Source of the DNA: a virus
Taxonomy: Duplodnaviria > Caudoviricetes
Reading direction: 5' to 3' (one strand)
Virus record (IMG/VR): IMGVR_UViG_3300037454_000475
Span: 1-64,000 of that record
DNA: 64,000 nucleotides
In this document: positions 1-64,000 of the stretch, in pieces
Position numbering within the stretch: position 1 is the stretch's first letter
How the letters are laid out: every line of letters begins with the position of its first letter
Notes under the pieces: generated by a model
The model's database searches: none
Told to the model about the DNA's origin: nothing
The model's input: the letters and a program-made list of their open reading frames with translations, nothing else
Program-made: the position numbers and the translations under genes

Positions 1-68
1 GAACATACCCCGTCATTATCCTCGCGATGGTAAATTACCAACACCTTTTTGACATCAGTGATTTCCAT
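1..68 (-). CDS. DHH-family phosphoesterase, 5' fragment (runs off window)
   Basis: Manual translation MEITDVKKVLVIYHREDNDGVC; YHxxDxDG is DHH motif I. Confidence 0.6.
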   Translation of the reverse strand, partial: MEITDVKKVLVIYHREDNDGVC

Positions 69-79
69 ATATTGTTGAT

Positions 80-1132
80 TTATTTGAAGTTACCAATTTT
101 TCTACGAATATCCAACATCATTTCATCCACAGCAACATAGTCGATATGATCCGGGATGGTGGAATGCTCAACAGCAAACTCCATCTTGGCGATATCACCC
201 ATGGCAATATCCATGAGTTGTTCATACTCGTATGTATGTGCACGAACCTGAAGGAGGAAATCCGCATCAATACCTTGGCGGTTGACCCGGTACGTGTCAC
301 CATTGGCGATCTCCGTGCAGGTACGAACCAACCGGATGCACTCACTCATGTTCTTTGCATCGTACGATTTGTTGAGATTTGACTCATAACGAACCGGGTT
401 ACGTTCCTTCTCCCAAGTCTTTTGGTTTTTATAGTCCTTACAGTGCATGGTATATGCATCTTTGTTGAAAAAGAGCGTACCCACCGATGATAAACCTTTT
501 GGAAGGTTGTTGACGTGGACATCGTTGGCGTTTGGTTTGCAGAAACCACCGGGGTAGATAAATACGGCGTACGCGTCATTGGCGTGGTTGAGTTTGGCCA
601 AAGAGACCATATTTTCTGTCAAATTAAACTCGTTCATCCACTCCGTCATGGGTTTGGTGTCATTACCATAAGTAATGAAGCAGAAATCCAATGGTGTTTT
701 GCGTTCAATGATGGGTTTGTTGATCATCTTATTGAGACCACGAGCCTTGCGGATCTGTGATGCCGCGTAATGACCAAAAGGTTTGAAACATTCCTTGGTA
801 AGGAAACTATCGCGGTTCTCAAAGAAAACGCAGAATACCGGATCGACATACTCCTTAAAACGATCATCAACAAACAATGATTCCAGTACAGTCGGGTTGG
901 AAGTGGTTAGAAGCCGGGTGAACTTGTTAAGTTCCCACATGGTGTCATCGTGGCGGCTATCCGCAAGCTCATCGTGATATACATCCGGAATGACGGACAA
1001 AAGAGCCTCATTATGCATGAGGAACACTCCGCCGTAATCGGTATCCGAACGTTCCGTGGCAATACCATGGCAATGAGATCCACGGATATACCTATAAAGG
1101 GTTCTGCATTGTGTATTGATTGAGCTTTTCAT
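80..1132 (-). CDS. Nucleotidyltransferase (pol-beta superfamily, RlaP/YcgL-like)
   Basis: GSHCHG...SDTDYGGVF motif, ELNKF..LL..SNPTVLE. Confidence 0.8.
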   Translation of the reverse strand: MKSSINTQCRTLYRYIRGSHCHGIATERSDTDYGGVFLMHNEALLSVIPDVYHDELADSRHDDTMWELNKFTRLLTTSNPTVLESLFVDDRFKEYVDPVFCVFFENRDSFLTKECFKPFGHYAASQIRKARGLNKMINKPIIERKTPLDFCFITYGNDTKPMTEWMNEFNLTENMVSLAKLNHANDAYAVFIYPGGFCKPNANDVHVNNLPKGLSSVGTLFFNKDAYTMHCKDYKNQKTWEKERNPVRYESNLNKSYDAKNMSECIRLVRTCTEIANGDTYRVNRQGIDADFLLQVRAHTYEYEQLMDIAMGDIAKMEFAVEHSTIPDHIDYVAVDEMMLDIRRKIGNFK

Positions 1133-1410
1133 TATTGTAATTGTTTTACTGGTCCAATGGCAATTTCTCCGGAAAGATCGCTGGGCACAAAACCTAACGG
1201 ACAGGCATCCTTACTTGCCGGAGCGATATGGAAGCAACCCGAGGTTTCAACCGATGAGTTGTCCTTGTTGAAACGAAGTGCTTCTTCAATTCGGATCTCG
1301 GAGTATACTCCGGTGTTGGTTCCAATTTCCGCACAAATAAATACCGGGCGTCTTTTTGGAACATTGATCCTGTGCTCCTTGCCGTCTTTGTCGAAAAATC
1401 TAATGAACAT
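1132..1410 (-). CDS. Hypothetical protein
   Basis: 92 aa ORF behind a phage promoter; stop overlaps next start. Confidence 0.7.
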   Translation of the reverse strand: MFIRFFDKDGKEHRINVPKRRPVFICAEIGTNTGVYSEIRIEEALRFNKDNSSVETSGCFHIAPASKDACPLGFVPSDLSGEIAIGPVKQLQ

Positions 1411-1465
1411 ATTAATCGATATTTAGGGGGTTAACTGAAGATATATAAACAAAATCCACCGAATA

Positions 1466-2386
1466 TTAACATTGTGAGTTCTTATATCTCATAGAAGCCT
1501 CGATACGTTGACGGATGGCAAACCATGCGCGGTTAAGAAGATTCGGGTAATTCATATATTCGAAACCATAAAGTCCACAGGAGAAAAACTCGTGACATTC
1601 AACGACCCATGTATTACCGCATTTATCCACCATCACATCAAGAGTATAGATATCCGGTGAAAGTGTATATGCATTGATAAATTGGCGAATACGATCCGCT
1701 TTTGGAAATGCAATTGGATCTCCACTATAGCACTCACAACCAATTACCGGGCCGCGTGGATCTTTTTTATCCACAAATACTCGCCACTCGGATACTATAT
1801 CCGGTACCACTGTGGAAACCTGTTTGCCTACGATCTTATCGGCAAAGTTATAGTCAAATACCTTTCCACAAGTCTTTCCGTCCGGCCCGATCCGGGCCTC
1901 CATGGTCATCATGCCATTCCGAGTATCTTTGATGACATCATAGAACTTATTATCCGGATGTTTGATGATATTTGCATCCTTTACATGCCAACGTCCATGA
2001 AGTTTACGTTTCCCGGTAAGTTCTTTTATAAATATCTCCGCACATTCCTTGGATGGGATGTTGAAAATTTGTCGGCCGGAATATAATGTGGGTTGTAACT
2101 CCGCAGGAACATTGAGAGGGATGATGAAGGCATCAGTTCCACCTATAAGTTTTGCAAACGTACATGCAAATTCAACACTACCAACCGGAGTGTATTCATT
2201 TGTTTTGATTTCACCGCTGGTGATCTTCTTGGCGATATATCCGTCCGGTTGGATATCCGCGAGTTGACAAGTTTCAATTTCGTATTTTATACCCCAGCGG
2301 TTACAATCTTCTTGCATATCTGCGAGTACCTTGGAAAAATCATAAAGAAATTTGCCGTGCTCATTGGTTTCAACGAGGAATTTCAT
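1466..2386 (-). CDS. ATP-grasp protein (DUF4343/R2K-like)
   Basis: PVGSVEF, SEWRVFV, YTLDV, VVECHEFFSCGLYG motifs. Confidence 0.75.
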   Translation of the reverse strand: MKFLVETNEHGKFLYDFSKVLADMQEDCNRWGIKYEIETCQLADIQPDGYIAKKITSGEIKTNEYTPVGSVEFACTFAKLIGGTDAFIIPLNVPAELQPTLYSGRQIFNIPSKECAEIFIKELTGKRKLHGRWHVKDANIIKHPDNKFYDVIKDTRNGMMTMEARIGPDGKTCGKVFDYNFADKIVGKQVSTVVPDIVSEWRVFVDKKDPRGPVIGCECYSGDPIAFPKADRIRQFINAYTLSPDIYTLDVMVDKCGNTWVVECHEFFSCGLYGFEYMNYPNLLNRAWFAIRQRIEASMRYKNSQC

Positions 2387-2388
2387 AA

Positions 2389-2727
2389 TTATTGTTTATC
2401 TTTTATTGGTAAGTTGGTTACACGCATGATTTGTCCAAGCCAAAACTTGAAATCCTTGAGGGAATCCACCCAAAAATCATTATCCACCATGTTGTACCCT
2501 TGGAGTTCACATATTGGGACATTATCATTATCAAGTGTGGCTCCGGTACCGAGAGGAGTAATATCAAAATTAGCCAACCGGCTGGGCTCCGTGACATGCT
2601 TACCGTTAACAATCAGTTCCCGGCCGGGAACATGTACCTTTATCCGGAAACATGTATCGTTTTCGTCAGTCGCAATGAATCCCAATGATAAAAGGTAGGC
2701 TTTAATTTCATTATAAAGTTCCGTCAT
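2389..2727 (-). CDS. Hypothetical protein
   Basis: 112 aa ORF tightly packed in operon. Confidence 0.7.
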   Translation of the reverse strand: MTELYNEIKAYLLSLGFIATDENDTCFRIKVHVPGRELIVNGKHVTEPSRLANFDITPLGTGATLDNDNVPICELQGYNMVDNDFWVDSLKDFKFWLGQIMRVTNLPIKDKQ

Positions 2728-2744
2728 ATCGTTTAATTTTTTTG

Positions 2745-2815
2745 AAGTCCTACCGGGATTCGAACCCGGGTCTTATCTTTAGGAGAGATACGTCCTTCCG
2801 CTGAACGATAGGGCT
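2745..2815 (-). tRNA. tRNA-Arg(CCT)
   Basis: Cloverleaf; anticodon arm TATCT-CT CCT AA-AGATA. Confidence 0.85.
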
Positions 2816-2820
2816 TTATG

Positions 2821-2894
2821 TGGCCCCGGTGGGAGTCGAACCCACAACCTACAGATTAGAAGTCTGTTGCTCTATCCAATTGAGCTACGGGGTC
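2821..2894 (-). tRNA. tRNA-Arg(TCT)
   Basis: Cloverleaf; ACAGA-CT TCT AA-TCTGT. Confidence 0.95.
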
Positions 2895-2899
2895 ATTGC

Positions 2900-3388
2900 T
2901 TAAACAGTTTCACCACTTATATCGGCTATTCTTGCATACTGTTCCCGGCGAGCTTGCTGTTCTTTTTCATAATCTTCCACGATCTTTTTGATTTCTTCAT
3001 CCGTAAGGATACGTTCCTTGACCGGGCCGACCATTGGTTTCACATAATACTTTTCAATCTTCCATCGACATGACATGCCGAAACGGCGAGCGGCTTCGTT
3101 GAACATGGCGACCAATTCCTCCGGGCCGTTACAAGACCAAAATTGGGCGCAGTCGGTTTTCTCCTCATCATACGCGAACTTATCGCCGGTGGATACACGG
3201 AAGAATGAATCCGTATTATCCTTTGGATCGAAATCCACACCACTGGTTTCGACATTGAGATACTGGTAACGATCATCGTCATTAGTATCGGAATGTTGGA
3301 TGAATGTGATTTTTTGATCAACAACTCCAATCTCTTCTTTGTCCCGATTTGGGTAGCCGTGATTTACGATATTAACGTCCATATTCAT
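2900..3388 (-). CDS. Hypothetical protein
   Basis: 162 aa ORF. Confidence 0.7.
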   Translation of the reverse strand: MNMDVNIVNHGYPNRDKEEIGVVDQKITFIQHSDTNDDDRYQYLNVETSGVDFDPKDNTDSFFRVSTGDKFAYDEEKTDCAQFWSCNGPEELVAMFNEAARRFGMSCRWKIEKYYVKPMVGPVKERILTDEEIKKIVEDYEKEQQARREQYARIADISGETV

Positions 3389-3481
3389 TAAGTTTGTATT
3401 TGGTTAAATATAAAAAATCCCACCGGAAACTTAACATAGTCGCCGGTGGGATTCTCAAATGGATATAGGCATGCAAGAGAT

Positions 3482-4072
3482 TTACTCGGCGTCTTCCGAT
3501 TTCTTTCTACCTCTCCTTGTTGTGTTTTCGGTTTCAGCGTTGGTGTCATCACCAGCATCACCGGTACCTTGTTCACCTTGTTCGCCTTCGTCATTGGCTG
3601 GTTCGTTGATACCTTGGCCATCTGCAGTTTCTTCAACAACAGTACCGATACCTTCAGCACCTTGGCCACCATCAGGCTCGTTCTCTGCAGGGATTACAGG
3701 ATTCTCGTCAACAACGGCATCCGGATCCTTTGCAGTTTCCTTATTGTCATTGACGGTTTCCGGTTTCGTATCGGCTTTTTCTTCCACCTTCGGGGCAGCA
3801 ACTTTCGGAGCAGCCGGTTTTTCTTCTTTGTGTGTATCAACAAATGTATTGGCCATACGTTTGGCACGAGGATCATTCATGTTTCGATTGAGGTTGTCTT
3901 CGATATCGGCGATCATCTTATAGAAATCGGATATGGATTTATCTTCACCAAGACCACGTTTGATAACTTCATTTACAGCATCAATCTTTTCGAGGACACC
4001 ACGTTCGCTGACCTGCTGGCGCATAAAATCAGCATCCGGGGTTCCAGGGATAAAACGTGCAAAATTTACCAT
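3482..4072 (-). CDS. Hypothetical protein with acidic low-complexity C-terminus
   Basis: 196 aa ORF flanked by terminator hairpins. Confidence 0.75.
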   Translation of the reverse strand: MVNFARFIPGTPDADFMRQQVSERGVLEKIDAVNEVIKRGLGEDKSISDFYKMIADIEDNLNRNMNDPRAKRMANTFVDTHKEEKPAAPKVAAPKVEEKADTKPETVNDNKETAKDPDAVVDENPVIPAENEPDGGQGAEGIGTVVEETADGQGINEPANDEGEQGEQGTGDAGDDTNAETENTTRRGRKKSEDAE

Positions 4073-4178
4073 AGTGTATTAAATTTCTTTTTAAGACTGG
4101 AAAGTCTTTTATAAAAATATAAAACCCGGCAACGATTTTAAGTTTTCACTGCCGGGTTTATTCGGGATGGAAATCAGA

Positions 4179-4613
4179 TCATTCACCCTGAACTCCTTGG
4201 GTACCTTCTGTGCCTTCCGTGCCTTGGGTACCTTCAGTACCTTGGGTACCTTCCGTGCCTTCCGTACCTTGAGTGCCCTGCGTACCTTCTGCACCTTGAG
4301 TACCTTGCGTACCTTGAGTACCTTCCGCACCTTGAGTGCCTTGGGTGCCTTGCGTACCTTGAGTACCTTGAACCATGGCTTTCATCGTATCGAGGTCACC
4401 AATACAATGGGTAACCATACGTTTCACAGCGGCTTCATCGATACCCTCGGGAAGTTCACGGCCAGTGAGATCGCCGTTAATAATATCCACGTATTCGAGA
4501 AGTCCAACAAGACTCAAATAATGACGGCGGAGCGGGGTTTTTGGATCGGTATTCGATTTTCCGAAAATGGAAAGATCAACGTTACCGTTAAGATTGTCAA
4601 ATATTGTATTCAT
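4179..4613 (-). CDS. Protein with shared N-terminal module and G-T-Q/E collagen-like tripeptide tail
   Basis: About 21 G-X-Y repeats; first ~80 aa nearly identical to CDS 4702-5580. Confidence 0.8.
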   Translation of the reverse strand: MNTIFDNLNGNVDLSIFGKSNTDPKTPLRRHYLSLVGLLEYVDIINGDLTGRELPEGIDEAAVKRMVTHCIGDLDTMKAMVQGTQGTQGTQGTQGAEGTQGTQGTQGAEGTQGTQGTEGTEGTQGTEGTQGTEGTEGTQGVQGE

Positions 4614-4701
4614 AACATGTTATTTATTTGCTTACATATCTATAATAAAAAAGGAGGCCTTTTGGGTCTCCTTTTGTAATAATTTGGTTTTATTGAAGGT
4701 T

Positions 4702-5580
4702 TTATACGCGAACCGGACGCACAGAATAACCATAGTAACGGGGAGCATCATTACCCATCCCATGGCCACCATCACCAAAGTAGAAGTTCCAAGCATTGCC
4801 AACATACCCATCATACAAGGAGACCGACCAACAAATACCGTAGTCTCCAACATCGTAGACCCCACCATCTTCAGCGCTACCAACGGCCGGGAAGAACAGG
4901 AACTTGTCAGTATAACCTTCAACCTTTGACGTGAACTTAGCACCTTGAACACCATCAATTTCCGTCCATTCATATTCAGTGTTTGCTATCAATTCCTCGA
5001 ATTGTTCCTTGGTTGGCATCTTCCATCCTTCACCCCATTTATCTATTGCTGCATCGTCTCCGGGCTCCAATACCGTGAGGCCATCGGCGTTGTTGTACTT
5101 TTTCATACCATAATTGGTTTGGTCATCCCAATCAATTGGTCCGAAAGCATAGTCGTTATCTTCACCTTCCCAAGTAAAGTTTTTAGCAGTTCCAACTTGT
5201 TCAGCCGTATATCCTTGGGTTTCACCCCAAGCGAAAAACAACTCATTTCCGTTGGCATCCTTTATGTTTTCGGTTGCCCACAAGGTACCGGATGGCAAGC
5301 CGAGATCGACATATTCGTGTGAGGAACCTCCACCGGCACTCATGGCTTTCATTGTATCGAGATCCCCAATACTATGAATGATCATACCCTTTACGGTTTC
5401 CTCGGTGACACCGTCCGGGAGGTTACGGCCGGTAAGATCACCGTTGAGAATATCCACGTATTCAAGGAGCCCAACAAGACTCAAGTAATGACGGCGGAGT
5501 GAGGTTTTTGGATCAGTATTTGATTTTCCGAAAATGGAAAGATCAACGTTACCGTTAAGATTATCGAATATTGTATTCAT
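4702..5580 (-). CDS. Shared N-terminal module fused to a VDLGLPSG/C-type-lectin-like domain; possible DGR target
   Basis: YVDLGLPSGTLWATEN, W.MPTKEQFEEL, FFPAVG, RYYGYSVRPV. Confidence 0.75.
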   Translation of the reverse strand: MNTIFDNLNGNVDLSIFGKSNTDPKTSLRRHYLSLVGLLEYVDILNGDLTGRNLPDGVTEETVKGMIIHSIGDLDTMKAMSAGGGSSHEYVDLGLPSGTLWATENIKDANGNELFFAWGETQGYTAEQVGTAKNFTWEGEDNDYAFGPIDWDDQTNYGMKKYNNADGLTVLEPGDDAAIDKWGEGWKMPTKEQFEELIANTEYEWTEIDGVQGAKFTSKVEGYTDKFLFFPAVGSAEDGGVYDVGDYGICWSVSLYDGYVGNAWNFYFGDGGHGMGNDAPRYYGYSVRPVRV

Positions 5581-5672
5581 AACATGTTGTTTATTTGCTT
5601 ATATATCTATAATAAAAAAGGAGGCCTTTTGGGTCTCCCTTTGCCAATACACCGATATTCCGTAGGTTAAAT

Positions 5673-6608
5673 CTAAATTGCCCGGATGTCATCCTTATAG
5701 GCTGTCCAACCATTGGCACTCTTGTAGTTTTTGACATGTCTCGACTTCACACGGATGGTGCATTTATTAGGCTTATTACCAAATATGTTCAGGCCCATCA
5801 ACGGAGGTGTGGTTGGTTTGCAGATCAAGTTGGTGAGATTTTCGCAATTTGCAAATGCGAAAGTATCGATCTCCTCGACCGATTCCGGGAGGATCACCGA
5901 AGCAAGGTTTTTGCAACCGTAGAACGTGAGGTGCCCGATGGCGGTAATGACTCCATCGCAGCGGATCACACCATTTTTACCATCAAACGTGTTGGAGATT
6001 GCAACGACACCTTTACCAAAATTACCAACTGTGATATTTACTGGCTTGCCATCATTGGTCGTGTACCAAATCTCATTGCTTGGTTGTTCATCCATGTTAA
6101 GATCATCTACCATGATGACTTTGAGGGTTTTAGGAGTTTCCACAATCCTTGTGGGCTCCACAACAACCTTCTTGGTCTTGATCTTTATGGAAACCGTAGG
6201 CGTTCCGGCATACTTGATCTTCTTGATCATCTCAACGATGATCTTCTCCTGTTCCTTGAGTTCGGTGACATCCTTGCCGGCCTTTTTTCTACTGGAGATT
6301 TTGGCGGCTATATGATGGCGCTCCTTGTTGAGTTCATCAAGGCTCATGCCTTCAAAACCGGTATTTGTTGGTGTGACTTTTTCCACCGCCTCACGACTTT
6401 TACGGATCTTGGTAACTTTGGTGTCCTCAACGGCAACCTTCTTACTCTTGGATTGCTTCTTGGGCTTCACTTCCGGCTCCTCAACCTTACGGCTTTTACG
6501 GGTCTTCGTTGCCTTGGGTTCCTCAACGGCCTTCTTGACCTGTTTTTTGGATTTCTTCTCCGGCTTATCGGTCTTGCCGGGCTTGACCTTCTTGGTATCC
6601 TTTTTCAT
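5673..6608 (-). CDS. Lys-rich N-terminus plus BspA-type leucine-rich repeat (LRR_5) protein
   Basis: ITAIGHLTFYGCKNLASVILPESVEEIDTFAFANCENL; YKSANGW. Confidence 0.75.
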   Translation of the reverse strand: MKKDTKKVKPGKTDKPEKKSKKQVKKAVEEPKATKTRKSRKVEEPEVKPKKQSKSKKVAVEDTKVTKIRKSREAVEKVTPTNTGFEGMSLDELNKERHHIAAKISSRKKAGKDVTELKEQEKIIVEMIKKIKYAGTPTVSIKIKTKKVVVEPTRIVETPKTLKVIMVDDLNMDEQPSNEIWYTTNDGKPVNITVGNFGKGVVAISNTFDGKNGVIRCDGVITAIGHLTFYGCKNLASVILPESVEEIDTFAFANCENLTNLICKPTTPPLMGLNIFGNKPNKCTIRVKSRHVKNYKSANGWTAYKDDIRAI

Positions 6609-6694
6609 ATTACCTCAAATTTGTACCTATATATAAACCAACAAACCGGAATCTTAACAAGACCCCGGCAAGTTGATATGTGAATATGACGGTA

Positions 6695-7651
6695 TTAGCA
6701 AACCAAACCCTCGAACTCCAGCTGGGTAACGTGATGGTTGAAGATCGAATGCGGAATACCTTTGGTGATGACAGCGACCGCATTATGGCTGTGAAGGGAT
6801 TCACGGTGGCTACAAATGATCTTGAAGTCCCGGATGCTCGTGTTGTCGTTTAATACGGTGTACAAACGGCGAATGGCATCTTCAACAAAGATCACATTGG
6901 CACCATTAAGCCATGCGAAATTACCTTCATCGGCACGTTTCACAAACACCTGTGTTTCGGTAGGAATGGCGTGCTTGCACATTTCGAGCAAATCCTCAAT
7001 CCAAACCATATCCTCAAACTCCACGGAAATGTGGGCGATTGAACGTTGGCTATGGGGGATACAGTATACGCCCTCCTGATATGCGTTATACAAGGAAAGC
7101 TCCGTGGAACATGGACATGCACTCGAATAAATGTAGTCAAAATGGATGACCTTCTTGAACTCACCGGTGCGATCGAGGTTGGCATCAAACGTGATGTTGT
7201 AATATTGCCAGCCGCCCTCCGGAGTGCCGTCTTCTTTCTTGGACACCAAGGCATCCTGCCAAATACGGTACTTGAAGTTCATGAGGATATGGGCGTCAAA
7301 TGACTTGAGGTCTTTTTGATAGTTACGCAACACGCCTTCAAGTGCATTGATATCGAACACCTGATCCGCGCTCTTGTAGAATGTACGGATGATGCGGCTC
7401 ATGTTGATGCCACGGTTGACGGAATCAAGGTTGACCGATCCGGAGATGGATGCAGTCACCTCCTGCGTACCTCCACCTTTTTGACGGATACGGATTGGAA
7501 GGTGGAAATCGGAAATACCAACAAAATCAATCGGGACACCCTGGAACTCACCATTCTGTAGGTCAGGCATGTTGTCAAGGTATTCTTGGGTGGGGGTGAA
7601 GCCGGGTGTATACCGGCGTTTTAACTCATTGACTTTTACATCGTTATTCAT
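6695..7651 (-). CDS. folE2: GTP cyclohydrolase IB
   Basis: RGINMSR, YSSACPCS, PHSQRS, VKRADE, FVEDAIR, ESLHSHNA. Confidence 0.92.
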   Translation of the reverse strand: MNNDVKVNELKRRYTPGFTPTQEYLDNMPDLQNGEFQGVPIDFVGISDFHLPIRIRQKGGGTQEVTASISGSVNLDSVNRGINMSRIIRTFYKSADQVFDINALEGVLRNYQKDLKSFDAHILMNFKYRIWQDALVSKKEDGTPEGGWQYYNITFDANLDRTGEFKKVIHFDYIYSSACPCSTELSLYNAYQEGVYCIPHSQRSIAHISVEFEDMVWIEDLLEMCKHAIPTETQVFVKRADEGNFAWLNGANVIFVEDAIRRLYTVLNDNTSIRDFKIICSHRESLHSHNAVAVITKGIPHSIFNHHVTQLEFEGLVC

Positions 7652-7743
7652 ATATAAAATGTTTTTTGAGATTTCTATGTGGTAATATATAAAAAAACCC
7701 CGGACGTTTAATTCCGAGGTTTTTTTATTTGTTGTTTGATGTT

Positions 7744-8271
7744 TTACTTCATTGCATCAGATATGCTGGTTGTTAGTGCACCTTGATGATATGGATATCC
7801 GTCACAATAAACATCCATCAATTTCAAGGCGTCTTTCACATACTTTCCGACCTTTGATATGATATCCTTTTCGGTCTTATATCCGGTTTTTCTCCAACCC
7901 TTACCGTAGTACTCCTTCATCAGGTTATCACCGGATCGCATTGCAAGATACTTCATACGTGGATCGAATGGATTTTCCCCGCTACGATCAAATGGCGATA
8001 GATACATATGCGGCGAAGTATGTAACTCGATCTTGTTGTCATTTAGGATGAATATGAACCTTGCACTATTTTCGACAATCCCATGGGGGTAGTCTTTTTC
8101 GTCCATAAAGTTAATGTATAGGGATACATAATCATGTCCGAATCTACCATCAACGTTTACTGTGACTAATTTGGCTTCCGGCAGCTCTTTTTTAAGCCCA
8201 TCGATGATGGCATCCTTGTCAAGCGTCCAATTCCATTGGGCTTCCATTATATATTCTGCTAACGGTCTCAT
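7744..8271 (-). CDS. Hypothetical, candidate internal head protein
   Basis: N-terminus MRPLAEYIME-A resembles T4 capsid-targeting sequence. Confidence 0.6.
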   Translation of the reverse strand: MRPLAEYIMEAQWNWTLDKDAIIDGLKKELPEAKLVTVNVDGRFGHDYVSLYINFMDEKDYPHGIVENSARFIFILNDNKIELHTSPHMYLSPFDRSGENPFDPRMKYLAMRSGDNLMKEYYGKGWRKTGYKTEKDIISKVGKYVKDALKLMDVYCDGYPYHQGALTTSISDAMK

Positions 8272-8286
8272 ACTGCATTTTTGTTT

Positions 8287-8613
8287 TTACCAATCCTGCC
8301 AGCCCTTATCCATTTCGTCACGGGATACATACTGTGAAGGCTCGTTTTCGTCATTGTTACGGGTGTATTCACGGCAGATTTGATCGGCTTCCGGCATTTC
8401 GTCAAATACAGCCTTGATGAAATTTTCATTGTCATAGCCTTTGTTCTTCTTGATAAGACCTTCGAGCCACTTTTCCTCAAATTCAAGGTAATTGCCGCGG
8501 GCATCCAAGATGGTCATGACCTCATCTCCATTCTCGTCAAATCCGAGATTATAGTAATCCACTTTACGGGCTTCAGCAAGTGATTCGTTAAGATGTTCCT
8601 GTAGTGATTTCAT
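8287..8613 (-). CDS. Hypothetical, candidate internal head protein
   Basis: Start reassigned to MKSLQEHLNE-S after A-rich leader and TATTAT motif. Confidence 0.65.
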   Translation of the reverse strand: MKSLQEHLNESLAEARKVDYYNLGFDENGDEVMTILDARGNYLEFEEKWLEGLIKKNKGYDNENFIKAVFDEMPEADQICREYTRNNDENEPSQYVSRDEMDKGWQDW

Positions 8614-8699
8614 ATCGTTTTCTTTTTTTGTAATTAAATAATAACCACCCGGAGATCTTACCAAAAACCGGGTGGTTGTTATGCTGTATGGTTACCGCA

Positions 8700-8927
8700 T
8701 TAGAGCAGCTCCCCTTCAAGGCACTCACAGAGGCGTTGGAGGTTATAGAGGAGGCAGTAGCCTTCGATATTGAACTTCTGTTCGCCATCGATCACCACGA
8801 TATCACCATATCCGGTGTGTTGAAGTTCGATGTTGCGGCGCGGGTAGGCACTGCGCATGAATTCGAGGTTGATTTGGAAAATTTCACGAGCGGTCAAGTC
8901 TTCGCTGTCTTTAACGCGTAAATCCAT
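8700..8927 (-). CDS. Hypothetical protein
   Basis: 75 aa ORF followed by terminator. Confidence 0.65.
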   Translation of the reverse strand: MDLRVKDSEDLTAREIFQINLEFMRSAYPRRNIELQHTGYGDIVVIDGEQKFNIEGYCLLYNLQRLCECLEGELL

Positions 8928-8959
8928 AGTATTGGGGGTTTTAGGGGTTAATAATTACT

Positions 8960-9175
8960 TTAGAATGATACTGGATGCACCTGTTGGTAGGTGTGAGGAG
9001 TTACATGAGCCGGCTGCTCGGTTTTAGGTGACTCCGGCTCCGGTTCCGGGTTCTTGGTCATGATGGAACCGATGATTCCGATAACAACCACAGCCACGGC
9101 GGCGATCATCATGAATGCTTCAAAAGCGATGCAAATCTTATCGGATGTCTTCATTGTATTACTCCTTTCCATTTT
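8960..9175 (-). CDS. Small membrane protein
   Basis: Single hydrophobic helix; downstream of promoter; start uncertain. Confidence 0.6.
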   Translation of the reverse strand, partial: KMERSNTMKTSDKICIAFEAFMMIAAVAVVVIGIIGSIMTKNPEPEPESPKTEQPAHVTPHTYQQVHPVSF

Positions 9176-9237
9176 ACGACCATATATAAACAATCAAGCC
9201 GGGATCTTAACAAGACCCGGCAAGATATGATACATAT

Positions 9238-9810
9238 TTACTTGATCAATTTTGCAAGCTCAATATGCTTTCGGATGCTCTCCCGGCGGGTAAATACACT
9301 TTCCGGTACCCATTTGTGTAGTTCTTCCCAGTTCTCCGTTTCGATCATGTTACGGACTTGTGTGGCGGAAATGCCGGAGCATGTGGCTCCACGGGCTATG
9401 AGCTTCAAACTCACATTGTTACGAAGAATGAACGGCGGGAACCACGTGGTAATGATTTCGAAACCATCACTGTAGTAGATTGTGAAGTACGGATCTCCGG
9501 TGGTCGTCACGATCTTGCTGTACAGATAGAAGCCCCAATCATGCGAGTTATCCGATTCATCCGTAAGGTCATCCAACGGAATCACCTTTACTGTTGGCAC
9601 AGCTCCACTATACTTCTTTAGGAGATTGTCAATGGCTTCTTGGGCCATCTCTATGCGGAGATTGATCGGAATTGGGTTCCGTTGGTTGAATTTATCGGCG
9701 GAACCGATGAATACAAATACTTGGTCATTTTCATCAATGGCCTGCTCAATGAGTTCGAGGTGGCCATTATGGATGGGCTGTAAACGAGCCAATACAATTC
9801 CTGTTTTCAT
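9238..9810 (-). CDS. Nicotinamide-nucleotide adenylyltransferase (NadM-like)
   Basis: ARLQPIHNGH, IGSA, RNP, ISATQVR motifs. Confidence 0.88.
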   Translation of the reverse strand: MKTGIVLARLQPIHNGHLELIEQAIDENDQVFVFIGSADKFNQRNPIPINLRIEMAQEAIDNLLKKYSGAVPTVKVIPLDDLTDESDNSHDWGFYLYSKIVTTTGDPYFTIYYSDGFEIITTWFPPFILRNNVSLKLIARGATCSGISATQVRNMIETENWEELHKWVPESVFTRRESIRKHIELAKLIK

Positions 9811-9841
9811 GATTTTATTCTCTTTTATTCTTTTTTATTCT

Positions 9842-10153
9842 TTAGTCGCGTGGGCCATAATGGTTCTGTAGTTCCAAAGGTGTTGTCCAAGCCCATGTAC
9901 AATCGTGATAACGGGCACCCATAGGGGAAACAATGGCACCAAACACATATGCTTTCCTGTACCATTCGAGGTATTCCGGTGAATCAAAACCAGTGGTTGG
10001 ACGTTCACCAACAATGGACTTAAAAAGTTCCTCGACCAATTTAATACCGGCATTTCTCACCTCATCACGATAAGGTCCAAGACCACACCCGATGGTCTCT
10101 TTTTGTACATTATCCTTGTATTTTTCAACAAGTTCCTTGATTTTTTCTTCCAT
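9842..10153 (-). CDS. Hypothetical protein
   Basis: ORF in tightly packed run; start uncertain. Confidence 0.6.
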   Translation of the reverse strand: MEEKIKELVEKYKDNVQKETIGCGLGPYRDEVRNAGIKLVEELFKSIVGERPTTGFDSPEYLEWYRKAYVFGAIVSPMGARYHDCTWAWTTPLELQNHYGPRD

Positions 10154-10154
10154 A

Positions 10155-10415
10155 TTATTCATCTTCGTCTATTTCGATTTCGTTTTCCTTCTTTTTTATG
10201 AAGTCAAAATTAAGTACACTCCACACATGATCCATAAACCAATCCGGGAGGTGCTTATAGATAACTATATCCATCCGGAACACCCACCACTGTAATATAA
10301 TCGTTGGTATCGAATAAGTGATGCTCAACTGAAGATTTGGGAGGATATACAGGTCTCCCCAATGGTTCATAAATAGGAATGTGACCTCAACCGGAAATTT
10401 ACGTTTTTTACCCAT
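10155..10415 (-). CDS. Hypothetical protein
   Basis: 86 aa ORF in operon. Confidence 0.6.
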   Translation of the reverse strand: MGKKRKFPVEVTFLFMNHWGDLYILPNLQLSITYSIPTIILQWWVFRMDIVIYKHLPDWFMDHVWSVLNFDFIKKKENEIEIDEDE

Positions 10416-10417
10416 GG

Positions 10418-10693
10418 CTATTGGTTAATTTTCTTGATAAACTCCTCAATCATAAGTTGCTTCGACTCCAACGCCCATTTCTGTTTCTTGTTCCACTCAT
10501 CGAGTTTCGTCACATCATTATAAATGGGATCTTGTAAGGAACTATTGATGGTATAAAGTTCCTCCTTGAGCATGAGCATGACTTCATTTACCAATAGAAG
10601 AGTACCATCATCGGTCACGTCAGTTGGTTTACGGGTACAGACAACGAGCTCACCGTCCTTTATCTTAAATTTTTGCAATCGTCTCATAATCAA
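10418..10693 (-). CDS. Hypothetical protein
   Basis: 91 aa ORF in operon. Confidence 0.6.
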   Translation of the reverse strand: MIMRRLQKFKIKDGELVVCTRKPTDVTDDGTLLLVNEVMLMLKEELYTINSSLQDPIYNDVTKLDEWNKKQKWALESKQLMIEEFIKKINQ

Positions 10694-11142
10694 TCACACC
10701 ATGTTTTTCCTTTTTCGTAACACCAGGTTTTGTTGCCGGATTTTTCAATCCACAAATCCTGCTGCTCCGGGGTAAGTGGTTTGATATCCTCAAGTAAATC
10801 GAGCAACCACCATATTGTATCGCGCATAAGATGGGAAAGGATGAGTAACGGCATATCCTCCGGAATCCGCATGACGGAACCATCCGGATTCAAATAGTCG
10901 TTTTTGGCTTCTTCCGGGCCTTCATATCGATACGAAAGCATGGCGTAATACGCCGTATTGTGTTCGTTGTCATTCTTGATGGACTTGCATAACCGAAGCA
11001 TGTTATTATCCAAGCCATCAATCCAGCTCTCGCAATGACCCCTCCATTCATAAAGGGTCGTGTCCGGCTGGGGGAATTTTCCGGTCAACTCCGTAAAGAT
11101 GCTCGGAGTGGAAAAGTTTTCAAAAAGTATCGTCTTAATCAT
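10690..11142 (-). CDS. Hypothetical protein
   Basis: Start reassigned to MIKTILF, overlapping the upstream stop. Confidence 0.6.
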   Translation of the reverse strand: MIKTILFENFSTPSIFTELTGKFPQPDTTLYEWRGHCESWIDGLDNNMLRLCKSIKNDNEHNTAYYAMLSYRYEGPEEAKNDYLNPDGSVMRIPEDMPLLILSHLMRDTIWWLLDLLEDIKPLTPEQQDLWIEKSGNKTWCYEKGKTWCD

Positions 11143-11392
11143 GGTTCTTAAAATGGATTTCGTCAAGTGATAACAAATGAAATTCCTCGTTGGCCTCCGG
11201 TGAATCCGTGGTAACCCATCCGAAACCACCATCGGCAAGTTTTTCAAAGCATTTGAAGTGGCCTTCAAAAAACATGACATAACATCTATGTTCGTTGTCA
11301 AGTTTGCGGTAAACCGCATCCACCTCGGCGTCCATGTCGCTGATAATGACTGCATCGCCTACATGTAGTTTTCTAATTTCTTCCGGTGTCAT
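11135..11392 (-). CDS. Hypothetical protein
   Basis: 85 aa ORF, ATGA overlap. Confidence 0.65.
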   Translation of the reverse strand: MTPEEIRKLHVGDAVIISDMDAEVDAVYRKLDNEHRCYVMFFEGHFKCFEKLADGGFGWVTTDSPEANEEFHLLSLDEIHFKNHD

Positions 11393-11850
11393 GTCTGTGG
11401 GGTATTTGTTCTAAATTGTGATGTTTGTGTTTGCATATCGTAAAAAGGATAACTAACAGCATTGTCAATACCTTTGACCGTGGCGTATCTGCCGTTGGCA
11501 CACATCAGGCTTTGCTCCTCGTTATTCATTTCGACAAACAGGATCTTTTTCCCGATACCGTATGCATATCCTTGCTCCCATGAGGTACCGGCCGTGGTCA
11601 TGCGGCGACCCCATGAAAGGACAACCATTATATCACAGCGATTGATGGCTTCCACGTCCATACGGAAGATCTGCAACCCCCACTCGTCATTGGGCCAATC
11701 CCATGCATTTTCCACGGTATGTTCCAACGGGGCGTATACATCATATCCATTTTCACGGAGCCTGTTGGTCAATTCATTCACGGAAGTGCGAAACTCCGGG
11801 GCCACGCTACCGGCAATATAGATCTTCAGGTCTTTTTTGAGTTTAGTCAT
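11389..11850 (-). CDS. Nucleoside 2-deoxyribosyltransferase family
   Basis: IYIAG, D..AINRCD, AGTSWEQGYAYGIGK. Confidence 0.85.
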   Translation of the reverse strand: MTKLKKDLKIYIAGSVAPEFRTSVNELTNRLRENGYDVYAPLEHTVENAWDWPNDEWGLQIFRMDVEAINRCDIMVVLSWGRRMTTAGTSWEQGYAYGIGKKILFVEMNNEEQSLMCANGRYATVKGIDNAVSYPFYDMQTQTSQFRTNTPQT

Positions 11851-12437
11851 TGTAGTATTCGGTTAATTATTTCGACTTGTTTATCAAGCGGATTTCCTTC
11901 ATAGTTCAAAATGATGAAATCGGCAAGTTCCAATTTTTTCTCATCCGGCATCTGTTTGCTTATACGGGCTTCAATTTGTTCCCGGGTTGCGTTATCCCTT
12001 AACATGGCCCGCTTGATACGTTCCTCCTTGTCAAGATAAACAACGATTACACCATCGAGCAACTTGTTGAGGCCGGTTTCGTATAGGATGGCGGATTCGA
12101 TGAGAATATAAGGGATATTTTTATCGGATTGCTCGATTCGATCACACCAGTCGGAAAATATTTGTCTTACTTTAGGATGAATCAAACCATTCAGGGTATT
12201 CAATGCGTCTTGGTTTGAAAATACGATTTTGGCAAGTTCCTTTTTGTTGACCAAACCATTGTCATCCAATATATTATCCCCAAAACGTTTGGCTAATTCA
12301 GTACAAAACGATGGTATATTATACAGCTTTTTTGCTTCATCATCGGCGATGAAACAAGGGACTCCAAGTTCCCTGAACTTATTAAGAGCCGTTGTTTTGC
12401 CGCTCCCTATCCCACCGGTAAGACCAATTCGTTTCAT
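11847..12437 (-). CDS. coaE: Dephospho-CoA kinase
   Basis: IGLTGGIGSGKT, LNGLIHPKV, RAMLRD, RISKQM. Confidence 0.9.
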   Translation of the reverse strand: MKRIGLTGGIGSGKTTALNKFRELGVPCFIADDEAKKLYNIPSFCTELAKRFGDNILDDNGLVNKKELAKIVFSNQDALNTLNGLIHPKVRQIFSDWCDRIEQSDKNIPYILIESAILYETGLNKLLDGVIVVYLDKEERIKRAMLRDNATREQIEARISKQMPDEKKLELADFIILNYEGNPLDKQVEIINRILQ

Positions 12438-12868
12438 TAGATATCGTATTCAATTAAAAATTTGCGGTGATTGGCAGGCCATGGAAATTTTTCCTCCATG
12501 GCGGTAATCTTGACCTTTGCGTATGAATCCGGGGTTTCCATGAACCAAAATTCGACCGGGATCTTTCTCAAATGCTTTTCCGTACTAATCGAACATTTTT
12601 CCTGCTCCCGGACAGTGGCATTCATTATGTCATTCAATCTCGGAAACTCCACGCGGTTGGCGTACGGGGATAACATGAAGTTGATACGCCAATGCTCATT
12701 GAGGTTCCAATGCTCCATAACTCGTTCGTATACAGGGCGATCCATGACCGCGTCTATGTAGTATTTCTTCACTTTATCGTACCACAAGAACTCGGGGCGG
12801 AGATATGTTGAGCCATCGTCATTCAAACATTGCTCACCCAGCCATTTGAAAAATTCATCGATATTCAT
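12437..12868 (-). CDS. Hypothetical protein
   Basis: 143 aa ORF. Confidence 0.7.
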   Translation of the reverse strand: MNIDEFFKWLGEQCLNDDGSTYLRPEFLWYDKVKKYYIDAVMDRPVYERVMEHWNLNEHWRINFMLSPYANRVEFPRLNDIMNATVREQEKCSISTEKHLRKIPVEFWFMETPDSYAKVKITAMEEKFPWPANHRKFLIEYDI

Positions 12869-12901
12869 ATTCGGGCATGGTTAAAGGTTGATTTTTAATG
12901 T

Positions 12902-13207
12902 TTAATCATTGCGATATATTGGTTGGATTATTGGAGCATTTTTACTATCCAGTACGGGTACCATGGTAATCATGGATACACCAAGATATTTATGACATGT
13001 ATTATCATATTCCATGAAGCCCGGAAGATCCTTAATTTCGGTACAAATTGCACCGTGATGAACCTCCTTGCGATGCTCACCCCACGGGGTGGTATACTCA
13101 TGGAGGTACATGCGGGTATATCCGGCAATGGGTTCCGGCCTGCGAGGTTCCTTAATGGACTGCATCCCGATGGATTCGGTTTCCGTATTTTTTTGTTTTG
13201 ATGGCAT
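12902..13207 (-). CDS. Hypothetical protein
   Basis: 101 aa ORF. Confidence 0.65.
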   Translation of the reverse strand: MPSKQKNTETESIGMQSIKEPRRPEPIAGYTRMYLHEYTTPWGEHRKEVHHGAICTEIKDLPGFMEYDNTCHKYLGVSMITMVPVLDSKNAPIIQPIYRND

Positions 13208-13209
13208 AA

Positions 13210-13518
13210 TTACTGGTCTATGTATTCAATTTCAAAATCAGTGGCGCATACTGGGATCTCAATGGGTGAGATACGGATGTCTCTGTTATCTCCAACCATC
13301 ACCGGTTTTTGGCAAGCATCCAACGGTTCAAGGATATCTTTGTATTTTTTGTGGAGACGACATCCCCACGCCACGTGCAACGTATCCTGATAGTGACCCA
13401 AATAGGTCTTGAAATTGTTGGCGCTGGTGTATATCTTACCTTTTTCCGAAAGGGTGCCTCTTGAGTAGTAAAGGCCGGTCGGAATATGTTTAAGTCGGTA
13501 AAATCTCGTCTGCTTCAT
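13210..13518 (-). CDS. Hypothetical protein
   Basis: 102 aa ORF behind promoter. Confidence 0.7.
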   Translation of the reverse strand: MKQTRFYRLKHIPTGLYYSRGTLSEKGKIYTSANNFKTYLGHYQDTLHVAWGCRLHKKYKDILEPLDACQKPVMVGDNRDIRISPIEIPVCATDFEIEYIDQ

Positions 13519-13595
13519 ACGAGTAAATTAATTGATTACATGTATATATAAACAACCGGGTCATATATTAACGAGAAAAATTCATTTTTTCCTAT

Positions 13596-13680
13596 CAAAT
13601 CTGCGATATAAACGGTTTTCTTCCCGTCCCGTTATAGTTATACGTGGGTATCCGGAAAACTCGTTTATATGCGATTTATG
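13596..13680. repeat. ~85 bp imperfect palindromic dispersed element, copy A
   Basis: Shares TGCGATATAAACGG..CCGTCCC..GGGTA with reverse complement of 31811-31896. Confidence 0.7.
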
Positions 13681-14327
13681 CGAGTTTTTTTGGGATCATC
13701 GGATATTGGGATTTTTGACAAAATTTCCACGGTCGGATTATTAAATTGTCCGTGATCCATAATTTGAGGATATTTATCTTTTGCGGCTTTGGTACAATAT
13801 GTTAGAAATGCCGTTTGCCGGAAAACCGGGTAGGAATCGCCGGATTGTACCACATCATGATACCGATCATAGTTCATCCGGATTACGTCCGCCCCTATAT
13901 GTTCATCCCCGTGCCGGTTTGCATCCCTGGCGATGGCTGTATCCAAATCAACCGGAAAGTCGACATGGATAACCCGGAGGATAAACAAGGTATCATCATC
14001 GTGTTTACGTTGTGTATAGGTATTCCATCCTTTTATAGCGGCATTAACGGTCGCGTTGATTTGACATTGATTGAGGTTCATGTCATCGGCAATCACACTA
14101 TACCCACTATCCAATGCAATCCGCACGGCTTCCTGTTTTGTTTTCTTCACAAGAGGTTCCCTGATAGGTATCCAATATGCACCCATCATCCGGCGGACAT
14201 CATCGTTTGAAAGCCTTACAATTTGTCGAGGGTATTGTTTTGCAAACGCCCTTGACCATGTCGATTTACCACTGGCCGGTATACCACGACATATATATAC
14301 TCGTTTTTCGTCAATCCTGTATTCCAT
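13665..14327 (-). CDS. Polynucleotide kinase-like P-loop kinase (AAA_33)
   Basis: RGIPASGKST, SNDDVR, IADDMNL, AIARDANR. Confidence 0.85.
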   Translation of the reverse strand: MEYRIDEKRVYICRGIPASGKSTWSRAFAKQYPRQIVRLSNDDVRRMMGAYWIPIREPLVKKTKQEAVRIALDSGYSVIADDMNLNQCQINATVNAAIKGWNTYTQRKHDDDTLFILRVIHVDFPVDLDTAIARDANRHGDEHIGADVIRMNYDRYHDVVQSGDSYPVFRQTAFLTYCTKAAKDKYPQIMDHGQFNNPTVEILSKIPISDDPKKTRINRI

Positions 14328-14997
14328 AATTCTGTATTTTATGTTTCATCCAATATCCGATTGATTTGATATGCTCCCAAATACCTTGAAATACATATAC
14401 AATGGTGCGGGTAATAGGTGTTAAATGCGGGTAATCATAATCTTCTTCCGTGAAATATGGTTTATCCGGAAAGTCCACTCCAACCAGGGACAAATACGTC
14501 CATGCATTTTTGGGATTCCTGATTTGGTCACCATTTTCATCAAGGATTATTTCCGGCTCGGAGTCCTTGACAAATATCAGAATCCTATTGACATCAAAAT
14601 ACTCGTACGTATAACGGAATCCTATACATTTGAGTACTTGTGCATATATCATATCCCGTTGAAATGTGGAGCCGGAAACCTCAACTATATCGTGTTCCTT
14701 TAGAATATTTTCGATGAAATATTCCATCATCCGCCGGCATGCAACGAGCCCTTCCAACGGATTGTTGGTTGTCCCATAACATCTATTATCCTTCGAAAAT
14801 GGATACTTCCATGCCGGGCCGACATACATGGCAGTCCACCAATTATGGTTTTCGGCGTTGAAAAAATTCGATTCTCCATCCATCACCACTCCGTCCTGTT
14901 CAAACCATATCACGGCAATATTATGGTTTGATAGTCTTGTGGATAACCGGATGGTTTTACCCGAAAGGCTGGTATGTACTTTAATGCGTCTTTTCAC
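14311..14997 (-). CDS. Hypothetical protein (start uncertain)
   Basis: 3' part of the 365 aa track ORF; the upstream part overlaps the sheath gene and terminator. Confidence 0.55.
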   Translation of the reverse strand: MKRRIKVHTSLSGKTIRLSTRLSNHNIAVIWFEQDGVVMDGESNFFNAENHNWWTAMYVGPAWKYPFSKDNRCYGTTNNPLEGLVACRRMMEYFIENILKEHDIVEVSGSTFQRDMIYAQVLKCIGFRYTYEYFDVNRILIFVKDSEPEIILDENGDQIRNPKNAWTYLSLVGVDFPDKPYFTEEDYDYPHLTPITRTIVYVFQGIWEHIKSIGYWMKHKIQNYGIQD

Positions 14998-15085
14998 GGA
15001 TATATATAAGAAAACAGCGCATTTTATTAACAACAAAAAAAGGCTCCACCGAAGTGAAGCCTTTTTATCAGGATTCGAATACCGA

Positions 15086-17797
15086 TTAGGCACCGGTATC
15101 GGAGACAAGTGCCGAGGACATACCACCCTTGCGGTAGATGTAAAGTTCCTGAACCATCTTACCGGCACCCATACCGGGTTCGATCGAGGTGGAGAGGACG
15201 AACATCTCGTTGTTGATAACGTCATCGGTGTTGTTATACTCGTCACACTGGTTGTTGTATACGTACACACCACCATTGTTCTTTGCGGTCTCGAGGATAA
15301 CATCGGCGCGATCCTTGATACGCTGTTGGAGGTTAGGCGTATTGAAATCCCAGTGGTAGTCAAGCAAGAGCTTCTCGATTTCATCCTGCAAGAAGATAAC
15401 GAGCTCACGGGTGGAGATCTTCGAGAGGGTGGTCACCGGGTTCTGCTTGGCTGTTTGGTTCGAGTTAATGCACGTACCCTTACGGTCAACATACACCATA
15501 CAGTTCACACCAAAAGGCTCGAGGTTATCGAGGTCTTCACGGCTGAAGTTGAAGTCCGGGCCGAGCAAACCTTGTTCGCGGACAATACCACGGTTGGTAC
15601 CGGCGATGACTGTGTATGGGAGATATGTGGTGTACTTCTTCATGAAGTTGTTGGACACCAAGGCTGCGGATGGAACATCCTCCTTAATGCCGGTGTTGAT
15701 ATCACGGATCTTCAATGCCGTGAAGAAACCGCACCATGAAGCACCGTTCTCTTGGCTTGGAAGTGTGAACATCATAGGCATTGGTTTAAGTGGGTTACCA
15801 CCCATGGCGATATACTTGGTATCGAACTCACCCTTTTCGTTACGGAACGATGGGCCACCTTGTTGATGGCTCTTCGAGAACGTCTTGATGGCCGGGAAGT
15901 TCAAGATAGCAAATGCGTTATCCTTCTCCTTACAAAGGGTCGAAAGCATGGATTTGCATTCAGGCTCAACGAAACCTTCAAAGGTATCCACGAGATAACG
16001 ATATTCGAGGTCAACACGGCTGGTCAAAGCAATGCGGAGACCCTTGTAGTTGGTAAGGGCTTGAAGCATGTACTTCTGCCATTGCCACTTGTCGTACATT
16101 CTTGTGGTTTCCGGTTTTGGATTACCGTACACATAACCCTTGAGGTAGAGAGGTTTAACGTTCTTCGAAGTGTAGGTGACGGAACCAACGCATTTGTAAA
16201 TACCGGCGGATACGTCAACACCATCGGTAGCGGATTTGTCAAGCTGGACTTTATATCCGGTACCATCCTCAACTTCTATGACATCCGGATTCTCTTTGTA
16301 TTTACCTTCACCATTAACAGTCCAATAAGGATCACTATCTGCAGGTGTTACCATTTGAATATTAGGTTCTTCGGTAAATGGGCCAAGAACTACTTGTTCA
16401 CTACTATCAACATCAATGGCCTTCACCTCGTAATGCATAAGTGTGGTTTCGCTGATTTTAACCACGTGGGCAAGAATACCGGCGAAAATGGAATCACCTT
16501 CACGGATACCTGTTTTTGCGAAACGACCATCTGCATCGGTGAATGTCATGGTGTATTCATCGAGGGTTGGGGTTAATCCCTCATACTTGTAGAAGTCAGC
16601 GGCTTCACCGGCATGTTCACCTTCGTCATACGTCCATTTTGCATCATCACCACTACCACTAAAGGTTGCGTTGAATACGATAGGGTCAATACCTACGATG
16701 GACATCATGTTGCGATCACTTGCTTCACGAACTGGACCTTGGCTCCAACCAGTGGTGTCAAGATCGGAGAGTTGGAAGCTGTCTTCATCTTCAGGGTCAA
16801 TGCTGTAAAGCATATCCTGATTGAAACGCATCATGAGTTTGTGGATGTAGTTATCACCATTTACTTGTGCATCGAGGGAGATGACAGTATTGCTGGCGTT
16901 ACGGAAATCCGGGAGAAGGACACCGGCATACTTCTTAACGAAGTTGGATGCATCGTTGGCTGCGAGAGCATCGAGAGTATCGATCTTTTCGCCAAATGCG
17001 TTAACAATGTATGGTTTAAGGGTGACTTGATCACCTTCCACATTGAAGAACTTGGCAAGTTTGTCGGAAGCAGCGATTTCCGGTGTGAACTGACCTTTGA
17101 AAATAAACATTTCAGCCCAGTATTGGGAAACAAGGTCGCGTTCATGGCCTTCGAGGTATGATGGAAGTTCTTCACCGTTAAGAACAGCGCTGTACCACTC
17201 CATGAATGGAACATCGTAGCCTTTTGGTTCATAACCACGCATGAAGACTGTTACGGAAGTATCCTTGGAGTCTGTTGTTGCAATGGTGATGTAGCCCTTT
17301 GGGTTGTTAACGTGATCTTCCTCATCTTTGTCGTTAACGTATTCCTCAAGTTGTTCCGGTTCAAGAGTCCAAAAGCGGTCGGTGTTGTAAAGATCCTTGA
17401 TGGCCATTTGAAGGTTGTCGGCAATCTCATCCTCTTCGAAGTGGAAGATGGACTTGTTTGGATTGAAAGTGGTGTATTCCACTTCATTGACTCCTTCATC
17501 GTAATCACCTTCAAAGTTCTTGAGGTTGAAAGCGAGGATCGGGCCAGCCTTGAGGGCTTGAATAGCCATGCGGTGGAACCACATACCGTAACGCTCCATC
17601 TTCTTGCTCGTACCGCCATAGATCTTTCTGAACTCGTCTTCAGTTTTCACATAAACAGGGGTGTTGAATGGGCCCTTTTCACTGTAACCAATGACAAGAC
17701 GAAGAGTCTCGGCTTCTTGACCAGGCATCTCGGATTTGTCGAACACGAAACGATAAATACCCGAGGATTTTATGTTTGCAAGATAATTTGGTAGCAT
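15086..17797 (-). CDS. Contractile tail sheath protein
   Basis: 903 aa; SSGIYRFVFDKS, IGYSEKGPFNTPV, C-terminal PSAA..AG..RG, NQTA..LSKI..RE, CDEYNNT. Confidence 0.9.
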   Translation of the reverse strand: MLPNYLANIKSSGIYRFVFDKSEMPGQEAETLRLVIGYSEKGPFNTPVYVKTEDEFRKIYGGTSKKMERYGMWFHRMAIQALKAGPILAFNLKNFEGDYDEGVNEVEYTTFNPNKSIFHFEEDEIADNLQMAIKDLYNTDRFWTLEPEQLEEYVNDKDEEDHVNNPKGYITIATTDSKDTSVTVFMRGYEPKGYDVPFMEWYSAVLNGEELPSYLEGHERDLVSQYWAEMFIFKGQFTPEIAASDKLAKFFNVEGDQVTLKPYIVNAFGEKIDTLDALAANDASNFVKKYAGVLLPDFRNASNTVISLDAQVNGDNYIHKLMMRFNQDMLYSIDPEDEDSFQLSDLDTTGWSQGPVREASDRNMMSIVGIDPIVFNATFSGSGDDAKWTYDEGEHAGEAADFYKYEGLTPTLDEYTMTFTDADGRFAKTGIREGDSIFAGILAHVVKISETTLMHYEVKAIDVDSSEQVVLGPFTEEPNIQMVTPADSDPYWTVNGEGKYKENPDVIEVEDGTGYKVQLDKSATDGVDVSAGIYKCVGSVTYTSKNVKPLYLKGYVYGNPKPETTRMYDKWQWQKYMLQALTNYKGLRIALTSRVDLEYRYLVDTFEGFVEPECKSMLSTLCKEKDNAFAILNFPAIKTFSKSHQQGGPSFRNEKGEFDTKYIAMGGNPLKPMPMMFTLPSQENGASWCGFFTALKIRDINTGIKEDVPSAALVSNNFMKKYTTYLPYTVIAGTNRGIVREQGLLGPDFNFSREDLDNLEPFGVNCMVYVDRKGTCINSNQTAKQNPVTTLSKISTRELVIFLQDEIEKLLLDYHWDFNTPNLQQRIKDRADVILETAKNNGGVYVYNNQCDEYNNTDDVINNEMFVLSTSIEPGMGAGKMVQELYIYRKGGMSSALVSDTGA

Positions 17798-17861
17798 ATT
17801 ATTATTTTTCTTTATTTACTTTGTGTCCGTTCTATCAGGTACGAACGGTATACCGGTTGAA

Positions 17862-19334
17862 TTATTGACGGTGACGGCGGAGGCGTGCACGAAGATCACG
17901 CTCGAAGCTATCCGTGACGTTTTCGAGGCCTTCGTAAACTTGCATTGCGGGAGCCTTCTTGTTCCAATCTATGCTCTCCCAAAAGTTCACAACAGCTTCA
18001 TTGGTACGGAGGTCATAAAGACGGGCTTTACGCTTGATGTATTCCTTCATGTTTTCATCAGCGCTTTCCCAAAGAGGTTGTACGTTGGCGGGCATTTCAC
18101 GGATGTAAAGCGGATCATTCGGATTGACGTTTTCGTTTACACGATCAACAATCGGTTTGGCCGGATTTTTGTCGAGCATCTCAAGGATGGAATCAATGGA
18201 TGCGAGCTTGGTTTCGCGGCTTTCACGTACGGAATTGAACTTTTCCTCAACTTTCGACATGATGTCGGTACGGAGGTGTTCCTCAATCCAAGTATCGATG
18301 GACTTGGTGTACTCTTCGGTGATCCATTTCTGCACTTGTGGAGTGTACTGTTCGATCATCCACTTTTGCGTACCTTCGGAGATATGTTTGATCATATCGT
18401 CAGTAAGTTCGGCGCCAAATTGTTCAACGATCCAGTCGTTAACATTAGGTGCAAACTCCTTGAGGATCCAGTTTTGAGTACCTTCGGCGACTTGTTTGAG
18501 GATGTCAGCGCGGACGGATTCAACGGCTTCATCAACGACCCATGTTTGGAGACTTGGCGAATACTCGTTAATTATCCAGTTTTGGATGCCTTCGGCAAGA
18601 AGTCTCATGCGTTCCGGGCTATTAACCTCATCAACGCGGTCGTTCGTTTTCTTCACGGACTGCTCAAGAAGATCAATCTTGTCAAGTAGTTCCTTGTGTT
18701 CTTGTTCGGTCATATTAAATTCATTTTCTTTGTTTGCAGGATCGGCTGGGTCTGCAGTTTCCTTGGATTCGACAATGAAGAGATTGTCGTCGAAAGATTC
18801 AGTGATAAACTCATTACCGGACTCCTTGGCAAGTGATTCAGCGAGGTTGAGACGAGCGTTGGCAAAACCCGGAGTACCTACAAGGTCGTAGGTTTGAATG
18901 TTCTCCAAAGTTACAACACCATCCTTATCCACTTGACCAGTGGCGCGCGAGGAGATGAACAATGGAAGACCGCCTTCCACCAAGGCCTGCGCAATCTTAC
19001 CTTTAGGCGTATCAAGTAACTTGACTGTGCCGGTAACCAATCCCTTTTCATCGATGTTGATGTCCTCAATAACGTGTGAAACCTCGTTATAGTCAATGTT
19101 CATCGTTTGTGGATGTTCAAGCTGTCCGGGAACTCCTTCTTCAACGATACGGGCCTTGATACGGTCGACCATCTGTTTATAGTTCTCGGCAACATAAATG
19201 CGGCCGTTACGGTTCTTTTGTTTGGAGCATTCACCAAACACACCCTTTAGTCGCATAAAACCATCCTCGCCACGACCCCTTTCGAGTGTTTTAACATCGT
19301 TGAGTTTTTCGTAGATGAGAATTTGTTTTGGCAT
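17862..19334 (-). CDS. Prohead protease (T4 gp21-like) with long helical scaffold-like extension
   Basis: NRNGRIY, GQLEHP, LLDTPKG, ISSRATG, TYDLVGTPGF. Confidence 0.88.
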   Translation of the reverse strand: MPKQILIYEKLNDVKTLERGRGEDGFMRLKGVFGECSKQKNRNGRIYVAENYKQMVDRIKARIVEEGVPGQLEHPQTMNIDYNEVSHVIEDINIDEKGLVTGTVKLLDTPKGKIAQALVEGGLPLFISSRATGQVDKDGVVTLENIQTYDLVGTPGFANARLNLAESLAKESGNEFITESFDDNLFIVESKETADPADPANKENEFNMTEQEHKELLDKIDLLEQSVKKTNDRVDEVNSPERMRLLAEGIQNWIINEYSPSLQTWVVDEAVESVRADILKQVAEGTQNWILKEFAPNVNDWIVEQFGAELTDDMIKHISEGTQKWMIEQYTPQVQKWITEEYTKSIDTWIEEHLRTDIMSKVEEKFNSVRESRETKLASIDSILEMLDKNPAKPIVDRVNENVNPNDPLYIREMPANVQPLWESADENMKEYIKRKARLYDLRTNEAVVNFWESIDWNKKAPAMQVYEGLENVTDSFERDLRARLRRHRQ

Positions 19335-19511
19335 TTTCTTGTAAATTTATTTTTCAAACCTTTCGATTCCATTGCAGGAAAACATCGGGTTCATTAAAAA
19401 GAATAATCTATTGCTTCCCAAACCCGAAATTTTTTCAACATTTGGGTGAATACGTAGGTACCTGTAAAATTGTAACTCGAGATAACTGATTGATATACAA
19501 TAAAAAAAGCC

Positions 19512-20327
19512 TCATTCGGAGGCTTTTTTATTCTTTTGACTTCTATGAACACACAGGTAGGTCTCCCAATCCCCATACCACCAATCAATATCATACCCGA
19601 GATCATCTATGAGTTTCAATAGTTTTTCCCGTTTTTCCGCACCGGCTTCTCCCTGGTGCTCTATGTAAACATCCGGAGTCCATATTTCAATTAGTATTGG
19701 TGGATAATCATTACGGATGATCGTACCGATGGCACCTTGTATGGCTTCAAGCTCATGGCCTTCAATATCGATTTTAATGAGACCAACATTATTGAAATTG
19801 AAACTATCCAAGGTACGGAGTTGGATATCTCCGGCGGTCAGGGTTTTTGATTTTTCATCACCGATAATTTCCGATTGTTTTTCGGCAATATTATCCAATG
19901 ACCATCCATCAAAGAATTTGACGGTATTTTGATCACTGATGCCGCAGTCAAAAACATCCACCTTATCGACTTTACCTTGCATCAATACATTGGCTTCAAG
20001 CAAAAATCTTATTGATTTACATGGTTCAAATGCGTATGCATGGTTAAAGTTTGTAAGCCAACAATACTCACCAATACCGGCACCTATATCAATGATGTCT
20101 TTGCTGAAATCAAACAAGCCATCCTCGTTACGGTTGATCTTATCAATGATGTATTCCTCCCAACAATACATGTCGTCCCATCCGACTTGGTCACACCAGT
20201 ATTTAAGTGAGGTCAAATAATCATCCGTACAAATTATCGGGATTCTATCGCGATATGATTCATCCGGATTATTGATAAGTACCGGTTTTTTAAGGAAATT
20301 CTTTATATATAGATCCATCCTATCCAT
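19512..20327 (-). CDS. FkbM-family SAM methyltransferase
   Basis: IDIGAGIG, AFEP, LDSF..VGLIKIDIEGHE. Confidence 0.88.
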   Translation of the reverse strand: MDRMDLYIKNFLKKPVLINNPDESYRDRIPIICTDDYLTSLKYWCDQVGWDDMYCWEEYIIDKINRNEDGLFDFSKDIIDIGAGIGEYCWLTNFNHAYAFEPCKSIRFLLEANVLMQGKVDKVDVFDCGISDQNTVKFFDGWSLDNIAEKQSEIIGDEKSKTLTAGDIQLRTLDSFNFNNVGLIKIDIEGHELEAIQGAIGTIIRNDYPPILIEIWTPDVYIEHQGEAGAEKREKLLKLIDDLGYDIDWWYGDWETYLCVHRSQKNKKASE

Positions 20328-20335
20328 GATGCTTT

Positions 20336-21127
20336 TTATTTGTTTTCATATCCATTCAGTTGGGACTCATGGATAAGGAATCGGGTCTCCCAGTCCCCTA
20401 ACTTTGGATCTTTAATGAGGACATATCCAAAATCTTGCAACAATTGTATAAGGACGTCCCTTCTATTCTTATACATGGCTATATCATCGTCATTGTCTTT
20501 GAAAAACAATTCGATTCCACGATCCTGCCATAACTCAATAAGCAATGGTGGATAATTGTTACGAATGAGTGTTCCAATACCCGAACGGAGGGCGAACAAT
20601 TCAAACCCTTCTATATCCGCCTTGATAAGTCCAACATTTGTAAGGTTAAAACTATCCAAGGTACGGTATTCAATATCGTAGATGCCTTCAGGTTTGTTGG
20701 AGTTTTTGGTGTAATCCTCCGTCCAGCCGTTAAATTTGCGTATTCCCGGTGTATCACTGATCGCATATGGGATTACATCGATATCGGCTATCTTATCGAA
20801 TGAAAGCATATTGGCGTATATGAGGCATTGTTTCCTTTTATTTGGTTCGAATGCATATGAGTGGACAAATTTTGTAAATATTGGATACTCACCGGCTCCG
20901 GCCCCGATATCAACCAGTGATTTTGAAAAATCAAACCATCCGTATTTATTTTCATTGATTTGATCGATGATATTTGATTCCCAACAAACACCATCCTCAT
21001 GATGCACCCTCAAGTAATAATTCATCTCGTTAACCTCCTCATCGGTCATGAAAAAAGGGCGTCTATCGTTAATAACTCCGTTTATCGGTGCAGGATCAAT
21101 GCCCAAATATTTTGCGTGTATATCCAT
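20336..21127 (-). CDS. FkbM-family SAM methyltransferase (paralog)
   Basis: VDIGAGAG, AFEPN, LIKADIEGFE. Confidence 0.88.
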   Translation of the reverse strand: MDIHAKYLGIDPAPINGVINDRRPFFMTDEEVNEMNYYLRVHHEDGVCWESNIIDQINENKYGWFDFSKSLVDIGAGAGEYPIFTKFVHSYAFEPNKRKQCLIYANMLSFDKIADIDVIPYAISDTPGIRKFNGWTEDYTKNSNKPEGIYDIEYRTLDSFNLTNVGLIKADIEGFELFALRSGIGTLIRNNYPPLLIELWQDRGIELFFKDNDDDIAMYKNRRDVLIQLLQDFGYVLIKDPKLGDWETRFLIHESQLNGYENK

Positions 21128-21214
21128 GGTTTTAGTTTATTTCGTAAAAAATACGATAAAAAAAAGACACCTTTCGGTGTCCTTTGTGGTTTTGTCCTAA
21201 TATTCTACGAATTT

Positions 21215-21664
21215 TTATGCCTCCGGTTGTTCCGGGCGTTTGGCAGTCATTTCGTAAACGAGACTGTTGTAGAGGTCTTCCGGAGTGGCAAGCGGTTGCT
21301 TGGTGCCATCCTTTGAAATGTAGTACGAAGGTACCGGCTCCATCTGCCAGTTATCGGGGCCAACCGGCTCGAGAACCATGTAGTTCATCATTTCGAGCTC
21401 GTAGAAAAAGTAGTTGATGTGGTCGTACGCTTCTTCTTGCGTTTGGTTTTCTCCTACAAATCCGTAAGACAATGCCTCGAGGATCTTGTCAACCATCAAG
21501 CCCGTTGGCAAATGGAAGCTTTCCGGAGTGTGGAACTCGGCAAGGTCACCGGCTTCAACAAACGCCTGCTGGATGCTCTGTGCGAACTTCTCCTCGCGTT
21601 CTCTTTGTTCCTGCAAGGCCTTGATGATTTGTACGAAGGTTTCTTGATTCAATGGAGTGTTCAT
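21215..21664 (-). CDS. Hypothetical protein
   Basis: 149 aa ORF followed by terminator. Confidence 0.7.
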   Translation of the reverse strand: MNTPLNQETFVQIIKALQEQREREEKFAQSIQQAFVEAGDLAEFHTPESFHLPTGLMVDKILEALSYGFVGENQTQEEAYDHINYFFYELEMMNYMVLEPVGPDNWQMEPVPSYYISKDGTKQPLATPEDLYNSLVYEMTAKRPEQPEA

Positions 21665-21691
21665 GGTAATAGTATTTTTATTGGTATGTGA

Positions 21692-21940
21692 TTACTTGTT
21701 CGATTCGCGGCGGACTATGCGGATGGCCATGCCGTCACCATATTGCTTTTCAATTTGGTTGGTACTGCCAAAGTCAGTGTCCAAATGAATGGTGTCGTCC
21801 TCAATGGTACGGCCATACACCAAAATGTCGTCAACGAATCCAGCGCTGATGCTAATGTTTCCGGTGATATACACTTCGTATTCGGTGTTGTCGTTTCCGA
21901 CCAAAAGGAGCTCCTGCTTAATGTTATTTGCGTATTTCAT
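21692..21940 (-). CDS. Hypothetical protein
   Basis: 82 aa ORF behind promoter; resembles 22848-23102. Confidence 0.65.
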   Translation of the reverse strand: MKYANNIKQELLLVGNDNTEYEVYITGNISISAGFVDDILVYGRTIEDDTIHLDTDFGSTNQIEKQYGDGMAIRIVRRESNK

Positions 21941-21980
21941 ATGATTGGTGTTTTATACGGTTATATATAAACGGACATCG

Positions 21981-22598
21981 TCAATTCTTAACAAGATCGG
22001 CAAGATCATCCATGAATAATTGCTCCTGTTGGGTGCCGGAATAATTAATATAAAGGTATAATTCAACCTTGTCCTTATCGGTAACAAATTCACGAGCGCG
22101 AGTCCTTTCATCCACATCGTTTCCGTAGTATATATTGCTATACACCATGTTGGCCCGGAACTCAAACCATTCAATTTTATGTTGGAGTTCGTGAGGTAAG
22201 TCCTTGAAGTAGAACGTGTTACCTTCCGGATGCTCCCAATCGAGAACGATTGGAAATTCGTTACGGAGGAAACCGATCACCGTGGTGAATCGTTGTTTAC
22301 CATCGATGATCTGCCACACCAGCGGGTATTCCGCCTTACGGTCACGCACCTGAACGATTGTCAAAGGCGGGATCTTCACACCCTTGAAAATGGAAATGAT
22401 GAGGTTGGACTTTTGGAGAGGTGTCCAACAAAGGTCGCGTTGAAGGTTACGTCCGTAGGTCGGGAGCCACACATCGAAGTCGATTTTTGGTTCATCCGGG
22501 CATTCAAGATAATACCTCATCTCAAATACCGTAAGCCCCTCGCTTATGTGGCAATTGAATCGGGGTTTGAAATATTGTATGAGATCTTCCGGTGTCAT
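21981..22598 (-). CDS. DUF262 (GmrS/ParB-like) domain protein
   Basis: QRDLCW, LIISI..G..IP, IIDGKQR..T, YINYSG. Confidence 0.82.
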   Translation of the reverse strand: MTPEDLIQYFKPRFNCHISEGLTVFEMRYYLECPDEPKIDFDVWLPTYGRNLQRDLCWTPLQKSNLIISIFKGVKIPPLTIVQVRDRKAEYPLVWQIIDGKQRFTTVIGFLRNEFPIVLDWEHPEGNTFYFKDLPHELQHKIEWFEFRANMVYSNIYYGNDVDERTRAREFVTDKDKVELYLYINYSGTQQEQLFMDDLADLVKN

Positions 22599-22599
22599 A

Positions 22600-22845
22600 T
22601 TAGTCGAGGTATTCAACCTCCTCCATTTTTACGGTTACTATATTGAACGATGATGGCCAGTTACCACCGAATGCCTTGCCGTATTTTTCAAGCCAACGGC
22701 GGGAACCGGCAACACAATGCCGGGCGGCATCCTCGTTCTTGAAGAACTTGGCGGAAAATATTGACTTTGTAAACTCGGTTGCACAGTCAGTACCGGTCTT
22801 CACATAACGGCCATCGTTGGTTTTGATTATGATACGGGTTTCCAT
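22600..22845 (-). CDS. Hypothetical protein
   Basis: 81 aa ORF. Confidence 0.65.
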   Translation of the reverse strand: METRIIIKTNDGRYVKTGTDCATEFTKSIFSAKFFKNEDAARHCVAGSRRWLEKYGKAFGGNWPSSFNIVTVKMEEVEYLD

Positions 22846-22847
22846 GG

Positions 22848-23102
22848 TTAATTGTGGCTTTTCATAATGACAATTGCAGCCTCAATATCCGGGGTCACAT
22901 ATGCCCGGCAACAAACTCCGGATTCAGCGCAGGCGACCGGGAGATTGATAATGTCCACAGGTAAACCGGCGTGAAATACGTGGATTGCATCCTCCGATTC
23001 GTAGCAGGAAATTTCAAGATCGCCTTCGACAACAACATTGTATCCAACGCCGTTATTATCGCGGACGAATAGCTTTTGTTCAATGAGTTCTACGAGTTTC
23101 AT
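22848..23102 (-). CDS. Hypothetical protein
   Basis: 84 aa ORF. Confidence 0.65.
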   Translation of the reverse strand: MKLVELIEQKLFVRDNNGVGYNVVVEGDLEISCYESEDAIHVFHAGLPVDIINLPVACAESGVCCRAYVTPDIEAAIVIMKSHN

Positions 23103-23119
23103 ATGTGTGTCCTCCTATA

Positions 23120-23305
23120 TTATTCAATGTCCGGGATGGGTTCGCCCTTGCAGTACAAGGCACCGCCACCAAAAACGCCGATTGCGAACACGGCGACCAG
23201 TAAAAAGATGCCTCCCAAAGAGATGTCCGAATCCAGGGCACAACCGGCTGCGAGGCCAATGAACATTGCTAAACTACCGATGACTTTGCGAATGATCTTT
23301 TTCAT
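23120..23305 (-). CDS. Small membrane protein
   Basis: Two hydrophobic segments; behind promoter. Confidence 0.65.
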   Translation of the reverse strand: MKKIIRKVIGSLAMFIGLAAGCALDSDISLGGIFLLVAVFAIGVFGGGALYCKGEPIPDIE

Positions 23306-23452
23306 TTTTATTTTCCTTTCCTATTTACTGAACCGGAACTATTCCGACTCTTCTCGGGTATATATAACCGGGATCACAGGAAACTTAACAAAAAAACTCC
23401 GGACAATTCGAAGATTATCCGGAGTTTTTCCTTCATTTACTATTAGGATCGA

Positions 23453-25030
23453 TTACTCTGCACCGGCGGGCTCTTCCACCTTACCGGCAGTAGTGTCGGC
23501 ATCTGCTGGCTTGCGGCTGACGCCTTTGTCACTGCGGGGCTTACGGGTTGGAACTTGCTCCGCAGGAGCCGGATTCATGACGGCGAAAGGATTATTGCCA
23601 CCCATGAACATGGACATCATCATGAGCTTTTCGAAACCTTCTCCTTTGATGTCGTCCTTCATCAGGGCCATCAACATGAGTGGGTTCATTTGACCGTTAC
23701 CGGCCATGCCAGGGAACTGGAAGTTGAATCCGGAATTTCCGCCCATCGCCATGGACATCATCATGAGTTTTTCGAGGCCTTCACCCTTGAAACCATCCTT
23801 CATCACGGCCATCATCATGATAGGATTCATTTGACCATCACCACCCATACCGGTGAACTGGAAGTTTTCAAACAAGTTGATAATAACCTCCACGGTAGTG
23901 AGACCGGTGAGCTTGTCGGTGGTGATTGCCGTTTCATCCTTGGTGCCGCTGAATCGGAGAACTGTGAGACCCGTGGGCTGACCATCCTTGGTCTTGTTAA
24001 TGGCGGTAACCTTGGCGAGCTTACGGCCTTCTGCAGTTGTGGTGAGGAATACGTAGTCGCCGACCTTGACCTGATTGAGCGGGCGCTGTATGCTGTAGAA
24101 TGGGATGTCCTGAATGATGAACTCTGCAGGATAGTTTTCGATGTGGTCACCCACAATCGCTACATATTCGTCCGGGCCATTGGGCAATGCGATGTTGCCG
24201 TCCATGGTTAACGAAAGACCATCGATCTTTGTAGGGATAATCTGTCCCTTGTACTTGTTGAGCATTCTCTCAAACAAACTGTTTTTAGTAGGTGCTGTCA
24301 TAATTGATTGTGATTTAGTTTTTACTTTATCGGCCTCGGAGGTCTCCTCGGCATTATTATATATCGGTTTTTTGTGCGAATTTAAGTCGGGTTTGTAAAT
24401 TTTCGATGAATTTTCAGGCGTTGGATATATGGGATCCTCAAAATATTCCGTCATTCCCCCAATGCATCGGATACCGGCATGTTCTATTTTGTCGTCCATA
24501 CACTCGTAATGTGATGCGGCTATATGATGGAGACTGATATCGTCCTTGCCGAAGTACTGCTTCGGATCATCACTCTTACATAAGAATTTTTTACACATCT
24601 TACAATCCCCCTCACAATGCGGAAATCCAAAAACGGCGGAATTTTTCGGATAGCTGATTATTTGGTATCCGGCTCCGTGAGCCCTGTTAATGGATATGGT
24701 TTTTGTCCCATCATTACCTTTTGCCGTAGGAACACCGGTGGTTGCAAACGAAGTACATACGTCAATATATACATTGCTATCCTTGACATTGATGGTTATG
24801 TATCGGAAAGCATCCCTTGATGAATGGATTGCGGTATCACCATTGATCACGGTGCATTTCTTGCCGGTCTCCTTATCGATACAGCAAACCCAATTTTCGT
24901 AGGACTTACATACGATATCCGTGATTGTGCTTGCCTTATGAATGAAAACATTGAATTTAAGCGACATACAATAATCGGCAAACCCATCAACAATGGCATT
25001 GATAAGTGTCGTATTGTTTTCATCCTGCAT
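23453..25030 (-). CDS. Hypothetical protein with Met/Gly-rich duplicated C-terminal repeat
   Basis: 525 aa; two copies of GQMNP.M.MA.MKD..KGEG.EKLMMMSM. Confidence 0.7.
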   Translation of the reverse strand: MQDENNTTLINAIVDGFADYCMSLKFNVFIHKASTITDIVCKSYENWVCCIDKETGKKCTVINGDTAIHSSRDAFRYITINVKDSNVYIDVCTSFATTGVPTAKGNDGTKTISINRAHGAGYQIISYPKNSAVFGFPHCEGDCKMCKKFLCKSDDPKQYFGKDDISLHHIAASHYECMDDKIEHAGIRCIGGMTEYFEDPIYPTPENSSKIYKPDLNSHKKPIYNNAEETSEADKVKTKSQSIMTAPTKNSLFERMLNKYKGQIIPTKIDGLSLTMDGNIALPNGPDEYVAIVGDHIENYPAEFIIQDIPFYSIQRPLNQVKVGDYVFLTTTAEGRKLAKVTAINKTKDGQPTGLTVLRFSGTKDETAITTDKLTGLTTVEVIINLFENFQFTGMGGDGQMNPIMMMAVMKDGFKGEGLEKLMMMSMAMGGNSGFNFQFPGMAGNGQMNPLMLMALMKDDIKGEGFEKLMMMSMFMGGNNPFAVMNPAPAEQVPTRKPRSDKGVSRKPADADTTAGKVEEPAGAE

Positions 25031-25051
25031 TAGTGCGGCTGTGTCAAAGAT

Positions 25052-25456
25052 CTACCCATTATATGTTTCCTGCTGAATCCAGTTATCAATACCAACAATT
25101 ATAGAGGCTTTTTGTAAAAGGTTCAATGAAACAACATAGTCCGGTAGCGGCCAATCGTGGTTGAAATCCGGATGGTACTGATTCTGATATTCGAATATTT
25201 GATGTATGTCACATCCGGTTTTATGTACGATACCGTCCTTTATGATATACAGTGAATGGCACTCCGTGGGATCCCATACAAAATTCGATACATTCTTGAC
25301 ACCTAATCGCTTGAATATATGATATAGTACCCGGCTATTCCATTTTGAGGTCGGTACATCAATATAGAACAGGTGTGAATAATCGAATGGATATACAACG
25401 GTATTATCGGGTGATACCGGTACACCATCAACGTTTATCGGTGGAAGTTTTACCAT
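25052..25456 (-). CDS. Hypothetical protein
   Basis: 134 aa ORF. Confidence 0.6.
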   Translation of the reverse strand: MVKLPPINVDGVPVSPDNTVVYPFDYSHLFYIDVPTSKWNSRVLYHIFKRLGVKNVSNFVWDPTECHSLYIIKDGIVHKTGCDIHQIFEYQNQYHPDFNHDWPLPDYVVSLNLLQKASIIVGIDNWIQQETYNG

Positions 25457-25472
25457 GTATTGTCATTTTGAT

Positions 25473-26306
25473 TTATTCTGCATACCATGTACTTGACATG
25501 ATGATACTTAATATGTGATGCATATAGCTGCGCTGACGTTCAAGTTCCTTCATTCTCTGCTTGAGATCATGGATGATCTTTGAGGTATTGTTGAATGCCG
25601 GATTGAGAATGAGCTTGCAAAATTTATCATAGTACATATATCGATCCTCTCCAATGCATACGCTATTTGAAACACGAGTTGTACGGAACGCATCCATGGC
25701 ATTTGATATGAATCTCATATCCGCATTACGGCTGGCGATCAATTTACGGTTGACTTCGATTGCATCACTACATTCCGTAATACCATCACGTAAGCTGCAA
25801 AGGAAATTGCCGATGGAGAACTTCTTTCCATCTTCATCACCATCACACAATGATACCACGGTTTGATGTGGCTTGATCCACCCATTGGTACATACCTTAA
25901 ATTCATCATATCTATGTGCCTCATTGAACCCAAGCAGCCACATGATGCGGCCAAGTTTCCGGTCAATCTCATGCAATGATATGAAACGGAAATGGTTGGA
26001 CAACATGGATTCGATGGAATGGGCCAAATCCCGGATGTGGAAATCCCGGGGATCCTTAATATTTCCCTCGTATGGAACCCAATATTTGGGGCGATTTTCA
26101 AATTCATGTTCATCGAAGGCCTTGATGCCTGCGGACATGACTCGATCGTTATCAACCCGGGAGTTATGATGAGTGGCATCCGGTCGGCGGACAATCCGCG
26201 TACCGCATGGCTGATAGTTCTCATCAAGATAAAGAATTTTACTTACAAGTGTTGCCCTCGTTTTGACGGTAGGCTCGTAATCGCCCATTGTTGCGGTTTT
26301 ACTCAT
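25473..26306 (-). CDS. Hypothetical protein
   Basis: 277 aa; N-terminus shared with 26367-26813. Confidence 0.7.
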   Translation of the reverse strand: MSKTATMGDYEPTVKTRATLVSKILYLDENYQPCGTRIVRRPDATHHNSRVDNDRVMSAGIKAFDEHEFENRPKYWVPYEGNIKDPRDFHIRDLAHSIESMLSNHFRFISLHEIDRKLGRIMWLLGFNEAHRYDEFKVCTNGWIKPHQTVVSLCDGDEDGKKFSIGNFLCSLRDGITECSDAIEVNRKLIASRNADMRFISNAMDAFRTTRVSNSVCIGEDRYMYYDKFCKLILNPAFNNTSKIIHDLKQRMKELERQRSYMHHILSIIMSSTWYAE

Positions 26307-26366
26307 GATGTATCGGTTTGATATTACAGATATATATATTCAAACACGGTGAATATTAACGATGGG

Positions 26367-26813
26367 TTACCACGTTCTTTTGCTTCCGTAATTTTTGTTC
26401 ACCTTGTATTCGGATAACAGATCTTCAAGGCCCTTGCTGATGTTGGAAATACATGCATCTCCAAGGTGGGTGCGGCAAGCCTTGAGACATTCAAGGGTGA
26501 TATTGACGATTTCATCACCAACGATCTCGTTGGATTTGGTCACCATCGATTTGATGAAATCCGTGGCGGATGTCTTACCTTCGGATTGATCCCAAAGGCA
26601 TGCAACCGATTGGGCAAGTTCGTCCATATCCATTGCGACAACAAGCCCCATATCAAGCTCCCTCTCCGAAAACGGCGTTGGATCCTCGCCATGGGCACTC
26701 TTCTTGGAATAGTCTACCAAGGTGCGGAGTTCCCCGTCCATTTCATTCGGAACCATGACCTTGACTTTGCTGATGGTGGGCTCGTAATCGCCCAATGTTA
26801 CGATTTTACTCAT
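26367..26813 (-). CDS. Hypothetical protein
   Basis: 148 aa; MSK..T.GDYEPT N-terminus. Confidence 0.7.
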   Translation of the reverse strand: MSKIVTLGDYEPTISKVKVMVPNEMDGELRTLVDYSKKSAHGEDPTPFSERELDMGLVVAMDMDELAQSVACLWDQSEGKTSATDFIKSMVTKSNEIVGDEIVNITLECLKACRTHLGDACISNISKGLEDLLSEYKVNKNYGSKRTW

Positions 26814-26863
26814 GATATGTCGATTTGAAATTATGGATATATATAATCGGGCACCGGTGAATG

Positions 26864-27382
26864 TTAACGTGGTTTGACCCGGGATTTAGTGGGTTGTCTT
26901 TTCCGGTGGTGATATACACGAATGTGAGGTTTGCGAATGACAACCTCAAAATCCAAAGCGGTTGGAAGCACACCCACACTATATAAATGTGTTGGATCCA
27001 TAACCGCGACACCGGCCGGGGCAATGTAAAGACTGGGATTCAATGGTGGTGCGGATAATATCGGAGGTATGATTGGTAATGGTGGTGCCAACGGTATTAC
27101 CGGGACATCTTTTGCCGGAACTGATAGCTCATAATCGGGTTTGGATATGACTGGGGGAAACGGAAGTGATGGATCAAAACCATTTACTCCATATATGGCT
27201 CTTTCCGAAATCATCTTACTCACCTCAAGGATACGTTTTTCCAAACGCTTACGCCAAAAATAACGATATATGGTACCCCACGGCCACTTGCTGTTTTGAA
27301 GTTTCCAGCCCATTCGCCACCTTAATGACGCATACTTGTGCTTAAATGAATATTTGTCAATTTGAATGTTTAATGTATCCAT
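26864..27382 (-). CDS. Hypothetical Pro-rich protein
   Basis: 172 aa ORF overlapping helicase stop. Confidence 0.6.
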   Translation of the reverse strand: MDTLNIQIDKYSFKHKYASLRWRMGWKLQNSKWPWGTIYRYFWRKRLEKRILEVSKMISERAIYGVNGFDPSLPFPPVISKPDYELSVPAKDVPVIPLAPPLPIIPPILSAPPLNPSLYIAPAGVAVMDPTHLYSVGVLPTALDFEVVIRKPHIRVYHHRKRQPTKSRVKPR

Positions 27383-28788
27383 GTTATTTCTCGTGCTTTC
27401 ATTACATTATCTATTATCACAGGATCCTCATCGCCGGCTTGGTAACATATTTCTTCCGCCACCTTATCAAGTGGTTTAAGGGTTCGTACAAAACTATTGA
27501 TGTATCTGTTGGTAAATACGGATGAAAATTTCACCGGCGAAAGTAGGTGGAGGCCTTCCAGTGACCGGCAACGGGAAAGGGCCACATATACCTGTCCGAA
27601 GGCGAACGCCCTGGCGGCATCTATGTTTACCTTATCAAATGTCAATCCTTGTGCTTTATGGATGGTCACCGCCCATGCCGGCTTTAAAGGGTATTGTTCA
27701 AACATACCTTCCACCACCTGTTCGATGTCATCATTTTCCTCCGAATGCCTATACTTCACATTTGTCCATCCGACCCGGCCAACTTCAAGTGTTCTTCCGT
27801 CATCGGTTTTAACCCGGATCGAGGTGGAATCCGCTATATCAATGAACTCAATGATTGTACCCAACATACCATTATAGTATGAGGTTTCCTCATCGCCTTT
27901 GTTATTCTTGATAAACATTACACGTTCACCAACCTTCATCATTAATTGGGCGTCAATCGGATAAAGATTCACCGGAAAGTTGCCTTCCACCTTTGCGTCA
28001 AATATACGTAACCGGCCATCCAGCTTATTCATGTTATCCTCGTTGATTTGATTGGCTTGGAAATTATGGGTACACAAGGTGATTGCTCCCGGATCCATGT
28101 GTCCAATACGACTGTTGATCGTGCGGAGGGCATCAATATCCACGGTATTATCACGGAATTTATTCAAAACCTTCACAAAATCAATGTTTTCCTGACGATA
28201 TACCTTTTGGAGTTCGATGGAAACTATTTTGTTGCCGATGAATAATTCCTTGAATGCCTTGGATGAAAAGAAAAATGGTGATTTGTATACCTGATTGATA
28301 TACTTGGCTTCTTGTTCCTTAACCACTGGTGGTAACTGATAGATATCGCCGATCAGTAATAACTGAACTCCACCAAAAGGCTCCTCGCTGTGACGTGCCT
28401 TTTTAAGGGTGTCGGAAATTGCATCCATCATATCGGCTCGTACCATGGAAATCTCATCTATAACGAGCAATTCGAGGGCCTTCATAAGACCCCATTTAGC
28501 ACGTTGCATCTTACGATGATCCTTGGTGTCATATGCCGTCATAAATTCCGGAAAGTCCGGGAGGTATGGCTCCGGTGGTAATTGGAAAAATGAATTTATT
28601 GTAACTCCGCCCGCATTGATGGCTGCAATTCCGGTTGGGGCCACGACCACAAACTTCTTCTCACACGTTTCACATAGATTCTTTAGAAACGTTGTTTTAC
28701 CGGTACCGGCCTTACCCGTTAGGAAAAGGGAGAGGTTGGTGCGATTGATACATTTTAATGCGAGATTATATTGTAAGTTGTCTTCCAT
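27370..28788 (-). CDS. Pif1/RecD-like SF1B DNA helicase
   Basis: TGKAGTGKT, APTGIAA, IDEISM, GDIYQLPPV, TIHKAQG, YVALSR. Confidence 0.92.
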   Translation of the reverse strand: MEDNLQYNLALKCINRTNLSLFLTGKAGTGKTTFLKNLCETCEKKFVVVAPTGIAAINAGGVTINSFFQLPPEPYLPDFPEFMTAYDTKDHRKMQRAKWGLMKALELLVIDEISMVRADMMDAISDTLKKARHSEEPFGGVQLLLIGDIYQLPPVVKEQEAKYINQVYKSPFFFSSKAFKELFIGNKIVSIELQKVYRQENIDFVKVLNKFRDNTVDIDALRTINSRIGHMDPGAITLCTHNFQANQINEDNMNKLDGRLRIFDAKVEGNFPVNLYPIDAQLMMKVGERVMFIKNNKGDEETSYYNGMLGTIIEFIDIADSTSIRVKTDDGRTLEVGRVGWTNVKYRHSEENDDIEQVVEGMFEQYPLKPAWAVTIHKAQGLTFDKVNIDAARAFAFGQVYVALSRCRSLEGLHLLSPVKFSSVFTNRYINSFVRTLKPLDKVAEEICYQAGDEDPVIIDNVMKAREITWIH

Positions 28789-28829
28789 GTCGATATATAA
28801 AGGATTTGACCCGGAAATTAACTATCTTC

Positions 28830-29198
28830 TTACATCAATTCCTTTGTCACCTTGCCACATTTACGACAGGTATATACTCGATATGTATTGTGTACGGCAA
28901 AATGTTTATCCGGAGTTATTGGGCTTCCATTTTCATCCAAGTATTCCTCCTCGTAATCCATGGACGAACACTCCCGGCAATTATGGTATAACCAATCCGG
29001 CAACCGGAATGTATCATCCATCAATGAGGCAAGGACAAAAGCCCATGACATGGAAACGGATAGAATAATACTGGTAACCAAAAACGTTTTGGGATGATCG
29101 TAACACTTATAATCACGGAGTTTCTCGTTACCAAGTAAGGCCACCACGGAACCGGATAGCCAAATAATTATAAGCCATATCAAATCACTGGTACTCAT
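28830..29198 (-). CDS. Membrane protein with Cys-rich C-terminus
   Basis: Two hydrophobic segments, C..C motifs. Confidence 0.65.
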   Translation of the reverse strand: MSTSDLIWLIIIWLSGSVVALLGNEKLRDYKCYDHPKTFLVTSIILSVSMSWAFVLASLMDDTFRLPDWLYHNCRECSSMDYEEEYLDENGSPITPDKHFAVHNTYRVYTCRKCGKVTKELM

Positions 29199-29758
29199 GA
29201 GTTTAATTGTTTGTATATTGCATGGATCACCTTTGCATCATAAAGTGAGTTGTGCTTATCCCCTTCGATGGGTGTAAGTATAATATCCTCACGGCACATA
29301 TCAAAGGCTTCTTTTTCGGATACCCGGTAGTACCATGCGATATCCTGATTGATATCATGGCATGATGCATTCACATTCGATGGTATATCGAAGGCACCAC
29401 CAAAAAGATCGATAAATAATACCATATCATAATGACACACGTCCGAAACCAATTCCACGGAATCGTATTTGGATAACCATGTCTTGAGTGCACCGGCGAT
29501 TGCCTCTTTTGTACCATAAACTTCGATACTGTCATTCGATATGTTATATACATGAACCTTATGATCCGTATTGACCGGAAACTTTAGATACTTTAGATGG
29601 GCAATAACATTGTTTTTGATCCATTCATTGACCTGATCCTTGGCGTAATCGCAAAATTCCGCATAAAACGTTCTGCCATTTTCATCAACACATCCCATCG
29701 AAATAAGGGTTGTGTCCTTGTGAAGTCCGGTAAATTCAGTGTCGAAAAATATCTTCAT
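29195..29758 (-). CDS. DEDDh 3'-5' exoribonuclease (DUF5051/RNase AS-like)
   Basis: FFDTEFTG, LISMG, FYAE, KHNSLYDA. Confidence 0.85.
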   Translation of the reverse strand: MKIFFDTEFTGLHKDTTLISMGCVDENGRTFYAEFCDYAKDQVNEWIKNNVIAHLKYLKFPVNTDHKVHVYNISNDSIEVYGTKEAIAGALKTWLSKYDSVELVSDVCHYDMVLFIDLFGGAFDIPSNVNASCHDINQDIAWYYRVSEKEAFDMCREDIILTPIEGDKHNSLYDAKVIHAIYKQLNS

Positions 29759-29943
29759 ACCTTAACATCCGTATATTTTGTTTTACCACATTTTGTACAG
29801 GTATACTCATAACGTCCGCCAAGTATGTTTCGGTAGTCGCCATGGATCTCCTGTGAGAATTTCCATTCATGGTTACATGATCTGCTTTTGAAACCAAACT
29901 TGATCATTTCCCATATCAATCGTATTGTGGATACTTTACTCAT
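29755..29943 (-). CDS. Small Zn-ribbon protein
   Basis: CNHEW...CTKCG. Confidence 0.6.
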   Translation of the reverse strand: MSKVSTIRLIWEMIKFGFKSRSCNHEWKFSQEIHGDYRNILGGRYEYTCTKCGKTKYTDVKV

Positions 29944-29963
29944 AATTTATGTCATTTATTTTG

Positions 29964-30299
29964 TCAAAATATGCTTAATTGTTCACCGCGATATTTCCGG
30001 ATTGTCCCGGTTAGGTCTTGTGTATCGCACAATTCCATGTATAATTTTTCCGGATCACCTTTTTGCCACTCGTACGGAGTAACATCCTGAATATACTCCG
30101 GTGGAATAATCCGGTTTGTCCGCATCTTATAGTATTTAGCCTGTGCCGGTGTGACCAATTGAAAGGTTCTAACCATCCATTCGAAGAAATCAACATCCGT
30201 GTCGATTATCCGCTCGATGGTTTTGCCGGCGTGTTTGGTATACCACATCATCACAACCGGCCATTCATGCCGATGGTTTTTAGTTATTGGGCCGATCAT
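29964..30299 (-). CDS. Hypothetical protein
   Basis: 111 aa ORF; start uncertain. Confidence 0.6.
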   Translation of the reverse strand: MIGPITKNHRHEWPVVMMWYTKHAGKTIERIIDTDVDFFEWMVRTFQLVTPAQAKYYKMRTNRIIPPEYIQDVTPYEWQKGDPEKLYMELCDTQDLTGTIRKYRGEQLSIF

Positions 30300-30876
30300 A
30301 GCTATTCATTTTGAACCATTCTATAACTTCGTTCACGGACACCGGAGTCCAGTCATGGAACTCAACATTCACATTACAGTATACCGGATATTTTATCGAA
30401 TTATAATCCGCATTACTACGGAGAGGAACCGGATAACACAACGGAACGTATCCGATCGCCGGAATTGGGTGGTGGATATGTCCGTGTATGTTGAAATCGA
30501 AAAACTTTAGTTCATCGGAGTGCACCGGATAATGAGTCAATATGATGGATTTATCCATGATTTTAATGACATCTCCCGGCATACGCACCGTACATTTCTC
30601 CCCCTCATTGAATAATTTGCAGGTATTGAATGAGTCGTGGTTTCCCGGGATGAGGATCTTATGTCCTTTGAGACGCTCATGGATGAACTCCACGGCGGAT
30701 GGCTGGAAGACTATTGATATATCTCCAAGGATATACACAAGGTCTTCATCATTGACCACATCATTCCAACGTTTGGCCATTATCTCACGATATGACTGTG
30801 CATTTGGAAACTTACGATACATGGCGATATCATCGTCATATAAATGTAAATCGGCCGTAAAAAATAATTGTCTCAT
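30280..30876 (-). CDS. Calcineurin-like metallophosphoesterase
   Basis: ADLH, LGD, GNHD, THYP, HGHIH. Confidence 0.88.
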   Translation of the reverse strand: MRQLFFTADLHLYDDDIAMYRKFPNAQSYREIMAKRWNDVVNDEDLVYILGDISIVFQPSAVEFIHERLKGHKILIPGNHDSFNTCKLFNEGEKCTVRMPGDVIKIMDKSIILTHYPVHSDELKFFDFNIHGHIHHPIPAIGYVPLCYPVPLRSNADYNSIKYPVYCNVNVEFHDWTPVSVNEVIEWFKMNSYDRPNN

Positions 30877-30964
30877 AGTCTGCTTGATATACACTACGTA
30901 GAAATATATGAAATCAACAATATGTTTTTAATATAGGTATTATATATAAAAAGACGAGTAAAAA

Positions 30965-39967: not shown

Positions 39968-40339
39968 TTATACCTCTATATGTAAAGCGCTTTACATTCC
40001 ACCATCCCGCACAACTCTACAAGGAGCGTCTTTAACCTCTCACTCTTTAATTATCGACTTGTGGTTGCCTGCGGTAACTTCTTTGAGTTTGTTACCCTCA
40101 ATGTGTCCTTTTGCGCTTATCAAATTGCATGACACGTATGATAAATTATTTGACCACCCCATCGAGTATCAAACTCAACTTTTTATAACAGATTGGCTAT
40201 CAAGCATCTCGAGCTACTTTTTAGTTCTCTGTAACCTCCTCTTTCCATGGAAGCCGGTTTGGGGGGATGTAAGGCAGGTCAGGGACGACAGGGACACTGA
40301 CGGTTTAAGAGCCTCACGCTCCCCTGAAGTTTGACCTTG

Positions 40340-40414
40340 TCGGATAGGCAGGATTCGAACCTGCGACCTCATGATCCCAAATCACGTGTGCTAACCTGAC
40401 TGCACCACTATCCG
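40340..40414 (-). tRNA. tRNA-Pro(TGG)
   Basis: CGTGA-TT TGG GA-TCATG. Confidence 0.95.
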
Positions 40415-40453
40415 GTACCACCGGCTTTTTCCAGGGAAACCGGTTCGAACCCA

Positions 40454-40955
40454 TACGCAACGTCAAGACGGTACCACCCGGGCGTTGTTAGGGAGGTGAT
40501 TCCTCCTCACCCGATCATTGTGAACCCGTAAGTGGGACTCCTTCTCCCATCAAACAGGTGGCTTGCCGAGTTACCAAGCAACGATCGAATCCTCGGAGCT
40601 CCTTAATACTGGCGAGCTGACCAAAAAGCCCCTTGCTACAGGCGGGCCGACCGACTCAACTTCATGTAACTTTTTCAGGGTGTGAGCGAACCCACAGGTT
40701 TATTTCCAGTCCTGTATCTGTCGATAAGGTTTGGCCGGCCGGATTCAGTTCCGGACTCGCGCTCCTTATCAGTTACGGAAGTTTTGCCCCACCGGCCGAA
40801 TATTCGCGGGAACTGGTGTGCTGCCCCGGCATCTCGGCGGGGATCGTTGTTGCGTTCCGGCGTGTGGTCGGCAGGGCTCGAAAAGGATTATTCGGCATCC
40901 CGTTGGCCAAACTGGAACCTATTTGGTCTGTGGGGGTACCATCACGATCTGCATA
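40454..40955 (-). ncRNA. Large (~500 nt) multi-pseudoknot structured RNA
   Basis: End-to-end helices plus at least 8 long-range complementary pairs, several crossing. Confidence 0.75.
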
Positions 40956-40963
40956 ACCTTTTG

Positions 40964-41035
40964 TGGACACATGTGGGATTCGAACCCCTCCGTCTCCGTG
41001 CAAGGGAGAAGTGCTACCGTTACACTACATGGCCC
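40964..41035 (-). tRNA. tRNA-Ala(TGC), bulged acceptor stem
   Basis: TCTCC-CT TGC AC-GGAGA; G3:U70. Confidence 0.8.
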
Positions 41036-41206
41036 ATTTGAAAAATTGGGTTCTTTTGTCGTCCTCCCGAGGTGTTCCGGAACCTTCATATACCCCTTGG
41101 GATACTGCCCGATTACAGAACTTCGATATACCCACGGCGCCATGGGAACCTGAAGGCTCGTTACGGATCAGGGTTGAACCCAAAACAATCCAAACCGCTT
41201 TTCACG

Positions 41207-41289
41207 TGACCTTGGCCGGACTCGAACCGGCACGGGTTTCCCCATAAGTCCCTCAAACTTACGCGTGCTGCCAATTTCGCCACAAGGCC
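41207..41289 (-). tRNA. tRNA-Leu(GAG)
   Basis: TAAGT-TT GAG GG-ACTTA. Confidence 0.93.
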
Positions 41290-41394
41290 ATACGTGGGAA
41301 CGTGTCCCACTTTCTATCTCTATTTATCTCGTGCTCGGAGTACGGAGCGAGCCCCTGTCGTTAATCACCATCCTTACCGTAAATGGCGATTTAG

Positions 41395-41482
41395 TAGCGG
41401 GAGGAGGATTCGAACCTCCGACCTCCTTTTGGGAAGTACTGGCTTATGAGACCAGCGAGATAGTCCACTTCTCTACCCCGCG
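41395..41482 (-). tRNA. Initiator-like tRNA-Met(CAT) with long variable arm
   Basis: CGCGGGG start, C1/U72 mismatch, CT CAT AA, extra ACTTCC/GGAGGT hairpin. Confidence 0.8.
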
Positions 41483-41496
41483 ATGTGTTTTTAATG

Positions 41497-41543
41497 TGGC
41501 CCCTCAAGGATTCGAACCTCGTACGCTTTCCAAAGCAGGGGCT
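41497..41543 (-). ncRNA. Mini-tRNA (acceptor, T arm and one small hairpin)
   Basis: GCCCCT/AGGGGC, CGAGG-TTCGAAT-CCTTG. Confidence 0.6.
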
Positions 41544-41679
41544 CTTTGGAGTTTAATATCGAAAAACTCCTCGGGATCTAAAACGCATGACTTTCACATG
41601 ATAGCCCAAGAGCTCTGTTGGGATATATAATAATCACCAGTCGTTAAGGGGCAATTACTCCCTGTAGTTAGGTGAACTG

Positions 41680-41753
41680 TGGTCCCGGGAGGATTCGAAC
41701 CTCCGACCTGCTGATTATGAGTCAGCTGCTCTAACCTGCTGCGCTACAAGACC
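41680..41753 (-). tRNA. tRNA(CAT), probably Ile2
   Basis: GCTGA-CT CAT AA-TCAGC. Confidence 0.85.
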
Positions 41754-41913
41754 GAAGGATAATGTCCTTGTTTTCCGGCGAGAGGAGGCGCTTTGCAAAG
41801 ATTTTTGGACGTAATAACATCCAGTCCGGAGCTCCTCAAGGAACGGTATTATACGGTGCACCGAACGCAGATTTACATGGAATTAACCAATACGGCGTAC
41901 AAGCGACATTATT

Positions 41914-41986
41914 GCGGGGAGAACAGGATTCGAACCCATCTTATTTACGGCCTATGAACTTACTTTACCGGTATTAGCTCTTCCCG
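41914..41986 (-). pseudogene. Degenerate tRNA-like sequence
   Basis: T arm and partial acceptor only. Confidence 0.45.
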
Positions 41987-42067
41987 GTGTTTCTTTTCAA
42001 ATCCAACCTAACGGATAAAAGCCGGCCTCACGTTAGGAGCATCCCCAATATTTGTTTCCGGCATTGG

Positions 42068-42142
42068 TTGCGGGAACCGGATTCGAACCGGTGTGGAACG
42101 GCTTATGAGACCGTGCTGGAACCATCTCCAGTCTATCCCGCA
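42068..42142 (-). tRNA. tRNA-Met(CAT), initiator-like
   Basis: TGCGGGA/TCCCGCA; ACGGT-CT CAT AA-GCCGT. Confidence 0.88.
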
Positions 42143-42150
42143 ATAAATAG

Positions 42151-42267
42151 GTGCTTGGGTTGGACTCGCACCAACAACCTTCCGGTCTCATCCGGAGGCT
42201 CTACATAACCGCGGTGGTATTGATCAGATACCTGCTGACATCATGCCCCTATTTGAGCTACCAAGCT
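42151..42267 (-). ncRNA. tRNA-scaffold RNA with ~45 nt D-loop insert and 6-nt anticodon loop
   Basis: GCTC/GAGC D stem encloses nested hairpins; TCCGG-ATGAGA-CCGGA. Confidence 0.75.
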
Positions 42268-42284
42268 ACGCATGTGCACTGCGC

Positions 42285-42790
42285 TTTTGATTGTTTGGTG
42301 TATTAACGCCACACCGGCGTATTGGACGCCGATCAGATGACCGCATCGGCGCGCGGACTCTTGCTGTTAACGCAATAGTTGCAACGACCTTTCATGATTA
42401 GACTTTGCCTTCGTCGTCCCGGCGCCGTCCCTACTGGATCTGTTGGAGTCTGTCCCACTTCCGTTCCGTTCCTGTAAGAGTATCGAACATCCGTGGTAAG
42501 CCGTCTTTCGGGAACCAAATATGTTTATCGCTTCCGGCATTGCATCGGCCCTCTCTTTGTGAATATATGGTCGTCTTTGGGCTTCTTGGCGGATTGGCTG
42601 GATGTTATCGCCTTTTCGGCCACGTGATCTTTCACAGCATCAGCGCCTTTCAATCCTGATGGTTTCCTGTTACATCGGGTGCCTATCATTTCAGCTACCT
42701 TTCATTTCGGCAGGAGTTAATTGAGGGGCGGACACGGGTCGGCCCAGGGCGGCAAAAGCCGCGGAATTACTCCACCCAGTTTAATCACAA
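42285..42790 (-). ncRNA. Candidate large (~500 nt) structured RNA
   Basis: No credible ORF; ends pair (TGATT/AATCA, GGTG/CACC); many GAAA-type segments. Confidence 0.55.
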
Positions 42791-42867
42791 TGGTGGACAC
42801 AGAAGGGCTTCGAACCCTCGACCTCCTGACTGCCAGTCAGGCGTTCTACCAACTGAACTACTGGCCC
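42791..42867 (-). tRNA. tRNA-Ala(GGC), bulged acceptor stem
   Basis: CCTGA-CT GGC AG-TCAGG; G3:U70; CCA. Confidence 0.9.
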
Positions 42868-42950
42868 ATAACATTCTCGGATGTTTTCTCCTTTATCTTA
42901 TCACAAGACCAATTTCAGGTCAACTACCACTTGCAAATCTAACTCTTTGT

Positions 42951-43161
42951 TTGCGCGCGGGGAGGTTGTCGATCCTCCGTCTTCCGTGAATGCTTTGATA
43001 AACACACTTCGGTTCTTTGTTGAGCTCGCGGATGGCATTTTATGGCTCCAATTCACCGGCGGGGTCATGACTCCCCAATGGCTGTCCGTTATATTTCTAT
43101 GGTTTAATCTTTCAACCTCCGAGGTCGTTCGGCGTTCCTCTGTAGGTTTTTTAATGCGCGC
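42951..43161 (-). ncRNA. ~210 nt RNA with tRNA-like 3' end
   Basis: GCGCGC/GCGCGC closing helix; GGAGG-ATCGACAA-CCTCC T-like arm. Confidence 0.45.
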
Positions 43162-43187
43162 TAACCTACTTAATTATTGTGTGTTTG

Positions 43188-43260
43188 TCGGGTTAGGTGG
43201 GCTCGAACCACCGACCTATCGCGTATCAGGCGAGTGCTCTACCAACTGAGCTACAACCCG
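43188..43260 (-). tRNA. tRNA-Ile(GAT)
   Basis: TCGC-CT GAT AC-GCGA. Confidence 0.93.
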
Positions 43261-43534
43261 GTGAGGCGGATGGAATCACTTCTTTCCGCCAATCTCATGG
43301 ATACGACCAATCACTTTCCGTTTATTCGGTACTGTCAGGTGTTGGGTCGATTACTTCCACCACCCTACTGGCAGCGATCTCCTGATTTCAGCATATAGCA
43401 AACCGGTGAGTTTTGGGCCGCTTTCGGCCACGGGTGTGATTTAGTAACGTGAAATCGTATCCGTATATCTTTACCGCCCATTATACAAAGTTCCGTTCAG
43501 GTGGTTAACCATCCCTTCCAGCGATATGTGGCGG

Positions 43535-43573
43535 ATAAGAATCAATCAAATGTCTCCCAATATGTCAAAGAAC
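43535..43573 (-). promoter_or_regulatory. boxA-containing leader, copy 2
   Basis: 39 bp identical to 50909-50947; begins GTTCTTTGACA. Confidence 0.8.
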
Positions 43574-43610
43574 GTTGTTCTTTGTTGTTGGAACCTTGTT
43601 CCTTCAACAC

Positions 43611-43644
43611 CTATATATAATAAACACCGCTGATTTATTAACAA
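43611..43644 (-). promoter_or_regulatory. Internal promoter of RNA operon
   Basis: TTGTTAA...TTATATATAG phage motif. Confidence 0.75.
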
Positions 43645-43668
43645 GGAAATTGAAAAAAAAATCGCTTG

Positions 43669-43739
43669 AGGCTCTTACTGGACTCGAACCAGTGTCTGTT
43701 GACTACGAAACAACTATTCTACCCCTAAACTAAAAAGCC
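43669..43739 (-). tRNA. tRNA-Thr(CGT)
   Basis: Loop TT CGT AG. Confidence 0.85.
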
Positions 43740-43823
43740 ATGGACGGGGTTTTTGTTATTTTCTCATCGAGTGTTAGCCCCCGAAACTCATAACTCGATA
43801 AAGTTGGGCGCTACCCAACACGC

Positions 43824-43897
43824 GGCGTATGTGCGGTGCTCGAACCCGCCAACAGGAGATTTGGTCCCCTCGCTCGCCATCTTGCGTTACATACTCA
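43824..43897 (-). ncRNA. Aberrant tRNA-like RNA
   Basis: GTATGT/ACATAC, AGGGGA-CCAAA-TCTCCT, distorted T arm. Confidence 0.5.
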
Positions 43898-43982
43898 TAT
43901 GCGGTTAATTACTCCGCACGGGTACCCTCTCTTTCTCTTTCAATACCGCGTCCGATATTTACTCATACTCAAGTCAGGTCTG

Positions 43983-44063
43983 TACCCCGAGAGGGACTCG
44001 AACCCTCACCCTTTCGGACTGGGTTTTGAAGCCAGCGCGTCCTGCCAATTTCGCCACCGGGGT
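43983..44063 (-). tRNA. tRNA-Leu(CAA)
   Basis: Loop TT CAA AA; class II arm. Confidence 0.92.
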
Positions 44064-44241
44064 GTAAATAGGATTTCCTCTTATACTACCCATGAGGGAA
44101 ACCCAAAAAGCTAACATGCACGTACACATACGATTACGTGACCCATCGGTGTCCCATATCCATCACCGAAGCGATGCACAGAGGGTGTGAGCAGCTGTAC
44201 GATCCCAAGTACTGACCGGTACTTCGTTGGGCTTTCATGTC

Positions 44242-45201
44242 TTATATCTTCCCGTTAAACGGGTTCGGTATTCCGTAAATTTTGTAGATCAAATGATCAT
44301 TTATATCAAATGGGTTACCATACAACTTCGAGTACCTAAATATGCAATCGTTCTTGTATTTTTCAAACATTTCATCGGTATAGGTAAGTTCCTTGTACTT
44401 CTCCCTAAAATCCATGGCAGCTTTCCAATCAAGATCCCGGATATCCTCAACCGGATCATCCATAACCGTTAACAAACCTTCAAAATAATTGAATGTGGAA
44501 GCTGATGTCAGTATATGTTTACCCATACAGATGTTCTCAAATATGCGAACCACATTTTGTGAAATTGCGGTATCCGATTCCGGGTTATGAGGTACGTCCA
44601 AAATAAATTTGGTGTTGTACACAACATCCTTGATTTCGTTGGGTCTCAATCCTTCGATACAATAAAATGACTTATCAATAAGTTTGATTTCATCAAAATA
44701 TTTTTTTCTCGAACTTGATGCTTGACCAAAAAATCCAAGATTATAATCATAATCCCCGGAATTTCCGATGTGCTCTGATTGATTGTAAAATCTTAATGGC
44801 ATCCACTTGAGCTTGTTCCATTGATTTGGGAGGAGTTCCTTGTAATACTCAAAGGATTCCAGCCACAAAAGCCATATTTCATCAACATCCTGCAACCATT
44901 CATCTTCCATGTACGGCATAACCCAATACGGTGAATGTTCGGTTTCAAGTAATATCAACTTATTGTATCTCGCCTTTATTTCCTTGAGATCGTACAAATT
45001 GATTGGTTGGGTTGGATATGGCTTTATGTCAAACGGAGCTTTTTTCGAATCAAACCGATCAATACATGGCCAATTGAATATGAGTGTCCCTTGTGGTTCG
45101 GTTTCATCATAGTGCTCAAGGATCATATCCCGAACGCTTGTGATATCCGAATTGAAGAATACACTAATATTTTTGCCACGTTGCAAATAGTTGATCTTCA
45201 T
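44242..45201 (-). CDS. Hypothetical protein, possibly GT-B glycosyltransferase-like
   Basis: Start reassigned to MKINYLQ; FFG....R, KFILDV, RIFE.I..GK.ILT. Confidence 0.6.
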   Translation of the reverse strand: MKINYLQRGKNISVFFNSDITSVRDMILEHYDETEPQGTLIFNWPCIDRFDSKKAPFDIKPYPTQPINLYDLKEIKARYNKLILLETEHSPYWVMPYMEDEWLQDVDEIWLLWLESFEYYKELLPNQWNKLKWMPLRFYNQSEHIGNSGDYDYNLGFFGQASSSRKKYFDEIKLIDKSFYCIEGLRPNEIKDVVYNTKFILDVPHNPESDTAISQNVVRIFENICMGKHILTSASTFNYFEGLLTVMDDPVEDIRDLDWKAAMDFREKYKELTYTDEMFEKYKNDCIFRYSKLYGNPFDINDHLIYKIYGIPNPFNGKI

Positions 45202-45216
45202 ATGTTTGCTTTTTAT

Positions 45217-45289
45217 TGCACAACCTGTGAGGAATTGAACCTCAACCCCCGGCCGCGCCGGTGCTCTATACCGTGAGCTACAGGTGTAC
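45217..45289 (-). ncRNA. Anticodon-less tRNA mimic (3-nt loop)
   Basis: Perfect D and T stems; CCGGC-GCG-GCCGG. Confidence 0.75.
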
Positions 45290-45442
45290 TTCCGAATCGC
45301 ACGGAATGCGGTTCCTTCAGGAGCCGGTAACTCTGTTTCCACCAGTTGGGTCAGGAACATACCCCCGCCTATTGCTACCAAGACGGCTAATCCCTTCTCT
45401 TTTATATCGCCCGGTAGGGAACGTGCTATCACATGTGAAAAG

Positions 45443-45513
45443 TTGTCCCGTCGGGATTCGAACCCAAAATTACAGATCCAAAATCTGTCGTGTTACCGTT
45501 ACACTACGAGACA
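45443..45513 (-). tRNA. tRNA-Gln(TTG)
   Basis: ACAGA-TT TTG GA-TCTGT. Confidence 0.93.
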
Positions 45514-45626
45514 ATAGTAACCCAACCTACCTCAACTTCTATTTTGCTTCATTGGCATCCTGAACCTCCGGAGAGTGGAACTTAAACCCTTTCACTGGTC
45601 TTTCAACCTTCTATCGGTTGGGTTTG

Positions 45627-45698
45627 TTGTTCTAACTGGATTCGAACCAATTCCTCCTGATCCAGGGTCAGGTGTACTACCGGATATACTATGGAACA
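45627..45698 (-). tRNA. tRNA-Gln(CTG)
   Basis: CCTGA-CC CTG GA-TCAGG (C33). Confidence 0.85.
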
Positions 45699-45740
45699 AT
45701 CAACTTTGGTATAATATATGAAACCTTTACAAGAATTTCG

Positions 45741-46139
45741 TTATTCAACAATATTTATTCGGCAATTGCAGTTCTCATAAGATATCTTACCATCTCCATT
45801 TTCAAGTATGTAATAATAATCATCCTGTGTTATTTCCAACCCTTTGAATCTGCATTGGTTGCCTCTGTGATCAATGACTTGTTTTCCAAGGTTATATTTC
45901 ACATATTCACATATTGGCTTCATATTTCCGCATCCGGATCTTTCGATTTGTGAATCAACAAAATCTTCCGGTTTGGTAAGTTGAAGGCTGTAACCAATAG
46001 TGCTGAAATACGATGGAGTAAATAGTCCCAATCTTGTAAATATGCGGAACCATATACTTTCATACCAATCAAGCATCTGCTTTATGGATTTGAATCGTAT
46101 TGTGTAATGAAATGGTAACCTTAAACGCATATACCGCAT
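45741..46139 (-). CDS. Hypothetical protein
   Basis: 132 aa AT-rich ORF between tRNAs. Confidence 0.65.
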   Translation of the reverse strand: MRYMRLRLPFHYTIRFKSIKQMLDWYESIWFRIFTRLGLFTPSYFSTIGYSLQLTKPEDFVDSQIERSGCGNMKPICEYVKYNLGKQVIDHRGNQCRFKGLEITQDDYYYILENGDGKISYENCNCRINIVE

Positions 46140-46156
46140 ATACCATATTTTATTTG

Positions 46157-46231
46157 CCCGAACGAACGGTTACGATCCGTCTATTTTACCGGAGTGACAG
46201 TCCGGTTCCTCACCAAGAGGCCTACGCTCGG
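46157..46231 (-). tRNA. tRNA-Asp(GTC), divergent
   Basis: CCGGA-CT GTC AC-TCCGG; T loop ATCGTAA. Confidence 0.75.
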
Positions 46232-46289
46232 ATAGAACCACGCTTTATTTTTGTCATTGTATGATGAAGCATGGGTGAACATCACATGC

Positions 46290-46447
46290 GTGGGTATGGG
46301 TGGAATTGAACCTTGAACAACGCCGTTACTCCTGTCTTACTTGCCGCGGATTTTCGTACAGTTTCTCAACGCCGTAAACCTAACCCTCTAAATAAGAGGA
46401 ACCTCCCTCACTGGAGGCCCCGCTACCGTTACGGGGTTACATACCCA
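46290..46447 (-). ncRNA. tRNA-scaffold RNA with ~95 nt variable-region insert
   Basis: TGGGTATG/CATACCCA, CCCCG/CGGGG D stem, 6-nt loop AGTGAG. Confidence 0.7.
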
Positions 46448-46452
46448 TATGT

Positions 46453-46526
46453 TGGCAGGGGTGGATGGAATCGAACCACCAACTACGGTTTTGGAGACCG
46501 GCATTATACCGTTTAACTACACCCCT
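46453..46526 (-). tRNA. tRNA-Trp(CCA)
   Basis: CGGT-CT CCA AA-ACCG; CCA end. Confidence 0.95.
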
Positions 46527-46620
46527 ATACGTGTACCATTCACCATGTTCGAACGGTACCAATGTCACCACAACTCTATTGTTTCACCATTATGTCCGGA
46601 GCGGTGGGAGAAGACACGCG

Positions 46621-46693
46621 TGGGAAGGAGTGGAGTCGAACCACTATCTTCGGATTTTCAGTCCGCCGCATAGACCTGCTTTGCTACCTTCCC
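46621..46693 (-). tRNA. tRNA-Phe(GAA)
   Basis: CGGA-CT GAA AA-TCCG. Confidence 0.92.
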
Positions 46694-46700
46694 ATATATG

Positions 46701-46783
46701 CGGAGAGCAGAGGAATCGAACCTCATACGTTGCCGTACACACAATTTAGCAGAATGGTTCCTTGCCTGAAGGATTTACTCTCC
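46701..46783 (-). tRNA. tRNA-Ser(GCT), 8/4 fold
   Basis: GGAGAGTA/TGCTCTCC; GAGG/CCTC; loop CT GCT AA, weak anticodon stem. Confidence 0.75.
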
Positions 46784-46792
46784 ATTAAGAAA

Positions 46793-47071
46793 AAACCGAG
46801 TAAGAATTGATGATCACGAAGACCTCGAATTACATGGCGAGCTACGGACTGGAGAAACGGCGGCTGGTTACGCCGATTGCATTACCACGTAGGGTTTTAC
46901 CTCCTGTTGCGTTGCGCGTATGGCTCCTCACGGACAAGACCCTTTCGGGGTACCAACACTCTTCACGGAGCTGACGGTCTGCCTTCGGCTACCGGCGCCT
47001 ACATGCACGCTTATTCCGGAATTACACGTACACTTACCTCCGACACTACTGGGTGGCCCTATACTCGGTTT
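46793..47071 (-). ncRNA. Candidate ~280 nt structured RNA
   Basis: Perfect 10-bp closing helix AAACCGAGTA/TACTCGGTTT; internal GNRA hairpins. Confidence 0.6.
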
Positions 47072-47089
47072 AACCGAATGAACGGTTTG

Positions 47090-47166
47090 TGGAGCAGATG
47101 ACGGGGTTCGAACCCGCAAACCTCCTGCTTGGCAAGCAGGCTATCTACCAATTGATATACATCTGC
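47090..47166 (-). tRNA. tRNA-Gly(GCC)
   Basis: CCTGC-TT GCC AA-GCAGG; CCA. Confidence 0.93.
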
Positions 47167-47351
47167 ATGGATGCAAGTCGCTAACGTTCTCTCGAAACCT
47201 CACTTGCGAACCCGGCCGTGGTTCATGGTTTTGGCTGATCTACCTCCTCACAGCTGGCGCCCGGATTATATGGCAAATCCGGGTTAGCCCCGTTTTACTC
47301 CGCCGGGAAGCACTTATTGTCTCCGGCCCCCGGTCGCTTAACGGTACAGCG

Positions 47352-47433
47352 TTGGAAGGGAGGGATTCGAACCCCCGAACCCAATGGGAGTGGATTTACA
47401 GTCCACCGCGTTTAACCACTTCGCTACCTTCCA
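47352..47433 (-). tRNA. tRNA-Tyr(GTA)
   Basis: GTGGA-CT GTA AA-TCCAC. Confidence 0.93.
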
Positions 47434-47576
47434 ATGTTTGGAACTAATGAAGCTGTGTCAACTTTCATTCTTCATCCGAGTTAAAGAATTATCTGTCATT
47501 TAACTAATGTGACCATTGTATTCAAGGCGCCCGGCCACTATCCTCGGTTTTTGTACTTCATGTCATTGTCCCATTG

Positions 47577-47672
47577 TGCCGCCGGTAGGGCTCGAACCTA
47601 CTTACTGCTAAAGTCCACTACGAAAATTTGTTAAAGCAGATCGGTTTTACAGACCGGTTCCGTTACGTCGGC
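47577..47672 (-). ncRNA. D-armless tRNA-like RNA, GTA anticodon, ~39 nt variable arm
   Basis: CGGT-CT GTA AA-ACCG; CTGCT/AGCAG; perfect T arm. Confidence 0.7.
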
Positions 47673-47716
47673 ATTATAATAACTCCCATATTACTTGGCT
47701 GTATACCCTATAGGAA

Positions 47717-47780
47717 CGTGCGTTGTTTGGAGTCGAACCAAATTCAGTAACAGCATCACTTGACAAATGCTTCGCGCACT
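47717..47780 (-). ncRNA. Truncated tRNA-like RNA
   Basis: GTGCG/CGCAC, AGCAT/ATGCT hairpin, TTTGG-TTCGACT-CCAAA. Confidence 0.5.
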
Positions 47781-47813
47781 ACCTTTCCAGTTTATACAGC
47801 ATGAAAGGAATTG

Positions 47814-47885
47814 AGCCGATGGAGGGATTCGAACCCCCGACCAACTGATTACAAAACAGTAGCGCTACCACTGCGCCACATCGGC
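47814..47885 (-). tRNA. tRNA-Thr(TGT)
   Basis: Loop TT TGT AA. Confidence 0.93.
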
Positions 47886-47892
47886 TTATCTG

Positions 47893-47966
47893 TCTCCCTG
47901 GAGGGACTCGAACCCCCAACCTTATGATCCGTAGTCATGCGCTCTATCCAATTGGGCTACAGGGAG
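47893..47966 (-). tRNA. tRNA-Arg(ACG)
   Basis: ATGA-CT ACG GA-TCAT. Confidence 0.93.
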
Positions 47967-48057
47967 GAGTTTGAAGAGTTACTACGCTACCCTTCGAAGC
48001 TGTTCCAACGGTGCCTTATCAGGCAGCGATGGCCATTTTTGATCTATTGCCGTTTGG

Positions 48058-48140
48058 CGGAGAATTGAGGTATCGATCCCCATACAGAATGTACAGCACG
48101 TTTTCAAGACGGCTCCCCTCACCATCAGGGTTAATTCTCC
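48058..48140 (-). tRNA. tRNA-Ser(TGA), 8/4 fold
   Basis: Near-identical to 38152-38233 but with a TGA anticodon. Confidence 0.82.
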
Positions 48141-48221
48141 AATGGAGCCGCTTTCGAGTGATCCCGGACACTACCCCGGCGGGCGCGGCATACCCATATG
48201 TGTTTGTGCGATTGTATCCTA

Positions 48222-48540
48222 TAAAAGGTGGGTGAGAACTACGCCCTCACCCGTGGCTGTGCTTCGGTGCCTAACTTTAGGCAGCGATAGCCATTTCAGT
48301 ACGTGCGCCAGTTATTGCGCGGACACCATCTCTTTTGTTCCTTCGGCCGCTGTCAAAACCAAACACCCCCATATGAGAAGGTTTATACGATACCTACAAA
48401 CGTTTGGGGACACCGTATGGCATCGATCCACCACCGATTTTTACGAAATCGGAAACGTCTTTAATTGGCGAAAGAGTGGAGGTGACGGGAGTCGAACCCG
48501 TGTCCAAACGGATTATCTAACAAAATACAAACGATTGTGC
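48222..48540 (-). ncRNA. ssrA: Circularly permuted (two-piece) tmRNA; tag (A)GARTEMAIAA
   Basis: Acceptor piece ending GGACACGGGTTCGACTCCCGTCACCTCCA (48477) precedes GGGGGTGTTTGGTTTTGACAGC (48370); G3:U70; tag ORF 48277-48309. Confidence 0.9.
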
Positions 48541-48544
48541 CATG

Positions 48545-48618
48545 CGGTGTTGAAGGGGCTCGAACCCTCGACCTCCGCCGTGACAGGGCGGCATTCTAAC
48601 CAGCTGAACTACAACACC
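48545..48618 (-). tRNA. tRNA-Asp(GTC)
   Basis: CCGCC-CT GTC AC-GGCGG. Confidence 0.95.
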
Positions 48619-48741
48619 ATATAGAAATCCAACTCAAAAATCCGTAGACGTGGGGGTGAAAAAGGAAAGGAGGTGACCCACAAGCCGTTCGTTCGGCATC
48701 GGATTAAAACCTGTTGGATACTGCGGACGCAGTGGTTTTTG

Positions 48742-48814
48742 CGGGATCAGAAGGAATCGAACCTTCAACCTACGGATTAACAGTCCGGTGCTCTACCGAT
48801 TGAGCTATGAACCC
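48742..48814 (-). tRNA. tRNA-Asn(GTT)
   Basis: CGGA-CT GTT AA-TCCG. Confidence 0.93.
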
Positions 48815-48874
48815 ATATTTTGCAGATTTTATTGTCAGCTGGTAACGTCTGCAAACCTTACTGACAACCTTTCG

Positions 48875-48948
48875 CGGGGGAGGTGGGGATCGAACCCACG
48901 ACCATGTGCTTAACGGGCACCCGCTACGACCAACCGAGCTCCTCCCCC
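48875..48948 (-). tRNA. tRNA-Asn(GTT), divergent (C33)
   Basis: GTGC-CC GTT AA-GCAC. Confidence 0.8.
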
Positions 48949-48959
48949 ATTATTAAAAG

Positions 48960-49032
48960 TACCACCGGTGGGATTCGAACCCACAACCTCACGGTTAAGA
49001 GCCGCGAGCTCTGCCAATTGAGCTACGGAGGT
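48960..49032 (-). tRNA. tRNA-Lys(CTT)
   Basis: CGCGG-CT CTT AA-CCGTG. Confidence 0.93.
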
Positions 49033-49112
49033 ATGATGATCGGATATTGTAGCATTAGGTACAAGTGCACCCTGAGGCATGTTTCACCTCGGATCTCGGC
49101 ATATCCGATTTG

Positions 49113-49185
49113 TGCTCCCGGTGGGACTCGAACCCACAACTCCCACATTAAAAGTGTGGTACTCTGCCAGTTGAGTTACGAAAGC
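49113..49185 (-). tRNA. tRNA-Lys(TTT)
   Basis: CCACA-CT TTT AA-TGTGG. Confidence 0.93.
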
Positions 49186-49236
49186 CTACTGTTTACCTGA
49201 TTTGTCGTCTTCCACGACAGTGCGTTTTCGTCTCAT
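49186..49236 (-). CDS. Candidate micro-ORF MRRKRTVVEDDKSGKQ
   Basis: A-rich leader, ATG, stop abutting tRNA-Lys; duplicated. Confidence 0.45.
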   Translation of the reverse strand: MRRKRTVVEDDKSGKQ

Positions 49237-49278
49237 GTTATTAATTTTTTATTTGTTTCAGTTTAAGTGTGACTTAAT

Positions 49279-49354
49279 TGGTGCTCCCGCAGGGACTCGA
49301 ACCCTGAACTCCCGGAGTAAAAGTCCGGTACTCTACCAATTAAGTTACGAGAGC
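49279..49354 (-). tRNA. tRNA-Lys(TTT)
   Basis: CCGGA-CT TTT AC-TCCGG; CCA. Confidence 0.93.
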
Positions 49355-49404
49355 CAACGTTTACCTGATTTACCGTCCTTTACGGCTTTACGTTTTCGTC
49401 TCAT
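49345..49404 (-). CDS. Candidate micro-ORF MRRKRKAVKDGKSGKRWLS
   Basis: Paralog of 49186-49236; runs 10 nt into tRNA-Lys. Confidence 0.45.
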   Translation of the reverse strand: MRRKRKAVKDGKSGKRWLS

Positions 49405-49463
49405 AGCTTAAATGTTTATTTGATTGTTGTTCGCCCTTTAATTAAAAACACCCTACGAACGTT

Positions 49464-49832
49464 GTACTCGGCAACCTCGGATATTGTGGAGGGCCCATCC
49501 ACGGTTTTGACCAGCTAAAGTTTGATGGTGCTTGGTATCCCAATCTCCACTTGCTCGCCTGCGGATGGCGGATGCCGCTGTGGCCCGGCAACTGGCAACG
49601 GAGTACCCATCCGATCAGGGCCGTGCTGTTCCTTGGCCAACACGGATACCATTTAGACCTCCAATAGTTATCGAAACCTGAAGTATCCACCTACCATCAG
49701 GGGAAGTTTGCAACCTTCCCGGGAATCCAGTTTCAACCTCCCGTCCTTTACACCACCTCGCGCATTTCACGGATCAGCCTTCTCCGGAGTTGCCTTCGCT
49801 CTCACGGCCGCGTGGTTCCACGGATTGGAGTA
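49464..49832 (-). ncRNA. Candidate ~370 nt structured RNA
   Basis: End pairing GGCAAC..CGGA/TCCG..GTTGCC; TGGTATCC/GGATACCA; TGGAGG/CCTCCA. Confidence 0.55.
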
Positions 49833-49841
49833 TTGTTTCTG

Positions 49842-50009
49842 TGATCTCGGTGGGAGTTGAACCCACATTACCATAATCGTTTGCTTTACCACTGCAATGG
49901 TGGGGCGACTAACACGCGTTGTCGCGCTGTCCTCCCCCAAACTTTCAGGTACTACCACTATATCCCAGTGTGAATCTGTTGCAGCATCATCTCTTTGGAG
50001 TACGAGACC
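49842..50009 (-). ncRNA. tRNA-scaffold RNA (~168 nt) with inserts in several arms
   Basis: GGTCTCG/CGAGATC acceptor, GTGGG-TTCAACT-CCCAC T arm. Confidence 0.7.
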
Positions 50010-50020
50010 TTTTAAATATG

Positions 50021-50156
50021 CACCAAGACGAGGATTCGAACCTCGGCCTCAATGTCCTCTCGGGCATTGTATTCTGTCCTCTTTCCATCGTGGCAACTCC
50101 GGCCGGCTGTACAACCAGCTTATTGGTCTTACCACGACTTCATCTAACTACCTTGA
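50021..50156 (-). ncRNA. tRNA-scaffold RNA with ~70 nt D-loop insert and GAGA-capped anticodon arm
   Basis: ATCAAGG/TCTTGGT acceptor, perfect T arm, GTCGTGGTAA/TTGCCACGAT insert helix. Confidence 0.72.
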
Positions 50157-50341
50157 TTGATTGATTATTTCCCTCACTCATCAACCGGTGGTGATTCGCG
50201 ACTCACCACCCGACCCTATTTGCCGGTTCAAACTCTACCGGTGTCGGCTGATTACGTTACGCGGGAGAAGCTACCTCCCTGGAAGGTACTCTACCTTCCC
50301 AAACAGAATTGTTTGTTATGAATGAGTTATTTCCTCAACTT

Positions 50342-50414
50342 GTGGATTGGTGGGATTCGATACCCACATCACGCGGTTGCATACGACCGGAATATTACTT
50401 ATACTTACAATCCA
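50342..50414 (-). ncRNA. Aberrant tRNA-like RNA (8-nt anticodon and T loops)
   Basis: TGGATTG/CAATCCA; GTGGG-TATCGAAT-CCCAC. Confidence 0.6.
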
Positions 50415-50720
50415 TCGGCCTCGAGATTACCATACGTTTCTCCTGTTGGCTGTGCACACCAACAACTCCCCTACGGACGCCATCCTCTGTACTCTGTTGA
50501 CTTTCGGTTTACTGCAGCACCTACATGGTCCAACGTTTCCGTGACTTTACGCGACTGGCTCTTGTGAGAAGACCTCGTTATTATCGGACGCTTTTGCATC
50601 GATTCTTTGTCCGATTGCCTCTTAACCTTGTGTTACGCCTGTGTTCCGGTGGCCGGAGTGGTATCTCCCAATCGAGCTTTTGTACCACTGCTAACACTGC
50701 TCTGAAGAGATTCAAACTTG

Positions 50721-50793
50721 AGCGAAGAATGGGACTCGAACCCACGATCTCGACCTTGGCAAGGTCATATTCTACCAACTGAACTACCTTCGC
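50721..50793 (-). tRNA. tRNA-Gly(GCC)
   Basis: TGACC-TT GCC AA-GGTCG. Confidence 0.95.
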
Positions 50794-50908
50794 ACCGTGG
50801 GGAGGCGATATCTCATCTACCTCCCCGTATATCTTGATCAGCCTTTGACCCACGGTTAATATTCCAGTGAAGGGCAAACCGCATATTATTTCAGGTTGTT
50901 TCGGCTGA

Positions 50909-50947
50909 ATAAGAATCAATCAAATGTCTCCCAATATGTCAAAGAAC
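50909..50947 (-). promoter_or_regulatory. boxA-containing leader, copy 1
   Basis: GTTCTTTGACATATTGGGAGACATTTGATTGATTCTTAT. Confidence 0.8.
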
Positions 50948-50992
50948 CCTTGTTTTATGTTGGTTGGAACGTTTTATCGTTCCTTTCAACGT

Positions 50993-51025
50993 CTATATAT
51001 AATCAACCTCCTGCGAAACTTAACA
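50993..51025 (-). promoter_or_regulatory. Promoter of RNA operon
   Basis: TGTTAA-N18-TATATATAG. Confidence 0.75.
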
Positions 51026-51091
51026 CTCTATCGAAACTTTTTTGAAACTTTTTTGTTTTTTGTTCATTTGCAAGTATTTATAATAGGTATT

Positions 51092-51158
51092 AAAAAAGGT
51101 CATCCGTTTTTGCGAATGACCTTCTTGTGTGGGGGTTATATTTCAAATTGTCATTCGC
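51092..51158 (-). terminator. Attenuator: terminator 51092-51123 and antiterminator strand 51150-51158
   Basis: 11-bp stem plus U tract; upstream GCGAATGAC perfectly complementary to the 5' arm GTCATTCGC. Confidence 0.75.
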
Positions 51159-51164
51159 CTTCTT

Positions 51165-51287
51165 CTATCCCCCTTGCTTGGCATCATAGCCGCAAAATCC
51201 TTCATTACCGAGTACAATGGCGGTATTCATGGCTGCTGGGCGGCTCCATGATTGTTTCAATGTCATTGTATGTAGGGATAAATTCAT
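51165..51287 (-). CDS. Candidate 40-aa leader peptide containing all 20 amino acids
   Basis: MNLSLHTMTLKQSWSRPAAMNTAIVLGNEGFCGYDAKQGG; 31 different sense codons; A-rich start. Confidence 0.7.
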   Translation of the reverse strand: MNLSLHTMTLKQSWSRPAAMNTAIVLGNEGFCGYDAKQGG

Positions 51288-51354
51288 CGAATGATTTTTA
51301 ATTCTTTCTAATATGGATAATAGGACAGGTTTTTTAAGTTTTTAACTTTTTTGC

Positions 51355-51390
51355 AAAAAAATAATGGAGACCATTGCTGATCCCCATTAT
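51355..51390 (-). terminator. Intrinsic terminator after OmpA gene
   Basis: ATAATGGGGA/TCTCCATTAT plus T tract. Confidence 0.8.
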
Positions 51391-51412
51391 ATTTTTGATC
51401 TCCGTGGTTTCG

Positions 51413-52468
51413 TTATTCACGGGTGATCGTTGCGCACCTTGAAAGCTCAACAGTGTCATAGGCATCCAACTTCGTGGTAACCTGAATGTTGGTATACCCA
51501 TTCTGCTCAAGGATGGCTTTCACTGCGGCGGCACGGGCGTTAGCCAAATCGGAGTTGTAATTCTCGGTTCCGGTCTTCGTATCGGCGGATCCAACAATCA
51601 CGATGTTGGCGTTCTTGTCAACATTGGCCATAAAGATATCCAAACGCTGCATCTCCGTGGTAGTAATGGTTGAGCTATTCTTTGCGAAGGTAAGAAGTGT
51701 GTTGTTGGTGTTCACCTCAACAATCTTCTCAACAATCTTTTCGACAATAACGGTATCTCTCTCCACCTCACGGTTCATACATCTCATGCATTCATCGTAC
51801 ATGGTGTAAAGCTCCGAGTATTGCTGGTCGGTATACGTCTTATCGCAGATCACGAAGTTATGGGAACCGGTCTTATTTGACTTAAATCGATAAGCCACGC
51901 CGATGTTGGCCTGAAGATCCGCATGCTTTACCATTGGTTCGATGTGACGGGACTGGAGGATTTCGTGAGATACGACTTGAGGTGTAAACGTAATGTACCA
52001 AGCGCGTTCTTTACCTAAATTGAAATCAAATTCGAGGCCGGCGTTCAATGATATATCGTTGGGGTTACTTGAGTTGAACATATGATCCCATCCGATACCG
52101 GTTACGGTTTGAATTTCAAAAATCCTTGGTTGGCCTTTGTACCCGGCAAACAAATTCATTAGGTTGAACTTGACGTTTCCGTTCAAATTCGTTGCACTGA
52201 TGGCAAAACCGTCCTCGAAGTTAGGTCTCATGTATCCAACCAACGAAAACCCGGTGATAGGGGTAACGTTCTTGCCAAGTTCAAGACCGGCGTTCCAGTC
52301 CAAGGTATTGAACTCAAAATTATCGTAGTTGGAAACAGGGTTGTGAATGGCACCGCCATTGATGCCAACATACATGTTGGAAAAAACACCACCGCGTTCA
52401 ACGGTTTGAGCATTTGTGATTGTGAAAGCCATAAACAAGGCGATCATCAAAGAAATAATTTTCTTCAT
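51413..52468 (-). CDS. OmpA-family outer membrane protein (Bacteroidota type)
   Basis: Signal peptide, beta-barrel region with NLMNLF.GY, C-terminal GSAD..TG...YN..LA..RA. Confidence 0.88.
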   Translation of the reverse strand: MKKIISLMIALFMAFTITNAQTVERGGVFSNMYVGINGGAIHNPVSNYDNFEFNTLDWNAGLELGKNVTPITGFSLVGYMRPNFEDGFAISATNLNGNVKFNLMNLFAGYKGQPRIFEIQTVTGIGWDHMFNSSNPNDISLNAGLEFDFNLGKERAWYITFTPQVVSHEILQSRHIEPMVKHADLQANIGVAYRFKSNKTGSHNFVICDKTYTDQQYSELYTMYDECMRCMNREVERDTVIVEKIVEKIVEVNTNNTLLTFAKNSSTITTTEMQRLDIFMANVDKNANIVIVGSADTKTGTENYNSDLANARAAAVKAILEQNGYTNIQVTTKLDAYDTVELSRCATITRE

Positions 52469-52696
52469 AGTGATTTAATTTTTTATTACGATTAAAGTTT
52501 ATTTGTAAGGTATGTTATAAAATAGAAAAAGTTTTCAGGATTTTTCAATAAACATTGTGTTTATCGAGCACTTCCATAACCAAGTTTTCCGTAACATGCT
52601 CTGAACGAGCAATTTCTGCAATCGTGCATGGCTCGTTTATATACATATATATTATACTGTCGATCTGATCCCTGGTGAGATCCTTATAATTTGATA

Positions 52697-52972
52697 TCAT
52701 GGTTTGGCCTTTTTTCTTTGTATGTGATAAACATATAGGAGTTCAATCCGGTTATTTCCGTATCGCCTTATGTATAAATCCGCCAAATCTCCGGTCTTAC
52801 GTCTCCTGAATGATATCCGATAGTCCTCGAAAAATTCAACGGTGGAATTATCGCAGATATAATCCAAATCCTCCCCGAGATATTCGATATCCGGATTGTC
52901 ATTTGTTTTCACCACCTCCTGTAATTCCGGTAGCGTATACTTCTTTCCAAATAACCGGACTTTTTCCTTCAT
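52697..52972 (-). CDS. Hypothetical protein
   Basis: 91 aa ORF. Confidence 0.65.
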   Translation of the reverse strand: MKEKVRLFGKKYTLPELQEVVKTNDNPDIEYLGEDLDYICDNSTVEFFEDYRISFRRRKTGDLADLYIRRYGNNRIELLYVYHIQRKKAKP

Positions 52973-52973
52973 A

Positions 52974-53651
52974 TTATTTCCACTCGATCAGCTCATGGCC
53001 GTTATCAGTGTCCAGTACAAAAGCCTTACGGCAATCCAAACAAGCGAACTCGTTGGTGATTATAGGGTTTTCCATTTGCTGGGTATGCCCGAAGATTTGA
53101 TATAATCCTTCGATCTTGGAAGAATCATAGTATTCATCCACATCCCCCCATACACAACTGCCACATTTTTCCCAGCCACCTCTATACGGGGATACCTGCA
53201 TCAATGCGTTGTACATTTCGGGGGACATATTGGCGATGTCACAATTCAATAAATCCTCGATGGTGAGGTTATTTGCCTGCAACCATAACGGAAGTACACC
53301 GGAATGGGAGAATAGGATATCACCATCTTTATGGGCGAGCTTGAGGTTCATCCGGACAAGGTATCCGTGGATCTCATCCTTATGATAACGGTCAAATCTG
53401 TCCGCCATGTTACCCATAATATAATTACCATCGTGGTTACCGAATAGGCATACCACCTTATCCGGATGGGTTTCTATGAACGGAACAAGATTATCACGGA
53501 GACGGTGACGGGATGTATCCGTGCTTACTTGGAAGGTATATGGGTCGTGATAATCGCCCAAGAATATGACCTTGTCAAATTCATCAATGTGTTCGCATGG
53601 TTTCATCCAAAAATCACGGCCATGCACATCCGGTATAACGAGTATTTTCAT
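52974..53651 (-). CDS. Calcineurin-like metallophosphoesterase
   Basis: PDVHG, LGDY.D, GNHD, SHSG, FGHT. Confidence 0.88.
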   Translation of the reverse strand: MKILVIPDVHGRDFWMKPCEHIDEFDKVIFLGDYHDPYTFQVSTDTSRHRLRDNLVPFIETHPDKVVCLFGNHDGNYIMGNMADRFDRYHKDEIHGYLVRMNLKLAHKDGDILFSHSGVLPLWLQANNLTIEDLLNCDIANMSPEMYNALMQVSPYRGGWEKCGSCVWGDVDEYYDSSKIEGLYQIFGHTQQMENPIITNEFACLDCRKAFVLDTDNGHELIEWK

Positions 53652-53908
53652 ATCTTTTTGAGTTTGCGTCCATAATAATTATCCATATAACGGAGTTCCG
53701 GAAACAACCTGTAAAAACGTTTCCACGTGGATCTGCCGCGTTTCAGTGACGGAATCCGGATGGAAAACGGAGTATGCCGTCCGTAATGCCAGTCGGCGGG
53801 ATCCGGAACAAACCGGGGACGGTCTTTGTCGGAACTATTATTAAAGTATCCGTTGTTGTCCTTGTATACCGGTTTGGGCATCCGCTTATATTTCCAATAG
53901 TCTCTCAT
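53648..53908 (-). CDS. Hypothetical basic protein
   Basis: 86 aa ORF with ATGA overlaps. Confidence 0.65.
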   Translation of the reverse strand: MRDYWKYKRMPKPVYKDNNGYFNNSSDKDRPRFVPDPADWHYGRHTPFSIRIPSLKRGRSTWKRFYRLFPELRYMDNYYGRKLKKI

Positions 53909-54294
53909 TGGGTTCTTTCCGTGAGTTCGTACACGACTCCGTCAATAACGATGGTTTTCTTTCCGGTGGAATCCTCCGTGACATCCTGTTCCTCCGGTTC
54001 CGGCGAATTGATGATTGCCGCATGAATCGTATCGTCCAGCTCGTATTCATTCCATACCCACCCCGGGAGGCTATCGATGCAACAGTCGTAACGTTTACCG
54101 TTCGCGGTTTTTGTCAACTGAAGCGTGCAGATGTATCCATCTTCCGTGAGGTACCTCGTTTTACTCCTTACACTAAATCCATCATATACGTTGAGGACTT
54201 CAGTTACATCCTGCCTTTCCGTCATGCGTTTTTCGGAATTTCCACAGGCGATCATCGCCAAACACAGTGCGATACAAATCAATAATTTCTTCAT
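53905..54294 (-). CDS. Lipoprotein
   Basis: Signal peptide with MIAC lipobox. Confidence 0.7.
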   Translation of the reverse strand: MKKLLICIALCLAMIACGNSEKRMTERQDVTEVLNVYDGFSVRSKTRYLTEDGYICTLQLTKTANGKRYDCCIDSLPGWVWNEYELDDTIHAAIINSPEPEEQDVTEDSTGKKTIVIDGVVYELTERTQ

Positions 54295-54343
54295 TTCTTT
54301 AAGGTTTAGTTGTTAGTACTTTATAATATCTTCGATTTTCACC

Positions 54344-55204
54344 TTATTCTTCAGATCTTTGTTCGGATAAAACTTGTTCGCCTTGGGTTATCTCCTCCTC
54401 ACCTTCGATATTGTTGTCATATAGGAATGAACGGGACTTGGCCCTGGAGAATGCATATAGCACTGCATGGATTTTTAACTCCTCATATGTTTTTAATTCC
54501 GGATGTTCCTTCTTGGCATGCTCGAGGTTGATTGCATATTGGAAAATGGAATAGTCCACAGTATCCGGTTTGACCTGTTTGAATGTTTCCACGTTTTGAC
54601 ATCCGAGGAGGTGTACCTTTTTGCCGCACTGGCGGGCATAATTCATCATCTTACGGAACTCGTCCCGGTAAAGATGCCAATCCCTTGTCATGGCAAGACC
54701 ACCAATGGCAAGTTTGTCATATAGGTCACTCTCACAAAGACGCTTCCAGTACTCGAATCCTTGGTGCATTTTGAAAACCGGAGTCGGATACCGGCCGGTA
54801 ATCTCCTTGATTTCGTCACGGAGGTAATTCTTGGGCGAAAGAAGATCTTCATCCTTACGGAAATACTCATTATCGAGTTCAAACATCTCACATGGTTTGA
54901 CCACGCGGAGAAGTGCAAGGAATTTACGCCTCATTTTCTCACATGCTTGGTGGAACTTTTCACTATCCGCACCGTATTTGTTTTGAAGCTTGTAAAGGGT
55001 AAAACCTCCGGAGTCGAGATACAAACGTTCCTGACCAACAGTATCATATATGACCTTTGCGGCGTTCTTCGGCATATCCACGGTGGAAATCAATACGGCA
55101 TTATCAAATGTTTTCAAAAGTGTAGGGAGAACCTGTTTCCACCTACCTTTTGAACCACAGGAATATACGAGTCCGCCACCCAGTCCGTATACTAATTTAT
55201 GCAT
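54344..55204 (-). CDS. TGT/DpdA-like deazaguanine transglycosylase
   Basis: LYLDSGGFT, AIGG, KVHLLG, TVDYS; adjacent ParB gene; folE2 in window. Confidence 0.7.
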   Translation of the reverse strand: MHKLVYGLGGGLVYSCGSKGRWKQVLPTLLKTFDNAVLISTVDMPKNAAKVIYDTVGQERLYLDSGGFTLYKLQNKYGADSEKFHQACEKMRRKFLALLRVVKPCEMFELDNEYFRKDEDLLSPKNYLRDEIKEITGRYPTPVFKMHQGFEYWKRLCESDLYDKLAIGGLAMTRDWHLYRDEFRKMMNYARQCGKKVHLLGCQNVETFKQVKPDTVDYSIFQYAINLEHAKKEHPELKTYEELKIHAVLYAFSRAKSRSFLYDNNIEGEEEITQGEQVLSEQRSEE

Positions 55205-55341
55205 ATTTATTTTGTTTTCTTTTCAGTTTTATCCGGATCCTTCTTGCCTTGTTTGATTTCAAACAACCATTTTTCCGGATTGAGGAAACTTTTTATCATT
55301 TCCACGTAGTTTGAGAGATTAACTGGCATGGTGTTTTTAAT

Positions 55342-55854
55342 TTATTCAACGGCAACATAGTTACCATTATCATCAAGCGGTGAACCGGCGGCACCCTTAA
55401 TAAGGTCTTCCAATTCCGCCTTGTTATCCTTGAACGAGGACATGCCGAGTTTCTTCATCATCGGATCAACATTTCCGGTCTCGGACACCATGCGGTCAAC
55501 GGCGGAATAATTCCAACGGGAATATTCTCCGACCCGGTTATCCGCGATAACAAACCCACGGATTTCATCATCCGTCATTCCCCATACCTTGATGACCCAC
55601 TCATGGGTTTGTCCGAGAAGACGCAAGGCTTTAAGACGGGTGTGTCCGGTGAGGATGATATTATTTTCTCCGGTTGCCGTGATGGGACATATATATCCGT
55701 ACATCTTGATGGATTCCGCCACCATCTTCGCGGATTCATTGTTATGACGGGGGTTGCCGGAATACGGAACCAAATCATCAAGGTTCATCCACACAAGCTC
55801 GAGTTTGCGCTGTGGAATTTCAACAAAGACCGGCTTTTTATCATTTTTTGCCAT
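55342..55854 (-). CDS. ParB/Srx N-terminal domain protein
   Basis: L.PY..NPR, SIK.YG...PI, ILTGHTRLKA, IADNR..E.S.W. Confidence 0.88.
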   Translation of the reverse strand: MAKNDKKPVFVEIPQRKLELVWMNLDDLVPYSGNPRHNNESAKMVAESIKMYGYICPITATGENNIILTGHTRLKALRLLGQTHEWVIKVWGMTDDEIRGFVIADNRVGEYSRWNYSAVDRMVSETGNVDPMMKKLGMSSFKDNKAELEDLIKGAAGSPLDDNGNYVAVE

Positions 55855-55930
55855 ATACTATAGGGTTTCTTTCATATCTATCACAATATATATAATCCGA
55901 CAAAATTTTTCCATATTCCGGAAAAATAAA

Positions 55931-56014
55931 AAAATTTGCGCTCTAAACGCAAATCTTTTTTGTCCTTCATAATTTATCACGGGACTCGAGAAAAGCGATT
56001 AGGGCGCAAATATG
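55931..56014. repeat. ~85 bp imperfect palindromic dispersed element, copy C (diverged)
   Basis: ATTTGCGC.CTAA...TTAGGGCGCAAAT arms; GTCC/GGAC core. Confidence 0.55.
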
Positions 56015-56032
56015 ATATGTTTATGCGGATTT

Positions 56033-56623
56033 TTACGGCTCATCCACAGGGGTTGGTTTGGAATCCGGCTCCGCCGTGGAATCCGATACCACAATATCTT
56101 CATCTTGATTTGTTACCACCGGCTCATGACGGTTGCGTTTCAACATATTGACCACCATGGAGGTCATGCATAGGGCAACCACCGGGAGGATAGCTCCTGT
56201 AATGTACGAAATCATTACGTAATTATAGTCGGGGTTTGGTGACTGGACAAAGAATAACACCGATTTTGTGAAATAATCAATTTGATCGGTATTGTGCATA
56301 ATCATGTAACGATATGATGAGAACACATTACCAAGAATTTGAACGATAGTCAATATGGCCATCAAAATCCATGGAAGGGTTTTCTTATCGTCCTTGTCAG
56401 TATTTGTAAGAATCGAGAATAATACACCGGCCTGTCCAATTTCAAATGCAATGGCGAGGATCACAGCGAGCCAACCAGGATTGGATAGACCGAAAAATGC
56501 AATTGCGTGGTATGTGGATACGAATGCAATAGCTGCGTAAAGCACTATAAACAACCACAAAAAGGTTTTATTAAATGTCTTATTTGTTTCCAATGTATTC
56601 AATGTTTTTTTATAAAAATTCAA
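56033..56623 (-). CDS. Four-TM membrane protein
   Basis: Four hydrophobic segments. Confidence 0.7.
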   Translation of the reverse strand: MNFYKKTLNTLETNKTFNKTFLWLFIVLYAAIAFVSTYHAIAFFGLSNPGWLAVILAIAFEIGQAGVLFSILTNTDKDDKKTLPWILMAILTIVQILGNVFSSYRYMIMHNTDQIDYFTKSVLFFVQSPNPDYNYVMISYITGAILPVVALCMTSMVVNMLKRNRHEPVVTNQDEDIVVSDSTAEPDSKPTPVDEP

Positions 56624-56815
56624 CCGTTAACTTTGAGGTATTTTCACCTATCTTTACGATACGTGTCCCCGTATTGACTAAATATATCAATTCGGAACCG
56701 GAATGTTCAACTCCAACCACAGTACCGGTAACGTCCAGTTTTACGATACAGTCGGAGGTAAACCTTACCTTCTTACCGATAAACAGGGATCGTATGTAGT
56801 CCTTATATAATAACA
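56610..56815 (-). CDS. Small hypothetical protein
   Basis: ORF coupled to neighbours; start uncertain. Confidence 0.55.
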
Positions 56816-57889
56816 TTAGGCCCAATACATATATTCATAGAGATATGTGGCCCAGTTCGAGAAGGCCGTGGCTATGTAATTTTGGTTACCGGAAACTTTC
56901 CCTTCGATGATATATGTGAGGGATTGTATTAAAGCCTCAATCATCTTATGGTAACGGATTTGCGATTCGGCATCCAATGTGTTACAACCACAATCTGCGA
57001 ATGGGTCTATGATTTTACTACCCAATGGAAGACCAACCTTGAGAATACCGTTAAGGTATTTTTTCATTTCCACGCAGATCTCCACCTGATCCATCCAATA
57101 ATTCACGTTGGAGAATACTTCCACCATGTAATTATATATGGCATTGCGATACATTTGAAGTGGATTACATCCGGCAACCGGAGTTACACCAACACCTTGT
57201 ACTCCGCCGTTACATCCACATCCGGCGGAAAGTGGAAGAGTTGCAAGATTTATGCGTTTATCCTTGGTTGTCGCAACAAGTACATTATCCTGCATATAGT
57301 TGGAAAAACCGGAAAGGATCTTTGTCGTGGCATCTTCAAGGTTTTGTTTGTAATATGTGAGCATTGTGATCAACATATCCGGATTGTCCCAGTTATTGAC
57401 GACCGGTGTATTGGCCAACAGGATACTTGCAAGCCATGTGCGAAATACCTTGAGTTCTTCGATGGTGATATCATCATCCGGTGTAAACTCATTGAGATAA
57501 TCGTATTTGATTTTATCGTTTTGAAGGATACTCAACGTACGAACTTGATCAATCCATATACGGAGGTCGTCAAATTTGAGTAGATTTTCCACCGCCACGG
57601 TTCCGATTTCAACATTCACGTAGTTCAATTCATCACCCGGGTTAAATGGGTCTCCGGTTGGGATAGAACCATTGTTATCCGCCATCGGCAATATATGTGT
57701 CCAATGAATTGCATACGCATATTTATTGCGAAGCATGTTGTTGAAATAATCACAGAAGTTATTGATGGAAAATTCCACAAATGGAGAACCACTCTTCCAT
57801 ACGTAGTTATCATCCACTATTTCTGCATATCCGGCTTCAACGAGAACATCCGGAGTCATTACGATATCTTGAAACTTAACTATATTCAT
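56816..57889 (-). CDS. Hypothetical protein, possibly structural
   Basis: 357 aa directly downstream of tape-measure-like gene; two CGCN motifs. Confidence 0.65.
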   Translation of the reverse strand: MNIVKFQDIVMTPDVLVEAGYAEIVDDNYVWKSGSPFVEFSINNFCDYFNNMLRNKYAYAIHWTHILPMADNNGSIPTGDPFNPGDELNYVNVEIGTVAVENLLKFDDLRIWIDQVRTLSILQNDKIKYDYLNEFTPDDDITIEELKVFRTWLASILLANTPVVNNWDNPDMLITMLTYYKQNLEDATTKILSGFSNYMQDNVLVATTKDKRINLATLPLSAGCGCNGGVQGVGVTPVAGCNPLQMYRNAIYNYMVEVFSNVNYWMDQVEICVEMKKYLNGILKVGLPLGSKIIDPFADCGCNTLDAESQIRYHKMIEALIQSLTYIIEGKVSGNQNYIATAFSNWATYLYEYMYWA

Positions 57890-57913
57890 ATTATTGACTT
57901 TATTTCATTTACA

Positions 57914-60900
57914 TTACGGTGCCATCTTAACTTGAACCTTACCGTCCGATATCACCTTGTTAACCTTTGAGGTCAAATCATTTATTGCCCTTATGACATT
58001 ATCAAGGTCACTCTTTGTAAGTTGATTCTTATTAACCGGTTGAGGCTCTCTCTTTTCATTGACTCCAGCGGAACCGGATGGTTGAGATATAACATCTCCG
58101 GCAACTGCAACATTGAAGTCTTTCTTATTAACATCATCAAGTGCACCGGTGAGTTTTTCAAGTGCCTCAAGAAGGTCTTCATTAATGGCATGGGCAAGTT
58201 CCTTGAAATTACCATTGATGGACTTCGATAATCCCTCAATGTGTTTCATCAAATCACTTGCGGTCTTGAGTTTATCAAGGTTGACTGAATCAACTGTTTT
58301 AAGAAGACCAACCGTTTCCTTCACATTGTTTTGGAAGTTCTTGGCTGAATTATCATTAATCTTCGATACATTGGTCAATGAAGCGGCAACACGTTCAAAT
58401 ACAACCAACGAACCCTTCTTGACCACCTCCATCCTGTCAGGATCGAGATCTGCAAGAGGAGATACAATACCAAAGATTACACCTTCAAATGCAGGTTTGA
58501 TGGATTCCGTATCAACGCCGGATAGCTTATCATTATACAAATCAATGATATCGGTAATCGGTTGTTTGATCGTATTGAGAACACGGGAAATCTTATAACC
58601 TTGTTCGTCAGCCTTTTTGACATAATCCATGGCGGTATCACTATCGGCAATCCATGCAATTGCTTTGATAGGACACATGATCAAATCATACACGGTGCTT
58701 GTGATCTTACCCTGATTCTTATTAATGTACTCTGCAAGGTTTATGTACTCGACTGCAACGTCCTGTCCGTACGTAGGCGAATTTGGATCAGTATCACGTG
58801 CCCATTTCGAAGCCATGCGGCCTCCGGCAAGAGCCTTAACAAGATCCATGATATTACCGAGACCCTTAATGGCATCCATGGCAATGCCGAGTTTCTTCAT
58901 ATTCCTTTTCGATATATCGGAAAGTTGATCCTGCATTCTTTCATCACCAAGGATGTTGACAACACTAAAAAGCATCTTTTCGGCCATTGCCATTGCCTGA
59001 TTGAAGTCCTGTTGCGTCATCTTACGCCATTTCTTCGGTGTACCATTTTCATTGAAGTCCTCTGCAGTGTTGCAATCAGGTACTATCAAGCTGGAAAGGT
59101 TTTTAAGGGTTTCACCCAAACCACCAACCACGGCGATGATCTCACCGAGACGTTCCATCTTCTTCTTCGTACTACGTGAAATATTATCAAGTGCATCCTC
59201 CGATATTGGGTTGACAACAAACGAACCTACGGAGCCCAATGATAATGTTACACGTTCCTCTCCAAACAATGCACAGAAGAACTCAAGCATCGAACCAGCG
59301 GTCAATGAGGCATTGGCGAGATCCTCCGCGGTCATCATACGCCATTTCTTCGGTGTGCCATTTTCGTTGAAGTCATCCGGGCCCATGGCATCCGGAACGG
59401 TAAGTGAGGACATATTCTTGAGTGTTTCCGCCATACCGCCAACCACAGCCACAATTTCACCAAGACGGGCGACTTTCTTCTTGGTACCACGGGAAAGGTT
59501 GTCGAGGACGGCCATACTAATCGGGGTGATGGTTACCTGTGATCCGGCAAATTCCATGGTGGTTGGGGAATCAGCGAATATGTTGGCGAAGAACGCAAGT
59601 ATGGAACCGGCGTTAACTGCAGCATTTCTAAAGTCATCACTTGACATTACGTTGAATCCTTTAGGTTTACCATCTTCAGTAAATCCTTTATCAGGATCAG
59701 GTATCATCAAGGACGATATATTTTGAAGGCTGACCGCCATACCACCGACTGCGGCAACAATATCACCAAGACGCTCAATCTTACGGCGTGTGCTACGGGA
59801 GATCTTATCAAGAGCAGCCATATTAAGTGGTTCAACCGTTGCTTTTGAACCTCCAAATATAACCTCCGTTGCCTCCTCGGCGAACAAACCAGTAAAGAAT
59901 GAAAGGATAGCGGATGCATTTTGAGCGGCTGACATAAAGTCCTCGGACTTCATCAATAGATACCCTTTAGGTCTTCCCTCTTCGGTGAATCCTTTATCAG
60001 GATCCGGCATCTTCAATGAAGCAATATGTTGAAGCGTGTCCGCCATATTCGATACATGACCGACAATCCTCGAAAGTAGTCTAATCTTAAATGTTGTCTT
60101 CAAACTTATCTTATCGAGAGCAGCCAAATCACAAGGAACCACCGTGAATTTGGCTCCATCACCAAGTTCGAAATCAACTTGTTCTTCACCAAACATGGCT
60201 GAAGTCATACCAAGGATGACTGCGGCATTTTGAGCAGCGGCCATAAAGTCCTCGGACTTCATTTGTTTATATCCTTTCGGATTACCTTTTTCATCAAATC
60301 CCTTATCAGGATCCGGCATGTTCAATGAAGCAATATGTTGAAGGATATCTGCGATCTTTCCAATGGAGCACGTGATGGTTGCAAGTTCGGTCACTCTACC
60401 AACATACGATGCCATTTTTATCGGGTTTGGAAGATCAGCAATATAACCAAATAAGCTCTTGCCGTCTTTATCCTCCTTCGTAAATGCCTTAATCGGTAAT
60501 GAGATTATTGCTGCAACCTCATCCGGATCTTTAAGACCGGCAGCTTTGACTGCCATAGCAGCCTTTGCCGTATTCTTAACGACTTCGGATAACAAGAGAG
60601 CAACAACTATCAATGAACTCATAGCAGCCATACCAAGACCAAATGCAATTGCTTGTGGGCCGGCAAGTAACATACCGGATGCAATGGTCATTGCACCAAC
60701 GGCAACCATGATAAGGGCCATGATACCGGTCACTTCGAGGATCTCAAGTGGAGGTGCAATAGATGCTGCTTTCGCGAGGTTCTTCATTACAATGGACATT
60801 AAGAACGCAATACCGGCAATTACTGCCACACCGATGGCGCCTTGCATAATTTGTGATTGAAGAACACCGGCCAATACGGCAATACCACCAACGGCCACCA

Positions 60901-63706
60901 TCACAAGAGCCATAATGCCAACAACTTCAAGGAGTTCGAGAGGATCTGCGGTATTGGCTATTTCCGCAAGCACATATACAACAGCGGCCATTGCGGCGGC
61001 AAACAATACCACGATCAACATGGCCTTCCAGCCTTTTTCTATGGTCTTACTTGCACGGGCAATCAAATATACTGCACCAACAAGGACAGCAAGTAATAGG
61101 GTTACCGTAAGTACCGGTTCCCAGTTAACCGTGAGCAATCCTCCAACATACACCATCAACATAGCGACTCCGGCAAGGATCGCAACTGCAAGTGCAATGT
61201 ATAGGAGTTCCTTGGCTCCACTTTCTATCCACTTCTTTGCCAATGATAATAGCAAGCAGGAACCCACAAGTACAAGGAGATATGCGGATATTATAAGCAT
61301 GTTCTCCCAGTTGGCTGTGATATATTGTCCAACAACTGCCATCAACATAGCAACGCCGGCGAGGATGGCAACTGCAAGTGCAATGTATAGGAGTTCCTTG
61401 GCTCCCTCGTGTATTATCTTTTTAGCCAATGCCAATAGCAAGCAGGAACCTACAAGTACAAGGAGATATGCGGATACTATAAGCATACTCTCCCAGTTGG
61501 CTGCAATAAATTGACCGGTTAATGCCATTAACAATGCCGTGGTCGATAGTATGAGCATTGCCAATGCCATATCTTTGAGGACTTTTCCTCCTTCTTTCAC
61601 GTTCTTGGAGATCAGGCTTATAAGAACCATCAATCCAACTATTGCGAGTGTGGCCACAACGGCAACCGCTATTAATGGAGCGGCTATCATAAAGGTCAAT
61701 CCAACAATTACAAGGCTTCCAACAAACAAGAGCAAGCTTACTGACATTTGGTTGAATGTCTTCGAAGCTGTATTGATATCCTTTTGTTTATCCGCAACTA
61801 CCGAATATATACGCATAAGTCCTTTAATGACCAACGATAAGGTAAATACGGTAAGTATGGATATTGCGATCAATGGAGTGGCCAAAGCAATAAGTGAAAC
61901 ACTACCCACTATAATGAGCAAGCTCGAGGCCATTTGTTTAAGGGCCTTCGATGCTGCATTAATATCACTTTCTTTGTTGGCTACATTGGAATATATACGT
62001 AGAAGTCCTTTGATGACAAATGATAATGTGAATACAGTGATCAATGACACCATGACGAACGGGGTTGCCAAGCTGATAAGTGAAACACTACCAACAATGG
62101 CAAGTAAGCTCGATGCCATTTGTTTAAGAACCTTCGAAGCCGTACTGATATCTCCCTCTTTATTGGCCACATTGGAATATATGTGGAGGAGACCTTTAAT
62201 AACCAACGATAGTGCAACCACCGTGATCATCGACACTATAACGAACGGGGTTGCCAAGCTGATAAGTGAAACACTACCAACAATGGCAAGTAAGCTCGAA
62301 GTTAGCTGTTGGATAACCTTTGATGTTGTGTTGATGTTACCTTCATTATCGGCAATCATCGAATATACACCCAAAATACCTTTGATGGTCATCTTCAAGG
62401 CAACCGTGGTGAGTATGGATAATACAACGAACGGGGTTGCCAAGCTGATAAGTGAAATACCTCCAACGATGGTAAGCAAGCTCGAGGTTAGCTGTTGGAT
62501 AACCTTTGATGTTGTGGTGATGCTACCTTCATTATCGGCAATCATCGAATATACATTCATGATACCTTGGATGGCCATCTTCAAGGCAACTGTGGTGAGC
62601 ATGGATAACACAACAAACGGGGTTGCCAAGCTGATAAGCGAAATACCTCCAACGATGGTAAGCAAGCTCGAGGTCAATTGATTAATGACATTGGATGCCG
62701 TACCGATACCGGATGCATTTTCTGCAATCATTGAGTATACGTTTACGATACCATTGACGGCAAACTTCAAGGCAACTACTGTAATCATGGATAACATGAC
62801 GAATGGAAATGCCAAACTAATAAGTGCAACACTTCCAACAATTGTGAGTAAGCTTAATGCCATCTGCCCAATGGTCTTCGAAGCAGCATTGATATCTTTC
62901 TCATTGCTGGCAATCATTGAATATATGTTCAAGATACCATTGATTGCGAACTTCAAGGCAACCACTGCGATTAGTGACAACATCACAAATGGGAATGACA
63001 AGCTAATAAGCGAGATACTTCCGATAATCAAAAGCAAACTCGAGGACATCTGCTTGAATGCAACCGCAGATTGAATGATTTGTTGTTGCTTACTGGAAGC
63101 ATTTGAATATATGGTTATGATGTTATCGACAACCAATGACAAAACCTTAACAGCAAGTACAGCCAACGTCACTACCGGGAGAGAAGCACCAAGCACAACA
63201 GCCATTTTCGTAAGATCATTGGTTGTTGGTGCCACTTGTTTGAGTATTTTAGTGCCATCAATGAGGGATTTTGCCTTGTCTTTATCCCCAATTTTTTCAA
63301 GCATTGGTATTACACCTTTAGGGTTTTTGCTTGAATCTCCAAACATCAAATCCATAAGACGGTTAACGGAATGTTTTGCCATACGGATTTGAGCACCATT
63401 AATCTTATTAATGTTGGAGATCACGGTAACAAGTGTATCGAATGCTTGGGTTGTGGATGCCAGTGTTTTTGACGCCTCCGCAGATTTACCAATATCGTAT
63501 GAATTCATCTTATCAAGCGATTTATATATGGTATCAACCGCGGTATCTATGGCCTTCGATGCAGAGGTAATCGTTTTTACCAAGTTTTTATCTATACCAC
63601 TATTCACAATAACCTTAACCAATAGAGCAGAGGACTCCACTTGGGCTTGAAATATAGCAAATAGATTATTGCTGTTTGGAATATTATTGTGTTTTTTGCT
63701 TGGCAT
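57914..63706 (-). CDS. Tape-measure-like protein
   Basis: 1930 aa, Ala/Leu/Ile-rich, tandem 39-aa hydrophobic repeats, five ~100-aa PD..G.PK repeats. Confidence 0.75.
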   Translation of the reverse strand: MPSKKHNNIPNSNNLFAIFQAQVESSALLVKVIVNSGIDKNLVKTITSASKAIDTAVDTIYKSLDKMNSYDIGKSAEASKTLASTTQAFDTLVTVISNINKINGAQIRMAKHSVNRLMDLMFGDSSKNPKGVIPMLEKIGDKDKAKSLIDGTKILKQVAPTTNDLTKMAVVLGASLPVVTLAVLAVKVLSLVVDNIITIYSNASSKQQQIIQSAVAFKQMSSSLLLIIGSISLISLSFPFVMLSLIAVVALKFAINGILNIYSMIASNEKDINAASKTIGQMALSLLTIVGSVALISLAFPFVMLSMITVVALKFAVNGIVNVYSMIAENASGIGTASNVINQLTSSLLTIVGGISLISLATPFVVLSMLTTVALKMAIQGIMNVYSMIADNEGSITTTSKVIQQLTSSLLTIVGGISLISLATPFVVLSILTTVALKMTIKGILGVYSMIADNEGNINTTSKVIQQLTSSLLAIVGSVSLISLATPFVIVSMITVVALSLVIKGLLHIYSNVANKEGDISTASKVLKQMASSLLAIVGSVSLISLATPFVMVSLITVFTLSFVIKGLLRIYSNVANKESDINAASKALKQMASSLLIIVGSVSLIALATPLIAISILTVFTLSLVIKGLMRIYSVVADKQKDINTASKTFNQMSVSLLLFVGSLVIVGLTFMIAAPLIAVAVVATLAIVGLMVLISLISKNVKEGGKVLKDMALAMLILSTTALLMALTGQFIAANWESMLIVSAYLLVLVGSCLLLALAKKIIHEGAKELLYIALAVAILAGVAMLMAVVGQYITANWENMLIISAYLLVLVGSCLLLSLAKKWIESGAKELLYIALAVAILAGVAMLMVYVGGLLTVNWEPVLTVTLLLAVLVGAVYLIARASKTIEKGWKAMLIVVLFAAAMAAVVYVLAEIANTADPLELLEVVGIMALVMVAVGGIAVLAGVLQSQIMQGAIGVAVIAGIAFLMSIVMKNLAKAASIAPPLEILEVTGIMALIMVAVGAMTIASGMLLAGPQAIAFGLGMAAMSSLIVVALLLSEVVKNTAKAAMAVKAAGLKDPDEVAAIISLPIKAFTKEDKDGKSLFGYIADLPNPIKMASYVGRVTELATITCSIGKIADILQHIASLNMPDPDKGFDEKGNPKGYKQMKSEDFMAAAQNAAVILGMTSAMFGEEQVDFELGDGAKFTVVPCDLAALDKISLKTTFKIRLLSRIVGHVSNMADTLQHIASLKMPDPDKGFTEEGRPKGYLLMKSEDFMSAAQNASAILSFFTGLFAEEATEVIFGGSKATVEPLNMAALDKISRSTRRKIERLGDIVAAVGGMAVSLQNISSLMIPDPDKGFTEDGKPKGFNVMSSDDFRNAAVNAGSILAFFANIFADSPTTMEFAGSQVTITPISMAVLDNLSRGTKKKVARLGEIVAVVGGMAETLKNMSSLTVPDAMGPDDFNENGTPKKWRMMTAEDLANASLTAGSMLEFFCALFGEERVTLSLGSVGSFVVNPISEDALDNISRSTKKKMERLGEIIAVVGGLGETLKNLSSLIVPDCNTAEDFNENGTPKKWRKMTQQDFNQAMAMAEKMLFSVVNILGDERMQDQLSDISKRNMKKLGIAMDAIKGLGNIMDLVKALAGGRMASKWARDTDPNSPTYGQDVAVEYINLAEYINKNQGKITSTVYDLIMCPIKAIAWIADSDTAMDYVKKADEQGYKISRVLNTIKQPITDIIDLYNDKLSGVDTESIKPAFEGVIFGIVSPLADLDPDRMEVVKKGSLVVFERVAASLTNVSKINDNSAKNFQNNVKETVGLLKTVDSVNLDKLKTASDLMKHIEGLSKSINGNFKELAHAINEDLLEALEKLTGALDDVNKKDFNVAVAGDVISQPSGSAGVNEKREPQPVNKNQLTKSDLDNVIRAINDLTSKVNKVISDGKVQVKMAP

Positions 63707-63782
63707 ACTTTTCTACTATAATTGATTATTTTTATAATAATCCTCAACATGCAGCTTGTAGAGATAATAAAACAAATAACAT

Positions 63783-64000
63783 ATGAAACATTTGGATTTC
63801 AATAAAGGTTTTATAAAAGAGTCAGCCCAAACCCCGGAAACGATCAATGAGTTCTTTGGTACCTTGCTTGTATGTGGTGTCCTTGGTGCTTATTGTTCGA
63901 TGGGGGTACTCTCCGTATTTAAGAAGCTCGGTGGTCTTCGTAATGAACTTGTGGATTTGCGTCAAAAACGTTTATCTGCCAAAAATGAAAGAATGAAACA
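63783..64000 (+). CDS. Hypothetical protein, 5' part (runs off window)
   Basis: MKHLDFNKGFIKESAQTPETINEFFG..., open to window end. Confidence 0.65.
   Translation, partial: MKHLDFNKGFIKESAQTPETINEFFGTLLVCGVLGAYCSMGVLSVFKKLGGLRNELVDLRQKRLSAKNERMK

Follow-up and report, generated by a model that had tools for sequence, protein, structure and literature searches.

A probable new family of large structured RNA in the tRNA array of ruminant-gut myoviruses

We analyzed a window of 64,000 nucleotides taken from the start of a 105-kb IMG/VR virus record whose completeness is estimated at ~58%. Genes in the window for a tail sheath, a head maturation protease, and a Dda-like helicase lead us to assign the phage to the myoviruses. 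Of the 40 tRNA genes in the window, 39 lie on the minus strand between ~35.1 and 50.8 kb, together with a permuted tmRNA. A sequence-only reading of this DNA had placed an ornate RNA between tRNA-Ala and tRNA-Pro genes in this array, and ARAGORN detects both genes. The gap between them is filled by an element that occurs once in the 105-kb record and whose G+C content (0.54-0.55) is tRNA-like, compared to ~0.40-0.44 in nearby coding DNA. As both flanking tRNAs are complete, the element interrupts no gene. Public sequencing runs with identical or near-identical DNA number 20; they come from 14 studies of the gut of cattle, goats, and sheep, and six of them are RNA libraries. The features of the locus are listed below; positions in the RNA are numbered as 40963 minus the window coordinate.

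40963-41034, minus strand: tRNA-Ala(UGC), found by ARAGORN and scoring 33.5 bits with the Rfam tRNA model; its 3′ end abuts the element
40415-40962, minus strand: the whole inter-tRNA element, 548 nt, filling the gap from tRNA-Ala to tRNA-Pro
40450-40962, minus strand: the likely mature RNA, ~513 nt, with its 3′ end at 40450 after GCGUAUGGG
40339-40414, minus strand: tRNA-Pro(UGG), found by ARAGORN; the constant 3′ neighbor in all homologs

We determined whether either strand could encode a protein. As had been claimed, the sense strand contains no credible ORF: the ORFs are at most 76 amino acids long, extend into the tRNAs, and are not conserved. The antisense (plus) strand is open in all three frames (40633-40956, 40682-41041, and 40731-41153), which is why gene callers have annotated spurious ORFs over the element. 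Public callers place antisense ORFs of 93-210 amino acids here, and genes P0009-P0018 are called over the same stretch in other assemblies. Despite these open frames, the idea that the antisense strand is a protein-coding gene is almost certainly wrong. The called ORFs vary between homologs in frame, start, and length, they cross tRNA genes, and none has a precomputed Pfam domain in the protein collection. Indels between homologs are not multiples of three and include 1- and 2-nt indels that break the frame, while substitutions track base-pairing rather than codons. With no conserved ORF and frame-breaking indels, a coding gene on either strand was dropped, and the public hypothetical-protein annotations on the antisense strand are probably spurious.

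Homologs were found through a protein search with these antisense ORFs, after which the encoding contigs were fetched; one more, L016, was added by a pattern scan of JGI metagenomes. The collection comprises seven distinct full-length and three partial sequences that are 65-96% identical and come from independent assemblies (ENA, Logan, and JGI), along with variants derived from individual runs. L011 comes from an ENA contig of 179,853 nt, possibly a complete genome.

Full-length homologs, with identity: L011, 92%; L018, 91%; L012, 76%; L016, 70%; L014, 69%; L020, 66%
L021 and L022: identical to L020
Partial homologs: L015, L017, and L019
Run-derived variants: X16 and X20

Each homolog starts directly 3′ of a tRNA, which varies in identity, and every homolog stops 5-6 nt ahead of tRNA-Pro. 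(The tRNA upstream of L020 was detected by Rfam and missed by ARAGORN.) The length of the element ranges from 349 to 567 nt. Across homologs that are otherwise 65-76% identical, blocks of sequence are invariant, and the 3′ 150 nt show 80% identity per column. L016 has a shortened 5′ domain, and L014 has none. Thus, the 3′ core is strongly conserved, and the 5′ domain is variable and dispensable.

With a covariance model built on the 150-position 3′ domain, each phage yielded a single copy. A neighboring 396-aa protein led us to two related but more distant phage contigs that also have tRNA arrays, and there neither BLAST, nhmmer, nor the covariance model found the RNA. Another contig, L013, has the tRNA-Ala in common, but there is no match to the element in the 303 nt that it offers downstream. 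No match was obtained when 50,697 phage records were searched with the element by BLAST, a search for related loci via the tail sheath found none, pattern scans of IMG/VR found nothing beyond the window's own record, and pattern scans of 185,579 GTDB species genomes found nothing. Taken over these collections, the RNA family is real but narrow, belonging to one clade of ruminant-gut myoviruses.

To describe the structure, we derived a fold on a MAFFT alignment (A2) that had not been fitted to any structure. The refined fold consists of 120 pairs in 22 helices and is 93.2% paired; it is mostly a series of hairpins, with one long-range helix (H1) and two pseudoknots. Counted over ~7 effective sequences, whose kinship inflates the shuffle statistics, 38 of the 120 pairs changed on both sides (15.5 ± 2.5 in shuffles, 0 of 500; 1-8 in slid controls), as did 28 of the 81 pairs of the core alone (11.5 ± 2.1 in shuffles). 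RNAalifold independently recovered H1, Pe, H2, and H3. In X16 and X20, which lie outside the alignments, 9 of 11 substitutions at paired sites preserve the pair, and 16 of the 27 substitutions fall at unpaired sites. In the single sequence, the excess of complementarity over chance is modest, with 11 perfect stems of ≥7 bp compared to 6.1 ± 1.9 in dinucleotide shuffles (1 of 60 reaches 11) and an MFE z-score of -1.5. On this comparative evidence, we regard the predicted ornate structured RNA at 40415-40962 as confirmed. Its parts, all on the minus strand, are as follows.

40946-40958: P1 hairpin, positions 5-8/14-17
40894-40940: P2-P3 stem-loop, positions 23-30/62-69 and 33-37/51-55; its apical loop UUCC (46-49) is one strand of PK2
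40786-40877: P4 variable arm, positions 86-94/169-177, with inner stems 105-109/150-154 and 121-125/135-139
40723-40770: Pa, positions 193-199/234-240, with tip hairpin 209-213/220-224
40694-40715: Pb hairpin, positions 248-252/265-269
Positions 46-49 (UUCC, P3 loop) with 256-259 (GGAA, Pb loop): PK2 pseudoknot, a loop-loop contact
40665-40693: Pc, positions 270-273/282-285, and Pc2, positions 286-287/297-298
40629-40647: Pd hairpin, positions 316-319/331-334, with a conserved 11-nt loop
40597-40627: lineage-specific insertion, positions 336-366
40511-40595: 3′ core domain, in which H1 encloses Pe and H2
Positions 375-383/444-452: H1 long-range helix, 9 pairs
Positions 384-388/398-402: Pe
Positions 404-409/434-439: H2, with tip 414-418/426-430 and the invariant loop GAAGGAK
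Positions 368-371 with 393-396: PK1 pseudoknot, between the Pe loop and upstream sequence
40492-40506: Pg hairpin, positions 457-461/467-471, GGAGG/CCUCC
40458-40487: H3 hairpin, positions 476-482/499-505, with inner stem 484-488/493-497 and loop GUAC
40420-40444: H4 hairpin, positions 519-526/536-543, ending 5-6 nt upstream of tRNA-Pro; it lies past the 3′ end seen in the contigs

Within the 5′ domain, 97% of the P1 cells are paired, and its GGUU/GAUC becomes GGUC/GACC in L016 and L020. P2 reads GGUA/UGCC in the window but GGCG/CGCC in L020, and the one-sided changes of P2-P3 in L011, L018, L015, L017, and X16 preserve all pairs. P4 changes from GGAAC/GUUCC to GGGGC/GCCCC in L012. In L016 a short hairpin remains of this arm, in L020 the arm is shorter, L018 has it in rearranged form, and L014 lacks it. 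The two outermost pairs of P4 are broken in X16 and X20 and are doubtful.

The hairpins that follow also vary in a paired manner. In Pa, GAUAAGG/CCUUAUC becomes GAUGUGG/CCACAUC in L020, with 4+1 pairs changed on both sides, and the pair that closes the tip is A-U, G-C, or C-G depending on the homolog. The internal loop of Pa is near-invariant (CGAGUCCGG ... CCGGCNGRCCAA), and CGAGUCCGG pairs locally in the Pa tip, which is 100% paired. Three of the five Pb pairs changed on both sides. The contact of the Pb loop with the P3 loop is preserved in L016, each strand having lost one base; in L014, where the partner in the 5′ domain is missing, the Pb loop drifts. Pc is 100% paired, and its sole change is U-A to U-G, while Pc2 begins with a U-A pair in the lineage of the window and with G-C in the others. 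Pd changes from CCC/GGG to UCCU/AGGA in L014 and to CCCU/AGGG in L016. The insertion at positions 336-366 is found in the window, L011, L012, L017, and L018, and not in L016, L020, or L014.

Toward the 3′ end, H1 is 94% paired, with three of its pairs changed on both sides. All five Pe pairs changed on both sides, giving the variants GCUUG/CAAGC, AUCCG/CGGAU, and GCCUA/UAGGC. Three H2 pairs change compensatorily in X16 and X20, and PK1 reads C-G in six sequences but U-A in three. H3, which contains the invariant UGGUACCGUC, is 97.6% paired; its outer stem changes from CAACG/CGUUG to UCGUG/CACGG in L020, with three pairs changed on both sides, and the G-U pairs of its inner stem (GGGUG/CGUCU) become A-U or G-C in L014 and L020. 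H4 is 96% paired, has three pairs changed on both sides, and carries the invariant loop CCCUGGAAA, a motif with a single occurrence in the window. Since GGAG/CUCC is constant in all homologs, Pg gives no covariation evidence, and RNAalifold proposes a competing closure, CCC/GGG, between positions 470-472 and 511-513. The pairs of Pg, Pc, the H2 tip, and the PK2 core lack compensatory variation and are unproven at ~7 effective sequences. A pairing of positions 401-407 with 484-490, compensated in L014 and broken in L020, was rejected.

Comparison with the helices drawn by the sequence-only reading revealed that its proposal of an ornate structured RNA stands, but that the particular fold is mostly wrong. 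All 22 strings that it quoted are present on the minus strand where it put them. Taken as a set across 10 homologous sequences, its 11 helices show no covariation, with nine pairs changed on both sides compared to 8.0 ± 1.9 in shuffles (195 of 500 reach this number). Two of the helices are supported: GATAAGG/CCTTATC, which is Pa and has four of the nine pairs, and TTCCAG/CTGGAA, which corresponds to PK2. The two helices that were to pair the ends of the RNA are broken without compensation in L012, L016, and L020, their 3′ strands being invariant while their 5′ strands change; they are rejected because their nucleotides belong to the covarying P2 and H3. A closing 5′-3′ helix was likewise dropped, as L014 lacks the 5′ domain and retains the 3′ sequence. 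The same three homologs break CCCACAG/CTGTGGG, TTTGGCC/GGCCAAA, and CAACGATC/GATCGTTG without compensation, the last of which is displaced by H1, while P2 takes the place of the GGTACC and CCCACAG helices. The 12-bp crossing helix AACTTC-GTAACT is broken in X16, L012, L016, L018, and L020. In general, the broken helices clash with the covarying P2, Pb/Pc, H1, and H3. Two further helices, GCCGAATA/TATTCGGC and GCCGACC/GGTCGGC, are neither among the supported nor among the broken ones.

We also examined the RNA libraries, in which the evidence consists of assembled metatranscriptome contigs, a kind of data from which level, strand, and true ends are not readable and in which DNA carry-over is possible. 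In run X14, a 513-nt contig corresponds to 40440-40951 with zero differences. In run X4, a contig ends at 40450, where it is joined to Illumina adapter letters, indicating that many fragments ended there. The X4 contigs have depths of 413 (element) and 22.8 (downstream), each being one mean depth per contig and no measure of expression level. A third contig, from RNA run X20, spans 40403-40842 and reaches 11 nt into tRNA-Pro, while a contig from DNA run X16 continues across both borders of the element. Together, these contigs are a moderate hint of a discrete RNA of ~0.5 kb in rumen RNA libraries, where it is present as a piece with ends at the borders of the element. As its 3′ end would lie just beyond H3, H4 would remain in the leader of tRNA-Pro. 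The minus strand adjacent to the element contains neither promoter-like nor terminator-like sites, consistent with co-transcription of the element and the tRNAs. Of the earlier proposal that the RNA is released by processing of the flanking tRNAs, release as a discrete RNA fits both the library contigs and the homologs, each of which abuts tRNAs on both sides.

To ask if the element belongs to a known family, we compared it with the covariance models of Rfam 15. The window element matched no family at the gathering score, nor when permissive filters and a cutoff of E ≤ 10 were used, and there was no match at E ≤ 10 within the element in four diverged homologs (L012, L014, L018, and L020). In these five sequences, the T-box model, the bacterial and archaeal RNase P models, and the models of group I and group II self-splicing introns and self-cleaving ribozymes were all unmatched at E ≤ 10. 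The Rfam tRNA model and ARAGORN match the flanking genes only, with nothing inside 40415-40962 at E ≤ 10. Tests of the ROOL and GOLLD models gave no gathering-score match anywhere in the related tRNA arrays. Thus, the suggestion that the RNA is a member of the GOLLD or ROOL class fails at E ≤ 10, while the alternative offered with it, a new class, gains from the conservation and covariation. Neither in Rfam 15 nor in the literature searched did we find this RNA described. We dropped several candidates: RNase P RNA (no model match and no P4 topology), a T-box leader (no Rfam match, and the motif lies inside a covarying hairpin), and tRNA remnants or introns (no tRNA-like match inside the element and no intron model match). 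Rfam contains profiles of ROOL, GOLLD, and OLE (PMC12286853, preprint).

The closest known RNAs by context are ROOL and GOLLD. ROOL RNAs average 581 nt, contain pseudoknots, occur in phages and prophages, often beside tRNA islands, and were first found in cow rumen metagenomes (PMC5737381; PMC12286853, preprint). The element resembles them as a large pseudoknotted RNA from the rumen that lies inside the 40-tRNA array of a myovirus contig. It differs in that the ROOL model is unmatched in the five sequences, in that it is found in one phage clade whereas ROOL is found in several bacterial phyla, and in its architecture of 22 helices, mostly serial hairpins with one long-range helix. GOLLD RNAs, which also occur in phages and prophages near tRNA islands, are conserved in their 3′ region and variable in their 5′ region (PMC5737381; PMC12286853, preprint). 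The element shares this layout: its 3′ core is conserved, and some homologs have a shortened 5′ domain or none, which is resemblance and not homology. However, GOLLD is often >800 nt, its Rfam model is unmatched here, and it shows no correspondence to the element in sequence or helices. Membership in either class fails the model test, the architecture differs, and we read the element as a new family within a known kind, the large ornate phage RNAs beside tRNA genes.

A model that accommodates these data is that the element is an undescribed family of stable, trans-acting large structured RNA made from a tRNA polycistron, in a context analogous to that of ROOL and GOLLD. We consider this reading probable. 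The RNA would be transcribed within the minus-strand polycistronic tRNA array. Processing of the 3′ end of the upstream tRNA would free its 5′ end, and RNase P, acting at the 5′ end of tRNA-Pro, would cut on the downstream side. Trimming of the 3′ end back to the structured H3 region would then give the end at window coordinate 40450, with the H4 hairpin staying in the discarded tRNA-Pro leader. Most speculatively, and by analogy, the mature RNA might, during infection, accumulate and work as a trans-acting structural RNA, in a role such as has been proposed for ROOL and GOLLD, a scaffold or assembly connected with tRNAs or ribosomes, and would be neither a messenger nor a simple antisense regulator.

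The counterpoints to this reading are the narrow distribution of the RNA, the X20 contig that enters tRNA-Pro, and H4, whose place outside the apparent mature RNA suits a role in cis. The main rival is in fact a cis-acting leader of tRNA-Pro, in which the element, or its H4-bearing 3′ part, governs read-through, processing, or folding, perhaps by binding a tRNA as T-boxes do; we judge this unlikely. The 3′ neighbor is always tRNA-Pro while the 5′ neighbor varies, but this constant synteny is weak evidence because the arrays that carry the homologs are all collinear and belong to related phages. The covarying hairpin H4, whose loop is invariant, lies 5-6 nt upstream of tRNA-Pro, and its 5′ strand has an alternative partner, the conserved GAGYCGGU at positions 306-313. 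This alternative pairing shows one compensatory change in L014, but two of its pairs are broken in L020, and H4 is not followed by a U-tract, nor did the scan of the minus strand detect a terminator-like site. In T-boxes, the UGGN of the core motif pairs with the 3′ end of tRNA. The invariant GGGUGGUACCG near the 3′ end of the element, which we take to resemble this core motif, is followed by a hairpin with an alternative partner in a tRNA context, and the Pa internal loop contains CCA-A, a proline codon plus a purine, as a second putative resemblance. However, in T-box leaders the motif occupies the 7-nt bulge of an antiterminator in competition with a terminator, whereas the motif of the element is base-paired in the covarying H3. 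The element also lacks a Stem I platform, an intrinsic terminator, and an Rfam match, and the gene downstream is tRNA-Pro in every homolog rather than a gene for an aminoacyl-tRNA synthetase, amino-acid biosynthesis, or a transporter. Further, 350-570 nt and 22 helices far exceed the needs of known leaders.

The remaining alternatives are each less likely. That the RNA is a ribozyme, either releasing itself from the polycistron or processing tRNAs in the manner of RNase P RNA, is very unlikely. Its size, pseudoknots, and invariant unpaired blocks are typical of large ribozymes, it lies among 40 tRNA genes, and the 3′ end seen at 40450 does not coincide with a tRNA border; an end at the foot of a stable hairpin is, however, what exonuclease trimming is expected to leave. 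Like RNase P RNA, it is of similar size (the minimal L014 form is ~320-350 nt), pseudoknotted, and set among tRNAs, with short resemblances at GAGUCCGG and CGACAGA. Yet GAGUCCGG closes a local hairpin, as does CGAGUCCGG, rather than forming a long-range, P4-like helix, the conserved regions are in the wrong order and topology, and no ribozyme model of Rfam (RNase P, self-cleaving, or group I/II intron) was matched. A very divergent ROOL or GOLLD that escapes the Rfam models is highly improbable: the rumen habitat of the first ROOL RNAs, the phage tRNA-island setting with comparable size, and the conserved 3′ and variable 5′ regions as in GOLLD speak for it, while the failure of five diverged sequences to match at E ≤ 10 with permissive filters, the lack of any gathering-score match in the related arrays, and a fold that is mostly a row of hairpins with two pseudoknots speak against it. 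We give scarcely any credence to a non-functional spacer or decayed tRNA genes, in which the complementarity would result from chance and high G+C. Such an origin would fit the weak single-sequence signal (z = -1.5, with stems ~2.5 standard deviations above shuffles) and the finding that most helices of the sequence-only reading are chance matches, but not the invariant blocks in homologs otherwise 65-76% identical, the 38 pairs with compensatory changes, or the absence of tRNA-like matches inside the element.

Bacteria and phages have few large RNAs of intricate fold and unknown function, and each new one has been informative; both ROOL and GOLLD form RNA-only nanocages. If the RNA described here is an unrelated family in the same niche and habitat, it would point to repeated evolution, in phages, of big structural RNAs that are co-expressed with their tRNAs. 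Taking our favored reading, that of a stable, trans-acting RNA, one step further, the element might be a third independent class of tRNA-island large phage RNA that serves during infection as an RNA-only assembly or as a platform for tRNAs or ribosomes. This extension is possible, on balance doubtful; as part of it, the dispensable 5′ domain may dock on the core via PK2. The element would be a compact subject for structural and functional work, with a natural minimal form of ~320-350 nt in L014 that lacks the 5′ domain.

Some sites in the RNA are invariant while the surrounding stems covary, and in this extended reading they are candidate points of contact. They include the self-complementary GGUACC at the tip of H3, a putative loop-loop or duplex dimer contact; the H2 loop GAAGGAK, which is Shine-Dalgarno-like; and the Pg strand CACCUCC, which resembles the 3′ end of 16S rRNA.

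Homologs of the element were reached using ORFs on its antisense strand as search handles. All three frames of that strand are open, and the ORFs annotated there in public assemblies (93-210 aa) extend across the tRNA genes; they are probably spurious hypothetical proteins.

Window 40633-41153, + strand: open frames antisense to the RNA, with ORFs P0009-P0018 called over the same stretch elsewhere
L016:1-8440: stretch matching window 31972-40415
L014:197-607: homolog of the element lacking the 5′ domain

Comparison of the window with L016 (JGI Ga0310786_10013182) revealed ~99% identity over the 8.4 kb downstream of the element. Identity is only ~70% in the element itself, whose L016 copy is shorter by 90 nt, and 88-91% in the tRNAs upstream. 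These differences indicate that a recombination breakpoint lies at the element's 3′ end or close to it, and hence that the tRNA array is a mosaic. In the contig L014, the entire 5′ domain (~190 nt) is absent and the core lies directly 3′ of a tRNA-Ala-like sequence that scores 26 bits, under the Rfam threshold. This copy, ~320-350 nt long, represents a naturally occurring minimal version of the RNA.

Three motifs in the 3′ part of the element are invariant.

Window 40533-40549, - strand: H2 loop GAAGGAK, Shine-Dalgarno-like
Window 40492-40506, - strand: helix Pg, with 3′ strand CACCUCC, resembling the 16S rRNA 3′ end
Window 40466-40479, - strand: GGGUGGUACCG, T-box-like, containing the palindrome GGUACC

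The first two are look-alikes of a Shine-Dalgarno sequence and of the 3′ end of 16S rRNA, respectively. Since neither shows any variation across homologs, their sequence may itself matter, raising the question of whether they may contact the ribosome. GGGUGGUACCG is similar to the core motif of the T-box. Its palindrome lies at the tip of a hairpin with many G-U pairs and could be a self-pairing (dimer) contact.

A partial repeat of H4 lies beyond tRNA-Pro.

Window 40240-40262, - strand: H4-like repeat ACCGGCUUCCAUGGAAAGAG, downstream of tRNA-Pro

Because ACCGGCUUCCAUGGAAAGAG matches the 5′ half and loop of helix H4 (ACCGGUUUCCCUGGAAAAAG) at 16 of 20 bases, tRNA-Pro has similar sequences on both sides; the 12-mer match, taken alone, is at chance level.

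Other genes of this phage and its relatives also stood out.

Window 48277-48524 (- strand), L002:16383-16617 and L005:5146-5404: permuted (two-piece) tmRNA gene within the tRNA array, Rfam tmRNA_permuted, 61-63 bits
Window 80-1132, - strand: nucleotidyltransferase (phrog_388)
L002:10146-10215 and L003:10146-10214: tRNA with anticodon CUA, labeled 'Pyl' by ARAGORN
L020:2231-2318: extra tRNA between tRNA-Ala and the element

Since both tRNA genes flanking the element lack an encoded CCA (the discriminator base is followed by CAA in each), the nucleotidyltransferase may be a phage CCA-adding enzyme. The CUA-anticodon tRNA of the more distantly related phage contigs L002 and L003 may be an amber suppressor, a hint that these phages recode TAG. 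In the contig L020, the additional tRNA (Rfam, 37 bits; missed by ARAGORN) separates tRNA-Ala from the element; it is one among several atypical tRNA-like genes in these phage arrays.

Follow-up and report, generated by a model that had tools for sequence, protein, structure and literature searches.

In the enterobacterial leaders of amino-acid operons (trpL, hisL, pheL, thrL, leuL, and ilvL), one or a few regulatory codons are repeated in runs, and the genes under control encode biosynthetic enzymes. T-box RNAs bind the tRNA directly, need no ORF, and report its charging through the choice between a terminator and an antiterminator. The erm and cat leaders are uORFs which sense antibiotics, the erm leaders controlling translation. 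The uORF toiL of E. coli works through Rho. It is reported to sense ribosome-targeting antibiotics and to act on the topAI-yjhQ toxin-antitoxin transcript (PMC12121999).

A described precedent for the sensing of many amino acids by one leader is the uORF of whiB7 (wblC) in actinobacteria. This uORF is reported to be translated, the leader to choose between a terminator and an antiterminator, and stalling of the ribosome to lead to read-through (PMC10274678; Lee, Lee & Roe 2022, as cited in PMC10287673). The uORF of M. smegmatis encodes 19 of the 20 amino acids and whiB7 is induced by the perturbation of 18 of the 20 amino-acid pathways; removal of the single Trp codon abolishes the sensing of tryptophan, so that one codon suffices, and the cleavage of a tRNA by a toxin is also an inducer (PMC10274678; PMC10287673). 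This multi-amino-acid sensing, together with the induction by tRNA cleavage, makes pan-amino-acid sensing mechanistically credible and not unprecedented. A preliminary description of the locus presented here, made from its sequence alone, had known of no all-codon sensor of this kind, a statement that the whiB7 precedent overturns. A literature search returned no published description of a leader-peptide attenuator in front of a phage tRNA/tmRNA array. Such tRNA arrays of large phages are thought to offset the loss of host tRNAs or a mismatch in codon usage, and we know of essentially nothing on how they are regulated.

The locus lies in a window of 64,000 nucleotides, the whole stretch of DNA that was analyzed, taken from a 105,290-bp IMG/VR record of a large rumen-type phage, which was judged to be 58% complete. 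We read it, with a probability of roughly 0.6, as a ribosome-operated leader-peptide transcription attenuator at the head of a tRNA/tmRNA array. Its anatomy, its conservation, a coding signature and two alternative helices argue for this reading, in which the promoter is putative and the translation, the direction of the switch and the signal are predicted. An attenuator had already been proposed in the preliminary description; its architecture stands, comprising the ORF, the placement of the stop, both helices and a largely kept amino-acid completeness, whereas three parts of the proposal do not hold.

All features of the cassette are located on the minus strand. Directly upstream lies an OmpA-like gene (51413-52468), whose intrinsic terminator (51361-51390) was found in a terminator scan as a 13-bp stem followed by a T-run. 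A promoter-like box, GTTAA-N19-TATTAT (51317-51346), was identified by a motif match and would imply a 5′-UTR of about 20 nt. It is followed by an A-rich untranslated leader (51288-51316), which ends in ATCATTCG before the ATG and has no Shine-Dalgarno sequence. The leader ORF (51165-51287) consists of 40 sense codons and a TAG stop; the re-count confirmed that it encodes all 20 amino acids with 31 distinct codons. Its stop (51167-51165) is followed by AAGAAG and then, starting 6 nt past the stop, by region 2, GCGAATGAC (51150-51158), the 5′ strand of the candidate antiterminator. Region 2 is the exact complement of GTCATTCGC (region 3, 51120-51112), which sits in the 5′ arm of a U-tailed terminator. 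This complementarity had been pointed out in the preliminary description and is beyond chance, as shuffling the 105 nt upstream 200,000 times produced a perfect 9-mer complement 129 times (6e-4). A 29-nt spacer between region 2 and the terminator contains AUAACCCCC, and all 8 sequences compared share a loop motif, AUAACCC(C), which is located at 51131-51139 between region 2 and region 3. The intrinsic terminator (51092-51123) has an 11-bp stem, with its 5′ arm at 51123-51113 and its 3′ arm at 51106-51096, the hairpin thus spanning 51123-51096, and a T-run to 51092. Promoter-like box, A-rich leader, ORF, 9-mer and terminator form a cassette of about 200 nt. About 70 nt beyond the terminator lies the promoter-like box of the array, P1, with the sequence GTTAAG-N17-TTATATATAG (50993-51025), followed by a hairpin and a boxA-like leader (GTTCTTTGACAT..., 50909-50990) and by tRNA-Gly, the first tRNA of the array (50720-50793).

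Operation of such an attenuator would start with the putative promoter, which is of the class of the array promoters and would give rise to a short A-rich mRNA with a 40-codon ORF translated by ribosomes. A leading ribosome that arrives at the end of the ORF in step with the RNA polymerase would sit on or next to region 2 (51158-51150). With region 2 masked, region 3 would pair with region 4 to form the terminator, and the transcript would end at 51092. A late ribosome, held up by slow decoding, tRNA shortage or general translation stress, would instead leave region 2 to pair with region 3; no terminator would then form, and the polymerase would pass P1 and the boxA-like leader and go on to transcribe the tRNAs and the tmRNA. 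The signal which delays the ribosome may be the general decoding speed, a shortage of any tRNA, or a peptide-specific arrest. Because P1 is located downstream of the terminator, read-through would only add to the transcription of the array, which would not depend on it; the arrangement would be comparable to that of tandem promoters of which the upstream one is regulated. This caveat had been raised in the preliminary description and was borne out, since P1 is conserved (L002-L004, L016, L017, and L021) and shares the GTTAA...TATATA class of the upstream box.

The layout of the cassette is that of the enterobacterial leaders, with a short ORF, a stop beside region 2, a 2:3 helix set against a 3:4 helix, and a U-tailed terminator. 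It differs from them in that the phage ORF has no codon runs, a 1:2 helix is unsupported, and no Rfam leader matches. With the whiB7 uORF it has in common the predicted translation of a uORF, the terminator/antiterminator layout and a near-complete amino-acid set. There is no sequence relationship between the two, however, and the whiB7 system belongs to an actinobacterial host, not a phage, and controls a transcription factor, not tRNAs. Furthermore, the whiB7 uORF is described as Ala-enriched and variable, whereas the phage peptide is conserved in its order, and at the phage locus the terminator is followed by a second promoter. The likeness to toiL and to the erm/cat leaders is that downstream expression is turned on when ribosomes are slowed, in a generic manner, while translating a short ORF, but none of these leaders is known to gate tRNA genes. 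A T-box would follow the same readout logic; the phage leader has an ORF and gave no T-box match. The kind of mechanism is known, and it is the phage tRNA/tmRNA context with an order-conserved, nearly complete peptide for which no description was found.

Relatives of the locus were collected in two ways. A search with the OmpA-like protein led to the syntenic metagenome contigs L002-L006 and L013-L015. A peptide profile search against 1.84 billion representatives, together with two word-index searches, led to 29 database peptides, which with the translations of the loci make up 32 distinct sequences that are 50-100% identical to the peptide of the window. The divergent DNA lineages are L016, L017-20, and L021-23. 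The leader peptide is a called gene in many assemblies. The cassette was found ahead of the array promoter in all 8 DNA lineages recovered. In seven of these (the window, L002, L003, L004, L013, L017, and L021) the first tRNA follows as well, with the array on the strand of the cassette; in L016 the array promoter follows the cassette and the contig ends before any tRNA. L016, L017, and L021 lack ompA and its terminator and have a different gene of 90-92 aa upstream, yet the cassette is followed by the same array promoter and boxA-like leader, which indicates that the cassette travels with the array and not with ompA. The gene for the OmpA-like peptidoglycan-associated protein is located directly before the cassette only in the clade of the window. 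OmpA homologues with 60-66% identity (L007, L009-L012) show another synteny and no cassette; they adjoin HSP70/YqeY or a methyltransferase on large phage-like contigs.

Other searches added no further relatives. A distant blastn search against GenBank phages gave tRNA-Gly as the sole match. IMG/VR searches with the OmpA protein, the 28-nt loop, the boxA-like leader, the 23-nt ORF block, a degenerate ORF pattern and the peptide profile returned no relatives, with the phage's own record possibly excluded. A loose region-2/terminator pattern occurred at at least 120 loci of IMG/VR, with the full motif in none of the matches listed. The metagenome DNA scan found only L003, which was already known, and the scan of genome contigs found no relatives.

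The elements around the ORF are conserved to different degrees. The terminator of the OmpA-like gene is kept in L002-L005 and would shield the cassette from upstream transcription in the clade of the window. A box similar to the promoter-like box is found 27-29 nt before the ATG in L016, L017, and L021 and resembles both promoters of the tRNA array. On its two strands the window has 6 sites with the pattern GTTAA-N16-19-TATWWT, where 1.1 would be expected; five of the sites lie on the minus strand, and this pattern may represent the promoter class of the phage. It is unlike the TTTG/TAnnTTTG promoter type of Bacteroidota. The motif ATCATTC in the untranslated leader is invariant in the close relatives L002-L005 and in L013, is present in L017, and is different in L016 and L021. 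A core similar to a Shine-Dalgarno sequence was found in 8 of the 127 long ORFs of the phage, and their upstream regions are A-rich, so that an A-rich leader without such a sequence is the normal start context of this phage.

The array itself comprises 38 tRNAs and a permuted tmRNA between 50793 and 35152, as predicted by ARAGORN, with about 40 tRNA genes overall. The second half of the array is preceded by a copy of P1 at about 43610-43640, and no leader-ORF cassette accompanies this second array promoter (~43.6 kb), a point against the attenuator. The promoter-like box, a GGAAC/GTTCC hairpin and the boxA-like GTTCTTTGACAT leader are duplicated on the minus strand (50909-51025 and 43535-43640) and head both halves of the array, with an identical copy of the boxA-like leader at 43535-43573. 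This duplicated leader resembles rrn antitermination leaders. The duplication is kept in L002-L004, L017, and L021, and in L016 (1540-1790) the array promoter and hairpin are present in two tandem copies after the cassette, with a divergent leader. The permuted tmRNA is located within the array (48186-48566, minus strand; Rfam tmRNA_permuted, 63 bits), and the tag predicted by ARAGORN ends in AIAA; L002, L013, L017, and L018 have a tmRNA at the same place, with different tags. Between tRNA-Gly and tRNA-Lys lies a stretch of about 1.3 kb (49355-50719, minus strand) that is devoid of credible ORFs and in which no Rfam match exceeds the threshold; the only one, a weak tRNA-like match, is at 50021-50094 (21.5 bits). 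It probably holds unclassified structured RNAs. Rfam calls an additional tRNA at 39210-39283, which was missed by ARAGORN. In the most divergent relative, L021, the first tRNA of the array is a tRNA-Phe (3654-3728) to which ARAGORN assigned the unusual anticodon AAA.

Several features indicate that the leader ORF is coding. Of the six frames, only that of the leader ORF is fully open in all 8 DNA lineages. A 125-aa ORF on the opposite strand (50924-51301, plus strand), which is preferred by some gene callers, is closed in L003, L016, L017, and L021. Synonymous divergence among the close relatives is three to four times the non-synonymous divergence (pS 0.23-0.31 versus pN 0.07-0.10), and dN/dS is mostly 0.25-0.65, with 1.18 for one distant pair, L017 and L021. 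In codons 21-38 variation is confined to third positions (five sites), and the indels seen, a 3-nt deletion in L003 and an insertion of two codons in P0123, are in frame. The nucleotide identity of the ORF to L002/L003 is 86-88%, versus 77-80% for the adjoining ompA coding sequence. These patterns suggest that the leader ORF is very probably translated and that its product is under selection. The preliminary description had expected a poorly conserved peptide; this does not agree with the dN/dS values or with a C-terminal peptide motif that is nearly fixed across the relatives, both of which argue that the order of the peptide matters besides its composition. The order is more conserved than a pure codon sampler needs, which speaks against the attenuator.

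The same observations bear on a second explanation, a stand-alone gene for a small protein of 40-45 aa which would act in trans, its position at the array being mere synteny and the region 2 helix tuning its own 3′ end. Purifying selection and the nearly fixed C-terminal motif in relatives of 50-85% identity are what such a gene would show, it has its own promoter-like box and terminator, and gene callers annotate a hypothetical protein. It gives no reason, however, for the retention of the region 2 nucleotides in three reading contexts at the stop, as described below. Moreover, P0127 has lost the core motif, yet its ORF, region 2 and terminator persist and its peptide still contains all 20 amino acids; the C-terminal tails vary freely in length and sequence; and no Pfam or PHROG family was recognized, as the profile search with the peptide gave nothing better than E = 0.17. 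We consider such a gene rather unlikely.

The nucleotides of region 2, GCG[A/G]ATGA[C/T], are kept in three reading contexts. Region 2 begins 6 nt after the stop in the window and L002-4 and 2 nt after it in L021; it contains the stop in L016 and L017 as well as, inferred from the peptide tails, in P0122, P0124, and P0129; and it is translated in a third frame, the stop following within a few nt, in P0123 and P0148, as implied by their tails. The prediction that the stop stays close to the antiterminator strand was thereby confirmed. A terminating ribosome would cover region 2 in every one of these contexts, and region 2 behaves like an RNA element rather than like part of the coding sequence.

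Both alternative helices are maintained. The antiterminator (regions 2:3) comprises 9 bp, and all 72 of its cells over the 8 sequences are paired; for the terminator, 98.9% of cells are. Six one-sided changes to G-U in the terminator fit only the RNA of this strand. One antiterminator pair is compensatory: A-U is replaced by G-C in L016 and by G-U in L021, with a matching adaptation of the terminator pair that competes at this position (U-G, C-G, U-A). As to the covarying stems foreseen in the preliminary description, both helices do stay paired with this one compensatory change, but the covariation is thin, because regions 2 and 3 are nearly invariant; for the antiterminator it was not significant in shuffle control (a), with 147 of 500. 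The frame-independent conservation of region 2 is a stronger argument than the covariation. The energies of the two helices are comparable, with −11 to −12.7 kcal/mol for the antiterminator versus −11 to −15 kcal/mol for the terminator, and in L017 the antiterminator is part of the unconstrained MFE structure. The equilibrium fold of the window favors the terminator state by about 12 kcal/mol, so that antitermination would have to be kinetic. A candidate anti-antiterminator, formed by the G-run at the end of the ORF and the C-run of the loop, appears in single-sequence MFE folds but was rejected as a conserved feature, since L016 and L017 do not have it and its 77% pairing over the relatives does not exceed that of slid controls. 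Visual inspection of candidate hairpins within the ORF showed them to be disrupted in the relatives.

A non-coding RNA switch, in which the reading frame would be incidental and the leader would act as a riboswitch, as a protein- or tRNA-binding leader, or as an sRNA released at the terminator, could account for the strong nucleotide conservation with an invariant 30-nt block among the close relatives and for the fold of the whole leader (z = −3.5), and the unexplained conserved AUAACCC loop also speaks for it. Such a switch is nevertheless highly improbable in view of a frame that is open with in-frame indels in every lineage, the excess of third-position changes and dN/dS values mostly below 1. 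There is no conserved helix within the ORF, and searches with Rfam for T-boxes, amino-acid leaders and riboswitches gave no match at the gathering score or even at E<=1.

Order conservation also raises an attenuator with a sequence-specific arrest peptide of the TnaC/SecM type, which would stall on one ligand or factor and not on tRNA supply. The conserved block (SW.R, IVLG.EGF.GYD) is located about 5-20 residues before the stop, in the range of the exit tunnel, yet P0127 and P0132 scramble this block and keep the switch. No known arrest motif was recognized, and purely synonymous change would be expected equally of any functional peptide. We regard an arrest peptide as improbable.

The presence of all 20 amino acids in the leader ORF was evaluated against chance. 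All 20 types occur in 1.3% of random ATG ORFs of 36-44 codons and in 0.37% of 40-aa windows of long ORFs, and at least 31 distinct codons are used in 21% of random ORFs of that size. As the 105-kb record contains 151 such small ORFs, about 2 complete ones are expected and 1 was seen, so that the frequency which the preliminary description had proposed to simulate does not exceed chance, and the property is not significant alone in a single genome. The reading that the locus is an ordinary intergenic ORF beside an ordinary terminator draws on this expectation of about two all-20 ORFs of such size per 105 kb. The conservation seen in about 12 lineages already contradicts it, as do the coding signature and the 9-mer complement (6e-4), and it retains next to no credibility.

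Across the relatives the completeness is largely, but not universally, kept. The claim that it would be conserved holds for 27 of the 32 distinct peptides and for 11 of the 12 deep lineages; it fails for the commonest variant, P0143, which is found on the most contigs (32) and lacks Cys, and for four others without one or two types, namely P0131 (Cys and Pro), P0136 (Cys), P0147 (Arg), and P0153 (Ile). The only Phe codon of the partial L006 is changed to Leu. The deep-lineage test used one cluster representative for each of the 12 lineages. If only the residues shared with the consensus are kept and the rest is drawn from the background, about 7 complete lineages are expected (P 6e-5 to 2e-4); if residues shared with another lineage within 0-3 alignment columns are also treated as inherited, 8.3-10 are expected (P 0.0005-0.015). 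The signal rests on few events. His and Asn are exchanged between positions 6 and 11 in P0125, in which the core Cys is lost and a Cys is regained in the tail; Cys and Gly are exchanged in P0127, with Arg and Val regained in the tail; and Cys and Asp are reordered in P0132. Completeness therefore appears to be kept more often than peptide conservation explains, yet it is dispensable in nature.

The four Leu codons of the leader ORF (TTA, CTA, TTG, CTC) do match four Leu tRNAs (taa, tag, caa, gag) as Watson-Crick cognates, as the preliminary description had noted, but L017 has only 2 and L021 only 3 of them, and the set is not a conserved feature. Likewise, the sole Arg codon of the ORF is CGC and the tRNAs with the anticodons cct and tct lie far off at 2744-2894, but the absence of AGA/AGG is not conserved, since AGA occurs in L002 and L004 and AGG in L021. 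A test of codon-to-array matching has no power, because the array reads almost every codon. ARAGORN found no tRNA-Ser in the 105-kb record, though the leader ORF has three Ser codons. Among the relatives, Ser tRNAs are present in L002 (cga) and L017 (gct).

A narrower form of the attenuator, in which the leader would be selected for its composition, so that shortage or cleavage of any tRNA would open the set of replacement tRNAs together with the tmRNA, is possible but doubtful. If it were true, the swaps in P0125 and P0127, which preserve the composition, would be its footprint, host anticodon nucleases would be one possible cause of the tRNA loss, and the phage would carry a feedback sensor of tRNA supply that covers all amino acids.

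At about 200 nt, the cassette family is a compact test bed in which codons for Cys, Arg, Ile or Phe are missing from natural variants. If the attenuator reading is correct, the range of leader-peptide attenuation, with its amino-acid and resistance genes, would come to include the tRNAs themselves and also Bacteroidota-type phages which do not use Shine-Dalgarno sequences. The expression of the array would then not be constitutive but a feedback response through a translation-sensing gate, and the tRNAs and the tmRNA of the phage would be linked to the contest with host defences that target tRNAs.
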